Positions 1 to 64,000 of a DNA stretch of 64,000 bases are shown in pieces; positions within the stretch are counted from its first letter, which is position 1, and each line of letters begins with the position of its first letter. A program made the translations under genes and the position numbers. The notes below the pieces were generated by a model. The model saw nothing but the letters and a program-made list of their open reading frames with translations. It ran no database searches and had not been told where the DNA came from. This DNA is from Octopus vulgaris (Eukaryota): the NCBI GenBank assembly GCA_951406725.2, contig OX597817.1, positions 127,348,001 through 127,412,000 on the forward strand. Direction: 5' to 3'.

Positions 1-1123
1 ACCCATACATTAAGAGATGCTTATAAATACCAATAGATACACACGTATTGTATATGTGCGTATACATGCACACAGAACCTTATGTATACGTATGTATGTA
101 TGCGTGTGTGTGTGTGTGTGTGTGTACGTATGTATAAATCAGAGAAACTGAAATTAACTGAATGCATTCAAAGCGTCATTTCTGACGCTCTATTGTCTCT
201 GTCATCTCAACACACAGTTAAAATATACAAGAGAAACATCCGTAAATGAAACACTAGACGAAATAATTAAATGCATACATTGATACGCAGACGTCAGGAT
301 ATCTGTATACAATCCTGGTCTTAGACTTTGAGGCTTTACTGATGTCTTCGTAATGTCCGCTATATTGTTTATATCACAGTGCAGTGTTTTACTATTAGAA
401 TATTTTAAACTGTTTAAAGTATTAACAGTAATTTGTTGATGTAATATACCTGGCTAGCTTGACGTTAATAAAAAGATAAACTCGTATAATAAATGAAAAC
501 CATCATCGATTCTAATGATTGTATTCTAGTCACGTTATCCATTTTTTTAGTATCGAGTAACAAATTAAAAAACTTTTTTTTTCACAGAAAATTATAATTG
601 ACAATTTTCTTTGTTAGATTTCATTTTATGTTCTGGTCGATAATGTTTTCACGTGTCACAAATGTTGTCGCATAGAAACAACAAAACAAAAACAGTAAAA
701 AAACAATAACGAAAAACAAAAATGAACAACTGTAACGCAGTCTAAAATGCAAAATCAATGATCAGGGCATTATTAACCATAATAATTAAAAATTTGTTAT
801 GGGGTATATATAATAATGAAGAAACATGCTATACAGAGTTATTTTAAAGTCATGTGGGAATGTGCATAGTAAGTTGAGAGTGGGGAAAATCTTAACAGAT
901 CATCAAAGCATGTTAAACATCTAAAATACAACACAAGCAATTGTACCCCTCCTCACAAAGTGTTAAGAAAATTCCCGGCTAGGATATACCAAGAGAGCTC
1001 ATAACTACAAATACCTCCCACGCTTAGCAATATTGCTCTACGCCAAGTAAAATTGACATGGAGAATTCATTAATCGACCCTCTCATACGCAAAATTTGTG
1101 CTATCTATACCAATATCCTTTAC

Positions 1124-1522
1124 GTGTTTCAGTCATTGGACTGAGGCCAAGCCGATCACCGCTTTGAAATCTAACTTATCGAACCCTTAATTTTTATTTT
1201 CTGTTGTAAACCTGATATTTATTCCATCACTTACCTATGCCGAGCCGCTAGGTTACGAGGACGTAAACAAACACACGTTGTTAACGGGAGGTGGGGGCTA
1301 AACAAATAGAAACACATAATGCCTAAATATATATACATATTTATACACATATGTGTGTGTGTGTATGTGCATGTGCATGTGTGTGTGTGTATGTGCGTGT
1401 ATGTATGTGTGTGTGTGTATGCATGTATAAATTGCTTAGTCTAGTTTCTGTCAATCAAATCCACTTACAAGGTTCTATTCGGCCCTACTGAAGGTGCCAT
1501 GCAGTGGGATTGAACCCAGAAA
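1124..1522 (-). mobile_element. Degenerate copy of the tRNA-derived SINE family also seen at 4460-12784 and 13540-13970
   Basis: Shares TGTTTCAGTCATTGGACTG..GGCCA, TGCCGAGCCGCTAGGTTACG..GACGTAAACA, an internal (TG)n/(TA)n tract and GGTGCCATGCAGTGGGATTGAACCCAGA with the other copies. Confidence 0.75.
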
Positions 1523-1866
1523 CATCTGAATAATCATCATAAAGTTTTCTTTCAAAGATAAAGATCCAGTAATTTGGGAGAATATATTAGTAGGTTATAT
1601 CGACTCCCAACAGGTACTTATTTTATCTATGATTCATTTGATAATACTCAGCTAGCGCATTAATTATATTAATAAATAATTTTCATGTACATAGTACGTC
1701 ATAATTTTAGTTTATTAACTTTAAAATCATTATTTGAACGGGACCGGACAGATCAAACGCTAAGGCGAGATACGAACCCTAAACGTAAGCACATCAGAAA
1801 GCACCTTTGTATATATATGTGTGTGTGTGCGCACTTATGTGTGTATGTGTCTATCTATACATATTT

Positions 1867-1869
<3 letters not shown>

Positions 1870-1898
<29 letters not shown>

Positions 1899-1990
1899 TG
1901 TATGTATGCATGTATGTATGTACATATGTATGTATGTATGCATGTATGTATGTACATATGTACATATGTATGTATGTATGTATGTATGTA
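1870..1990. repeat. (TATG)n microsatellite
   Basis: Direct reading; source of the spurious MYVC ORFs. Confidence 0.95.
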
Positions 1991-2609
1991 GCAGAAGTAT
2001 CACTGAGTTAGAGATGCCCTCGTTTTGACCAAGCTAATTCAATACCTTATCACACTTCTCAGTTTTAGGACAGCGGTTTGTTCGATATATGAATAGAATT
2101 TGGTAGACAAAATGTGTAATATAACACACGCATACATACGCAACACACACACTCACAAAAACACAGACACAGAGACACACACAAACATGCGCATACACGC
2201 ATGCGCACACACACACAGGCACATATACATGTACGCACACGGACACACAGACACACAAGGAGAAATGCATGTCGACACGCATCTGAGAATTTACAGGTAA
2301 AAGATGGCAGCGATTCATTCAATAGTTGAGGCTAATGAAGTGAAAATTAGTCTGCATGTATTTAAATCAACAAACGACTTTATTTTTATTTCGGTTAAGT
2401 TGAATAAATCGGCCACGACAAATCAATAGCGATAACATAATTACGAATTTCAAATCACATTTAAATCTAACTATATGCATCTTAAAAACAAATAAATAAA
2501 CGCTTATCACAGAATATAGAGCGTTCTTTAGCAGCATGTGAAAATAATAGACATGAAATGAATATCTTCTTCCTATACTGCGTGTGTGCATGGCAGTATT
2601 CACATGACT

Positions 2610-2890
2610 TATCTTTTATCTCTTATCTTCTACTGGTTTCGACCGGAGGCTAAGGCCATGCTGGAGCAACATGTTTAAGTGTGACAGGTTTTCTTTCCTC
2701 TACTGTTTTTGGTGAAGTGACGATTTCGAGGTAGCTGCTCTTGTTTGTGCTTCTTGCAGCGATGTGGGTTCATCTGGTATCTCAGAAAAAAATTTCTGTC
2801 CAGACACTCTCTGAATACCTGCACATATACACCGCATATATTTCAGTCGCAGAATGATGAGTGGTTTTGGCTCCTTGAAACCCATCCTAT
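2610..2890 (-). pseudogene. Decayed 3' end of a CR1-like LINE whose tail resembles the SINE 3' tail
   Basis: Minus translation GFKEPKPLIIL...KFFSEIPDEPTSLQEAQTRAATSKSSLHQ resembles the CR1-type ORF2 C-terminus (LDKFLxxIPDEP). It is followed by GGCCATGCTGGAGCA and a (TATCTTT)-type tail as in the SINE. Confidence 0.55.
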
Positions 2891-3017
2891 ACTGTTATAA
2901 TATTGGCTCCTTATTGTAAATGGAGAATACGGGATTTTTGTAATACAGGGCCGTTTAGATCGGTAGTTCGTGTAGCTTTCAACTATAAATTTTGGAGCTT
3001 TACCTAGCTAAACCTAT

Positions 3018-3066
<49 letters not shown>

Positions 3067-3216
3067 TTAGCTGAATTAGAGGTGAAAATAACCTCTAAAG
3101 GATAGAAGTATTAAACTACGGTATATTACCTATGTTTAACGGTCATACATACGCAAGCATACTATGCTCATAAATTATGGGTAAAGACAAAGATAACATG
3201 AGTTTATCAAGAATCA

Positions 3217-3217
3217 A

Positions 3218-3313
<96 letters not shown>

Positions 3314-3342
3314 TTAGGTAGGTAGGTAGGTAGGTAGGTAGA
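3217..3342. repeat. (GATA)n followed by (GGTA)n microsatellite
   Basis: Direct reading. Confidence 0.95.
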
Positions 3343-3577
3343 AATTTCCACCACTGGCTTGATGCTCTGCGTGACCTCAGTTAGGAGCAATCATCTAGAC
3401 GACAGAGGATGAAAGTTCTCCATAACAGCATGGCATCTTTTTTTTCTGGTTCGGAATGACCTCCGTATCTATTTAACTAGTCACTTGCACAGTATTGCAA
3501 TATATGATAATATGCACGTTCAATATTGCATCCTTACTGATGTGGATTGCAAGTCACACACCGACTCTGACTTCAAT

Positions 3578-3958
<381 letters not shown>

Positions 3959-4687
3959 GCATACGAAATTATAGCAAGGGCTTGGCTAGTGCCTCACCAC
4001 GCAGTGAAAAATAGACGCCAAAAGACATTATTACCACCATAAATTCTCCGAGAAAAAATTATGTATAATAGGCTAGCAGAAGAAAGAAAATGAAGTAAAA
4101 CTTTGGTTAACCGTGTATGTGATGGTGTTTAGGGCTTAAAGTAATAAAATCTCTACCTACTGCTTTCATCAGCTTTTGTATACCAGGCTGATAACTTGGT
4201 GAAAATTATTAATGATTTTACCCTTTGTTATTATAATTTATATTTGAAAAAATATTTACCCCTTGGTCAAAACTGTATTAACTGCAGACTTGATCTTTAA
4301 CATACTCCACGTGGCTTAAGAGAAGGATATGAATTCTACTTCGCAGTATATCTCTGCGAGTCTCGACGAATATTGTCTAAGCAAAGACGTATCTCGATTA
4401 CATATCTGTGGTCACTCGTATATTTATGCCCCGGAATACCGACGCTGATGAAGGCAATACTCTCTTTTACTCTTTATACTCTTTTACTTGTTTCAGTCAT
4501 TTGACTGCGGCCATGCTGGAGCACCGCCTTTAATTGAGCAACTCGACCCCGGAACTTATTCTTTTTTTGTAAGCCCAGTACTTATTCTATCGGTCTCTTT
4601 TGCAGAACCGTTAAGTAACGGGGACATAAACACACCAGCATCGGTTGTCAAGCGATGATGGGGGGACAAACACGGACACACAAACAA

Positions 4688-4724
<37 letters not shown>

Positions 4725-4852
4725 TACGACAGGCTTCTTTCATTTTCCGTCTACCAAATCCACTCACAAGGTATTGGTCGGCCCGGGGCTATAGCAGAAG
4801 ACACTTGACCAAGATGCCACGCAGTGGGACTGAACCCGGAACCATGTGGTTG

Positions 4853-4867
4853 GTTAGCAAGCTACTT
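4853..4867. repeat. Target-site copy 1 (GTTAGCAAGCTACTT)
   Basis: Identical to 12747-12761; 10764-10779 differs by one extra A. Confidence 0.95.
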
Positions 4868-5095
4868 TCTTTCATATAATTTGCCATTTAGGCATTTACA
4901 AAGAGGGGACAAACAAGGACAGACAAATATAAAGGGTGAAGTAGCTTAACACAGTTACAATTTTCGAATGAAATTACGGATAAGATTATAAACAATGAAT
5001 TTTACGAAGGCAATGTTTAAAAATATTAATGATCATGTCGAAGGACGGACACACAGCCATCCGGGTAGAACCTTTACTTTCTGATCCGGTCACAC

Positions 5096-8000
5096 TTACC
5101 TGGTGCCAAACATACCCATCTTGTATGCCACAGGCTTCCATCTTTTCACAAACATATCTCGTGACAGACACCTCTTCTCCAGCCTGATTTTGCTACTGAG
5201 GTGGTAACTAAAAAAGTTAATCAACCCCTGGCCGGAGACAAAGTTGCCTGTCACTATACCTTTCGTACGCGTCTTCCATACTGTTTCTTTCAGTATGGCT
5301 ACTACACAGAAAAAACAAGCCTTTCTTTCCCTGTTAAGGAAAGGGGGCGGCACAATCTCGATGATAGACTCAGCCGATAGCTGTACTCTTCCCATCACTG
5401 ACAACAGTTGTTCAACAAAAGCTATCAGTCCCGATAACTCCGGACACTCCACGAATGCGTGCAAGACGGTCTCCCTATCCTGCTCACATCGCGGGCATGT
5501 CGGCGAGACGGCACTACCATGCCTTGACAGCTTGTCGCGAACAGGTAAAGCCGCACGGAAACACTGCCAGGCTAGGGATTTCTGGTAATTATCCAGATAC
5601 CCCGGCCCGAACGTCCTCCGGAACAGGTTGACCAACTGATTTTCATCGTAGCCCAGGGTCTCCCCCAAGGCGTCTTCGGACTTAATCTCCACTAACCCGC
5701 TATAGAAATCCGTGGTGGAACTCATGTTGCCGGCGTTGCCCACCCGAGATAGTAGCTGGAGCGCCTGACGGCACTCCAAATGCCATTCACTCAGTTTAGG
5801 TCTCCGCTTGATCCATGCACCGATGTCCGTTAGGGATGTTAACTGGGGATGGTAGAACCGGACGTGCGGCGACCACACCTGCTCTCCATCCAGGTAAAGC
5901 CAGAGGTGCCTCAACCTTAACGCGAGTTTTCGCATCCTCAGCCAAGGCATCCCTAGCCCACCCTTTAGCGGTTTCTGGCAGCAGACAGAGCGCTTTACAA
6001 GTAGCTTTCCTCCTTTCCACAAAAATCGGAAAAGGATTCTCTCCAACTTGTTCAGCCACAAATCGGGGCAAGGCACCACGGTCAGACGGTAGGTGATTAC
6101 TGATGCTATAAACATCTGCACCACCTCCGCCTTCCCTAGCAGGGATAACGCCCGCCCAGACCAGGTCTGGGTTAGAGCGGTCACCTTGTTGGCCACCTCA
6201 CTCCAATTTTTCTCAATCTGGAGGTCTGGCCCGAACCAGACTCCGAGCAGCTTAACAGGACCTTCCGCCCAACGCCCTACGACGTTATAGGACGGCATCG
6301 GCTTGCCCCTCCAGGTGCCGAGTTGCAAACCGACCGACTTGTCCTTGTTAACCTTTGCCCCTGCCACCGCCTCGTAGCTTTTGATGGCCTCTTCCACCAC
6401 TGGAAGCTGGCCTTCGTCTGCCACGATGATGGAGGTGTCATCCGCATACGCCGTAGCTCCTCTTCCACACCATAGATCATGCGGCGCGCCCCCTAGTGCC
6501 TCCAACTTCCGCAGCAAAGGCTCAAGAGCCAATACGTATAGGAGCGAGGACAGGGGACACCCTTGACGAACTGAACGCTCGATCGTGAACGGCTTCGAAA
6601 AGGAACCGTTCACCTTGACTACATACTCGATGTCGCTATACAAAGCAGCGATCCAACCTCGAAAGGTCGGGCCTAGGCCAGCCTCTCCGAGGACCGCCAC
6701 CAGGTACCGATGGTCAACCCTATCAAATGCTTGGACTGGTCTAAATGTACCAGTGCTTCCCCTGCGCCAGAAAGCTTCCCCACCCTCTCTAAGGAGTAGC
6801 GTATAAGGTGGAGATTGTCGTGGATCGTTCTGCCGGGGATAGCGCACGTTTGCGCTTCCCCGACAAGTTTGTCCACGACCCGCGCCAACCTTTTGCTAGC
6901 ACCTTGGCCAGAATCTTTAACTCTGTGTTTAACAGAGTTATGGGCCTGAAGTTCCCTATCTCGTCCCCCTTGTTCGGGTCCTTCCTGATCAACGTCACCG
7001 CCCCCCGGCTCGCAGACTTGGGAATTCTCCCATTCTGCTGCCAGTTGGCGTAGACGCTAGCCAGCAGGTGCCCGAACAAGTCTGGCATACTTCTATAAAA
7101 TTCATAGGGCAGACCATCGAGACCCGGCGAGTTCTCCCCGGGGCACTTGCCCAACACCTCGATTACTTCCTCGGCTGTGATTGGCCCTTCACAGCACTCA
7201 GCCTCTCGTGTCGAGAGGCGCGGGCCACCAGACAGGAAGTCCCTAAGGGCCTCACCATGATCCAGCGTCCCGCACCTCCCGAACAACTCGGCGAAGTGCT
7301 TGTGAAGTGCCTCACGCATCTCGTCCCGCTTCTTGATCGTGCATCCGTTTTCATCAACAAGAGACCCAATTGTGGCATCGTTTCCACACTGTGTTTCTAT
7401 CGTACGGGCCCATCCGGCAACATTAATTCCCTCACGGCCCAATGCTCGTACTTTAGCCCGGACTCTACATCCCTCATGTTTGGTTTTGAGGTGACGGTCT
7501 AATGCCGTTCTCGCCGCTAAAATGTGAGATGCAGAGCCCAACCTCAACGCCTCCTCTAAGTTCTTAACTAGTTGCCCTTCTATTCTATCCCTATCTAGTC
7601 TTAGTTGTTTACTAAATCTAATGGACTCGAATCGAATGGCTCTTTTGAGGGTGAACCACCACCGGTTATTAACCACGGCTCCGGTTAACGCCCTCTGCAC
7701 TAACACCTTAATCCGGCTACGGTATGCCTCGCGTGTCAAAATAGACTTGTTCAGCTTCCAGTAGCCGGTTCCTATCTTAAGTGTGCTATCTATGTCCAGT
7801 CTACACGTGACCATTCTATGGTCAGTATAGGGCACCTGGACGAGCTGTGGACAACTAAAACTAGACTTATCTCTAGTTCTTATCACTATCCTGTCTAGAT
7901 AAGACTTGAATCTTCCGTCGCCACTCATCCAGGTCCACTCTGGGACGTTCGGATGGTCAAGTCTGTAACGATCTGCTAGCTGAAACCGCTTAAGCAGATC

Positions 8001-8496
8001 CACGAGACGGGAGTTCACTTTCCTATAGATCGAGCCAACGCTATCGATGTGTACGTCAACGATAGCATTAAAGTCCCCTAATATCACTAAAGTCTTCGAC
8101 GTCACGAGAAACCCCTCTAGGCGCCGATAAAAATCAGTTTGGAAACCTCTAGCACAAGGTGCATAGAGTCCGATCAACCTGAAGGCCTTACTGCTATATA
8201 TCACATCAAGGACGACCAGCCCACCTTCTGGGTCTACATAGACTGTACTTGTCTGTAGGGCCAAGTCTTTACGGATCAGTAACACTACGCCCCCTCGCCC
8301 TCCGCGTCTGACCAGGAGACATGATTTTCTCGTAGCCATTCAGGAGAGGCGAGAAGGTTTGTAGGCTGTCCAGCTTGGTCTCTGTAGCAACCATCACATG
8401 TATATCATGTGATCTGAGGTCGTCGAGGAAACAAGCCTGCTTCAACTTCGAACTCAGACCACGCACATTTAAACAATCAAGGTTAAGCGAAGCCAT
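5096..8496 (-). CDS. Tx1-like ORF2 of element A: AP endonuclease + reverse transcriptase + C-terminal zinc finger, with three frameshifts (~8300, ~6890, ~6730)
   Basis: APE motifs LNVRGL, ATETKL, LYAP, ILGDFN, SYLDRI, YTDH; RT motifs SPGLDG, FRPITLLN, DQSKAFDRVDH, VRQGCPLS, YADD, LLGV; CPRC-X8-H-X4-C. The pieces join colinearly with the intact ORF2 of element C. Frameshifts could be decay or assembly indels. Confidence 0.92.
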
Positions 8497-8639
8497 TACA
8501 AAAAGCAAAAGTTCTACTTACATTTTGTTGGAGAGGTGGGGGCCGACCTCACCACACGTTTGTGGGCCCCTTCTTTCTCCTCTTTCTTCAGATAGTCCGG
8601 CAAGTTCGCGATATGCCGGATGGCGTTTGGGTGAAGACA

Positions 8640-8678
8640 GAAAGCGCCCGCCGACTTTTGCTTCTCTAAAACATTGTT
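8640..8678 (-). other. Conserved 39-nt post-ORF1 motif (predicted RNA stem-loop), copy in A
   Basis: 37/39 identical to 10890-10928 in element B. Confidence 0.8.
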
Positions 8679-8690
8679 CTTTTTAAAAAG

Positions 8691-8816
8691 ATTAACACAA
8701 AACGAGGTATTAAACCTCTTACAATTTTTCCAATTTTGGGCTTAGCAGTCCATTATTAATACAAAACGAGGTATTAATCCACTTACAATTTTTCAATTTT
8801 TGGACTTAAGTCCATT
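8691..8816. repeat. Two tandem ~63-bp direct repeats immediately after the ORF1 stop of element A
   Basis: ATTAAYACAAAACGAGGTATTAA...AGTCCATT at 8691-8754 and 8755-8816. Confidence 0.9.
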
Positions 8817-8817
8817 A

Positions 8818-10060
8818 CTAATAATACATATCGTCCTCGAAATAGCTTGTGCCCGCGCCCTCCACCATCAACCACGCCTCCCTCAGAACGTAGTCAAGTT
8901 CCGAGTTCGCGTCGCCCGGGACCAAGTTATAATCTTCATTGAGCTCCTTTAGCCCTAGCGTCACGTCGAACGCCACGGCCTCCACAGCTACCTGCGGAGG
9001 CCATTCGGGGTCCTGTGTGAAGGCTAAAGGTGCTCCCTTGTAGTGCTCTTCCATCACTTTTTCAATTTCTCCTCCCCTATAGAAGAGGACCAATACATTC
9101 AGTTCTTTCGTTGGCGGCACAGTTTCCGCCAACGGTATTCCTTCTCTTGTCGGTGGCACAACCCCAACCGACGTAGTTCCGCGACATTCCGGTGCCACAC
9201 TGACAGCCGGCAACGTCCCGTTTTTCTTCCTCTTTTTCTTTTTTTTTTCCCTTTTCAACTGAGGGAGGGTGCGTCTCCTCCGTGGCTGGAAGATTCGCCC
9301 TCCTCTCCTCATCCCTATTATCCTTTGGTGAGCACCCATTGTTGCTCACCTTCCTCTTTCGGCCTCTGCTTGAGGAGTCCTCTGCTTTCTCGGCCGTTAT
9401 CGTTCCCTCTTCTAGAGGGGTTTTACTTAACTGTTCCGGGATCCTATTTTGTTCCCGAGGACAGTTCTTCTTTATGTGGCCGGGCTCCAAGCACCGATGA
9501 CACTTAGGGGGGCGACCCTCAAGCATCACCGGGTACCTGCACCCGGCCATTTTCAAAAAATCTGGAAAAACCAGATTGGCTGATTGGGTCCACAGGGTCA
9601 AAATTGCTTTCGAGCCAACCCAAGCAGCCGCAGGAAGAACTTTTACATTGAGGAGCTTAGTTTCGCTGTCACCCAGACCCCGGCGGATGGTCTCCTCTAT
9701 CCACTCGGGTTCTATGTCGGGTGGCAGTCCGCAGATCCAAGCTTTCATCAATTTCTTTTTTTTGTACGTGGGCAGGAATAAGATTTCCTTACCCTCCAAG
9801 GGTTCGCTAGCAAATTTGCAAGCCTCTTCAGGGGTGTCAAACAGCAACCACACCGTTGCATATTTGACACCCCTGGAAATGAATTTAATTGTTGGCAAAT
9901 ACTCCTCCAACTTCTCAATTGCCGTCTTTTCGAATAGGGCGATGGTGTCAAGTGCCTTGGAGTAGGTTCTCAACACCACCGTCCTATCTTCACGGTCCTT
10001 CAACCACTTTTTGGGTGGTATGATTTCCCACTCCAAAACTTTGTTATTTTTCATTGCCAT
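8818..10060 (-). CDS. Tx1-like ORF1 (gag-like nucleic-acid-binding protein) of element A, one frameshift in the A-rich run near 9225-9250
   Basis: Knuckle CHRCLEPGHIKKNC (CX2CX4HX4C) and basic NLS-like runs. The C-terminal frame (GVVPP, LFYRGGEIE, WPPQVAVE) aligns with the continuous ORF1 of element B (GCVPP, LYHKGEEVE, WPPQVAAE). Confidence 0.85.
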
Positions 10061-10763
10061 GTTTTTTTAAAAATATATTCAAATTAAACTCAAAAGCAGG
10101 AAGAAAAAAGTTCAAAAGTCTAAATAAATTTGATAGATTTTTGAAAAAACAAAAAAGGAGAAAGCACAACAGAAGGGAAGAAATTAACGGAAAGTCGCAA
10201 TAAAGAAAAAACAAAAGGGGGGGGGGGTTAAATGAAGTTCAAAAGAAAGTTAATAAACAGAAAAAACACAGCAAAAATATTCTGGCCTTGCGGTACTCCC
10301 GGCCTGGGTTGAACCTGGAACGCCGCAACTGCAACACAACCTCCACAAAAATGGGTCCGAAAGGTAATCCAATAGTGGCTTATTTTTATACTTTTCTTGC
10401 GAAGTACTCTGACAAGGGAATAAATTCAACAAATCCAAACACAGCACTGGCTACCGCCAACGGTGATTTTAACAGTAACTGTATTGAATTCTGAGGATAC
10501 GCCCCTCCACTGTTTTTTTTTTTTTTTTTTTTCAATGAACACATAAACGGCAGCCGCCTAGCGCAGGCGAAATTGTCTCAGAGTTGGACACAACCTACTG
10601 AAATAATAATTGGCACGCAATAAATTATGCCCAACTCACAATAAACAAAATCACTTACCTCGACAACTTTCCGTTTTTTGGTTTTTTTTCTTTAGTTGGA
10701 CAGAGCTTGTTACTCACGTCCACTCTAGCTCAACAAGAAGCAACTGACTAACTGCGCATGTGC

Positions 10764-10779
10764 GTTAGCAAAGCTACTT
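10764..10779. repeat. Target-site copy 2 (GTTAGCAAAGCTACTT) separating elements A and B
   Basis: Target 15-mer with a single A insertion; followed by a 3'-end-like sequence matching that of A. Confidence 0.9.
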
Positions 10780-12746
10780 TATTTTATATAATTTGCCACT
10801 AGGGCAGCACACAGAGTAGTAGCTACGGGCTGGACAAGGACATTAATGGATGATGGTGGTGGTGGATGAAGATGGTGATGGGAGAAGTCGAAAGCGCCCG
10901 CCGACTTTCGCTTCTCTAAAACAATGTTTCAATAAATACATTTAATAAAATGTTCAAAAATTGTTCAACAATTCTTCTCGTCAGGTCCCCGAAGCTGTCT
11001 TGCCGCCTGCAGACAACTCTGCGACGACAAGTCGGGGCCTGCAAAGAGAAAGGTAAAGTCTTTCTTTTCAAAGGTCTCTGCGACCCTTGACAAAGTATCT
11101 TCTGTTACTTTTTCCGCAGCTACCTGCGGAGGCCATAACGGACTCCTTGAGCCGACCGTGTCCTTACGCTCTCGGTCACCCAAGCCATTCAAGAATCTTT
11201 CAACCTCCTCTCCCTTGTGGTAAAGGAGGAGAAGCATCTCCTCTTCACAGGGAGGGACCTCACACTCCTCCGTCGGTGGCACACTTCCCACTGGCGGAGC
11301 CTTGTCCGCGGGTGGCACACATCCCACCCGCGGCTCCGTCGGCGACACAGAAACGTCAGTCGTCCGACCTCTCCTTTTTCTCCTCCTTCTTTTGGGGGAG
11401 ACTGCTGACCCAGGGGACTCCGTCACCAGACACGGGGGATTGCTATCCCCCTTCGCCCCCTGAGCGTTCTTTGGCGGGCAACCATTGTTGCTCGCCTTTC
11501 TCTTTCTTTTCGTGGAGGCAACCTCCTCCACGACTTCCATCGTCTCCCCCTCCAATGAGGGGGCGGTGGGCGCCTTTTCCCCTCTCTGCTCCGGGGCACC
11601 ACTACGGCCCCTGGGACAATTCTTCCTGATATGTCCGGGCTTCAGGCACAGGTGACACTTGGGGGGGCGACCCTCGAGTATCACCGGGTACCTGTGCCCA
11701 GCCATTCTCAGGAAGTCCGGGAATTTCATTTCCCCCACGGCTACCGGTGTCCACAGGGTCAAAGTTGCCCTCGACCCCTGCCAGGCGACCGCAGGAGCCA
11801 CCTTCACACTTAGCAGTCTGGGTCCGCTATCCCCCAGGCCTCGCCGGATGGTCTTTTCGATCCATTCCGCCTCCGTGCCCGGGGGCAGCCCACACACCCA
11901 GGCTCTTTTCACTTTTCTGCCACAATACGAGGGGAGGAACAAAATTTCCTCTCCCTCCAGTGGCTCGCTAGCAAATCTGCTAGCTTCCTCGGGGGTACCA
12001 AATAGCAACCAGACCGTTGCAAATTTGCTCCCCCGAGAAATAAATTTTATAGTTGGCAGGTAGTCCCCCAACTCTTTCTCTATAGTATTCTTGTCGAAGA
12101 GGGCAATGGCTCCACGCGACCTAGAATAGGTTCGTAGGACACCGTCCTCTTCTCAAGACTTTCAATCCACTGCTTTGGTGGGACGACCTCCCATTCCAAA
12201 GCGGTGGTTTCTTTTGTTGCCATGTTTTTTTTGTTTTTTTATTAAATAAATGTATTTAGAATAAAACTAAAAAACGAGAAGAAAAGGAAATCCGAAGAAT
12301 GTCACAATGAAAAACGGAGAGAGTCAAATAAAGTTGAAAAGAAAGTCAAATAAAGTTAAAAAGAAAGTCAAAAACACAGCAAAATCCTTTTGGCCATTTG
12401 GTACTCCCGGCCTAAATCGAACCAGGATCGCACAGCTCCCACAAAAATTGGTGTAAAATTGGTAGTTCTTCACAGCACCATACAATTTTCACAATTCGAA
12501 GACGGATACGCCCCCCAAAATTTTCTCAGCGAGAAAAATATATCTGCCACATGTCGGCAGAATCAGAATTCTGAATCCAGTAGGACTTTCTGCATGTAAA
12601 AAATAATTCTCAACAAAAACTCCCACTGGACCCAGAAAACAGAATCTTACCTTACATGGGGCTTCCAAAGTTTCAATTCAAGACGGCTTCAAAAGCACAT
12701 CTTCACTGCTTCAGTAGCAAACACAACATTGACTCGCACATGCGCA
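10780..12746 (-). mobile_element. ORF1-only (non-autonomous, HAL1-like architecture) Tx1-related retroelement, element B
   Basis: Has its own 5' UTR, an ORF1 paralogue and a ~185-nt 3' UTR ending like A (TGCC..GGCAAATTATAT-A-rich). No EN/RT sequence; bounded by target copies 2 and 3. Confidence 0.85.
10965..12223 (-). CDS. ORF1 of element B (gag-like, CCHC knuckle), one frameshift near 12140
   Basis: ATG at 12223 gives MATKETTALEWEVVPPKQW (cf. A: MAMKNNKVLEWEIIPPKKW), then LRTYS..YLPTIKFISRG..EGRPPKCHLCLKPGHIRKNC; stop at 10965. Confidence 0.85.
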
Positions 12747-12761
12747 GTTAGCAAGCTACTT
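12747..12761. repeat. Target-site copy 3 (GTTAGCAAGCTACTT)
   Basis: Identical to 4853-4867; the SINE head resumes immediately after. Confidence 0.95.
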
Positions 12762-12887
12762 ACCACACAGCCACTCCTGCGCCTATAGGTAATGTTTTTA
12801 TTACTTTTAGCCCGAAACATGATCTTGTACACGGTTAACCAAAGTTTTAAATCACTTTCTTTCTTCTGCTAGCCTATTATGTAGTGT

Positions 12888-13273
12888 GTGGAGTTGCAAT
12901 GGCCCAGTGGTTAGGGCAGCGGACTCGCGGTCATAGGATCGCGGTTTCGATTCCCAGACCGGGCGTTGTGAGTGTTTATTGAGCGAAAACACCTAAAGCT
13001 CCACGAGGCTCCGGCGGGAGATGGTGGTGATCCCTGCTGTACTCTTTCACCACAACTTTCTCTCACTCTTACTTCCTGTTTCTGTTGTACCTGTATTTCA
13101 AAGGGCCGGCCTTGTCACTCTCTGTGTCACGCTGAATATCCCCGAGAACTACGTTAAGGGTACACGTGGCTGTGGAGTGCTCAGCCACTTACACGTTAAT
13201 TTCACGAGCAGGCTGTTCCGTTGATTCGGATCAACCGGAACTCTCATCGTCGTAACCGACGGAGTGCTTCCCC
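12888..13273 (+). mobile_element. tRNA(Arg)-like-headed SINE with 9-bp TSD
   Basis: A box TGGCCCAGTGG, GACTCGCGGTC anticodon-like arm, B box GTTTCGATTCC; TSD ATGTAGTGT at 12879-12887 and 13274-13282. Confidence 0.88.
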
Positions 13274-13539
13274 ATGTAGTGTCTTTTTCTTGGAGAATTT
13301 ATGGTGTTAATAATGTCTGTTGGCGTCTATTTTTCAGTGGTGAGGCACTAGCTAAGCCCTTGTTATAATTATGTATATGATTATAAGATATTTATAAAAT
13401 TTACCTATGAGGTTTTATTTCTGCGCTGACCACTTGGTAAAGATCATTAATGATTTTTACCTTTTTTTTTATTATTATAATTAATATTTGAAAACATATA
13501 TATGCATACATATATATTCATATACATGAATATATTCTT

Positions 13540-13741
13540 TTTTCTTTTATTTGTTTCAGTCATTTGACTGCTGCCATGCTGGAGCCCCGCCTTTAGTCGA
13601 ACAAATCGATCCCAGGTCTTATTATTTCTAAGCCTTGTACTTATTTTATCGGTCTATTTTGCCGAAACTCTAAGTTACTGGGAGGTAAACACACTAACAT
13701 CGGTCGTCAAGCGATGGCGGGGGACGAACAAAGACTCACCA

Positions 13742-13826
<85 letters not shown>

Positions 13827-13970
13827 CGACAGGCTTCTTTCAGTTTCCGTTTACCAAATCCACTCACAAGGTTTGGTCGACTCGAGGCTATAATAGAAGA
13901 CACTTTCCGAAGGTGGCACGCATTGGGACTGAACCCAGAACCATGTGGTTTAATAGTAAGCTTCTTACAA
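13540..13970 (-). mobile_element. Uninterrupted, head-decayed copy of the SINE family targeted by elements A/B
   Basis: Colinear with 4480-4867; the equivalent target position reads AATAGTAAGCTTCTT. Confidence 0.88.
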
Positions 13971-14002
13971 CATAAACATATATATGTATGCATATATGTA
14001 TG

Positions 14003-14218
14003 TCACCAGACATGAACCCTATTGAAGACCTTTGTGATATAATAGACAGGACACTTTTTAAAATGAACATGAAAGCATCTTCAAAGCCAGAACTTTTGAG
14101 ATTACTGCATGAAACTTGGCAAGAAATTCTGCAAGACAATATTCGTCATCTGATCAGTAACATGCCTAATGGGGTCTTTGCATTGAAAACTGTAAATGGC
14201 ATGTCTACTCAATATTAA
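14003..14218 (+). pseudogene. Tc1-like transposase C-terminal fragment
   Basis: SPDMNPIEDL (SPDLNPIE motif) ... WQEI...LISNMP...NGMSTQY-stop. Confidence 0.8.
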
Positions 14219-14316
14219 ATATTCACATTATAACAATCAATGTATAATTTGAATGTATAAGTTCAGATTTAAACCAATTTTAATTATTATAATTGTCTAT
14301 TTACTTCTGCCATGTT

Positions 14317-14366
<50 letters not shown>

Positions 14367-14526
14367 TAATAAAGGGTTTTTTGCAACATACCGAAAATAT
14401 TAAAAATAGCAGTCAAATGGGCTACTATTACTATTACTACAAAAATAAGTCTCCACAAACAACAGTATTTGTACGCTATATATGGTAAATACAATGAAAC
14501 TGCGAACCTTCGTTTCGGCGGTACTG

Positions 14527-14692
<166 letters not shown>

Positions 14693-14867
14693 TAAAATAT
14701 GATTAATATTCAGTTGAATTAGGTACTTAAATTGAGGCTCGTTGTTAGGTCGATCTAATTTACACACCGAAACAATTTCAGGTGAATATCAAACTCTGTG
14801 ATATTCTTGAAGTGTATGCAGATAAAACAACCCAACTCAGTGAAGAGATCCGCTTTTGGTTGTTCAG

Positions 14868-15045
14868 GTGGGTGAACTGAGCCGTGACGTCCTTCTCCCA
14901 ACTCCACTTCCCAGTGGAAACGCGCGGGCGGGCAGCTGAAGGCCTGGGTTACGACGATCAAGGAGGACCTCCCCGTACTCACGGGACCGCAGGTGGTCGG
15001 CCTGCGCCGATGGAACCGTAACTGGCTCGCTATCTCCAGTGAACA
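14868..15045 (+). pseudogene. RTE-clade LINE ORF C-terminal fragment
   Basis: Frameshifted translation GELSRDVLLPTPLPS..RAG.QLKAWVTTIKEDLPVLTGPQVVGLRRWNRNWLAISSE resembles RTE C-termini; GC-rich island. Confidence 0.65.
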
Positions 15046-15195
15046 TAAGAATATTAACATGCATGCGCCCGCATTTTTCTTTGTAATTATATATCAGTAT
15101 GCTTGCCTAATCAATGAGCTCATTGATTAGGCAAGCATAATGATATATAATTACAAAGAAAAATGCGGGCGCATGCATGTTAATATTCTTATGTT
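15042..15195. repeat. 154-bp spacerless palindrome (one mismatch)
   Basis: Centre GAG|CTC at 15118/15119; the only mismatch is 15097/15140. Confidence 0.95.
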
Positions 15196-16174
15196 ATTAC
15201 ACCTGGAAAACTACAGAGCAAGAATTCTACAGAAGAATTTGCCTAATTCTTCTGTAAAGGAAACTAAAAGTCACCTCCAAAGGAAACTTAAGAGTACTTA
15301 AAATTAAAATTCTACTGTACTTAAAATATTGTAGCCAAGAATAACTTTTAAGAATTTACTATATTTTATTAAACAACAAATAATAATAACACATAATAAC
15401 ACATTACTGTTTTTTTACAAAAATAAGACAATCCGATTTTAAGCCTTTTCGTGTATAGCCCCAATAATTTTTATTATCTTCATAAAAAAAATTATTTAAG
15501 CAAAATTATTTAAATCTGTATTTAAGCCCATGGGCTTTATCTCGGAAAAGCAGTATTCTAAAAATTAAATGAAATTAAATGAATTTTAAAAAAAAGAATT
15601 CGCCTAAATAGTTATCCCTAAGAGAAAATTGAAAGTGACGAATTAGGTGAAGTATTTTCAAATGAATTTTTTTTTTTCAATTTGGAAGAATTGACTGAGC
15701 ATATGGTTCAATTGAAACTGCAATGTTTTTTTTTATTTTTGTAATGGGATTTCAATTCAAAGGAAAAAAATCTGTGCCTTATTTACAACTTTATATTTTA
15801 ATATTTCTACTTGATACAAGGGAATAAAATGACCATTGTAATTGTATATTTCAAAAGACATGATTTTTTTAAAAAATCATTTGAATATATTTTTGATTAT
15901 ATTTCAACTGTTTTTTATTAAAGATTTATTTCTTTTTCAGATTATCATAATAAATAAAATAAATTATCTCAAATTATACCGAATATAATGTATTTTAATG
16001 TTTAAAATTTTATTCTCGGCCGCAAGATTTTAAGTACAGTAGAATTTTAATTTTAAGTACTTTTAAATTTCCTTTAGAGATGACGAATTCTACTGTAAAA
16101 TCTTGTTTTATTGTTTTCCAGATGAAATAACTTATCAATATTAACATGCATGCACCCGCGTTTTTCATTGTAAT
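15149..16174. mobile_element. AT-rich element with long diverged inverted repeats (MITE/foldback-like)
   Basis: 15149-15345 is a diverged reverse complement of 16010-16174 (e.g. AGTACTTAAAATTAAAATTCTACTGTACTTAAAAT). Confidence 0.6.
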
Positions 16175-16958
16175 CCACTTTTTTCCAGGCAATGCAATAA
16201 ACTAATAAATATTCGTTTGTTAAAAAATATTTGAACTAAATGAAACCTGCAACTATATTTATTTCCTTTAAAATTAATCATGTTTAAGGATAATGAGAAA
16301 TTTAATTATAATTGTAAAGAATATTAGATCCTATATATTCACTGTATATAAAATTTTTGTATTGAAACAAAGTGCATAATACGAAAGCACGAAAATTTAT
16401 TATGAAAAATAATTTCCTATATAATAGTGAATATTAATGTAATACTAATTTTATTATAAAGTCAAGTAATAAATGAGCTATATCTATATATATTAAGAAG
16501 AACTAGATTCTAAATATTGTTTCTAATTAGGTGAAAATTATTAAACTTTAAACCTCAGTTTAAAACTCAGAGAGAGAGAGAGAGAGAGAACTAGATTTTT
16601 CATATTTATATATCATTTATATAGGTTACACATATTATATCATACCTTGATACTGTGTGAATTGAGATCGACATTGACAGGCCTGTGTTATCATATTTAA
16701 TTGGTTTAACGCTTACGGTTTGCAAATTAGATCCTGGATATGGGTAAATGGAAATACAGGAGGCTGAATTAATTATGATTTTATTCAACACATTCCCCTC
16801 TCAGATTCACACAGGTATTGAAACGGCCCTTCACTTTTTCTAAGCCCTTAAAAAAACTCAGAACTTTAAGCCTCTGACTTGAGCCTTTCCTGATATCCTT
16901 AAAATCAGGAACTTTTCACCACCTGCCTCATATATCTGATATATATATAGAGAGAGAA

Positions 16959-17086
<128 letters not shown>

Positions 17087-18443
17087 CCATACATACATAC
17101 ATAATGAGATTGGAGGTATTTACGCCGATGCTTTACTGATCACTGTAAGTCTCTGTTTTTCTCATTACACCATCATAAACTCCACCAGAAACACCGCTGG
17201 CCTTATTGCGATTATGATCAGCACCATCATCACGAATCTAGCTACATTCGCCATGGACATTGGATCTTTAATCGTCATCACTACTACACCACCAACATTA
17301 CTATTACGATTACTGTCTCTTCTAGTATTTCATTTAGTCAACACCATTACCACAGCTCACTAATAAACTGATTATCTCAACCGCTGCAACCTCCGTTCTC
17401 TCCATCGTTTTCAACACCACTATCATTACGACTAGCACCACAATAACCACCACCGTAATTATCACAACTATTAGCTCCACAACCACTTTCATTTTCAAAT
17501 TCTATGCAAATTATTTTCAATTCTCTTCCTTTTATTATCAGAATAATTTTCATGACTTCTGTTCGCGATATCCAATCCTGCGACTGTGATTTAGAATTTC
17601 TAATGCACTCCAGCATCTGAAAGATGCAAAAGAAGCCGAAATAATTCTTCTTCTCAGATTTTCCGTGCTTTTTTTTTTTCCTTTTCTTTTTTTTTTTAGC
17701 TTTGTATTCACCCTACCACACACTCACCTCACTGTGTGTCAGAAATTAAGCTTTATATTGTTATTTCTTTTATCTTTTTACATTTTTAAATTACATTTGT
17801 AGAGAATATGGTGAGAAACTATAAATGTAAGAAAACATTCAGTGGTTGGTTGTGGTATGGTTTCGATTTGTCTCGAAGCGATTTACCTTTCCATACAACT
17901 GTAATCTGGTTGTTTCTTTTATACTGCATATTGTCGACACTAGCGTCATTGGTTGGTGGCTCCTAATTGATCAACTGTTTATACACAATGTTTGTGGTGA
18001 AAATATGACAAGGAAGCATCTGCGCAACTCGAAGCAACCGGGTACTACAGAGTTTTTTTGTCTTTTCTTCATTCTGAAATACCAGTTTGTTTACTTTTTC
18101 GCTTATGCTTTCCTCATTAGCTGATATAGACTAATGAAAGACATACAGGCACGCGCGTGCATACAAACAGGTTCGCGCACGCACGCTCAATCACGCACAC
18201 TCACACACATGCATACTCACACCTTCGGGATGGGTACATTATATGCAAGCAACAACATATAACTAAAGAGAGAACACAATATGTGAATTAGAACTGAAGA
18301 TGACAATTGTTCTAACCCAGATTCCTCAAAATTCTGTCCGATATGTTTGGTAAGAGAGCCTTAACGAAATTTCATATGCACACTTTTTAAAATGTACATA
18401 CATCTACATTCATGCATACAATCATGCATACACACAAGCATAT

Positions 18444-18474
<31 letters not shown>

Positions 18475-19315
18475 TAGATAGATAGATAGATATAGATAGC
18501 TATAGATAGATAGATAGATATAGATAGATAGACAGACATCCGACAGACAGATATAGAGAAAGAGATAAATATGTGTGTAAAAGGGATTGAGATACCAGGG
18601 TAAATGTATTAGCATGTGATGCACGTATCCATGAAGTTTCCGACTAACAATTTCCCATTATAACATGTGCATCGACACGAGACTATAATGTAACACAGAC
18701 GTCTTAACTATTGTGTCGTAGTATTGAATACTGTAACCGCATTTAAGAGCATTAAAACTTCGCACTTGTGCTTCACATCAAAACTGTGACTGAAAATATC
18801 TGGAGGCGGACAAAATGTCGTAGACAAGTTTTGAAATGTCCACTTCTGATAAAATCTACGAATAATTTACTTTTCAATTGTATAATATCTATAAAATTTT
18901 AAACACATGTAATTTACGAAATTTAACTGTACTAAGCACATCATTTCTTTACATAGACTAATCTAAGAAATTGGTAATAATTATAAAATTAATAGTGAAT
19001 GAGAAGATGGTGAATCTGAGAAGTTCTTTATATCTGTCTCTCTCTCTCTCTCTCTTTCTTTTTCTCTATCTGTCTTTCTCTCTCCCCCTCCCTATCTCTC
19101 TTTCCATACGCCTCTGCGTTCTAATCTTGCTGCATTCTCAAGAACTTTCATATGATTAAATGTTATTTACTTCAGCTATTTTGGTAGACCATTGTCTAGA
19201 GTATTTAAGTGATTATATCGGCTGCCATAGTTTACTTCTTATCCTGTCGACCTTATAATAAACGAAAGTACTATATGGAAATAGGATCAAATAATATTAA
19301 TTCAATCTGACTTAA

Positions 19316-19535
19316 CCCTTTCATATTTAAACCGGCCATATCAAGCCTAAATATTCCATCTGTTTTAAGTTTTAGCCACCCACGCCCAGTCCCTTATATC
19401 TACCCTACAATGATATTTTACAAAATAGCAATCATATCGACAAAATCTTAAAGCTATGAGATAATGCATGATTAATTAAAAAAGTTGAGTATTGAAAAGC
19501 ATCACATTTGACAAAGTAATTTGAATGATAAAGGG
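19316..19535. mobile_element. piggyBac-like MITE
   Basis: TTAA|CCCTTT...AAAGGG|TCAA termini (degenerate TTAA target), non-coding 220 bp. Confidence 0.6.
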
Positions 19536-19738
19536 TCAAATAACGCATAGTTTCTCTTTCCAAATGTACCGGATTAATTCCTGCGCTTATACACATACTG
19601 ATACACATACATAACCACCCATCCGCCCTACCTCCTCCTCACACACACGAACACACATACAAACCTATAAGTAATTATTATAAGCACAGGCTTATAATAT
19701 TTGCAACCAACGTACGTGTGACATATATATATATAGAG

Positions 19739-19813
<75 letters not shown>

Positions 19814-19829
19814 ACAGAGAATAGACACT

Positions 19830-20535
19830 TCTCATGTGGTGCTTCGTAATCTCTCTGGTGTTTCTCTTGAATGGCTGGCATTACGAGCGTGAGCGTACGG
19901 TGCCATTCATTGTGCCGCAGAACCTTCTCTTCCAAGATGTTTGGGGAGATGCGCTTGAGTTCTTCCTATGAAGCTTCAGCACATCCCTGTATTGCAGACT
20001 TTGATCAACAAGGCTCCTTCTGTCTTGGTGCATTTCAGCGTAGAAAACGGCCTTTGGCAGCCTTCGACCCTCCATTCTGCAAGCATTTCCCGCTCAATGC
20101 AGCTTCAATAACACAAAGGGGACATATTTACTGTGCCAGCATCAATGTTTGGTCTCTATATGAAACTTCGACAACTGAGTTGCTTTACCATCTACCACCA
20201 AGATATTCTAATAGATCGCGAGAGCACGAAACAATGATAGGACAGGGAGAGCCCCTAGAGTACACCTAGACCTAGACCTATCTCGGCAGTGAAGTGACTT
20301 GTAATAATTCTTCTGACCTTGAAGCTGAGTGGCGAATATAATATGCCATAAAGGAGTTGGGTTCTTCCGAGAAACGCTTATGGGGCTGCCATGACATTGC
20401 CTGCAACACGAAGAGATGCAAGTGTACAGTGGGGCAGTACTTCCATGTCGCATCTACGCCGCAGAATGCACGGCCTTCCACTGCAAGTATATTAGGACCT
20501 TGAAGCGTGCCCAACTTCGTCATCTGCTCTCCACC
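19830..20535 (-). pseudogene. RTE/BovB-like LINE 3' fragment
   Basis: MEGRRLPKAVFYAEMHQDRRS...QYRDVLK..H..TSW/MEEKVLRHNEWHRTL matches the RTE ORF C-terminus (RLPKxxxYGEL..G.R..G....RYKDxLK). Confidence 0.75.
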
Positions 20536-22929
20536 GCAAATTAATATATGCGTGTGTGTGTGTGTGTAATTTTGCTGATGAGGTTAAACAAAATCGAAAC
20601 AAGTTCACAGACACAGATAAAATTTTCTCCTAAAGTATAAGTTGAATGTACTATGAAATAGAATTCCTAATGTTGAAATTATTTTCTTTTCTTTTCATAT
20701 ATATCTTCTGACGACAATGAAACATAATTTTCAGCTCATTAAAAATTATACATTCGTTATTCAGTCTCCCAATAGCTAATAGTATTATTTAAATACATGC
20801 AATTTGTCAGTTCTACGTCTTTCATTTAACTTAGTTTCTAATATTTACATGACAAAATTTCATATACTTGCTTAGAAAATTTCCTTTAAAATATTTCCGT
20901 ATCTCCTATAAGGCTTTGCTAGGAGAAACTTGCAGAATATTCCGTAAAGTTTTCCACCATATATCAAAGATTACACGTATCAGTAATACAATATTATAAC
21001 CAATAAAATCTTGAGGTAGACCTATTCGCCTAGCCAATCTCTTAAAAATTTGTAGACAGTGGTGTTCATGTAGTTCCAGGTTCGTTCCAACTTCACTGCC
21101 GCTTCTGTAGGTTACGTTCTATAGTTTTGGGGTTGAATGAAACTATAAGAATGAAATGGGATCGGTTGACATTGTGTCGTAGCCCATGAATGGATTGTAT
21201 CTTTTCTTGGATGGTCAATTTGATGCGCTGTATTATTTAAGATCGCCACTAAATTATAAAACATTTTTTAAAGTATCATTTCCTTTACAAGCATTCGTTC
21301 AAGAAGACCAGTATGAGAATAAACTACATGTAATTTTGTTTTCACTCCTTTCCAGACAACCTCAGAAATCTACCATGAACTATTAGATTTTGCTATTCCT
21401 CATTTGCCTGAGCAATAGAACATACCTGGCAGAGGAGAAATATGATCTAAGACGGTCCATATATTGTATATCTAGAAATATTTTATCTAGTACTACCTTC
21501 GTTATTTCAGACAATATGTATGCTTTATAGAACATGTTTTTACTTCTATCAAATCAACAAAAATACAAAGTGTCACACTAATTGTCTGATTTCTACAAAA
21601 CGTCTTGGTTCTTTGCGTGACGTAGATTCACTCATTTAGGTTCGAAATTCAAGTACGTTTGAGATCAACTTTACTTAATTTCGTTGAGAAATCATTTGCT
21701 AAACAAAAGTAATATAGTAGATCAACTCTCTTGCGAATATTTGTAAAGCATGAGCCTTATGTTGATACGTTAATTTACTATTACGAGAATGATTATATTT
21801 CGATAAAGGGGTTAACGTAAAGTCTGGATACATGAGCCAGCGTGCATATTTTCAATAATTCCATTCAACAGCATTATTGATTAACATTATCAACATGGTT
21901 TCCTCTATCAGTATCCAGTCATTGTGGTCACCTGTAAATTACAGTCATTTTACCATCAAAACTATTACTGTTGCTAAGGGCACCAGGAACACCAATATTC
22001 CTACCAACATCATTGCTGCAATTATAGGTAACATCGTTATCAGTGTATCAGCAGTCACCGCTACTAACACAAAAGCAACAACATTAACAGTACTCCAACT
22101 AATACTCTAACTACAACTACCACAGCCATCACTACTACAAATACTTCATCTTACACTAGTGCTACGATACATCCTTCTTCATTAACACCTCTTCACTCAA
22201 ACTGCTACAGCCGAGGTCAAAACAGCTTCAACAGCTCCACTACCACCACAGTCAGCGCTTCTAACACTATTCTATCTACCAGCAATACCCCAACTGCACC
22301 TGTTAACAAGAATACTCCTGTTAACAACACTATCGCTGGCCACTGCCATTGGCTATTCGCCAGGGCCCTCTTAGCATCGTTATAGGCCCCCGGGAAAATC
22401 AAAGCACTCGTCCTTATAGCACTTATTTATTAATTATTTAGCCACAGAATTCATAGATCAAAATTTTACCCTTACATATGTGAGACTCCTGAGCCACTGC
22501 CCAGTGTTCCCATATCTTGAGGCAGTCATAGCTGTACAACCACCACCAGCACAGCTAGTACAATTGCCGCTGTTTAGTTCACATCATAAACGCTACGACA
22601 CTCCAGTCATCATCACTTCAAGGCACATCCCTAATACTGCAACTTAAACCCACACTATTACCAATGCCTCAACCAGCACTATAGATACCACTTCGGCAAG
22701 AATGCAACTATCACTGCAGTCCATTCCAATAATGATACTTCAGTGAACACTCCGACAACTGCCACTAAAACTAATGCTACAAACCCTACTGCAAGTAAAC
22801 CAACCACCACTACCACCATCATCATCACTGCATCTGCGAATTTTACTATCATTGCTACTACTACGAACTGGAGTAATGTTATTGATGTTGCTATGGTGAG
22901 GACTACAATTCCCACAAGTTCTTTCCAGT

Positions 22930-23227
22930 TTGTTCCTTGTCGAGCCATGTCTGGCTCATAAGGGCCGGTTTCCCGGTTTCCTTGGCGTATAGGTTCCCCA
23001 CTTGGACGGGACGCCGGTCCATCACAGGTGAGCTACTAGATGCAGGGGGAAAGAGTGAGAGAAAGTTGTGGCAAAAGAGTCAGCAGAAGTTCGTCATTAC
23101 CTTCTGCCGGAGCCGCATGGAGCTTACGTGTTTCGCTCATAAACACACACATTTCCCGGTCTGAGATTCGAACCCGCGATCCCTCGACCGTGAGTCCGCT
23201 GCTCTAACCACTAGGCAATGTGCTTCT
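22930..23227 (-). mobile_element. tRNA(Arg)-like-headed SINE, second subfamily, 16-bp TSD
   Basis: Head TGCCTAGTGGTTAGAGCAGCGGACTCACGGTC..GGTTCGAATC is shared with 12888-13273 but the 3' half differs. TSD ACAA(G/C)TTCTTTCCAGT at 22914-22929 and 23228-23243. Confidence 0.85.
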
Positions 23228-24096
23228 ACAACTTCTTTCCAGTGCGCAGCTACAGTCACTTTCAAAGTCACAACTAATACTTATGACAATCTGCAGCTCC
23301 AACAGAGGAGGTTGTCTCAATGTAGTCGCTCGAATTGCTAGAAATAATAGCTAAATCTGCGAGACATCAATATGAAACAATGCATTAGAAATCGTAATCC
23401 AGTACAAAAAAAGAAAATAGGGACTTGGCGGCGGTCACAGTTGGAAAGCCTTTGCAAGTTGGTCTCCTCGTTCAGGGTTGAAACGGGACTAACCAATAAC
23501 AACAATCGCCACTACTACTATGACTGCCATTAATTTATTTACTGTTTCTACCACCACAACAGCGACGACTAACACCGCAGTCACTCCTGCCAATACGTCA
23601 CTACCGTTAGTATCATTATATTTCTTTACGACCACTACCAGAGCAATGAACAGGCATTACTACGATCACAACCACCACCCCAACACCACACACTAACATT
23701 ATCACCGCAGCCGCTACCACCACCACCCCACTGCTACCACTACCATTATGAACATTGAAAACAAAAACAACAAAATTCTTAGACAGAAACAAAGAATTTG
23801 CATATTAGTTATTCTTAAAAGACGGAAGTTAGACAGAACAACAAAGGTTGTGTTTTGTTTTTATTGTGTCTGTGTATGCCAGTGCATGTGTATGGGACGT
23901 GTATATAGTGTGTTTACGGTGTGCGTTTGTGTATATGTTTGTTTATTTGTTTGTTTGTGTGCATGTGTGTCTATGCGTGAAAGAGAGAGCTTGAGTGTGT
24001 GTGTAAACGCACACCATTTATAGACAACTGAGGCGTGCGTATGTGTATGGTTGTATATGAATGTGTATTTATGTGTATACATATATATATGTATAT

Positions 24097-24131
<35 letters not shown>

Positions 24132-25689
24132 CGTCACTTATATAAGCATATATATGTACATGTATATATACATATGCCTATACATACACATTTATATAGA
24201 TGTACATACATACATAATATATAAAAATATATGCTTTCGCGTTTATGTGTATATGTATACTAGTTGTGTGCGTGTGTGTATGCGTGTGTGTGTTTGTATG
24301 TGTGTGTGTTGTGATGGATATGTATGTGTTTTGTATTTGATGTAATGTCTGTCTGTGTTGTGTATATGCCGCCATGCTGTGTATGTGCAGTGGAGGCTGG
24401 GTATGCACTGTCTATATACCGCGATGGTTGTGTATACGCTGTGTATGTGTGTTGATAGACATATGCTTTTTCTTTTTTTTTTTCTTTTCTATGAATGTTT
24501 TCGTTAGATTTTTCTTCTTGTAAAACAATCCCGAAATACAAAATATAATAAAATATGAATTAATTAATAATGAAAACTATAGAAAAATTGTGTTAATCAC
24601 TTGTTTAGAAAATTTAGTAGATTTTTCGTGACTAAGAAAGAAGTGGAAGCACGAACGATCGAATGGGCAAGATGCAGAATTACGAAGCTCAATAATCAGT
24701 GATTCGATTCCACTCATCAGTGGATATTGTGTTGTGTTCCTTATCATGATAGTTAGAGCTCATGCAAGTGAATCAAACTATCTATGAGGAGTTACAGTCG
24801 CAGAGGTTAGCTGCTTTGAAGATGTGAACACAGATTCGAAAACAGAAAGAACATTTACAAACGTTTGACAGGAATTCTGCAGCTACTCAACCCTGATTCA
24901 AATTAACATTTATCTCAATGGTTATGGCTGAAGTTATGTTAGTAATATCTAAGTGAAAAATGTAGTTAAAACATAAGGTTTTGAGAAGAGAAAAGAAGCC
25001 GGATAACATGCATAAGTTGGATATGATGTATCACGTATCGTTATAAAAATTCAGCCAATGAAGTTCTGTTTCTTTGTTAGAAACACGCTCATTCCTTTCC
25101 TTTCGTGTGAAGTTGTAATATATAAAGCATGACAAGAAGTATTACAACTGCAGCACACGACCTTGTCTGAGTTTATGTGAGTTTATTAATGCTTAAAATA
25201 AATGCTGTTTTGCAGAGAATAATAGCATCCAAGACATTTAGAATATCTTCATGAAAATGCAGAAAATATGCAAATACAAAACCTAAAATAAAAATTTTAC
25301 TCATACATCTAAGAGAGAGGGGGGAAAGAGTCTGTGTGTGTGTGCGTGTGTGTGTGTCTTTCTGTCTGTCTGTATGTATGTGTTTGTATTTTCTGGGAAT
25401 GCATGATGTTTTTAAAGAATACCCTTCAATTTTACATAATTATTCTTTTCTTTTTTAATCAGTAATATTTACCAATGTCTGCTACTGTGCTTGACGGTCT
25501 GCGCGAGTTAAAAGCAGTATACATTTGTATTGTTTTGATTTGAGGATAAAGTGACACATAATTGGGTACAGGGGTAAAATCCTAATAAATTCCAGCGCTG
25601 CGTTTCTGCGCAATACTGATGCTCATTGTAGACGAAAGATATACTAGGAACGGAAACCGTTTAAATATCAAATACACATCTGTCTGAAT

Positions 25690-28230
25690 GGGAAGAATTC
25701 GTACAAATGCGACTACTTAAGCTTTGGCAAAATCTGTTTTGATTGTTATGCGGAAGCACTTTCTTCCCTATGGAATGGAGTTACATTACAACGTAGACGG
25801 GTATGTCGATTTCTAAGAATGATGAGACCTTATTTCATCACGATAAGAGCCCGTGTTATAAAATTTTAGAAATATTCTTTCTTCCTCTTTTTAGGTGCCA
25901 CGTCCAAGAATATAAGACACAGATGGTCATGTTCTCCCATAATTCTCTCTTCTTAGTTTTCTGTAACAGTTCCACGTCCAAATGTTTAATGCATTTTCCT
26001 TCCAGCCAGCAAACTACTATTTGCAACATATATATCGTCAGAAATATTCAGTGAATTTTTAAAACGCTATTTTACTTCTCATATTGTGACTCTTTTACCA
26101 TATTATCATATATAACAGACTCTCATGGAAGAAGACACAAAATACTTGAAGCTTATTTTATTTACTGGAGCTAATATAACACATTTTCGAATCCATATAC
26201 CATCATTCAAGTGGAACGGATATTTAGGTATACTTTAACCACCAGGTCATATTTGTTGCGAGTTTGATTTCCCAACTGGGTAGTTGAATTTTTAGCTTCT
26301 CATTGTCAGCTGAGACCTTCTCATTTCAAATAAATTGCCTAATTCACTCTTTGTCATGTTTCCTAATAGGGACAATTAATTATTAGATAATCACAACCTC
26401 TAGGATATTTATGCGGCAACTAGCGAAATCATTACTACCTCGAAGTTATATCTCGCGAGATATAAAGCTTTAAGGCAAACATTAAGCTTAATTTATGCTT
26501 AATTTCAGGTGTGCCCTAACGTGTCACAGGTGAAATTTGACAGAAATCACTTGCAACAGAGACATTTCTTTCATAATTGTCATTGCCTTTTTTAACTATT
26601 TTTTTAATAACCGAACCAGTAATTCAAGCTCATATATGAGAGCCGTTTCTACTTTCATCACACACAATTAATTGACCAATTGTTAAAGCAACTACAATAC
26701 TAAATTTTCTGTTTAGTTTTGCAGGTGGGTGCATTTCAGCATATTGGAAGCTTAATCATGGAGAGAACAACTGTTAAACTATTCAAATGTGTTGCAACTA
26801 TGCCAGAGGAGGCTGCTCTAAATGCTATTCTCTGTAGATTCTGACTGGCAAGGATCATGTTCAGTTTTAAAGAATGCTTTACTTGTTCCCTCAAGAACTG
26901 GCAACTTAATTACTGTTTTCTTTGCAATGGCTAAATGACCAAAATTCATTACAGAAACTTCTTAGGTGATTTATCAATTTTAGCTATTGATTTTTCAACA
27001 TATTCGTAGCTGAATTTGCTTTATGGTGCTACTCAGAACACCTCACAATTCAATGAGATTTTTTTACGTTGTCTTTTAGTTTACTACATGCAAAATAGTT
27101 AACATCTTCGCGATATTGACAGTTTCAAATCTTCCACTTTGTTAGAGTGAGGTTGAAGATATACTCTACGACGCCTTATTAAGGAATGGCCTTACTGGTC
27201 TTTGTTGTGATGGTATCTGGTAGATTACTTAGCAATTTTCTGGAGGAAGATTTAGATATGACTGATTTCATCATGTGATGTGGATGACAATGAAATAGTA
27301 ATAGTAGAAAAGGAGATATTGGAATGTTTTCATGCTTTATTTCTGTGGCCATCATCTTCTAGAAACTCAGGTTCCTCATATGTTTTGTTTATTTGTCCTT
27401 TTTTTTAATACAATAGATCTTTTTCCATATACAGTTGCCAAATATTGAAATAAGGAAGGTTTTTGAAATTTAATAATTGTATCATCGCACCTGCGTTTCG
27501 TTCATTCGAACATCAGGTTATCCGAGAATAAGTATGATATTTTCCTCATTTCTTTGCAAGCATTTTCTTTCCTCATGCCAAATGGACTGCCATAGTGTAA
27601 AAAGAGCTTTGGTAAATTCAACAGTTTTACATAACTGAAAAAAGTATGTGAGTTTGGAAGTAGGTCTGCAACCATGGGCATCACAATCAGGTAGCATTTA
27701 TTGGTTGGAAAGTTCAGAACTGTAGTCGCTTCTTTATTACTCTTTATATATCTGCCTGTCTGGTAAGTCGTAACCTCAACATGGCATTCTGAATTTGAAT
27801 CTGCAAAAGAGAACTTGACTACTGCTTTTGAACATATACTTTTAAACGTAATGAATAGAATTGACTGAATTGCAAAATTCAACATCGACATGTTGGTTAA
27901 AGATCTTTGAAAGCAATATTTGAAATGGAGCTAGCCATTCAGAGTCTATTTCAATAGCTGAAATTGTTTGTTTGATTGTGGCTGTGAATCTTCTTTTGTT
28001 TAGTTGTCTTCTTTTGTACAATGAATATATAGTTTTTCATCTCTTTGCAGCTCATCCAGTAAAGAACACGAATATCTCTTCATGCATTTGTTACCTCTCT
28101 GTTTAAATGTTCACATATGAAGAATTTGCATTTCTACAACCTTATAGAGGGTAAGACTGGAATTTTTATCTGGTTCTTCAACTGAAAGATTAACGTCTAT
28201 TTCAAGTCACTGCCAGAAATGTCATACGTA
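25690..28230 (-). pseudogene. Heavily decayed Helitron Rep/Pif1-helicase relic
   Basis: Colinear degenerate motifs on minus: IDVNLSVEEPD, KCMKRY, HVDVEFCNSVNSI, YQTGRYI..LNFP, TFFQLCKTVEF, Walker-A-like EGTSKAF, AASSGIVAT, IKLP, ILRN..RCNVT. Confidence 0.75.
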
Positions 28231-31200
28231 TTATGTTGAATACAAATCTAAATGTTCGATACTTTAACAGATAATACTCACTATTTGTCGGTACCTGGAG
28301 GCGTGGATTAATAATGGTGCTGCACTCACGTTTGTAAGATTGTGGTTTCCATTTCTAGACTGGGTGATGTATTGTATTCGTGAAGAAAAGACTTAATTTC
28401 TCGCTGCTCCAGATCACTCAGCTGGTAAAAAGGAGTAATCTTGCGACGGATCGGCCTCCTGTCTAATTGGAGTGTAGATAGTATACATCATACAATCCGG
28501 GAAACAGGCGATATAACTCTAAGGCTCGGGAAGGATCTTTGTTCATATTCTTTTCTTTTAATTGGCGATGCAGACAACGAGTTTTCTGTAATAAATACAG
28601 TTAATTGTTTGGTTTTCATAATCATAAATGTATAATAATATACGATTAGTTCTAATGAATTTTGATTAAAGCGAAATCGTAGATGTAACCAACCATGCCT
28701 TTCATAAAAGTTTTATTGCCATTAGTGGAATGAAATAAAATCGGAAATCAAAACAGCATGTTAACCTCTGTATTATGTTATTATCTCTGAAAGATTACAT
28801 TGTAGATGTTGATTTTACAACCGTTCAGTTATCTTGTAAAAGCGCTTTTGTTATACCATTTAACTCTACGAACTTGCAATAAAGAAATATGTTAAAGCAT
28901 TTGGTCAAGATTTGGCCAACATTTCTTAAATGCCAGCTATGATCCTTTCACTGTTTAAGACCTCAAAATATGATATGATTTTCAAAACGGTAATAGATTA
29001 CATAAAGTAATTCGGAAGCTAACGAGTATAATCCTATTATATGCATTTTAGAATCTTTTTGACCAACTAATATTGTTGCCATCTAAAAACATTAGTTCTT
29101 CCTGTTGCTGATATTATTTAAAATCAGGTCAATTCTGATAGAGGAGACCTATGAACACTGATATTCCAGCTTTGACAATTCAATGGCAATTTTCTTCAAG
29201 ACAGTAGGGTGTGATTAGGGACCATGTAACAAATAATAGCTGTCCGAGCAGATCGAACAATGAGCAGGTTCTATCCCTTCTTTAACATATATAGCTTCAC
29301 AATCAACCGGGTCTAATGGCTCAAGAAAAGCCTGTGGAATATATATTTCTCATTTTTAAGTCACTTAAGACCTTTGAAGAGAATTTACTAATTGTATTAA
29401 ACAACGCATGTAATTTCTAGTAGATCCTCATATTTCTTTGCCAACGACAAGAAGGAACTTATAGAAATAGAGTTGGCTAAGTCTCTTTTTATTTGTTTTC
29501 AGCTCTTTGAACAACCAAGTGACATGAACCAAAATTATAACAAATGTGTAGTCGCTCCACATGCTGAAAATCCCAGCCAAATCTACTTCAAATTACATTC
29601 TACTACAGTCTTAGGAATACAAAGGTACACGTGTGTAACAAAGCCATTATAGATTTGGATACCTTAAAAATTATCTGTTATATCAGTGTTTCGAAGCTTT
29701 TGAACATGACCTGACAACTAACTAATCTTGACTACTAACTAATTGATAAGACATCACCAGATACCTGTAGTTTCTAGTGATGTCTTATCAACAGGAACCA
29801 AGTTATTTAGGGAAGTAGTTCTGATTCATATGTAAACTTGTAAAATACTTTATCATTTTAAAAGATGATAAAAGTCATCTGATGCAAAACGAAATTATGT
29901 TGACGTAGTCCCATTGAGAAAATAAATTGAAACAGAATCTCAATATCATTTTGATACCGCCTTAAAAGAATTAGGGTGTTTGTTTCAATTTATTTCAGAT
30001 AAATTCGAAATTGAACACACCACACAACTATATAAAAGACGTGTCATTATCTGTGTAGTGCCCATTCATAAAGGTGGTTGGAATTTCATCAAAGAAATTC
30101 GACTGCAACGTTAAACGTTCCGGGCAGCTAGGTAGAACATTACCACTATACTTGCTCAAAGGATTAATATGATAACAGACGTGATAGTCTTGCTGTGATT
30201 TTAACAATGTTTTTGTCTGATTCTTTTATCGAAATGAAAAACGAAAACAATAAATATCACATTGCTATTTCAGCTTGAGATTTGTTTACTTTTTTCGTTC
30301 GCTTTCACGTTTTTCTTTTCTGTTCTTTTCTCAGTTCAGAACAAACCGTAGTGCAAGAAGCTTGCTTAATAGCAGTGATAAAAGCAGTGTCTGATAAAAT
30401 CAAAAGAGCGTCCGGACACTTGATGACAAGTGATAATACAATGGTGTCAACAGATTTATCAGAACACTTGTATATTTTTACTGTTTCTTTTCGTAGTCGT
30501 TTTTTAGCAAATATATCTACCTTCTCTTTCTCTCTCAATTGTAATCTGTCAATATAGAAAACTGTATGAGTAAAACGTGAAGCTGCTCGAAGACATGTTC
30601 TTTGTGTTTCTTCTGATTACACTTAACACAAGAAATCATTGTTATTCACAAGAACGTTGTATATTAAAATACTCCAAACCATAGTATATTACTGGTACAA
30701 ATGGGATCTGCCACGTGTTTCAAATACTCAACATTTTTTATGTAACAGTCAAATACTCTCCAAATCATTTTACAAGCTTAAAAGAAAGTCAGAATGCATT
30801 CGTGACAAAAAGTTATTTTAGAGCTAAGTTCTGGACCACTATTACTAACAACATCAACAAAAACAACAGTAAATACGTCAGATCTATCAGAAATTCACCT
30901 CAGAAGAGTAACGTTCGTTACATAATCTATTGAGGTTTAGTTCTATATGTATTTTCTTTTTCTAATGAATGTGAAATTACAGAATGCTGATGAGGTTAAC
31001 ATGCTAGTGACTTGTATTTAATTTTGCATTTTAACAAATATAGTATTTGGAAATACAGAGGTGGGAAATGTTCAAAAGCTTCATCAAACATTATTAACAT
31101 TATCAACAAACGAAGACTTCAATAGTGAATTGTAAAATACCACTCATAAATGCAAGCTGCAATCGAAGCAACAATCCATCCCGTTAACAGCTTATAGTTC

Positions 31201-31399
31201 GATGATATAGCTATACTTATTGCAATGGAACAATATTCGTTGCCAAAACAGTTAACACTCACTGACGAGGGTAGGTCACATGGTTATAAAATACCAACGA
31301 AGAAGTCTTTAAGAACTCACTCAACGTTTAAAAGACAGCAGCCAAATTTCTCTTGAATCCAATTCACATCGTTTTGCAAGAGGCAAGAATATGCTCAAA

Positions 31400-32290
31400 T
31401 GTCATTGATTTAGTCTAGTTCTGAATGATGTCATTAATCACTAATCTATTCTGACAAATACAAGGTTTCGTGTTTACAGTTTATGTTAATTCCAACGTTT
31501 CTCTGGAATCTGCTGACTTACAACATCAGCCCTAGCACAGTGGAGGACATGGAGACAAACATCAACAAGTACACGAGGAAGAGGCTTTGTGTCCCACCAG
31601 ATCTTACTGATGTCGCACTCTATAGTCACCACGCCAAACTGGAACTACCTCTCAAGCCCATCGTTAAGGAATACAAATTCAGAAATGCTTGACTGTTAAC
31701 TTGAAGATGCGAAATGTTGTGAGATCGATCCAGCCCAAACTGAAAACAGGCAGGAAATGAGAACTCCAAGACGCAGTGAAAGCACAACAGTATCTCCAAA
31801 AACATTCTACCCGGCCGAAAGCAGTAAATTATGGCCAGGAACAGGTATGCCATGGGAATCATGGAAATGGGGTCTTCTGGGTGGAATTGCTCACCATACC
31901 TCCAAAGATCAGCAAAACAACCAGAAATCACCAGGAAAGAGTTACTTGAGGCTAGACATCGTATTCCATTCCAATTCATCAAAGCAACTGATTTCGATTG
32001 AAGCATCCATGCCATTTGAAAGTAGAATAGAATACGTGTTAATGACCGAAAAATACACCAGTCTGTCCAACAGCTTGAGGGAAGATTCTGGGTCACAGTT
32101 TTTATTATGTAAGTTGAAGACACAGCTTTTGTGAGAAAATTTGCTTAAGATATAATGTAAAAATATTCAGTCTATAGGATGACCAGAGAAAAGGCCCTAA
32201 ATAAAATATCAGTGACAGAGGAGAGATGCCCCAGCTTGATCAGGTCGAAGGGAAACAAAGACGACATCCCTAGTGTTTGAAGGAAGTAAC
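31400..32290 (+). pseudogene. Decayed R2-group (Hero/NeSL-like) non-LTR ORF fragment
   Basis: KYKVSCLQFMLIPTFLWNLLTYNISPSTVEDMETNINKYTRKRLCVPP..VALYSHHAKLELPLKPIVKEYK and QPKLKTGRK resemble the post-RT region of Hero-type elements. Confidence 0.65.
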
Positions 32291-32587
32291 TTTGTGTTTC
32301 AATGCTTAGGGAAGAGACTCCCAGTGAGTCATTATGATAGCGTTGATGAGTTGCTGTTACCAAGACAAGCAACGTTATATCTTCTTTCAGTGTAAGAAAG
32401 TTGAGATATGTGAAGCAATTACAATTACACGAAATTTCCGTGCGGTTTAATTGCACGTTTCCGATATCGGAGTGGCTATAATTGTCAGTAGAAAAACACT
32501 CGAGAGTCATAACATGGATGCGGCCCAGTCCCCATGCAGTGCCCAGTCCACATGCAGTCTAAAACGTTATGGGACGAAACAATTATA

Positions 32588-32725
32588 TGACAGGCTTCTT
32601 CCAGTTTCCGTTTGATCATATATCGCAAGGCCTTGGTCGATGCGTGGCTATAGCAGAAGAAACTTGCCCGAGGTGTGACACATTGGGACTTAAACCGGAG
32701 CCATGAGGTCGGGAAGCAAACTTAT
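32588..32725 (-). mobile_element. Partial degenerate SINE (same family as 4460-12784)
   Basis: GACAGGCTTCTTCCAGTTTCCG...GGCTATAGCAGAAGA..CTTGCCCGAGGTG...GGGACT. Confidence 0.65.
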
Positions 32726-33180
32726 TATTAGCATAGAGCCACGTCTAATAATGAAATTAGTGTAGCAAATATTTAGGTCATTTGCATCACAGAGATCTCA
32801 GAGTCTTGACCCATATTTCATTATTTTTCACCTTACTTATTAATTGGAATATTTATCATATTGTATACCAATGTAGCCATAAAATCATCAGTCACGATGA
32901 CGGGGTAGTTTTCATGTGTTATGGAGGAGAAGAGGTCAAATTAAAGAGTAGGATCAATGCATAATGAAAAAAGTGGTTCAGTCAGATTCTAACGCTCAGA
33001 GTTGAAGAACATCCAAAGACATGTTACTGCTGATATATTTAATACTTTTTTCTCTACGGCAACGATCCACAGCTTGATACGATAAAAGAAAGCAAAACAA
33101 CGTCTTTTATCTGACACATTGTTGAATGAAATATATATATTCTAACCTATCAATCAAGAAATATAGTAAGACGTATAATT

Positions 33181-33182
<2 letters not shown>

Positions 33183-33274
<92 letters not shown>

Positions 33275-33436
33275 CATCAACATTATCATCATCATTATCA
33301 TCATCATCATTATTATCACTATTAGTATTGTCTTCATTATTATTGCTATTATCATGTTATACAATTGTTACCACTACTGCTCAGCTGCTGCTTCTTCTCT
33401 TGCTGCTGTAGCTACAACTTGTGATGGCAGTAGTAA

Positions 33437-33489
<53 letters not shown>

Positions 33490-33490
33490 A
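33183..33490. repeat. (ATT)n and (AGT)n microsatellites
   Basis: Direct reading; source of poly-I/S/V ORFs. Confidence 0.95.
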
Positions 33491-33797
33491 AATTACTATT
33501 GCTAGTGTTTCACGCCATTGTTACTATTATTCACATTCTTTCATCACAGACATCGTGTAATTTTTCTTACAGCTTTTGTTATTGTTGTTTTTTTTTTGTC
33601 TTGTTCTAAAGAATAGAATTGAAGTAGTACATGAACTCTGTTGGCTGCATAGAGAATAGTAGACACAGACAGGAGATATAAAATAAAGAATGCTCCAGAA
33701 GTCTAAAAAAATCCAGCAGAAAATGAATAGAAGTGTAACAGGCGGATACGTGGAGGGAAGCATACATGTCTTGTCTTTTATTTACGTACACCTATGC

Positions 33798-34100
<303 letters not shown>

Positions 34101-34584
34101 ATAGATGCATACTCACACACCCCTCACATACACATTCGTGCACTTACGTACATCCACACACGCATTCACATACATATATATATGTGTGAGTGTGTGTGAG
34201 GGTGTGTGTGTGTGTGTACATACATATGTATATACATATACTCATATGTATGCACAAAAGCTGACGTGCCCCAAACTGCCGCACACTATACAAGGGGAAT
34301 CAAAATCAATCTTAGTGATGTTTCTTTTTTCATTTTTACAAAAGTGCACAAGAATTGCGCATATAGATGATAATATATTTAGGCCTACATTATTAATTTT
34401 ACTCTTTTTCTCGTTTCAACCATGCAGCTGCGGTCATGCTCGAGCACCACCAAGGTCTTTCTGATTTCCTCACTCTGCTGTGTTTCACATCACCACTACT
34501 GCATGTGCCTTTGTCTCAGCTGTTGGCCCATTTGGTGCATAAGGGAGTTTGATTCTGCTATCTTCGTCTGCCTTTTGTCCTGAT

Positions 34585-36074
34585 GGTGTGTCGAGACCAA
34601 CTTGGATCTCTTCTTGCTAATCTATGGAGGAACTCACTGGGTGCTCGTTATATTCCTGAAAACTTTCTGTCCCAGTCTCTTTTCTCAGTTTTCAAAAAGG
34701 GAAACAAGTCTCTTGCAATGACCTACCGGCAGATCTCGCTCATTGCTCATATCATCAAAGTATTTGAGTGGGTGGTGATATCACGGATAACCCAGTTCCT
34801 TGAAAGCAACAGACTGCTGAACCCCAACCAACATATGTTCCGTAATGGAAGGAACTGCTAAACGCAGCTCCTGCATCAACTTGATGGCATTGTGAGAGCT
34901 TTGGGAGAGGGCTCAACTATTGATGTCATCTACTTTGATTTCAGCAAGGCCTTTGACACGGTGGATCATAAGAATGTCTTGAAAAAATTATCCGACATGG
35001 GTGTCACTGGAAAGTTACTACTATGGATCAAGTGTTTCCTGACAAGCAGAGCCTATATGTTGTAGTCGAAGGAGTAAAATCAAGCCCAGCCAAAGTTGAT
35101 GGTGACATTAATGTCACCATCAGGCACAGTAACATAAGAATCTCTGCAGATGATTCCAAGATCCAGAAGGTCATCAATGAAGTGGGTGACCGGCCATGGC
35201 TTCAGTTAGATCTACTGGCCGTCACCCAATGGTCGGAATAGAATAATATGCTGCTGAAATAGGACAAATTTGAGTCAATCCACTTCAGAAAAAGGGATAC
35301 GCTGAAACTCTCATACACTCTTCCTTCAGGTGTAACTCACATGGCATCCAACAACATCAGAGACTTAGCAGTAATTGTGGACAACAACAAAAGCTGGGCC
35401 GCTCATATAAACAGCAAAGTTGAAATGCATGGCCCGCAGATTATGCTCCTAGATTCTCAGAACATTCCAGTCGAGAAATATCCACAACATTATCCTTCTC
35501 TTCTCTACTTTTGGCCGATCCCACCTTGAATACTGTTGTCCACTGTGGTCTCCCCACATAAAACAAAGTATCACGAAAACTGAAGCACCTCAATGGTCAA
35601 TTGCAAAAAAAATAGATGGCATGACAGGCCTTAACTATCTGAGTCGACTAGGAAAGCTCAAGCTTTACTCTTTCCAACGCCGCCGATACGGAAAATATTC
35701 CATCAGCATTGCCCAAATGATGTTGGCATCGCCTTTAAGGTACACCCAAGACTTGGACCCCGAGCTATCCGCCCACAACATAAATCATATTGGCATCACA
35801 TAACAAAAATACGGTGCAATTATTTTACCTCATTTGGCCCCGCTCTCTTTAACATTATACCAAGACACACTAAAGCAGACTGGATCAAGTTCAAGAAACC
35901 TTCGGACAAATATCTTCAAAAATCTCAGGTAAACCTCCGATACCCGAATATGTCTCCATAACAACTACTCTCTCCTCTTGTGGGCCATATCCAATTCCTG
36001 ATTTGAGTGACTTTGCCAGGTGGTGCTATTAAGTTAGACATGGCCTGGGACAATAGTGGCCGAAACCTATCAAA

Positions 36075-36075
<1 letters not shown>
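34585..36075 (+). pseudogene. 5'-truncated, decayed CR1-like LINE reverse transcriptase
   Basis: VFKKGNKSLAMTYRQISL, DVIYFDFSKAFDTVDH, ISADDSKI, RDLAVIVD, HLEYCCPLWSP, LKLYSFQRRR, GPALFNI; multiple stops; ends at a (TA)n tract. Confidence 0.85.
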
Positions 36076-36127
<52 letters not shown>

Positions 36128-36933
36128 GGTGTCATTGAGACCCAAAGGTGTCAGGTAATGCTGAATAAGTGCTATAGACAGACCACAGTTAAGTTCCAGA
36201 TTCGGTAATTTTGGTAATAAGGGGTTCAACGTTGGTTCTATGTCAGCGTGTGTATATAAGAATCTACACAGCCTTGGTTTTTTATCTTATTACGCAAAAA
36301 AATCTTATATATACATATACATATATATGTATATGTGTTTGTATATGTGTCTGTGTGTGTGTACGAAATAATACTTAGCATTTTGTCCGGCGAGCTGACG
36401 ATTCTGCTATCTTGCCGTCTTTAGAAGGAATAAATACCTGAAACTAAATCTTATGTTATGTACTAAGCTATTCGTCTGTTCCTCACTTGAGAATTAACTT
36501 CAGAGGGTGTATTTAACTTTACCATAGTATTGCTTCGAAATTTTGTGCAAGGCACTAGTACTTATTTCACCGACCTTGACAGAATTTGAATTCGGAGCGT
36601 AAACACGCGTGAAGTGCCTCTAAGGATTTTGCCCGGAGCTGTAACTATGCTACCAGTTCGCCATCCTATATCTGTACCATACTAATACTAAGAGAATCTA
36701 AGTTCCGCACTTATGGTAATTTTTCTGACAATATGCTCTTGAAAATATCGTTTGAAAGAAGGATATTTCGCGACTAGCTATGGTACAAGATTTAGGTTCA
36801 TCCGTTTGCACCTTCATAACAGTTGCGAGAAGTTTCAGTAATCCTCATAGTTATATCTGGATTAAAAGTGTTACTGGATCACCAGTTGTCTGAAAATTGG
36901 TGTTATACCTGTACACACACACGCACACACACT

Positions 36934-36981
<48 letters not shown>

Positions 36982-37799
36982 TTCACACTCACAATCGCGC
37001 TCGCACACAAACACAATGTCATTTTGTATTTTCTATTTCCCACTAGAAAATTTGATTTGTTTCGCGATAAAAAATAAATTCAAGTAATTTCGATGATTAA
37101 ATGCAGATTGTTGGTTCCTTTAGAGGTTGGCATGTCTCTTCTTTCCAGATATCACTGAGTGCTGTGAGCACATACAATGGATAGACTTTAATATAACTTA
37201 TCTGATATTTGTGAATGCAATCACCACCTGCAGATAATATGGTTCATTTTCCTTATCAAAATTAACGCGACGACATCTAGGTACAGCAAAATTTTCTTTC
37301 TTTGCTTTCCATGTTTCTACTTATTTTAATTCACGTTCTAGTTATTTCATGTATCTAGTTATTTTGCTTACTTCCCTCGCATTATATTTACTAAAAGCAC
37401 ATGCACATTCGACTCAACCAGTTAATGATATGTAGATTTTAATGAACGATTGATTGCAGAAACCATTTGAAAAGTGAGTTATAATATCGTAATTCTTCTT
37501 TCCACATAATTACAAAACGTTCATATTAAGTGAAACTAATTCTCACTATGATCACCAGTCATATAGTTATATTGTTACGTTTCGGGTTCTTTAACTGTTC
37601 GATGCTAAATTCATTTGCCGTGACTTATGTTTTAGTAGGAAGGGCTCATTGGGTTGTGTAAATTTTGTACGAGAAATGTGAGTCTGAGAAAATCAGTCTA
37701 TCTAGTGAGAGTCGTGCGAGTTTGGTGGAAGTATTTACATTAATTGAAAGATATTCATTTTAAAAAAACGTCTTCTAGCATTACACTCCAACGAATCTT

Positions 37800-38700
37800 A
37801 CTTTATTCTCGTCTCATACGAATTGAATTACATTACTTAACATACTAGAAAGCACATGAAGATCTAGCGAACGTACTAATATACTGGGATTCAAAAACTA
37901 TGTTGTGCAGAGTAAAGAAGGAATACTATAAGAATAAGAAGCGACTGAAACAGTAGCAGAATTCAAAAAAGGAAGGTAGAACAACAGAACAAGCAAATGG
38001 AGAGAAATGGGATTACATGGTCAATTCATGTAACAAATCGGAGAAGCTGGAAATAAAGAACATCGGTTCTTACTGAAAGGCCAGAACTTGATATGAGAAC
38101 CCAAAACGCTCTGAAATAAGCCATTAGAACAAATTTGATAAAGGCGAAAAGTCGACAAAACCCAGTCAGACAGTAACTGTAGAATCTGCAGGAAAGAAGA
38201 CGAAAGTATCAATCATCACTTGAGTAAGTGCATCAGCATAAAAAGAGTCTTGGCATACGCATGAATGTGTAGGTATAAGATTACATTGGGATGTCAGGCG
38301 AGCGTGTGTGGTTCCAACATAACAGAAATGTAGTGTGAAGGCTAATCGTACAATTGAAGCAAGAAGACCAGATATGATCACAGAGAACAATATAAACACT
38401 GTAAGTTCATAGATTCTGCAATTCCCTATAATACCAGAATCGATAACAAAGAAATTGAAAAAAAAAAACAATGTGAAATAGCAGAATCTAGGCAGAGAGC
38501 TGAGTAGCATATGAAAGACCATAACAATATATATCCCGGTGGTAATTGATGAACTTAGGACAATACGCATAATGCTACCTTCCAGATTGAAAGAGAATGG
38601 AACTGAAACTTGCATTGTGGACCTGTAGTAAAAGTACTCTCTTAAATTCCACAAGAATTCAAGGAATTCTTGAAATTTAAGGAGTCTAGTTGTCAACAAA
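37800..38700 (+). pseudogene. Decayed R4/Dong-like non-LTR 3' fragment (CCHC + restriction-like endonuclease)
   Basis: NCRICRKEDESINH, EARRPDMI, IPVVI; similar to the better preserved copies at 39.3-40.7 kb. Confidence 0.6.
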
Positions 38701-38794
38701 TATTAAGATAAAATCCCTGCTAATTAAATTATAATGTACTAGCTTAACAACCACAACGACAACACCAGCAATAATAACAATAATAAAGATAATG

Positions 38795-38981
38795 GTTTGA
38801 AATATTTGCCAGAAGGCCAGCTAGATTGGGGGAGAGAGTGGACTGAGTACATTGACCGCAATGCTTAAACGGTCCTTATTTTATCGACCCCGAAAATATG
38901 AAAGGCAAAATCGAGTAGGCGGAATTTGAACTCAGCAACGCTGTTAAACATTTTTTAAGGCGCGGTAATGATTCGGCCAAC

Positions 38982-38982
<1 letters not shown>
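38795..38982 (-). mobile_element. Degenerate SINE of the family arrayed at 54805-55430 and 57830-58450
   Basis: CTTATTTTATCGACCCCGAAAATATGAAAGGCAAAATCGA..GCGGAATTTGAACTCAG. Confidence 0.7.
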
Positions 38983-39052
<70 letters not shown>

Positions 39053-39053
<1 letters not shown>

Positions 39054-39780
39054 TCGTATCTACAATAGAGTGGATGAAACCATCACGAACGAATGCCCTA
39101 GATTTGCCCAAAGCCACTACAAGTTATGGCGACAAGATCAGGTACCGAAAGTGCTACACTGGAAATTGTGCAAAAGTCGGGGCTAGTGAAAGGCAAGAAG
39201 CAGTATTAGCACAAATCGTAGAGAGTGATGGAATCGGAGACTTGCAAAATCCTCTGGAATTTCTCAGTCCAAATAGATCAGGTACAAGAACATGACATAC
39301 CGGATTTAGTAGTGGATATATGTTCATATATGAACATATGTGCTAAGTTCCTGTGGGATCTTATGATCCAGTGCGATCATGAGATAGAGAATAGGAAACC
39401 AGATATAGTGTCAACTGAGAAAGAAAGCAAATGATGCCGGATCATAGATAGAGCATGCCCAGCTGACAACAAGGTATGTGATAAGGAAAAGTCGATAGCT
39501 ATAACAGGTTTGCTTGGGAGGTTAAGCAATTGTGGTCGCTGAAAAAGGTGGTAGTAGTGCTAATGAATGTCGGAACTCTGAAAGCAGTGAGTAAAAGTCT
39601 TAAGAAGTACATGGAACAGATAGGGACTGCAATAAAGGTGATGGCAGAAAACAGCACTGGTTGGAACCGCTCGAATATTCCAGATGGTGCTCGAAAAATA
39701 AGAGCTGTTACCTTAGTTCATTTGTAGTGAACAGCTGACACCGTAGTACATCTCCAGCATGAAAAGCTGTGCGAAGGCAA
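39053..39780 (+). pseudogene. R4/Dong-like 3' fragments flanked by (TAA)n
   Basis: CKILWNF, KFLWDLMIQCDHEIENRKPDIV, WSLKKVVVV..VGTL; (TAA)n at 38984-39052 and 39779-39800. Confidence 0.75.
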
Positions 39781-39802
39781 TAAAATAATAATAATAATTA
39801 TA

Positions 39803-40170
39803 ACCGAAAATGAGAATTGCAAAATCCTGTGGGATGCAATGATCTAGTACGATCAACTGACCAGATATCGGAGTATTCGAGCGGTTCCATCTGCAAGTGC
39901 TCTACCTTTATTGCAGCGCCTATTTGTTCTATGTACTTCTCAAGACTTTTACTCACTTTTTCCAGGGCTCCAACAATTACTGGTTCTAGTACTACCTTAT
40001 TCAGCGACCACAACTCTTTAACCTCCCAAGCTAACCTGTTATATCTATTGACTTTTCTTTCTTCCTTATCGTCTACCGTGTTGTCAGCTGGGCATTCTAT
40101 ATCTATGATCCAGCATCGTTTACTCTCTTTCCCAATTAATACTATGTGGTTCCCTGTTCTGTATCTCATG
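39803..40170. pseudogene. R4/Dong-like fragment with internal inversion (39803-39855 plus, ~39864-40170 minus)
   Basis: ENENCKILWDAMI on plus continues as CWIIDIECPAD..KEERKVNRY..WEVKELW..PVIVGAL on minus. Confidence 0.75.
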
Positions 40171-40745
40171 CTAGTGCTTTTGAAAGTCTTGCGTGAAAAG
40201 AATACAAGCGTAGGCACAATAAAGTAGCCCAAAATTTCCACTGGCTACTATGCCGTAAGTATGGATATGAGGTTACTTGTGCTTGGTATCAACATACACC
40301 GGAAAAGGTAATGGACAAAAAGGGGAAGGCAAAAATCGTCCGGGACTTTGGTTTCCAGACAAACAAAATGTTAGAGCACCGAAGGCCGGATATAATAACC
40401 TTTAGGAGCGACAAACAAGAGTGCCTAATAATCGACGTGGCCGTACCAGGAGTTCAACATATCATCATGAAGGAAAGAGAAAAGTTTGATAAATATGGAG
40501 ACCTGAGAATTGAGATGTGGCAGCTACGAGAGTTGAACACAAAGGTCATCCCTGCTGTCATTGGAGCATTGGGTTCAATACCACCCAGTCTGATAAAAGA
40601 AAAACACACCTGAAAACCTGAGAAATACTCTACAATCTAGATGTATTGAAGAAGTCGGCATTACTTGGAACTGCACGCATATTGCTTAAAGAACTGTTTT
40701 TCTGAGGTCCTTGTAGCGACTTGAAAAACAGTTCAACAAAATATC
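40171..40745 (+). pseudogene. R4/Dong-like 3' fragment (RLE domain)
   Basis: YKRRHNKVA..HW, HRRPDII..CLIIDVAVP..KEREKFDKYGDL..VIPAVIGALG (PD-D..K restriction-like endonuclease); followed by (TAA)n. Confidence 0.82.
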
Positions 40746-40812
40746 AACAAAATACGGTGGACAAAATATCTTCAATCAACAATCTCACGATATTGTATAC
40801 TGGGCGATGTCT

Positions 40813-40839
40813 ATAATAATAATAATAATAATAATAATG

Positions 40840-40888
<49 letters not shown>

Positions 40889-40912
40889 TAATAATAACAA
40901 TAACAATAATAA

Positions 40913-40974
<62 letters not shown>

Positions 40975-40985
40975 ATAATAATAAG
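40813..40985. repeat. (TAA)n/(TAG)n microsatellite
   Basis: Direct reading. Confidence 0.95.
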
Positions 40986-42073
40986 AAGAAGAATAATTGA
41001 TGCTGTACCAGACAGTGGCTCTCATGGCTTCTGATGTTAACTGATTGGAAGTGTTATCATGTACATTGTTTTGTCTTGGAATAAAAGATGGGCTACAGCA
41101 AATATTCTGCTCAATACCACAGATTTGCTTATCAGTTGTTTGACCATAACCAGTTGAGCATGTCTGTTAGTGGCTGACGAAATATTTGCATCTCTGATTA
41201 CGAGCAAAATTAGTGGGAGATCATCATAACCATGTGTTGAGAGGGATTCTTTGGGCTTTGAATAATTCACCTCTGGAAACGTGGGTGTTTCGTTCAACAT
41301 CCGTAAACAACCCTTATTCAGGGACCTTTTGAGCGGGATTGGTTACTCGACCAGAAGAAAATTCTAACTGGGCCCCACCTGCAAGGTCATGTGCTGTTTA
41401 CCTTGAAGTGAGAGCACCATGTCGCGCACATATGGTTGTGATGCATGTGCCTGGTGTACCCTTATCAGACGGGTGGACATGATGGGTATACTTGGCTTCG
41501 TATATTTTACCCCAGTGTCATTTTGATGGCATGCACTGCTCTCTCACTCAATAATAATAAGAATGTAAATGAAATTTCCACGCCACATATCCCCTAAACT
41601 ATATATATTAACCAGTTACACAATCTTTTGGTTTCTCACTGAAGGTAACAAACCAGTCAGCTATATTCAATGTTTGAATTCATTCTATCGTTTAAATTTT
41701 TATGCTCTGAAATTGAATAAAAAAATTATTTAGTTTCGAATAATAAAGCAGTGAATTCAGGCTTACAAATATAGCCGAAGACTGTAAACTAGATAATTAT
41801 GTATTTAAATATAGATTTAGATATTAAAATAACTTAGTGACTATAAAATGCAAAAGCGAAAAAATTAAATCGATTAAATATGAATACTTTGCTATGTTTA
41901 ACATGACAAACCAATTATTTCTGTTTTAGTTTTCATTAGAGAGAAAATGATTGGTTGAAATGGTTGACTGCTGTAACTATACATCTCTCTCCCTCCCCCA
42001 ATTTTTATCTCTCTCCTTCTCTCACTTTCTCTCCCTCTCTCTCTCTCTCTCTTTATGATTATCAAACTATCTA

Positions 42074-42128
<55 letters not shown>

Positions 42129-42485
42129 TTGTGTGTATACATATTTATGTGTGAATATGCATACATACACACACTCACACACACACACACACACAAACAA
42201 ACACCGGCGCGTGGCCTTGCAGGATTTTGTAACACCTTGTAGTAAAAGCAGTTGCATCATATCGAATGGTCATGAGTTAATGCCAAAAAAATATAGACCC
42301 AACATCTCAACAGTTCCTTTCAGCGAGGCGGCAACACTATGGTAACCATATTATCTAATAGGCTTGCGTTATGTGTATAGAAACACCATTTTCCTGTAAA
42401 TAGGTACACAATCAAGTTTCCAGCGTGCCTTAGAGAGGACGAATTATGTAACGCAACAGAATGTAACTAGTGTAATAATAAGAAA

Positions 42486-43165
42486 AAATGAATTTCAGTC
42501 AGTTGCCAAACCAAAAGCAGGACACTTACTCCAATGCAGGCATTCAGAGTGAAAGGCTATCACGAATCTTACGAACGGTAATCAATTAATTCATAAACCT
42601 AGGACAAGGATTTGAGGTGTATAAGGCGAATGTAATTATCTTAAAATCAAGGTCGAAAATACTTGCATCAAATTTGGTAACAGAATTTACACATTTGCGC
42701 ACTTATTAGGACATGGTTAATAGTTTTAGCATAATTAGAGTAAAAGGCGAAAAAATCTATTATTCCTTGAGCAAAGAATAATCAAGTACGCCATCAAGAA
42801 TTATACAACGCGACAAGACGTACCCAATGTAAAATATATATATATATAATGAAATTTCGATCATTTGCCAAACCGAAAGTAGAATTCTTAATCCAATCTA
42901 GCTTTAGTGTGAAAGGTTGCCAAAAATCTTACGGAAGGTAATGAATTCATTTATAAAGCCCGGACAAGGAGTTAAGTTGGGTAAGTCGAATGTAAGCACT
43001 TTAAAATCAGGATGGTAAAGACTTGCATCGGATTTTGACAAGAATTTACACATCTGTGCGATTATTGAGACATGGTTAATAGATATTGGAATGATTAGAG
43101 AGAAGACGGAAAAAGCCGTTATTCATTCAGGAAATGATAATGAACAACATCCCCAAGAATTGGGA
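42486..43165. repeat. Diverged tandem duplication, unit ~360 bp
   Basis: 42486-42800 and 42848-43162 share colinear blocks (TTGCCAAACC, GTGAAAGG, AATCTTACG, GGACAAGGA, ACTTGCATC, AGAATTTACACAT, GACATGGTTAATAG). Confidence 0.8.
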
Positions 43166-44047
43166 ATATAAGCAAGTAAATAAAGTACTGCAGCACTTAA
43201 TAAATCTCAGCTAATTGATGAGGAAATATTGCATGCTAGGCTCACTTGTACACATGGAAATAATTAATTTATTCGCAGGATAAACTCACACAAATTAAGT
43301 TATCCACGATAAGAAAGATGTATTTTATAGAAAGCTTCAAAATTAGCCTGCAATCATTTTCTACTGATTATGGTAGATTTTAATGCCAACGTCGTAAACT
43401 ATGATAACGTTTCTTATTTTTCTGAACGTCTATGCAGTCAAGTAATGTGAAATATGAATGGAAATGGACTACGGTATAATGTTAAGCGTTACTTTGTTGT
43501 GTTCGTTTTTCTTAGAACTGAAATATACTCAAATTTACCTGAACTTAACAAGCCAGGATACTTCAGAATAAAATTGATCATACATGAATTGAAAAACGAC
43601 ATGGAAACTTATTAAATTATGTAAAGGCTAAGAGAAGAACGATATTACCAACGACCTTCAGCTCACAATATCAAAGTTACAAATTAAGCTAAAGTGAAAG
43701 GTGACAAGCAGAATCGTTGTACCAAAGTTTTATACGGAGAAAGTGAGATCTAAAGAAATTGTAAAAGAATTTATATATATATATATATGGAATAGTTTTG
43801 ATGTTCTACAGACTTTAATTGATGTAAAGAGAGTGGGTGAGAGCGTGTATCAGACGAGGAATGATATTGAAAAGACATGACAAGAAACAAGAAAATAACA
43901 TTGTAGAAATTAGGAAAGAACGAGATGGAAAAGATTGATTACGAAGAACACATCGGCCTCGAAAGAGAAAAGGGAGACAAAAATTAAAATAGGAAACTCT
44001 AATTCTGATTAAGGATAACATACAGACTTATATTCATATATATACAT

Positions 44048-44120
<73 letters not shown>

Positions 44121-44124
<4 letters not shown>

Positions 44125-44295
44125 GGGTAGGACAAAATAATGGAAACAGCTTAAAATTTCGAACAAATTTGTTCGAGTAAGGGGTAGGACCGCCTTTGGC
44201 AGGAATTACACCTTGAATTCTACAAGGTATGGACTCCTACAAAGTTTTAATTGTTTCCAGTGGATTTTTTCGTCCAGTCTGCATCTGCAGCTAAA
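44121..44295 (-). mobile_element. Tc1-like transposon end (TIR plus last transposase codons)
   Basis: TA|CAGGGGTAGGACAAAATAATGGAAACA terminus; minus translation PLETIKTL*ESIPCRIQGVIPAKGGPTPY. Confidence 0.75.
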
Positions 44296-45754
44296 TCAGT
44301 TTCTATTTCTTGTAGTGATGATGATGGAGGATATCGACTCCTTACTTGTTTTTCTTAAATGCACCAGTAATACTGTCTTAAATTGATTCCTTGGAAAGTG
44401 AAAAACTCCATTAAAGAACAAGAGACAGTCAGAGAGAGATTGAGAGAGAGAGAGAGAGAGAGTGTGTGTGTGTGTGTGTGTGTGTATGTCTGTGTGTCTG
44501 TGTGTCTGTGTGTCTGTGTGCGCGAGTGCATATGTGTGTGTGCGCGCGTACATGCGCGAGGGTGCGTGCGTGTGCGTGAGACAGACAGTAAGAGTGAGTA
44601 TTCCATGTCTATTCATTTATCTTAAATGAACAGATTATAATGTAATTATCAATACATACATACAATTAACGAATTGCTTGAAGGGAATGTGTGACAATGG
44701 ATAATATGAAATTACAATTCCTTATAGCAGTTATGTATCACATGCCCCTTCCTGCTCCTCCTCACATACCAAGACACCGATAGCATATGATACAAAACTC
44801 ACAATTCCAAAACCTGTACCTCTCTCCAAATATATGATAATATGAATATGCGACATGACGATTGGGCACGTGGTTTATTATATCTGTCTTTTGTTCTGTA
44901 AATCATTTGTAAAATAGCTTTTACTTGAAATATCTCGACTAATATTTGTAAAGTAACATGTCAATATTATTGTAAATGCTAATTGCTATATATATATCAT
45001 GTTCCAAGTACATCGGAATCTCCTTCTATAACATACTGATCTCCTATACATTCCGCAATGCTTCAATCAAACAAACACTTTCTGTTATATACATGCACAT
45101 ATGTAATGTGGTGTAAATCGCAATGAATTCAACCCTGTGATATTAAACGTATAACTTCATAATTCTCCTCTATATTACTCTGAAAATAGACTCTGAGTCG
45201 CTCATAGAAAGTGCTGATAACTTCATATTTCTCCTCTATACTGCTCTGCAAATCTATCAACTCATTCTGCCGGGAAAATATACCTCAATTTCCTGCACGA
45301 ATACACTGCGCTTTATGGTTGTCAAATGATTAAATACATAGCAGTTTTATATATGAATTTAATCGTATATAAACAATACGCTAAGATTTTACTAAATTCT
45401 AATTCCCCTTACCTTATACATAGGTATGCATGCATGTGTATATGCTCTCTCGCGTAATGAGGAACAGATCATGCCAAAAAATATTTCCAGCCTTCTGTTT
45501 CGATATGTATTTACACACCAAAAATTATTTCCCGGTATTTTTCAAATCTTATGCATGCCTCACGAAAATCTAACATCTAAGTAAAATTTTGGAGTTCTGG
45601 AATATACAGATATGATTCGTGGTGAAACAGCTCAAGTTAAAACCCTTTCTAGATAATATAAATATGCATACATATATGTATGTATGAGTGTGTGTGTGCG
45701 CACGCGCATATGTGTCTGAATATATATATTAAACCTCGCCAAGTTAAATATTTA

Positions 45755-45823
45755 AACCACCTAAAGAATGACTGTAACTCGAAAATTATAAGAATTGACC
45801 AGCCATGAAACGATCGTAGTGTT
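45755..45823 (+). ncRNA. Degenerate type I hammerhead motif in a Penelope-like fragment
   Basis: CAC-CTAAAGA(G5>A)-A-TGACTG..CAGCCA-T-GAAA-CGATCG-TA-GTG; palindromic ACGATCGT stem III as at 62539-62546. Confidence 0.5.
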
Positions 45824-46118
45824 ATATTAATTATCTTTTTTAATAATTTTGATATATATTTAAATAATATAAATTAATTAATCTTATGTATTGGCTTAAG
45901 TTTTTCATTGTATGATTTGCCTAATAGTGGTTTTATCTCTAATTTAATATAATATAATATTTTACTATAAAATTGGATTCAATCCTAAATCTGATTTTTC
46001 CCTGTAAGTTTGGATTTATTCCCTAATATTTTATTATATATATATATATATACGTATATATATATATATTTATATTCATATATATGTATATATATATATA
46101 TATATATTTATATTCATA

Positions 46119-46167
<49 letters not shown>

Positions 46168-46309
46168 GTATATATGTATTTATATTCATATATATGTATA
46201 TATATATAGATAGATAGTATATAATTGAAAGGGCAGGCAACATGTTGCTCTGTCGCATACCGAAAGAATTAGAAATGGCAGTCAGAGACTGTTTATTTCC
46301 ATTTTCTAT

Positions 46310-46380
<71 letters not shown>

Positions 46381-47289
46381 TTTATATATACATATATGCA
46401 TGTATGTATATATGTATGTATGTATATGTGAAATATTAGCTGAATAATCGCTCTATATTCATACTTAAAACTCGTATTATCTGTAGCATAGGTATGCGGA
46501 TTACGAAACATCACCTGAAGAATCACATCTTGGCGAAATTTCTCATAGTAACTTCAACAACGATTATTTTGTAAATTTTATATTTACAGACATTCTCGCA
46601 TACATATATAGATACATAGATCGTATATACATAATCTCATATGTTCATGGGTACATATATATCTGTCTGCGGGGGTGTGCGTCTGTACACACATACGCTC
46701 CCTCACACACACACACATACACACACACACATATTCATATACATATATATATATACTTATATACGTTTGTGTGTTTTTCCCTGATCGATATCACATAGAC
46801 ACATAACACTGACATTCACAGAGGACTATACGTTCATATTTACAAAGGAAGATATAAACTTTGTGCTTCAATTTGGGTAGAGAGATTTCTGACAAAGCAG
46901 ACTCATATATTGGTCTGGTAATAGGATAGGTTACTCTTATAGGACGAGATCAAATATTTCCTTTCAGGTGTGATTTGCCAATTTATCTGGAATTTAGATC
47001 TCTTCTTAAGCAAATTGTATCAACTTTTTTTTGTGTGTGTCCGAGTTTTGTTTGGTGTTCGCTCTTCTTTCTTTGTTTGTTGGTTTGTTTGTCTTTGGCT
47101 TTATATTTCTTAGTTGATTTCAATTTCCTCTTTTGGAGTTTTTCCAAAACTAATCTAGAAAATAAACCATTTAAAATGGCAAGTAATGGAAAAGGAGCTA
47201 AAGAATAAAATAGTGTGTGTGTGTGTGTGTGTGCGTGCGTGTGTGTATACATACAAATATGAATATATACATATGCGTGTGTGTGAGTG

Positions 47290-47336
<47 letters not shown>

Positions 47337-47429
47337 CCTTATATAAATGCATATATATATACATACACCTACATGCATGCATACATACGTTCATACATAC
47401 ATACATAAATACATACATACATACATACA

Positions 47430-47461
<32 letters not shown>

Positions 47462-48344
47462 ACTGCCAATATGTCAAAACGAAATACATTGAATAAGAAA
47501 ACTCAAATACAAGAAATCTTTACAATTGGTTCTGTCCTTATGTCGGTACAAATGTTATGCGGTCGAAGAACAGACAATTGATAGGTGCTTTAATTAAACT
47601 AGTTGTAAGGGAGTGAGTAGAAAGTTAATTTATAAGGGATTTGAACTTAGTACATGAACCGCTGACACTCTACCGATCTGCTCTCCACTGCTCTAATATT
47701 TGAAAGCAGTATAATTCATACATTTCTGGCAAGTCTTATGAAGGCACGTGGCCTTAGTGGTTAGAAATATTCGGTTCATGATCCTAAAGTTTGTGGCTTT
47801 ATTTTCTGCTCAGATCGATGCATTTGTGACCTTGAGTCAATCACATAGTTCTACGTTCTTCAGTTTACTCAGTCATAAATAGGTATCATCAGTATGTCGA
47901 TACAGCCCGGTCTTGATTCTTCCTTTCGGTCATGGTCCGAGAGAGTGCCTGTGTCTGTTCTCGATTTACGTACTTAAGCACGTAAATAAATTGGCTAAGT
48001 TAAAGCGAAGTATGTATTCAACAATGAGCCAAAATTATGTCACAATTTTCTCTTGCAAATATTATGCTTCTTATTCCCTATATGCCTCACAGATGCATTT
48101 CCTTTGAGCGTCAATTTTGTAAAATACCAGTAATCTACTTAAAAGCAACCTCCGATATTACCTCAATCATATTTGCTCGTATATACAGCATATCTAGTAA
48201 AATAGTAACTGCGGTAAAATCTGTTTTATTTCTCTTACTGAGGCCTGAATAACAGTATAGATTTAAAATTTTCCATTTTTGTTTGACTTCTGTAAAAATA
48301 TGTCACGAAGTATTATCTTAGTTGTTGGATTCATGAAATTACAT

Positions 48345-48386
<42 letters not shown>

Positions 48387-48522
48387 ATACACACATACAC
48401 ACACATTTATACACACTCACATATATGTGCTTACACATATGCATGTATATAGATAGATAGATCGATAGATAGATAGATAGATAGATACATAGATAGATAG
48501 ATAGACAGACAGACAGATAGAT

Positions 48523-50849
48523 ATGTTTCTTTATTAGCCACACAGGGCTGCACACAGATAGAACAAATTACAAGGTAGAGCTTTTCTTTTGAAGGTTTAA
48601 AAAAAAAAAAAAAAAAAAAAAAGGAAGGGGGAGTTTCGATCAAAAGGGATCGTAAAAGGAGAGAAAGAGGACAAAAAAGGGGGGGTTAAGAAAAAGGGGG
48701 AGAGAAAAAAAAAAAAAAAAAAAAAATTGATCAATAGGGATCGTTATCACAGAAATGTCAATATGAAGTGTAAAGGGGAGGACAGGTGAGGTTTACCCGT
48801 GGAAAGAAAAGCCTACGGAAAAGACCACGGTAACCTCGGTCAATGAAGTCACATTTTATATTTCTTTTTTTTTTTTTTTGCAAATAAGCAACTCTCTGTT
48901 TTCGATTTCTGGGTTCATAGGACTATGCTCAAGGTGGCTTCGTCATTCATACGTGCCATTCTTGCTACATTCACCCATCTTTTTTTAAAACATTCGCTAG
49001 ACAAAACTTGCCTCTCTACTCTCACTTTCCTTTTCAAGTGGTACTTGAAGAAGTTGATGAGAGATTGACCAGAGAGGAAAGTGTTTGTCTCCAATCCTTT
49101 CAGACGCGTCCACCAGATACATTCCTTCGCCATAGCCACAAGGATGATGAAAATAGCTCTTCCTTCCCGTTTGAAGGAAGGAGGCGTGACAATATTGACG
49201 ATAGACTCAGCTGATAAACCGACTCGTCCTACACGTGACAGCAGTTGTTCGACATAAGCCCACAGGTCGGAAATTGTTGGACACTGAACGAGTGCGTGCA
49301 GAACGGTTTCGTCGCTCTGACCGCATCTCGGGCAGGTCGGCCCCGTGTTTCTCGAGCCGTGTCTGTAGAGCTTATCCCGAACGGGTAGCGCTTCTCGGTA
49401 GCACTGCCAGGCCAGGGATCTCTGGAAGTTGTCCATGGGCCCTGGCCCGAAAGTCGTCCTGAACAGGCGGGTCAGGTACTCCTCGTCGACGTCCAGGTTC
49501 GCCCCGAGCTCGTCGTCGTACCTCCCCTCCACTAAACCCCTATAGAATGCTTTGGTTGTGTTGAAGTCACTTAAGGTCGACCCAGGACGGCAGAGTTGCT
49601 TGAGAGCAACGCGACACTCGCGGTGCCATTCGCCCTTCCTCGGCCTCTTTTTGATCCACGACTGCAGTTCGGTCATGGAGACGAGCTGCGGGAAAGCGTG
49701 CCTCACAAACGGCGACCACACCTGTTCACCGTCGTCTACATAGAGCCAGAGATGCCGCAGTCTCAGCGCGTGTCTGCGCATCATCAACCACGGCATGCCC
49801 AGCCCTCCTTTTAACGGGTGTTGACAGCAAATGGATCGCCTGACCATCGGGACGCATCCTTTCCACAAGAAGCGAAAGAGGATGCGTTGTAGTTTGGTGA
49901 TGGTAGGGTCGGGACAAGGTACGACGGTCAGGCGGTAGTAGATGACGGACGCGATGTACGTGTTCGCCACCTCCGCTCGACCTTTTAGGGACAGTTTCCT
50001 CTCGGCCCATTGCCGGGCGAGAGTGACCACCCTACTCGTTATCTCGTTCCAGTTCTTCTCCACTTGGAGGTCCGGACCAAACCAGACCCCGAGCAACTCA
50101 ACCGGGCCGTCGGTCCAGCGTCCCACGACGGAGGCGCTGGTGGACGGCATGGGCTTGCTTCTCCAGGTGCCTAGTCGCAAGCCCACTGACTTTTCCCGGT
50201 TGATTTTCGCTCCTGTCACCGCTTCGTAGTTTTTCAGTGTCTCGCCGACCAGCTCGATGTGCTCGTGGCTAGACACTATGACGGTGACGTCGTCCGCGTA
50301 TGCAGACACGCTCGTCCCGTATCCCAATTCTCGCGGGATGCCCCTTAGAGTCGCCAGCTTCCGCAGTAGTGGCTCAAGAGTCAATACGTATAGAAGCGCC
50401 GAGAGGGGGCATCCCTGACGGACCGAACGTGCAATGTCGAAAGGTCTCGATAGATGTCCATTTACGCGAATTACCGAACGGATGCCTCTGTACAAGGCAG
50501 CTATCCATCCGCGGAAAACGGGACCGAAACCAGCCGCTCTCAGGACTGCCCCCAAGTATCGATGGTCTACCCTATCAAAGGCTTTCGATTGATCCAAGTT
50601 GATCAGGGCCCCACCCATGCCAGGTTCGTTAACTACCCTGTCTATGATGTAGCGCATCAGATGGAGGTTGTCATGGATGGTCCGGCCTGGCACGGCGCAT
50701 GTTTGCGCCTTGTCGACCAGTTTCTCGATGACAAGCGCCAACCTCTTGGCTAGCACCTTGGCCAAAATTTTCAAGTCTGCATTAAGCAGAGTGATGGGCC
50801 TAAAGTTATCTATTACATTTCCCTTGTTTAGATCTTTCTTCAGCAGTGA
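48523..50849 (-). mobile_element. 5'-truncated Tx1-clade retrotransposon, element C, inserted in (GATA)n
   Basis: Uninterrupted RT-CCHC frame, ~390-nt 3' UTR ending AGCC-CTGTGT-GGCT-AATAAAG; GATA/GACA repeats on both flanks. Confidence 0.92.
48915..50849 (-). CDS. ORF2 of element C (RT + C-terminal zinc finger; endonuclease lost by 5' truncation)
   Basis: LLKKDLNKG..FRPITLLN..DQSKAFDRVDH..RQGCPLS..YADD..LLGVWFG..CPRC-X8-H-X4-C with no stop or frameshift; clearly homologous to but distinct from ORF2 of A. Confidence 0.9.
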   Translation of the reverse strand, partial: SLLKKDLNKGNVIDNFRPITLLNADLKILAKVLAKRLALVIEKLVDKAQTCAVPGRTIHDNLHLMRYIIDRVVNEPGMGGALINLDQSKAFDRVDHRYLGAVLRAAGFGPVFRGWIAALYRGIRSVIRVNGHLSRPFDIARSVRQGCPLSALLYVLTLEPLLRKLATLRGIPRELGYGTSVSAYADDVTVIVSSHEHIELVGETLKNYEAVTGAKINREKSVGLRLGTWRSKPMPSTSASVVGRWTDGPVELLGVWFGPDLQVEKNWNEITSRVVTLARQWAERKLSLKGRAEVANTYIASVIYYRLTVVPCPDPTITKLQRILFRFLWKGCVPMVRRSICCQHPLKGGLGMPWLMMRRHALRLRHLWLYVDDGEQVWSPFVRHAFPQLVSMTELQSWIKKRPRKGEWHRECRVALKQLCRPGSTLSDFNTTKAFYRGLVEGRYDDELGANLDVDEEYLTRLFRTTFGPGPMDNFQRSLAWQCYREALPVRDKLYRHGSRNTGPTCPRCGQSDETVLHALVQCPTISDLWAYVEQLLSRVGRVGLSAESIVNIVTPPSFKREGRAIFIILVAMAKECIWWTRLKGLETNTFLSGQSLINFFKYHLKRKVRVERQVLSSECFKKRWVNVARMARMNDEATLSIVL

Positions 50850-50856
50850 TAGATAA

Positions 50857-50909
<53 letters not shown>

Positions 50910-51128
50910 CAGACAGACAAATAGATGCAAGATTTTCATGCCAATATACACGTATGTATGTATGTATGTATGTATGTATGTATGTATGTATGTATGTATG
51001 TAGGTAGGTAGGTAGGTAGGTAGGTAGGTAGGTAGGTAGGTAGGTAGGCAGGCAGGAAGGCAGGTAGGTAGGTAGGTAGGTAGGTAGGTAGGTAGGTAGG
51101 TAGGTAGGTAGGTAGGTAGGTAGGTAGG
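50850..51128. repeat. (GATA)n, (GTAT)n, (GGTA)n compound microsatellite
   Basis: Direct reading. Confidence 0.95.
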
Positions 51129-52125
51129 TGTATGCAGCACCAGGATTTACATGGAGCACTACAGCAGAAACACACGTGCATACTCACACACACTAGTGCA
51201 CTTGCATACAGTACCGTTACAGATATGACTTTTTCTTAATATATTGTCATTTTTTTCTTCATGTAAGCTGTTAAAGCATCATTTTCGACGATGTAGCTTC
51301 CACTGTCGACCAAATGAAGTAATTATTAATTTAATTGTATTATGGGAGACTGACTACTCCACAAATCCTTATACTCCTTACACAATAATTATTTATATCT
51401 GCAGTACTAAATTCGGCAGGTATCAATGCAGTTTCCATCTAATCAATTTCATTTAGAAAGCTTTCGTCATCTTGAGGCTATAATAGAAGAAAAGGTTGCA
51501 AGTTTATTTCAAACCGAGTGATCTCTTCGATAAAATTAGCTGTTTGAAGCGCGTTTGCATTATGTGTGGAATCATACCAAATGATACATGAGTATGGTAT
51601 TGCCCTATTGGTTTATTAATCGTAAGTAGTGCTTACGACCAACCTTTGCTTTTGGATAGGATATCTCATTCTATATTGTTACAACAACTATCTGCAGGCC
51701 AATAATGTCCATCGCTCTCCAGAAGACATCACACACAAATCATGAAAAGTTCATGATGACAACAATATTTACCACCAAATATACAGTCATTATTAATTGC
51801 TCTATGCAACAGAGGAGGACGCAAAACTCGACGTAGACCATCGAAATTTTGCTGTGGACGACTTTACTCTAGAATAAGATAAACTAACTTGCTGGGCTAA
51901 GCCAGTCACCACTGGTAGAGGTGACAAGTTTCTTCGTAAATTATAAATTGATCTGCCCATCACCACCACGCAATGAGTAAAAACTTCTGAACATTGAAAA
52001 TCAAGAAGACACATGTTATAGTCAAATAAACACTCATGTTCGTTCATGTATCTGCGCACATAGACTCTTACAAATGCACATACTTCTACACCCATGGAAA
52101 GAGCGATATATACCATACAGTAATG

Positions 52126-52176
<51 letters not shown>

Positions 52177-52295
52177 TTCAGCAGAAAAATATCCTATATT
52201 GTACAAGGGTTGATAAGAATGATAAATGTGTAAAGTGCTTCTGCCGCACAATACGTGTGTATGCATGTATCTATGAATATATGCATCCTTGTATG

Positions 52296-52347
<52 letters not shown>

Positions 52348-54219
52348 CACATGTGTGTGTATCAAAATATGTATGTATAAAAGCAAAAATAAATTGTGTA
52401 AAGAGTGGAGTGGTAGATAGAAAAGGAAAGAGATTTTTGCCCGTTAATTTTATTTTGATAATGCAATATTTTCACTTAAGCTTTGAGTACCATTGCATCT
52501 TCAAATGAACAACTCTGCAGGAGAGCTTTTAAATGTAGGGAGATTGATAACTGAACAGTCTTCATATTGCCTCAAATAGCTGTTACGGTCGATAGAAACG
52601 ATTTCATGAGAGCAGCTGGATATCAAATGTATTGCATTTTATTTTGCTTCTTTATTTCTTTTTTTTTTCTTTTTAAGTGGGGTTTGGCAAGTGGTTGCTG
52701 AAACTCGACACTAAGTCTGGTTTTCACCTCCTGTATCACTAATCTATTCTTATGTGTCTATAGAAATTTCTGAATATTTTTCGATAAATAATCAATGGAC
52801 TGTATCTGCTGGTTATTTTGAACGATTTTTCAGTATTTATTTCAACCGTGTTTATATGACTTATTAATGTATAGAAAGGCAGAGGTACAGTTTAAAGTGA
52901 CCTTACTAATGATGTTAAAACCGATCACAAGTTATATTTACCGATGATCTAGTATCTATTCCTGGAGGCTAACAGAAAAACTAAGTCAATGTAGAAATAA
53001 ACATCTTGCTTCTCTATAGAATAAAATACTTGTGATGGAAGCCGAATGAATAAGGAAAATTTAACATGGTCACTCAACCTACTAAAGAGAGCAGAAGAAT
53101 CTCAGCTAAAGTTTGGTTTCTATAATATTGAATAGTTATGTTTTGAATATTCTTATGAATAGAATTATAGTCAGTCATGGCCAGTTTCTCACGCTAGTGC
53201 ATTCTAGTACTACAGACAAATACAAAATTCCTTCAATGCCCAGAGGTGTAGCTTAGTAGAGAATATTCTACAAGTTTGTTCAGCAATCTGACTCATCTTT
53301 GTACTCTGAATTATTGAAAAATCGAACTATTTTCGCCAATGTACTGCTATAACAGGGAGCTGCTAAGTGAAAACTCAACATTTATTTTTATTTTTTTGTT
53401 TTGCCAATTGTTATCTGTAAATAAGGCATTTTATTTGCTGACATGTCCAGATATTTGGTTGGCAGGATTTCGAGATTTATATAGCCGTACGTTAAGATAT
53501 AAAAATATAAATTCCTCCTAAACACGTAAACATTGTCATGGTCAAGGACGTAGCTTCGATAAACGATGTTGAGTGAGACACAAATCCAGCCTTGGATAAA
53601 AGACTTATTTTATTATACATAAGTTTTCTAGTTATTCCAAGGAAAATATAGTCAAGCACACATTTTAAGTATAGACTGAAGCTCTAACGTTATACATTTA
53701 TTAGAGAATAAATTATGGACAATAATCGTTTGTTCTGTCAGTAAGAAATGCTTTCCACGAGGACAATAAAGATATTAATGATTTAACATGGCGGATAGGT
53801 TGGTTCCTACACCAATATATCATCCATTATAAATATAGCTTTATACATACGCATGATTTTAGAAGAAATTCTGGTTAATAAAAGCTACGTTCTACGTCCT
53901 GGCAAGCAACACACTATCAATTTATTTTCTCTTCATACTGTATTTCTTCTCCATTTTTCCTGTAAGCGCTTTTGCGACAGTTCTTCAAATATTAAAACTT
54001 TTCCAGTCATTATTTGTTGTATTCTACGGTTAAATGGTTAACTCATTAGAACACATTCGTAAAATTGCCACTTCCTTACTAAATATTTAATCGCTTTGTA
54101 ATATAGTGACTGAAATCTGCAGTTAAAGATTTTGCTTCTAAATGTTACTATCAAATTCATTAATGCTATTTTTGTCAACAGTTAATGCACGATATCGTTA
54201 GTACTATTATTAATAATAC

Positions 54220-54392
54220 AGTTCTATATTTAAGAGATGAGGAATTATGTACATTATTTACATTATTTACATTATTTACATTATCTACATTTGACGGATA
54301 TTTGTCCTCATCTTCTTTGTTGTTAACGCAACGTTTCGGTTGATATACCCTTCAGCCTTCATCAGGGTTCTCATTCCTAAGATATTTTTCGA

Positions 54393-54438
<46 letters not shown>

Positions 54439-54453
54439 GTTGTTAATAATAAC

Positions 54454-54522
<69 letters not shown>

Positions 54523-54565
54523 TATAATAATAATAATAACAATAATGATAATAACAACAACAACG

Positions 54566-54631
<66 letters not shown>

Positions 54632-54785
54632 GTAATAATAATAACATCGAAAAATACCTTAGGAATGAGAACCCAGGTTCGAAATTTCCCCCAAGACACC
54701 TGACGAAAGCTGGAGAGTATATCAGTTGAAATATTGTGTTAAGAACAAACAAGATGAGGACAAATATCCATCAAATGCAAATAAT
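54220..54785. mobile_element. Penelope-like head-to-head inverted unit with two hammerhead motifs around (ATT)n/(AAT)n
   Basis: 54283-54397 is the reverse complement of 54640-54789 apart from a deletion; flanking direct repeat GTACTATTATTAATA at 54201-54215 and 54786-54800. Confidence 0.78.
54695..54740 (+). ncRNA. Minimal type I hammerhead ribozyme motif
   Basis: GACAC-CTGACGA-A-AGCTG..CAGTT-GAAA-TA-TT-GTGTT; the mirror copy on minus at ~54325-54370 has CTGATGA..GAAACGTT but lost stem I. Confidence 0.65.
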
Positions 54786-54804
54786 GTACTATTATTAATA
54801 TTAC

Positions 54805-55430
54805 GAAATGCAGTGAAATGACAGAATCGTCCCCGAGCCTGTCAAAATCCTTAGCGACATTTCGTTCGCCTTTACGTTGTGCGCTCAATCTTCGCCGAAA
54901 TCGACTTTACTTTTTAATTCTTTCGTGGTAAATGAAATAAGTACCACGTGCACTGGGGTCGATATAATCCACTAGCTCTTCCCTCAAAATTCCAAGCCTT
55001 GTGACTATAGTTGAAAGGCTTGTTATTTTAAAAAGAGGCGAGCTGGTAGAATCGTTTGTAAAACGAACAAAATGCTACGCAGTATCTTTTAAGCTTTTTA
55101 CATTGTGGGTTCAAAATCTGCCAAGGTCGACTTTGCCTTTCATCTCTCGGGGACACTAAAATAATTACCAGTCGAGTAATAGGGTCGATTTCATCAACCA
55201 ACCTTTCCCTTTAACTTTTAAACCTTGTGCCTAGAGTAGAAATGACAATTATTATCAAAAGGCGGTGAGCTTGCAGAATCTTAAGCACGTCGGACAAAAT
55301 GTTGAGTGTGCTAACGATTCCGCAAGCTCACCTGTCCATCTTAACGTTTTTGAGCTCAAATTCTACCAAGATCGATTTGCTTTGCATTCTTTTGGCTCGC
55401 TAAAATAAGTATCAGTTGAGCTGCCTTTAG
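54805..55430 (+). mobile_element. Three tandem degenerate SINE units (~220 bp)
   Basis: Repeated AGAATCGTT..AAAATG..GTCGACTTTGCCTTTCATC..AAAATAAGTACCAG..GGGTCGAT blocks starting ~54805, ~55030, ~55258. Confidence 0.75.
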
Positions 55431-55479
55431 TAGAAAGTATTCGTGATCCACTCCGCTTGTTTCTTTCCAACCTCCTGGA

Positions 55480-56930
55480 ATGGCAATTCTGCGAATAGGC
55501 TGTGTAAGTTCTTATGACATGGGGGTAGCGTGGAAGCAAGTTCGCTTGCTCAACGACCTTAGGTCACTACGTCTGAATGCAGTAACCATTAATGAGACGT
55601 ATTCGCTAGATCTCCTTATGGAGACTCCGACGTTTATGTCTACTCCAGTCAGACTGTGGCAAGAGGCATGGCAGTGCTGCTTCGGAAATGCCTTGACGTA
55701 AAGGTATTTACGGTTTTCCTTGACTCCGTTTGTAGATTGATGTACTCGGACGTAAACAGCAAGGAAGGCAACAGTAGAACCTTCAAGCTAGTAGCAGTCT
55801 ATGCTCCAACAGGAGCTAGAGGGCCGGATTTCTTTTAGATGTCTACAGATTTTCTAAAACACATTTCGCTCATTAATGTTAGTGTGTGACTAGAACAGAA
55901 TCTTGGACATGAGCAAAGATTACGTCAGAGTAGCTTATTTGGGAATGAAGTGCAAAAGCATCGCAAAACTTTTCAGTTATTTCTAACAATCTGACTGGAT
56001 TCGCCTCAATTTTCAGAGTACACTAATGTGGACTTTATGGAATCTCAGAGAGTCATCTAAGTCAGACTTAGATAAGGTTTTGATAAGGCTAGAAGATCGA
56101 CATGGTATTAGTTATCCACCGTTTCAGATTCGTTAGTTATTCAGACCACAAATTCGGGACCTTCAAAACCAATCTAGAAGAAACAAATAGGCAATGACCC
56201 AGTTATTGGACGATGAACTCGTCCTTCCCAGCACAAAACGATTTCAGTGATCTGATTATTATATTAACTAAACGGGAACTGACAGAAGCTCTCAACAAAA
56301 GCGGGTCGTGTATTTCTTGCAAAAGGAAAATCAGAGAAGCATGTGTTAGCTTTAAGAGAGAAATTGCCTTAGAAAGTAATAAACTACTTTAAAAAAAATA
56401 AACTACTTAGTAGCTTAAAAGAGGTACAGAGAAGAGAGATAAGAAACGACTTGCTAGTGGCGAGCACTCGCAACAATTTCTATGACGCAAAATACGAAGG
56501 TTGCAATTTCCAAGTTAGATTCCGTGAGCTGAAGTTCAAAAAGCTGTTGTATACTGCAACTGGTAACAAGCTGGAGGCATACCCAATCGTGTGAGTCGGA
56601 ATATGGTGACTCTGCTGAGGAATTATCCGAACAAACGGAACATCATTGAACGTTTCAGACCCATATATCTGCTTAACACTGTGTTAAGAGAATGGCCTTT
56701 GACTTAGGTAGTATCGTCGATGACGCGCAAACCAGTGTGATCACCAGAAGTTCTATCTTCTACAAACCCCACATGCGATACATCGTAACGGGTAGGAAAT
56801 AGATTTGGCTTTGGTGGGGCATTGGTCCATTTGATTAAGTCCAAGGCGTTTGACAGGGTGGACCAGAGCTATTTGATGGTTGTCCTAAACCAGTCGGTTT
56901 CCATCCTATCTTCAGAGGCTGGTTCACTAC
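55480..56930 (+). pseudogene. Old, internally deleted Tx1-like ORF2 relic (element D)
   Basis: KQVRLLNDLRS..INET, RGMAVLLRK..VFLD..KLVAVYAP, LDKVLIR, SDHK, FRPIYLLNT, SKAFDRVDQSYL, colinear with ORF2 of A. Confidence 0.8.
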
Positions 56931-57829
56931 AATACACAGTGGACCGACATGTGGACTTGTGTTCAGCTGCTGATGTCTCATGCAATACGAATTCCGTAGT
57001 CTGCCGAGTGTATAATGACGATCAAAGCACCACTTTCATTTGACAGATAAATGACGCTGATCATTCTCTGTTTAGATTTGTGGCGGAAGACGTTGCATGT
57101 CTGAAAGTTTTGGAGACTGACACTTTTCCTTGGGGGTCAAGCTCTCATTTTATCCCAGCTAAATTTGTCTCTCATATGCTCAAATGGAATGGCGATAGAT
57201 TTCTGGTCATGTATTTAGAGGGGGTCACTTGCTAGGCTTTCATAGTTTTTGTAAGGTGGTGAACGTTTCTAAAAATTATATTTTGTCTCCAACTCAAAAG
57301 TTCAGTAAAACCTAAATGTACACACCCACCTCAATAAATATTTATAACGACTCTGTTTTAATCGATGATTTCATATGAACTGAAATATTTTTTCCTTCTT
57401 TTCCTACCTTCGATCCTCAAAGTATGTCTATGGAGGGTTGAGGCATTCAAGTTTATAATCAAATGCTGTAAACCTCAAATTTATACAACCAACACCTATC
57501 TTATAGCCCATTCCTATAAATCTACATTACATATATCACCGTGGAAAGGCTAAACAGCAAGCTTAAGCTGGTGAAATATTAAAAATCGTATATATTTAAT
57601 TAAAAAAAAGATTACAAATATTTTTAATAAAATTCTACTGATTCACACATCCAACAGATAATACTAAAATTACATTAGACATTATCAGAATTAATATAAA
57701 AAACAAAGAAACAGTATACCTATCACATGTACGGCTTTTCTGATTTAAAGATAAGCATATAAATTAAAGATATGCGTATGAAAACCATTTATTATAAATA
57801 ATGGTTTTCAAAGTTTTTATAGTTTTCTA

Positions 57830-58450
57830 ATATAAGCACAAGGCCTGAAATATTTAGAGATAGGGCCAGTTGATTACATCAACTTCAGTACTCAACTGGT
57901 ACTTATTTTATCAACCCTGCAAAGATGAAGGGCAATGTTAACCTCGGTGGAATTTAAATGCAATTGGTGAAACCGGAATAAATGCTACAAATATTTTGTC
58001 TGGCGTGATAATGATTTCCGCTGTGTAAATAAGGTCTGAATGCTTAGAGGAAGAAGTTAGTCGATTACATTGAATCTAGTGCTGAAATGGTACTTATTTT
58101 ATTGACTCCCACTGGATGAAAGGCAAAGTGATCCCACGGTGAAATTGACCTCAGAACGTAAAACTGGAAGAAATGCTGCTAAGCACATTTGCTGGTGTGC
58201 TAAGGGTTCTGCCAGCATGCCACTTTTTTTCTGTAGATTATATTGGTTTCAAATTTTGGGACATTTTGTGGGCTGGGGGTAGTCAGTTACATCAACCCCA
58301 GTGCTAAATTGGTACTTATTTGACCGATTTCGGAAAAGATAAAAGGCAAAGTTGACCTCAGCGGAATTTGAACTTAGAACGTAAAGACGTGCAAAATGCC
58401 CCTTAGCATTCTACCTGGCGTGCTAACGATTTTGTCAGTTTACCAGTTTT
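57830..58450 (-). mobile_element. Three tandem degenerate SINE units (same family as 54805-55430)
   Basis: Repeated GGTACTTATTT..GATGAAAGGCAAAGT..GGAATTTGAAC..AGAACGTAAA..AAATGC blocks. Confidence 0.75.
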
Positions 58451-60824
58451 TTCCGTAAATTATATTAGCATGTAATTTTAGTCATTCGGGCTGTATACCT
58501 GCCTATTAACACTTTGAAGTGTTCTTGCACACTGATATGATAGAGGTTGAGGAGACTATAAATGTATATAAAAATTAATCATAGTATTGCACACAGAAAG
58601 ATTAAATACGAGGTCGACGGAAGCAGGATTTGAAATACTAAGGTGAAAATCGTAGCATTCATATCTCGAAAAGAGTCATTCAGCAATCTGCCAATTTTGC
58701 TCTCAGCAACAATTACAGGCTATAGAACTATTTATGCACACAAATGGAAAATTTGGAATTTAAAAAAACAAAGATACATATAATTCACATGCATAGAAAT
58801 TTACGCACAATTGCGCACACATACAAACAGACACAAACACCCTACACAGGAACTCACATATTCACACATATATGTATGTATATACATGTGTGTGTGTGTG
58901 CGCGTACATGTATAGAGATACACAAATAAATTCACATACTGGTAAGTCTTTCCATATGCGTGTATATGCACTTATATATACACACAAAAGCGTACACAGA
59001 CATGTTTATATTTTAATAGATATATCAGAAGAGATATTCACGGAAGCACACAAGCTTAAATCTATTTACGCTCACACGCAAACACACGAGCAAACAAGTA
59101 CACATTCACTTATAAAATACTACTGTAGTTACAGTTGAACATTTAACGAGATCTATCATTAATCACATTTTCCAACATGATACAACAATGCTTTGAATTA
59201 ATCCAGCCTGCGTAATTATAGTGAGATATAACATATTGCTTAACGTATATGGAGCCTTCGGTATATATTTTATTTGCTATCCGTTTGCTATTTGTTTAGT
59301 TTTCTCACATTTTATTTTATTTTTTAACTTGCTTGCTAGATTTGTATTTATTTTATCAAATTCTTATGCGATAATCCTTCCTACGAAATAGAAAGAAGAG
59401 AATGCAATAACAGAAACATACCTTGCTAAAACTCTAATACTATTATGATGTACAATACATTCTCATAATTATAACTGCACTTGCATTAATAGAATAGTGT
59501 CTACGAGAATAAAATCTGAGTTGAGCTGATTCCGATTATGTCGACAGCCACGCTTTCGTCAATGATCTTGAGAAAAGAATGAACGCCACTGCATGTCTTT
59601 TTTTTATCTATTTGGCAGTTAAACGAATATCATAGATAACGTTACGTACAAATAATTTTTATTTCAACAGGTACCAAAATACAGTTTAATTATTGAAAAC
59701 ATTAAAAGCTCTAAACATCATTCAAATGTTACTGAATGATAAATATAAAAATAGAGAAGTCATTTCGTAAAGAATACAATTATGATTGTCAAACGAGAAG
59801 TACAGTTCCTGAAGCTACACAATAATTAGCTATCTATTTTGAGAAATGGTCTCACGTTAAGTATGATACGACAGCTCGAAGCGTCATGATGTCGTTTACA
59901 TTAATGAAATATTTGGAATTAAATGTTCCCTAATAATTTGTAGTATGCGTTTTAATGTAGAGCATCCAATACTTTTAAGAAGTGGCGGAGAAAATGCTAG
60001 ATTAAACAAGTACTGTTCGAAAACGCTTCAGCTAGAATGACAGGTAATCTAGTATAGGAAAACCTATACTACACTGCTAAAATATATGTAAAGCTTTAAA
60101 AATGGTTGAATATTTGAATCTGAAATAATATCCCATAAATATAATTCTATGGAAATTCATGAACAAAAATGCTGAGCTCACAACTTCATATTGTAAAGAT
60201 ATAATGAGCACATTTGCACGAAAGATTTAATTCAGTACGTCTCAAAAATACATAACGTGCACTAGACAAATCATGTGAAAAAAACGTTTGGTGTTATGAA
60301 TTTACAAACTTACGTTGTTCTGTAGTGTAGAATTCAGAAGATAAAGTGAAACGAGTTTGAAAAACATTAATTTCTTATATTGGCATACGGTATTAGGGCA
60401 ATGATTAGATATGGTCCCTTTTCGTTCTTATTCGATACGTCGTCGCCAATTACTATGCCTCGTGGGATCTACTGCATAAATATCTTTGAAACTTCTTGAT
60501 GGCCCACTAGGTGACGTAAGAAATTATATTATTTCTTATGCGATATATTATAGTTCTGTTCTTTCGCTCTCTTTAGGAAAAATGTATATAAAATATCATT
60601 TATCTATTGAGATGTTCTGCATTCAGTGGATTACCTATCTCGTACAAATAAACTTAATTTACACTACAAGACAGATATATGTGTATATTTGCTATGCGAA
60701 TATAAACATACATACATGTGTGTGTGTGTACATATGTACGTATGTATGTGCATATGTATATATATATATATGTATGTGTGTATAAATGTGTGTACATATA
60801 TATATATGCATATATATATACATA

Positions 60825-60876
<52 letters not shown>

Positions 60877-61520
60877 ACTGAATTCTGGATCCGAAATTTA
60901 TAGCAAATGCAAAGATGTGGACAAATTTATTCCGTTCAGCAGGAGGACACTCCTTTCTATAAATTGAACAACTGTCTCGTAGACTTTGGACCACATTCTC
61001 AGCAACATCTAGCTTAATTATGGCCTAACGGCCAAACAGCACGGGGATCTAATTTTCTTTCGTTTCTATGCACCCTTACATTTTGTGCATCTACCTTCTC
61101 CTTCTTTCTCGTGATTTCTTGTGTACCAGCGTCCTGGTTTGCAAATTTAATAGACAATATGTTCAGACTATATGCTGAGATTGCTCGGTTAGTAGTTCGT
61201 ATATATATACTGTGTACACTAAATAATATTTATCTCTCACTGGCTGGAGTACTTCTTTTTTGTTGATGCCACAACGGTAAACTGTATTTATGAGTGTGTA
61301 TGTGTGTATGTGTGTGTGAATGAGTGTGTGAATGTGTGCGTAATACAGGTAACTTATTCGCAATTTACAAAGGAATGGCAGAAGTACAGACTAAAGTGAC
61401 TCTTATTTCTAGCTATACTGGTGTTAAATGCCTTTCAGTTGTAAATGCCTTTAATAATTTATCATTTTCAGTTTTACTATTTATGAAATCAGCGTACGAT
61501 CTCTACGGTAACTCTTATAA

Positions 61521-61642
61521 ACTGTCAAGGCGAGCTAGCTTAAACCTAAGCAGCCGGGCGAGAGCCACTGACGAGCATTAACCAAATGCGAAATCGCTGG
61601 CTATGCCCCGGTTGCTGTAGGTAGCTTATATCCTTTGTCAGT
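61521..61642 (+). ncRNA. Long fold-back capped by a hammerhead-like core (cleavage triplet non-canonical)
   Basis: AGCCA-CTGACGA-GCATT-aacca-AATGC-GAAA-TCGC-TGGCT; outer stem ACCTAAGCAGCCGGG/CCCGGTTGCTGTAGGT. Confidence 0.55.
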
Positions 61643-61747
61643 CATACGATAAGTGCTTTCTCGTGGGTATGAGTTGTTTTGACGCATATTTTTAGCGACT
61701 AGTCACTTTAGTGATGTCTATATACACACACACACACACACACATAT

Positions 61748-61781
<34 letters not shown>

Positions 61782-61783
<2 letters not shown>

Positions 61784-62346
61784 CTTATAATTAAGGGCTA
61801 AAGAGGGTTATTCTAAAGCCAATACACTGATTTATCCACTTATAATCCACTTGTTACAGGAAAATTGAACTGAAAGCGGGCAACTATCCTTTAGAAAATT
61901 TAAATTTCGTTATCTCTATATTGAATCAATTTCGGAATTAATCCTATAAAGGATACATTCTTCTTCAGTATAAATGATATACTTAAATGTAGTTATGTTT
62001 TTAGCTTCTGCTTTTTCCATGATCACGTGTGAGTATTTTATTTATATTCCCTCGAAAGCTCTACTGAAGAAGAATGTATCCTTTATAGGATTAATTCCGA
62101 AATTGATTCAATATAGAGATAACGAAATTTAAATTTTCTAAAGGTTAGTTGCCCGCTTTCAGTTCAATTTTCCTGTAACAAGTGGATTATAAGTGGATAA
62201 ATCAGTGTATTGGCTTTAGAATAACCCTCTTTAGCCCTTAATTATAAGATGTTTATACTTCAACCGTAAAGGTCTTTTTAATATACTGCCACGCTTTTTG
62301 ATGGAATCCTTTTCTGTAGAGAAAGGGACTTCATCCTATATTGTTA

Positions 62347-62347
<1 letters not shown>
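61782..62347. mobile_element. Young Penelope-like inverted-repeat element in (TA)n: 189-bp arms (61782-61970, 62062-62250)
   Basis: Arms are reverse complements with one mismatch and a 91-bp spacer; arms contain a hammerhead core; (TA)n on both flanks. Confidence 0.85.
62059..62118 (+). ncRNA. Type I hammerhead ribozyme motif
   Basis: Stem I CTCTA/TAGAG, core CTGAAGA, stem II GAAT..ATCCT/AGGAT..ATTC (A.C closing pair), GAAA, stem III ATTG/CAAT, AUA triplet (predicted cut after 62113). Confidence 0.7.
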
Positions 62348-62384
<37 letters not shown>

Positions 62385-62531
62385 GGTTAAGTAATTGAGA
62401 TTCTAATGAATTCTAAAGAATTCACATGAATATGGTCCTTAACTAGGATGCACCGGATATCTATATGGTGCTAACCATACGACAAGTGGGGTGATTACAA
62501 ATAGGAAAAAAGCAACAAGAATGGATTAAAA

Positions 62532-62619
62532 TCTCGGTACGATCGTTTCGTACGAGGACATCTTTAATAAGCTACAAAAAATGCAGTGAATACAGATGGC
62601 TCGTACTCGTCAGCCGAAA
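62532..62619 (-). ncRNA. Type I hammerhead ribozyme motif with fully canonical core
   Basis: Minus: TTTCGG-CTGACGA-GTACGAG..CTCGTAC-GAAA-CGATCG-TA-CCGAGA; G10.1-C11.1 pair, palindromic stem III ACGATCGT, GUA triplet (predicted cut between 62538 and 62537). Confidence 0.82.
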
Positions 62620-62691
62620 AAATATCAGAGAATTCCCAAACATCAAAAGGGGTAGATACAAAAGAGGTTGTAAGATTAACTGCATTGAAGA

Positions 62692-63140
62692 AAGTTCGAT
62701 TCATGGAGATCCGATGAAAGGTTTTAAACCTATAGAATTTATGCATGTCTACATATAGCTCATATTGAATATTTGATCAAGTTGTATGAAGAAATTTTCG
62801 GATACAGTCATGCAAAATTTCTGAAAATCCGAGTAAGAGGCAAAGTGACTGCCATATCATGTAGAGGAAAGTCTGAGTAAAAACATAGTGACTGTCATAT
62901 CGTGTAGAGTAACAGATTGTTATTGAAATTTACAAGAATCGCAGATAAGTTCGATTTTTTGGAGATCCGATGAAAAAGTCTTGAACTTACAAAATTTGTG
63001 TATGTCCTTATAGTTCATAATCCAGTTTTGTGGAGAGATTTAGGGTACAATCATGCGAAAATATCAGGGAATCCGAATGAGAAGCAAAATGACAGTCTTA
63101 TATTGTAGTGGTTCAGGTTGTTAATGAAATTTTCAAGAAT
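62692..63140. repeat. Diverged ~255-bp tandem duplication upstream (minus sense) of the hammerhead
   Basis: AAGTTCGATT..GGAGATCCGATGAAA..TCATGC.AAA..AATCCGA..TGAAATTT.CAAGAATC at 62692-62940 and 62947-63140. Confidence 0.75.
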
Positions 63141-63926
63141 CCCAGAAAGAGGAGGAAGGGGGTAGGAATTTACTCAGTTACTGCTATTTAAGCTGTCAAA
63201 GAGAAAGGAAAGGGGAAGCTAAGGGGATGGGCACAATTTGATACTAACAAAAAAGTCTAAGTTTGTTTAGAACAAAATTCGAACTGAGGTCAACAATTTA
63301 TTTCTTTATTTATAAATGTTACTATTAATAGATTGTCAGGTTACAAAGAGGTCATTAGAAAGGAAAGAAAAATGGGGTTGCTTATAAATGAAATTAAACA
63401 ATTATATTATTATTATACTAAACTATAATACACTACACTATATTAAATTATTTTGATATATTATATCACATCAATACACTACGATAGGTCTGGGATTAGC
63501 AGAATTAATTTTTAAAATGTAAAAGAAATTAAGAGATTTAACTAACTAATATTTGTAATGGGATAAAAAATAGACTAAGAAATGGAGATAAAAATAGAGC
63601 AAAATTTAATTTATTAATAATATGGTCCAATAGAAATAAATCAAATAATTTAAGTCAATAAGTATTAAATAGTACCATCAGAGAGAGAAAAATTTTTAAT
63701 CATAGCTAGTTAGAACTTATCTTTCCAGATAAATATATAATATACTATGTAGGAGTGATATGTAAGTCAAAATGAATTTTATGTAAAATGATTCATTTAT
63801 ATTTTAAATCATTTATATGTTAAATGATATTTTAAATCATATCTCATTTGATAACTGTATACTGGTTCTTTTTACATAGCAAACTATTTGGTAAAATTAT
63901 TAATTATTAATTAATTAATTTTACCC

Positions 63927-63973
<47 letters not shown>

Positions 63974-64000
63974 CAATAAACAGGCATACATATATGTGTG

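Follow-up and report, generated by a model that had tools for sequence, protein, structure and literature searches.

In a 64-kb window of the Octopus vulgaris genome (GCA_951406725.2, contig OX597817.1, positions 127,348,001–127,412,000 of the forward strand, numbered here from its first letter), retroelement sequence interrupts a tRNA-like SINE and a short target sequence recurs at the joints, which raises the question of whether a SINE can be the fixed target of a LINE. Within the region studied (4853–12761), the SINE and all of its inserts lie on the minus strand. The 5′ part of the SINE head, with its A box (12763–12773), lies at 12762–12783. The remainder of the interrupted SINE, comprising the B box (4826–4836), a microsatellite and the tail, lies at 4490–4852 and matches an uninterrupted copy (13543–13966) at 75.5%. 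Since the head occupies 12762–12783 and the SINE body continues below 4852, the insertion site immediately follows the A box. A position search recovered the 15-mer at 4853–4867 and 12747–12761 and, at 10764–10779, a 16-base form that is one base longer; there was no further copy of the 15-mer anywhere in the window. This agrees with a sequence-only reading of the locus, which had placed three target copies here, between the A and B boxes and co-oriented with the SINE. The same reading expected a continuous head once the inserts are removed; indeed, 19 distinct uninterrupted heads occurred in the fetched loci, and joints at which the whole insert is skipped were present in four public short-read runs.

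The same site is used throughout the genome. In a genome-wide pattern search of the flanks at element 3′ ends, a check that the sequence-only reading had proposed, 112 of 115 exact ends of the autonomous family described below adjoined this site and were followed by AAGTAG; one of the pattern sets for these ends included no target bases. Of the remaining three exact ends, the one examined (L250) was off target. All 120 element ends that were read abutted the site, a set that includes the four ends in the window and, for some arrays, more than one member. Filled junctions numbered 1,029 genome-wide (control, 1) and exact empty sites 81,920, both being counts of exact patterns, which overlook older copies as well as older empty sites. 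With some 1.2% of the exact sites filled, the SINE cannot be depleted by this system. Insertions share one orientation and one fixed base, with precise 3′ joints that lack poly(A), supporting a sequence-specific non-LTR system with the SINE head for its target. Nine 5′-truncated copies, down to about 50 bases, lay at the same base with 10–16 matching bases on both sides (judged by eye), indicating that they inserted on their own; such target-site duplications and 5′-truncated copies are also characteristic of the L1 group. Our preferred reading, to which we give a probability of about 80%, is that a young LINE of the L1 group, equipped with an APE endonuclease and accompanied by many ORF1-only passengers that share its tail, inserts at one base after the SINE A box, likely by means of its endonuclease.

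The elements in the window are less simple than first described. The sequence-only reading saw two different retroelements, A and B, in tandem; the tandem inserts are present, but A consists of two fused elements and B is a non-autonomous, HAL1-like element encoding only ORF1, giving the order head, B, N1/autonomous chimera, SINE body. The 5′ part of A (8633–10763) is 98.5% identical to the best copies of the ORF1-only family N1, whose full unit is normally 2.25 kb, and lacks N1's own 3′ tail. Its ORF1 (10060 to 8818) encodes a zinc knuckle (zf-CCHC, E 0.0012, below the Pfam cut-off) and has its frame broken near 9250. The 3′ part (4868–8633), with 98.8% identity to its best other copies, comprises the end of ORF1, ORF2 and the 3′ UTR of a 5.45-kb autonomous family; its ORF2 (8496 to 5096) has APE endonuclease, RT and zf-RVT domains and is broken near 8304, 6890 and 6730. 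The two parts join over an imperfect microhomology a few bases long (8628–8633). This join has a single genome-wide match when up to one mismatch is allowed, and one short-read contig, in agreement, tracks the 5′ part of ORF2 to 8633 with 52 letters left over. Element A as one intact family is ruled out by the unit comparison and by the join being found at one locus; it is a single-locus chimera, as read from one assembly. Most simply, the window holds a three-unit array in which the sequence between N1 ORF1 and autonomous ORF2 was later lost. Element B (10780–12746) is 1.97 kb long, lacks poly(A) and is 98.7% identical to the best other copies; its ORF1 begins at 12223 and ends at about 10965, and the frame is broken near 12140. 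Logan contigs from seven runs cover parts of both A and B, and none of them spanned any junction with 31 letters on each flank (for the 3′ junction, best 27 and 23). Element B was mostly uncovered in one short-read run, to which we attach no evidential weight.

The autonomous family carries the Pfam domains Exo_endo_phos, RVT_1 and zf-RVT and has no LTRs, and other copies have an open ORF1 of 466–467 aa and ORF2 frames of 1140–1150 codons. The closest solved relative of ORF2 is human L1 ORF2p (E 3e-67), with R2 at 1e-19. By its predicted layout of ORF1 and an ORF2 with an N-terminal APE domain, an RT and a C-terminal zinc finger, the family is classed as an L1-group non-LTR retrotransposon. 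It probably belongs to the Tx1 clade, as it combines an APE-type element with sequence-specific insertion into a repeated target; no named Tx1 reference was among the homologue-search, protein-cluster and atlas matches. Sequence-specific APE-type insertion is, in the part of PMC4640811 consulted, also a trait of the R1 clade, which we keep apart because the ORF2 here is L1-like. In a midpoint-rooted FastTree tree, the family fell in an octopod clade that includes an Argonauta protein.

The passengers are units of 1.5–2.3 kb without ORF2, some copies of which have an open ORF1 of 408–415 aa; among B-type units, 4 of 26 had an open ORF1 of 414–415 aa. With the window's chimera excepted, ORF2 was absent from N1 and B units in the fetched loci, and no ORF2-bearing element there had an N1- or B-type ORF1. 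Identity of the N1- and B-type ORF1 to the autonomous ORF1 is ∼29%, and N1 and B differ from each other in ORF1 with a dN of 0.25 and a dS of 1.8. Both tails in the window contain a predicted short stem-loop and a motif antisense to the target, with putative functions: in the autonomous tail (4882–4947) at 4882–4894 and, as a 9-base motif, 4939–4947, and in the tail of B (10794–10826) at 10794–10806 and 10818–10826. Of 31 tail types, 25 have the stem-loop. Because they share tail and site, B and N1 may be mobilised in trans by the ORF2p of a partner; the ORF1-only families would likely borrow this protein through the shared tail while keeping their ORF1 under selection.

We then separated target from element at the junctions. 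The tail-side copy (4853–4867) is true SINE sequence, joined straight to the element end without poly(A), and it differs among loci in the manner of SINE variants. The head-side junction (12747–12761) consists of about 9–10 or more bases of duplicated target plus the leader of element B, which jointly re-form the target; the point of division is unresolvable at this locus, where the SINE copy carries the same variant as the leader. Elsewhere, the family leader was kept in 17 of 19 solo copies with a differing target variant, both exceptions being truncated. The upstream 15-mer thus ends in ∼6 bases of element leader, which rebuild the site, and the sequence-only view of the 15-mer as target holds for about 9 bases but not for these. 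A clean 15-bp target duplication is ruled out for full-length copies by this element-borne leader, and the targeting is refined rather than overturned. The middle junction (10764–10779) has 9 target bases followed by the N1 leader with zero overlap. The extra base noted there is real but is no mutation, since this one-base-longer form recurs in 10 of 52 solo copies (hand count).

Filled sites gather further copies far beyond chance. Arrays reached nine copies; on C1, 4 of 72 loci held 2, 2, 4 and 8 copies, against an expected 0.6% of loci with at least two and 1e-15 sites with eight. The two insertions in the window, which had been taken as independent, are therefore probably not so. Under the preferred reading, later copies likely use the rebuilt junction, so that arrays would grow at the head side. 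Consistent with this, an array on C10 has an older B (1.67% to its nearest relative) tail-side and younger copies (0.2–0.8%) head-side, and one junction form prevails throughout long arrays (7/7 on C5 and 8/8 on C1). Both observations count against a tentative alternative that accepts the targeting but has each array made in one event, the RT jumping from a finished RNA to the 3′ end of the next, guided by the match between leader and read-through. Template jumping by the R2 RT, as cited in the part of PMC2718515 consulted, would provide a precedent. Stacking is also evident at the ends of B, 26 of 30 of which are followed by another element. One-event arrays fit the rarity of B ends that meet SINE (4 of 30) and the six N1 copies directly behind B, all as young as B (0.32–0.46%), which also suits co-insertion. 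The order at L195 counts against strict head-side growth: a B copy that differs by 2.8% from its nearest relative is on the head side of an N1 whose own figure is 0.45%. Neighbouring junction forms were alike in 33 of 38 cases in the first arrays (19.1 expected; dominated by three long arrays) and in 7 of 15 in new short arrays (hand count). Such runs fail as proof of head-side growth, being strong in the first set and unrepeated in the second, and their absence from short arrays is what single events would give. We regard these single events as possible, with the odds clearly against them.

Targeting itself likely arises from the LINE endonuclease recognising and nicking the SINE-head sequence. 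In the mechanism that we propose, ORF2p would nick the bottom strand after the A box. The RNA would run slightly into downstream target, the element end and target together spelling AATAAA, and this 3′ read-through part would pair with the freed primer to fix the start of copying. The top strand would be cut about 9–16 bases further on, and leader cDNA would join or anneal at this second cut, restoring a full target head-side. The filled SINE, with its A and B boxes so far apart, would presumably lose Pol III transcription. Specificity might instead come mostly from the RNA, its antisense motif pairing with the displaced top strand or with read-through target while the endonuclease is loose. 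The motif is present in 24 of 31 tail types compared with 15% of shuffles (the tails are related, and two of the 24 are inverted-locus artefacts), is paired with read-through target in the folds predicted for the two window tails, and spans target bases 1–9, the end point of the shortest duplications. However, 7 of 31 tail types lack it and are still at the site, it is absent from the (TC)n lineage (0 of 7) and has at most 5–7 chance-sized matches in other sisters, and the part of PMC4494074 consulted ascribes target choice in this group mainly to the endonuclease; we consider the idea doubtful. A bolder reading, in our judgement equally doubtful, is of an APE-type LINE whose RNA helps to choose and rebuild the target through its 5′ target bases, its 3′ read-through and an internal antisense motif, which would hold the displaced strand and position the second cut. 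Every new insertion would then leave a more favourable target than the SINE that it had destroyed, and a guild of ORF1-only parasites would pile into self-feeding arrays within another parasite.

Local tandem duplication by unequal recombination, or faulty assembly, could in principle build arrays, and two neighbouring or near-neighbouring pairs do differ by a single base. Arrays nevertheless mix up to four families, the nearest relative of a member is often in another array, and for many members a copy on a different chromosome is a closer match than the adjacent unit, which makes this origin quite improbable.

The SINE has a tRNA-like head, A and B boxes and high copy number, as tRNA-derived SINEs do. 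OK and OR1 are named octopus SINE families. A further named family is OR2 (PMC4758252). Rfam and ARAGORN did not call the head as a tRNA; its intact form aligned best to this genome's tRNA-Lys(TTT) (score 38; mean 6.4 and maximum 34 in 2000 shuffles). This likeness would allow a real tRNA or other host gene to be the evolved target and the SINE a look-alike. The sequence-only reading had proposed checking genuine tRNA genes for the site, and in a partial sample of about seven isotypes, 0 of 35 distinct tRNA genes had the 9-base core within one mismatch. Each array or solo copy traced to an on-target end reached SINE sequence, and we hold a host-gene target to be very unlikely. That the SINE halves belong to a composite element spread as a unit without targeting is hardly credible: part of the upstream 15-mer is indeed element-borne, but downstream halves vary from locus to locus and truncated copies and many unrelated 5′ ends lie at the same base.

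Transposon-targeting Tx1 families, stacking and HAL1 elements are each already known; the comparisons that follow draw on portions of the cited sources. Tx1L inserts in Tx1D (Xenopus), Tx1-Mar in Mariner-N4_AMi with SINEU passengers, Tx1-8_Crp and Tx1-4_AMi in LTR elements and Tx1-9_AMi in Harbinger (PMC4494074). As here, an APE-type LINE targets another repeat and its passengers share the target, and SINEU-3 shows tandem insertions around a duplicated target (PMC4494074). In contrast, the octopus target is a SINE head beside the A box, one base is used in one orientation (Tx1-Mar has two regions, and SINEU specificity spans 13 to 90%; PMC4494074), the passengers code for ORF1 whereas SINEU is snRNA-headed, and the lineage is young, with 98–99% identity and open ORF2 copies. 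Keno resembles it in targeting the inside of a small-RNA gene, but Kibi, Koshi and Keno use a microsatellite or host gene rather than a mobile tRNA-like repeat (PMC4494074). HAL1 (half-L1) elements, non-autonomous L1-group derivatives, likewise encode only ORF1 (PMC5753468). They are described there for mammals with no mention of a fixed target, whereas here many families with an ORF1 distant from the autonomous one share one site and one tail. R1 in 28S rDNA also stacks, via duplicated target at the 5′ end of the resident copy (PMC2718515), which gives head-side growth a precedent, and R1Bm needs downstream target, which aids accurate priming (PMC7265360, as cited there); R1 and R2 differ in belonging to other clades and in targeting a host gene (PMC2718515, PMC3774820). 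Unlike R2 5′ leaders (PMC3774820), the octopus leader copies downstream rather than upstream target bases, and the 5′ ends of two octopus loci gave no Rfam match to an HDV-like ribozyme at E up to 1, although a diverged one could escape. No published case of a SINE head as LINE target turned up in searches of the literature outside Repbase.

The SINE promoter region thus joins the known targets of sequence-specific LINEs, with a LINE here landing in a SINE. With roughly a thousand natural junctions and a polymorphic target, target- and element-derived bases can be separated, a direct read-out of second-strand joining. Arrays of 15–20 kb in octopus genomes, and statistics of the 'LINE near SINE' kind, should be interpreted with targeting considered. 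Sister LINEs, 63–67% identical in ORF2, have other targets: of 17 loci, none was at the SINE site and seven were in (TC)n, the latter recalling Kibi, as described in the part of PMC4494074 consulted. Because young sister lineages with different targets (the SINE head, (TC)n and others) and naturally open frames share one genome, the gain or change of APE endonuclease specificity becomes testable by domain swaps. Endonuclease domains differ between lineages with different targets, and closer relatives (L288–L290, L234, L244 and L260) use the SINE site.

The targeting system is real, genome-wide and precise to the single base. Each of the 120 element ends inspected in the four initial searches adjoined the site, a 15-mer directly after the A box of a tRNA-like SINE head (30 of the 40 best matches per search, including the window's own ends and members of shared arrays). 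In line with the site-specific insertion put forward in the sequence-only reading, an exact pattern for the end of the autonomous family, containing no target, matched the genome 115 times, and 112 of these matches then run into the target; the sole off-target autonomous end examined had no SINE adjoining. A family-wide junction pattern gave 1,029 matches and a control pattern one, and exact empty sites number 81,920. Because the SINE halves downstream of the inserts vary from locus to locus and nine 5′-truncated copies all lie at the same base, the SINE is the target and not cargo. Genuine tRNA genes had been raised as possible carriers of the site, but its core occurred in none of 35 distinct genes (about seven isotypes). 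As a control, 17 of 17 loci of sister LINEs (63–67% ORF2 identity) lay away from the SINE site, seven of them in (TC)n, and three closer relatives use it. The SINE variant matching the element leader, the element-borne bases that re-form the site, was counted by hand at 33 of 52 filled solo (single-copy) sites and at 38 of 100 empty sites taken from the top of the list; this subfamily is possibly a mildly preferred target.

At the window locus, the minus strand reads SINE head (12783–12762, A box 12773–12763), junction, element B, junction, element A, junction and SINE body (B box 4836–4826). The three target copies claimed earlier are present on this strand, with 15-mers on the head side (12747–12761) and tail side (4853–4867) and a middle copy one base longer (10764–10779), and the 15-mer has no further occurrence in the 64-kb window. 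Intact SINE heads aligned best with the genome's own tRNA-Lys(TTT) (score 38; the best of 2000 shuffles reached 34). Copies of other repeats flank the locus on opposite strands (12786–13340 and 4002–4160), among them, near 12885, what appears to be another tRNA-like SINE head, in plus orientation. Within the SINE body, 23 bases (4662–4684) resemble a portion of the autonomous 3′ UTR (4905–4927; repeat family D12) at 91% similarity.

Element A codes for pieces of an APE endonuclease, RT and zf-RVT, in a frame broken near 8304, 6890 and 6730. Comparison of 38 loci fetched via its 3′ end and 22 via its 5′ end assigned these ends to separate families: the 3′ end comes from an autonomous family, 5.45 kb long, that has a 5′ UTR of its own and a 467-aa ORF1, and the 5′ end from N1, a 2.25-kb ORF1-only family. 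Their join (8628–8633) occurs once genome-wide. Of the two retroelements proposed to stand in tandem, A is a chimera, and the window locus contributes this one-off product and no active copy. B represents a second ORF1-only family. Another 39 junction loci on chromosome C1, selected for diversity of tails except for one that is off-target, yielded many more such families and, at the SINE site, three ORF2-bearing copies of older date. ORF1 of N1 and B differ with dN 0.25 and dS 1.8 (230 codons); five other passengers with at least 60 aligned codons gave dN 0.16–0.42 and dS 1.06–1.5, three more pairs being saturated and one too short, hence unused. The closest named homologue is an Argonauta protein (64%), which together with the known SINEs of octopus points to an octopod genome. 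At L163, L164, L185, L302 and L303 the passengers are mosaics that combine one family's 5′ end with another's tail; recombination between families is common. N1, B and a further family, N3, carry at their 5′ ends (10748–10763, 12731–12746 and L185) a GCGCATG-type palindromic motif, which we take to resemble an NRF1 site and which is a candidate internal promoter. About 20 bases inside autonomous 5′ ends (L122 and others) and L035 lies a decayed second copy of the target junction, which suggests a single past addition of an extra 5′ piece.

Since the SINE is polymorphic, target bases can be separated from element bases. In 19 of 52 solo copies the tail-side variant differs from the leader type, and 17 of these kept the family leader head-side, the remaining two being truncated; truncated copies had 10–16 matching bases. 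These observations show that only ∼9–10 bases, sometimes more, are duplicated target. The 15-mer had been read as target throughout; judged from these variants, the upstream copy is part duplicated target and, for the rest, element leader re-forming the site. The extra base of the window's middle junction is a non-overlapping join of target and leader, found in 10 of 52 solos, and older families have different leader variants. No ribozyme family matched in the two loci scanned. For R2, target-derived bases at the RNA 5′ end are postulated to guide second-strand priming (PMC3774820).

Element 3′ ends lack poly(A), and element end and target jointly read AATAAA. Most of the 31 tail types (25) contain a short stem-loop, which in one of them is changed on both sides. 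Of the same 31, 24 carry a motif antisense to the target, which turns up in 15% of shuffles; the tails are related, and two of the 24 rows are artefacts of an inverted locus. The motif holds in the SINE-site lineage and not in sister lineages. From the case of R1Bm (cited in PMC7265360) we infer that priming may proceed by RNA read-through into the target.

Given that 1.2% of exact sites are filled, two copies are expected at 0.6% of the filled ones; on C1, stacking was seen at 4 of 72 loci, with 2, 2, 4 and 8 copies. Sequence was followed through whole arrays of 7, 8 and 9 units, and another element came next at 26 of 30 B ends (by hand count, at 18 of 22 loci). Growth by head-side addition, as reported for R1 (PMC2718515), would fit two observations: neighbouring junctions in long arrays share the same form in 33 of 38 cases (19.1 expected), and the age order of units in a C10 array agrees. 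However, new short arrays lack the junction-form effect (7 of 15 neighbours alike), one old B sits head-side of a young N1, and every one of the six N1 copies lying behind a B is young, which count against head-side growth. Template jumping may instead have built the arrays. Plain local duplication is disfavoured, since array members often have their nearest relative in a different array.

In 18 public runs under five organism codes, at least half of the sampled words round the 3′ junction were present. Contigs from seven runs showed the empty allele and portions of elements, and none of them bridged a junction with 31 letters on each side.

Members of the Tx1 clade are known to insert into DNA transposons and LTR elements and to have stacked passengers (PMC4494074); the LINE at the SINE site is a putative member of this clade. 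HAL1 is known from mammals (PMC5753468). A 2026 octopus repeat annotation reports 13 recently active L1-Tx1 families, and the word ‘target’ is absent from it (PMC13282606). Full-text searches of a largely open-access literature, without Repbase Reports or Dfam, turned up no paper on a LINE targeting a SINE head.

Sister lineages use other sites. A 5′-truncated relative from the same LINE group (48630–50830, minus strand; 67% nucleotide match to the ORF2 part of A) has TATC-type microsatellite on both flanks, a further target within the LINE radiation. A young sister lineage whose ORF2 frames are open over 1138 codons (L271–L275, L277 and L278) was inserted in (TC)n in seven of seven cases, like Kibi in fish. 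The flanks of a third (L276 and L279–L287) are varied, and L279, L282, L285 and L287 lie in 5.3-kb head-to-tail arrays. At L255 (C1 near 111,116,900), a pair of element 3′ ends, both very short, stand back to back in opposite orientations at one SINE site, as if priming had occurred from both strands; the target region contains a 6-bp inverted repeat. L206 (C12 near 25,268,600) holds six tRNA-Cys-type genes or pseudogenes inside 3 kb.

Follow-up and report, generated by a model that had tools for sequence, protein, structure and literature searches.

An ORF1-only retrotransposon at a fixed site in an octopus SINE head, likely dependent on the ORF2 protein of a co-resident autonomous family

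The stretch of DNA analysed here, referred to as the window, comprises 64,000 nucleotides of the Octopus vulgaris genome. The locus of interest lies on its minus strand, where the order is: 5' head of a host SINE, target, element B, target, a segment called 'A' (10763-4868), target and the remainder of the SINE. The 5' half of the SINE head, assigned by sequence and carrying an A-box-like motif, occupies 12762..12783. It is followed by target copy 1 (15 bp, 12747..12761), by the ORF1-only element B (1967 nt, 10780..12746) and by target copy 2 (16 bp, 10764..10779), which separates B from A1. A1 belongs to a second ORF1-only family (8633..10763); it lacks its last 111 nt here, matches a complete A1 copy at 97.4% and has an ORF1 with one frameshift (10060 to 8818). 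Joined to it is C, a 5'-truncated autonomous element (4868..8633, positions 1675-5439 of 5439) that matches a full C copy at 98.7%. The C segment contains the end of an ORF1, then a frameshifted ORF2 (8496 to 5096) with APE, RT and zf-RVT domains, and then a 3'UTR with an exact 9-nt reverse complement of the target core at 4939..4947. Target copy 3 (15 bp, 4853..4867) leads into the 3' part of the SINE, with a B-box-like motif and the body (4727..4852). The family letters are our own labels.

The limits of B are exactly those of the original prediction, 12746 to 10780 on the minus strand, and the same ends recur in register elsewhere in the genome. Its only coding region is ORF1 (10981..12223, minus strand), with a predicted RRM-RRM-CCHC arrangement, then a basic Pro-rich region and a conserved C-terminal block. 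As predicted, ORF2 is missing: no match to EN or RT was found in any B copy. An almost intact ORF1 of about 420 codons had also been described, and this holds for its length, as open copies have 414-415 codons. The window copy itself is broken early because, compared to an open copy, 1 nt is missing near 12139 (after codon 28) and 4 nt are missing towards the end, near 10996. The 3' end comprises a module common to the ORF1-only families (10780..10925; 397 exact copies of its 25-nt core in the genome), a 3'UTR motif that is the reverse complement of seven of the nine target-core bases (10818..10824) and a predicted terminal 4-bp hairpin, TGCC-n5-GGCA (10794..10806), which reads TGTC-n-GACA in a family called H. 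The terminus is a short A-rich tail, joined to the fixed target with no poly(A) run.

Some further features of the window copy can be added. It is a mosaic of two B haplotype groups, with a 5' half like that of an array at C1:223.7M and a 3' half like that at C5:78.7M, and several other B copies are mosaic as well. Consensus-like splice donors lie in the 5'UTRs of B (~12645-12655) and A1 (~10652-10662, both minus strand), and another near base 60 of C. Splicing from these GT sites to the shared block is unsupported, because this block is 3'UTR and because a contig of one sequencing run (X1) runs unskipped through the B 5'UTR. Three contigs of X1, which is RNA only by guess, span B end to end (10764 to 12746). 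A1 and most of C have little or no cover in this run; contig depth cannot rank elements, and such a hole proves nothing. In runs X11 and X12, whose labels name two other organisms, all 30 bins are covered (at least 88%). None of this coverage is a demonstration of transcription.

The genome searched comprised 2.8 Gb in 227 contigs. Among 37 scored candidates of a DNA search, 21 matched B in full length at 92-100%. Exact patterns yielded 39 B-type 5' junctions genome-wide and 75 copies of a 3'-end motif common to B and E-type elements, with 0 hits for both reversed-pattern controls. Altogether, 38 full-length copies were assembled at 21 loci, none with an ORF2; a copy with an internal deletion and an A1 body carrying a B 5'UTR were left out of this set, and one copy with a variant junction was included. 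Target copies stand on both sides of each, and the insertions are interstitial, within SINEs on many contigs, and not at telomere ends. ORF1 is open in five of the 38 copies. Within B, dN/dS was 0.36 for shared changes and 0.62 for singletons, a difference that is not significant (Fisher p 0.17). B is thus, as originally proposed, an ORF1-only element of long standing, present in many copies that have target duplications of their own.

Regarding the host repeat, the SINE head shows A- and B-box-like motifs, from which we infer a tRNA origin; ARAGORN called 0 genes, and an Rfam search returned no tRNA match and nothing at gathering score. The repeat presumably resembles published octopus SINEs. 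The target flanking B measures 15-16 bp within this head, and at least 68,904 exact, uninterrupted copies of its core remain empty in the genome, together with 4,039 copies of a variant core. Rare target variants were duplicated on both sides at three insertions of B or related ORF1-only families, which we call the guild: C7:113.3M (in all three copies), C1:13.7M and L235. Two of these cases came from 93 insertions in which both SINE halves were available and one from later loci, and they identify the flanking copies as true target duplications. In many insertions, the two target copies are not alike, the upstream one deviating from its downstream counterpart in a manner typical of the family, and one subfamily has an identical shortened upstream copy in 10 listed cases, a pattern which suggests that the RNA of B and its relatives may begin within the upstream target copy. 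In three places (L147, L161 and L027), guild 3' ends pass into non-SINE sequence after no more than AAAG or AAAGTAG; these are rare off-target, 5'-truncated insertions.

The ORF1 protein of B is predicted to bind RNA. An AlphaFold model of residues 1-215 (pLDDT 90.5) contains two RRM-like domains and no N-terminal coiled coil. Residues 15-102 matched the La RRM (Z 8.7, rmsd 2.4, 79 aligned) and residues 103-187 matched Prp24 (Z 8.0, rmsd 2.4, 72 aligned). This fold assignment comes from VIA-align alone, where the top Z of 8.7 is near background, yet RRMs dominate the match list. A CCHC knuckle lies C-terminal to the second RRM-like domain, and sequence searches of Pfam and PDB recovered the zinc knuckle only. 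The earlier term 'gag-like' therefore fits the knuckle only, and the predicted fold is one of two RRMs. Only one close protein relative was found, a named protein of Octopus sinensis with 65% identity; of the weaker relatives examined, several come from octopods as well. B and A1 ORF1s are 68% identical in amino acids over the N-terminal 203 codons and 33% over the C-terminal part, and B and C ORF1s are 28% identical. The observation that the ORF1 proteins of B and 'A' align throughout and differ widely was thus correct, with the correction that the 'A' ORF1 is that of A1, another ORF1-only family.

Several results show that the window's 'A' is a single-copy chimera, in which A1 is joined at 8633 to a 5'-truncated C. 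With 7600-8700 of the window as query, 39 of the 40 scored matches start only at 8633. In each of the 29 other ORF2-bearing loci that were fetched, similarity to the window is limited to the part from 8633 down, and the region further 5' differs and encodes another ORF1. The junction itself, with 1-nt microhomology, occurs once in the genome as an exact pattern, and complete A1 copies extend 111 nt past this point, with their own tail and target copy. An autonomous two-ORF element 'A', the partner that had been proposed for B, is thereby ruled out. Likewise, the block at 8628-8678, which resembles an inter-ORF region common to A and B, is in fact the 3'UTR module that the ORF1-only families share. 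The chimera could be explained by a template switch, or equally by deletion within a tandem of A1 and C. For annotators, this is a warning that one locus can pass for a two-ORF LINE and yet be a chimera. A1 proper is a 2.23-kb ORF1-only family with 414 codons in open copies; a 64-bp tandem duplication in its 3'UTR (8691-8823 in the window) varies among A1 copies.

Family C is 5.44 kb long, with a 467-codon ORF1 and an APE-RT-zf ORF2 (PF03372, PF00078, PF13966), for which the best solved match is human L1 ORF2p (E 8.5e-67), with R2 at 4.8e-20. It is apparently an autonomous L1/Tx1-type family, where the Tx1 label comes from architecture and from targeting, C having a target preference within a repeat, the SINE; no named Tx1 reference is among the 120 homologues listed. 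The family is young, with 98-99% identity among 40 scored copies, and exact 3' ends number 110. No fully open ORF2 was present in the 8 copies of C and of G, a second autonomous family at the same SINE target, that were inspected. Elsewhere in the window (~48530-50850, minus strand), a 5'-truncated relative of C (67% at the nucleotide level) with an open RT-zf frame lies in a (GATA)n microsatellite; it has a similar terminal hairpin and belongs to the same superfamily with a different target.

To describe what else occupies the target, units were defined by cutting fetched loci at target copies (82 initially, more from later loci). Apart from C and G, the ORF1-only types B, A1, E/F/I, H/J, K and M were found, each 2.0-2.4 kb. 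In the ORF1 tree, a single clade (100/100) unites B, A1, E, I, K, H, M and the O. sinensis protein and excludes C, G and D; long branches meet at its base. N-domain identity is 57-94% among guild members and 24-30% against C and G. The guild motif in ORF1 has 322 exact matches genome-wide. Of these, 119 copies were read, including all 75 on contigs C1-C3, a census by exact motifs that misses diverged copies. In 114 of the 119, the element ends in tail and target within 1.5 kb; the other five are the window chimera, one E copy with a nested foreign element, and three disrupted copies with no same-strand EN/RT. No native ORF2 carrier is thus among the 119, and in 40 further loci chosen by the 3' module no ORF2 lies between ORF1 and the module. 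In one respect, the original interpretation was understated: the ORF1-only state is a property of a whole old clade and not of B alone, and the candidate ORF2 donor is far more distant than had been supposed.

The guild ORF1s are under purifying selection. As had been suggested, dN/dS was computed for B against A1, and in the N-domain it is 0.11 (dS ~1.9, near saturation). Against closer ORF1-only subfamilies, the B N-domain gives 0.09-0.20 at dS 0.14-0.24, and E against E2 gives 0.09. All computable guild pairs fall at 0.07-0.23, with dS often >1, and closer guild pairs at 0.09-0.25 for dS 0.14-0.29. The C-terminal half is less constrained, with 0.40-0.66.

The composition of the guild is further complicated by exchanges of 5'UTRs and C-termini between families, which include the 5' end of the autonomous G. 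At L122, L141, L233, L234, L235, L123, L139, L024 and L028, these swaps comprise B 5'UTRs on A1 bodies, a G-type 5'UTR on a B-type ORF1 with an A1 tail, and A1/E 5'UTRs on B bodies. An apparent autonomous element with a guild ORF1 (C7:13.49M) was rejected, as an E copy is interrupted there by a foreign Tx1-type element that brings an ORF1 of its own. The surrounding cluster (C7:13478000-13508000; L082, L083, L232) is large; it contains ORF1-only units and an autonomous G at the SINE target, and the E copy hosts other autonomous Tx1-type elements, which have ORF1s of their own. A further type, D, is ORF1-only, 1.5 kb long and unrelated to the guild, and its ORF1 is 39% identical to that of C; it has probably lost ORF2 separately. 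D copies at L094/L095 (C10:101177587-101179092), L204, L211 and L226 have an open 408-codon ORF1 that is closer to C than to B. D represents a second, independent ORF1-only lineage, which occurs at both target variants and carries no anti-target motif.

Between B and C, nucleotide similarity is confined to the last 27 nt (85%, E 0.005, blastn), with none to C or G beyond it; the final 27-60 nt are similar and the target is the same. That B shares its target and 3' end with a family encoding EN/RT, as the original prediction held, is thus correct for C. A 4-bp hairpin lies 14-16 nt from the end, with the stem TGCC/GGCA in most ends counted. C shares this B stem, and a double change to TGTC/GACA in 8 ends marks family H. 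Folding of whole tails was no better than in shuffles (z -1.1 for B, -0.66 for C and -0.43 for A1). The 3'UTR motif complementary to the target covers 9/9 core bases in C (shuffle p 0.001), 7 in B (0.013), 7 in E (0.009), 6 in A1 (0.08) and, against its own variant target, 8 in K (0.003). Over 171 ends, motif and target state were matched in 86 + 13 cases and mismatched in 2, in a tally without D, G, H or ends with another form of the motif, the main A1 form among them; as the ends are non-independent, this amounts to only about two lineage-level contrasts, the C lineage and the guild. Older C-like copies at the variant target carry the variant motif, and the contrasts in the C lineage and in the guild lie at different, non-homologous UTR positions. 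A strict need for the motif seems to be counted against by D and G, which are without it, D occurring at both targets, and by the microsatellite-inserted C relative, which has a similar word.

Taken together, we consider it likely that B, a multicopy ORF1-only retrotransposon at a fixed site in the SINE head, borrows the ORF2p (EN/RT) of the co-resident family C. The original observation is thus partly confirmed and its interpretation partly supported, with the partner misidentified. On the observed anatomy, copies, target duplications, selection and shared target, we infer the enzymatic steps and the donor's identity as follows. B RNA would be translated and coated in cis by its own ORF1p, and the ORF2p of C would bind the terminal hairpin and tail of B in trans. 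This ORF2p would nick the target core and reverse-transcribe from the 3' end of B, and a cut of the top strand ~9-15 nt downstream would lead to duplication of the target. If the RNA often begins inside the upstream target copy, the 5' junction could be RNA-templated, and a rebuilt 5' junction could be re-used, so that elements would stack 5'-ward. At the window locus, the A1/C chimera would have come first, by a template switch from C RNA to A1 RNA or by a tandem deletion, and B would then have inserted at its 5' junction.

Another ORF2 donor is improbable, and it is the rival explanation that survives best. The donor could be G or a further Tx1-type family, or else a B-clade autonomous element that escaped notice or was lost recently, with the half elements arising separately as in the case of HAL1. 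G inserts at this target too and has 5'UTR sequence in common with some of the ORF1-only subfamilies, further autonomous Tx1-type families exist, including the nested one, HAL1 elements arose repeatedly (PMC5753468), and the ORF1 census covers 119 copies only. However, neither these 119 copies nor the 40 loci chosen by the module contain a native ORF2, it is C that shares the hairpin stem and the anti-target motif of B, while G is without the motif, and the young family that adjoins B is C.

The distribution of B along the genome bears on a second alternative, that B spreads mostly by tandem duplication at the DNA level or by read-through co-mobilisation with a downstream element. At 18 of the 21 loci, B is stacked 5' of another element, which is of A1 type at 11, C at 6 and D at 1, in runs of up to 7. 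By chance, well under one such case would be expected in 21 loci, since a few hundred to perhaps a thousand occupied sites stand against >70,000 empty ones. Among 80 guild-wide motif loci, a rough classifier flagged possible stacking in no more than 9, found the two SINE halves adjacent in 46 and left the rest unclear. Mean divergence between B copies is 0.66% within arrays and 1.76% between loci, and in some arrays (C1:223.7M, C5:78.7M) adjacent copies are identical, or two kinds alternate like a dimer that has been duplicated. This points to local duplication as well, which would account for part of the long arrays only. Against this as the main route, B lies alone between SINE halves at 3 of the 21 loci, and its downstream partners vary. 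Haplotypes of B and A1 are discordant in 9 pairs (Mantel rho -0.03, p 0.49), which means that the pairs were assembled on site; the paired A1 copies often have a solo A1 copy as nearest relative and vary independently of B. In addition, an extra-T target variant follows the locus and not the B haplotype, and runs 5'-ward at C5:78.7M and C10:101.18M, which favours repeated insertion at the 5' junction. The alternative is thus largely refuted by the haplotype discordance and is very improbable as a general account. End-to-end template jumping is likewise not favoured for the arrays, where internal target copies follow the locus (C7:113.3M, C5:78.7M, C10:101.18M). B prefers occupied target sites.

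The proposal that A+B moves as one 7.9-kb element with two ORF1s draws on the adjacency in the window and on the B-A1 neighbours at 11 loci, and has next to no probability left, because the A1/C junction is single-copy, a target copy lies between B and A1, the pairs are discordant and the other B-A1 pairs have no ORF2. Nor does B always occur upstream of 'A', given the solo copies and the C and D neighbours. A one-off internal deletion of an autonomous element would account for the absence of ORF2 and nothing else, and is practically discounted by the 38 full-length copies, by the diverged ORF1-only clade and by the restriction of similarity with C to the last 27 nt; no autonomous element nearly identical to B was found.

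Beyond the borrowing of ORF2p from C, a more tentative reading, which we regard as doubtful, would see the SINE head as a niche of a few ORF2 donors and an old ORF1-only guild, in which the RNA cargo and the B ORF1p aid site choice. Here, the 3'UTR complement would pair with the target core or with the read-through copy of the core, the motif would have switched in both the C and the ORF1-only lineages when the SINE core changed, and the ORF1p of B would home on sites already occupied. If true, this would mean RNA-assisted target choice in an APE-type LINE, with ORF1 as a separable targeting module. In the case of SART1, a 3'UTR sequence is reported to pair with the bottom strand (PMC7265360), whereas the octopus motif could pair with the top strand or with RNA from read-through.

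Several known systems can be compared to B. ORF1-present non-autonomous LINEs are listed for the Jockey, L1 and CR1 clades (PMC5786205; PMC5753468; PMC5537684), and B shows the features of this class, being ORF1-only and multicopy with a 3' end shared with an autonomous LINE, although at 27 nt this end is short. Ag-Sponge, of the CR1 clade, is like B by class only (PMC5786205). Mammalian HAL1 is also a non-autonomous LINE derivative encoding ORF1p only; it comes from the L1 clade, and no target specificity is described in the text consulted (PMC5753468, PMC5786205). B, unlike HAL1, is sequence-specific, has no poly(A) run and a predicted RRM-RRM-CCHC ORF1, and is a member of a radiation of families far from any partner ORF1. 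For HAL1, the ORF1p is of the L1 type, with coiled coil, RRM and CTD, and the element has a poly(A) tail and dispersed insertion.

HeT-A of Drosophila, with TART and TAHRE, is like B in being ORF1/Gag-only, long-lived and under negative selection, and in forming head-to-tail arrays with autonomous partners from which RT is borrowed by inference (PMC5537684). HeT-A Gag directs targeting; the element belongs to the Jockey clade, sits at chromosome ends and has a host function, whereas B inserts internally into SINEs with target duplication. Also, TAHRE has a HeT-A-like Gag (PMC5537684), whereas no autonomous element with a B-like ORF1 was found. TRE5-A.2 of Dictyostelium is ORF1-only with targeting associated with Pol III genes; it is mobilised in trans by the ORF2p of TRE5-A.1, its ORF1p has a strong cis preference and its 3' structure is essential (PMC3159450). 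It is the tested precedent for the trans-mobilisation proposed for B, with a cis-acting ORF1. In contrast to B, TRE5-A.2 arose from its partner by deletion, and its insertion ~50 bp upstream of tRNA genes goes through TFIIIB (PMC3159450); B can hardly be aligned with C, and its insertion site is a fixed base within the SINE.

Tx1 elements such as Tx1L/Tx1D and Tx1-Mar with SINEU target transposons, share the target with passengers and form tandem insertions that sandwich one target duplication (PMC4494074). Their targets are DNA transposons and their passengers are non-coding (PMC4494074), whereas the octopus passengers carry an ORF1 and occupy a SINE head. R1 of Drosophila rDNA is APE-type and site-specific, which is the partner type, and forms arrays by inserting into the target duplication at the 5' end of a resident copy; its transcripts can carry flanking target sequence, comparable to the upstream copies of the guild (PMC2718515). 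Unlike B, it is autonomous and has a small number of targets (PMC2718515). For the octopus SINE, tens of thousands of empty targets remain, unlike for R1, so the stacking of B needs a further cause.

A 2026 repeat annotation of Octopus vulgaris reports 13 recently active L1-Tx1 families, and its main text, as far as consulted, has no match for non-autonomous, ORF1, nested or target (PMC13282606). In the literature searched, no description of an ORF1-only or SINE-targeted Tx1-type family was found; Repbase/Dfam or the supplement of PMC13282606 may already contain them. ORF1-only LINEs as such are known already, and it is the SINE-targeted Tx1-type guild of ORF1-only families that was not found described. 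Here, evolution has split ORF1 from ORF2 and yet kept ORF1 under purifying selection in several families at one target. To our knowledge, ORF1p is the least understood LINE protein. The guild is therefore a natural set for asking why a passenger keeps ORF1, be it for cis packaging, competition for ORF2p or site choice. It also bears on whether ORF1p and ORF2p must match, as the ORF1s of the donors are only 24-30% identical, and it lets the contribution of an RNA motif to target recognition be examined in an APE-type element.

Two further structures lie in the window, both apart from the locus. A near-perfect palindrome of ~150 bp at ~15025-15195 is fold-back or MITE-like, and an inverted repeat at 61775-62257, with 196-nt arms that are 98% complementary and a 91-nt spacer, is MITE-like as well.
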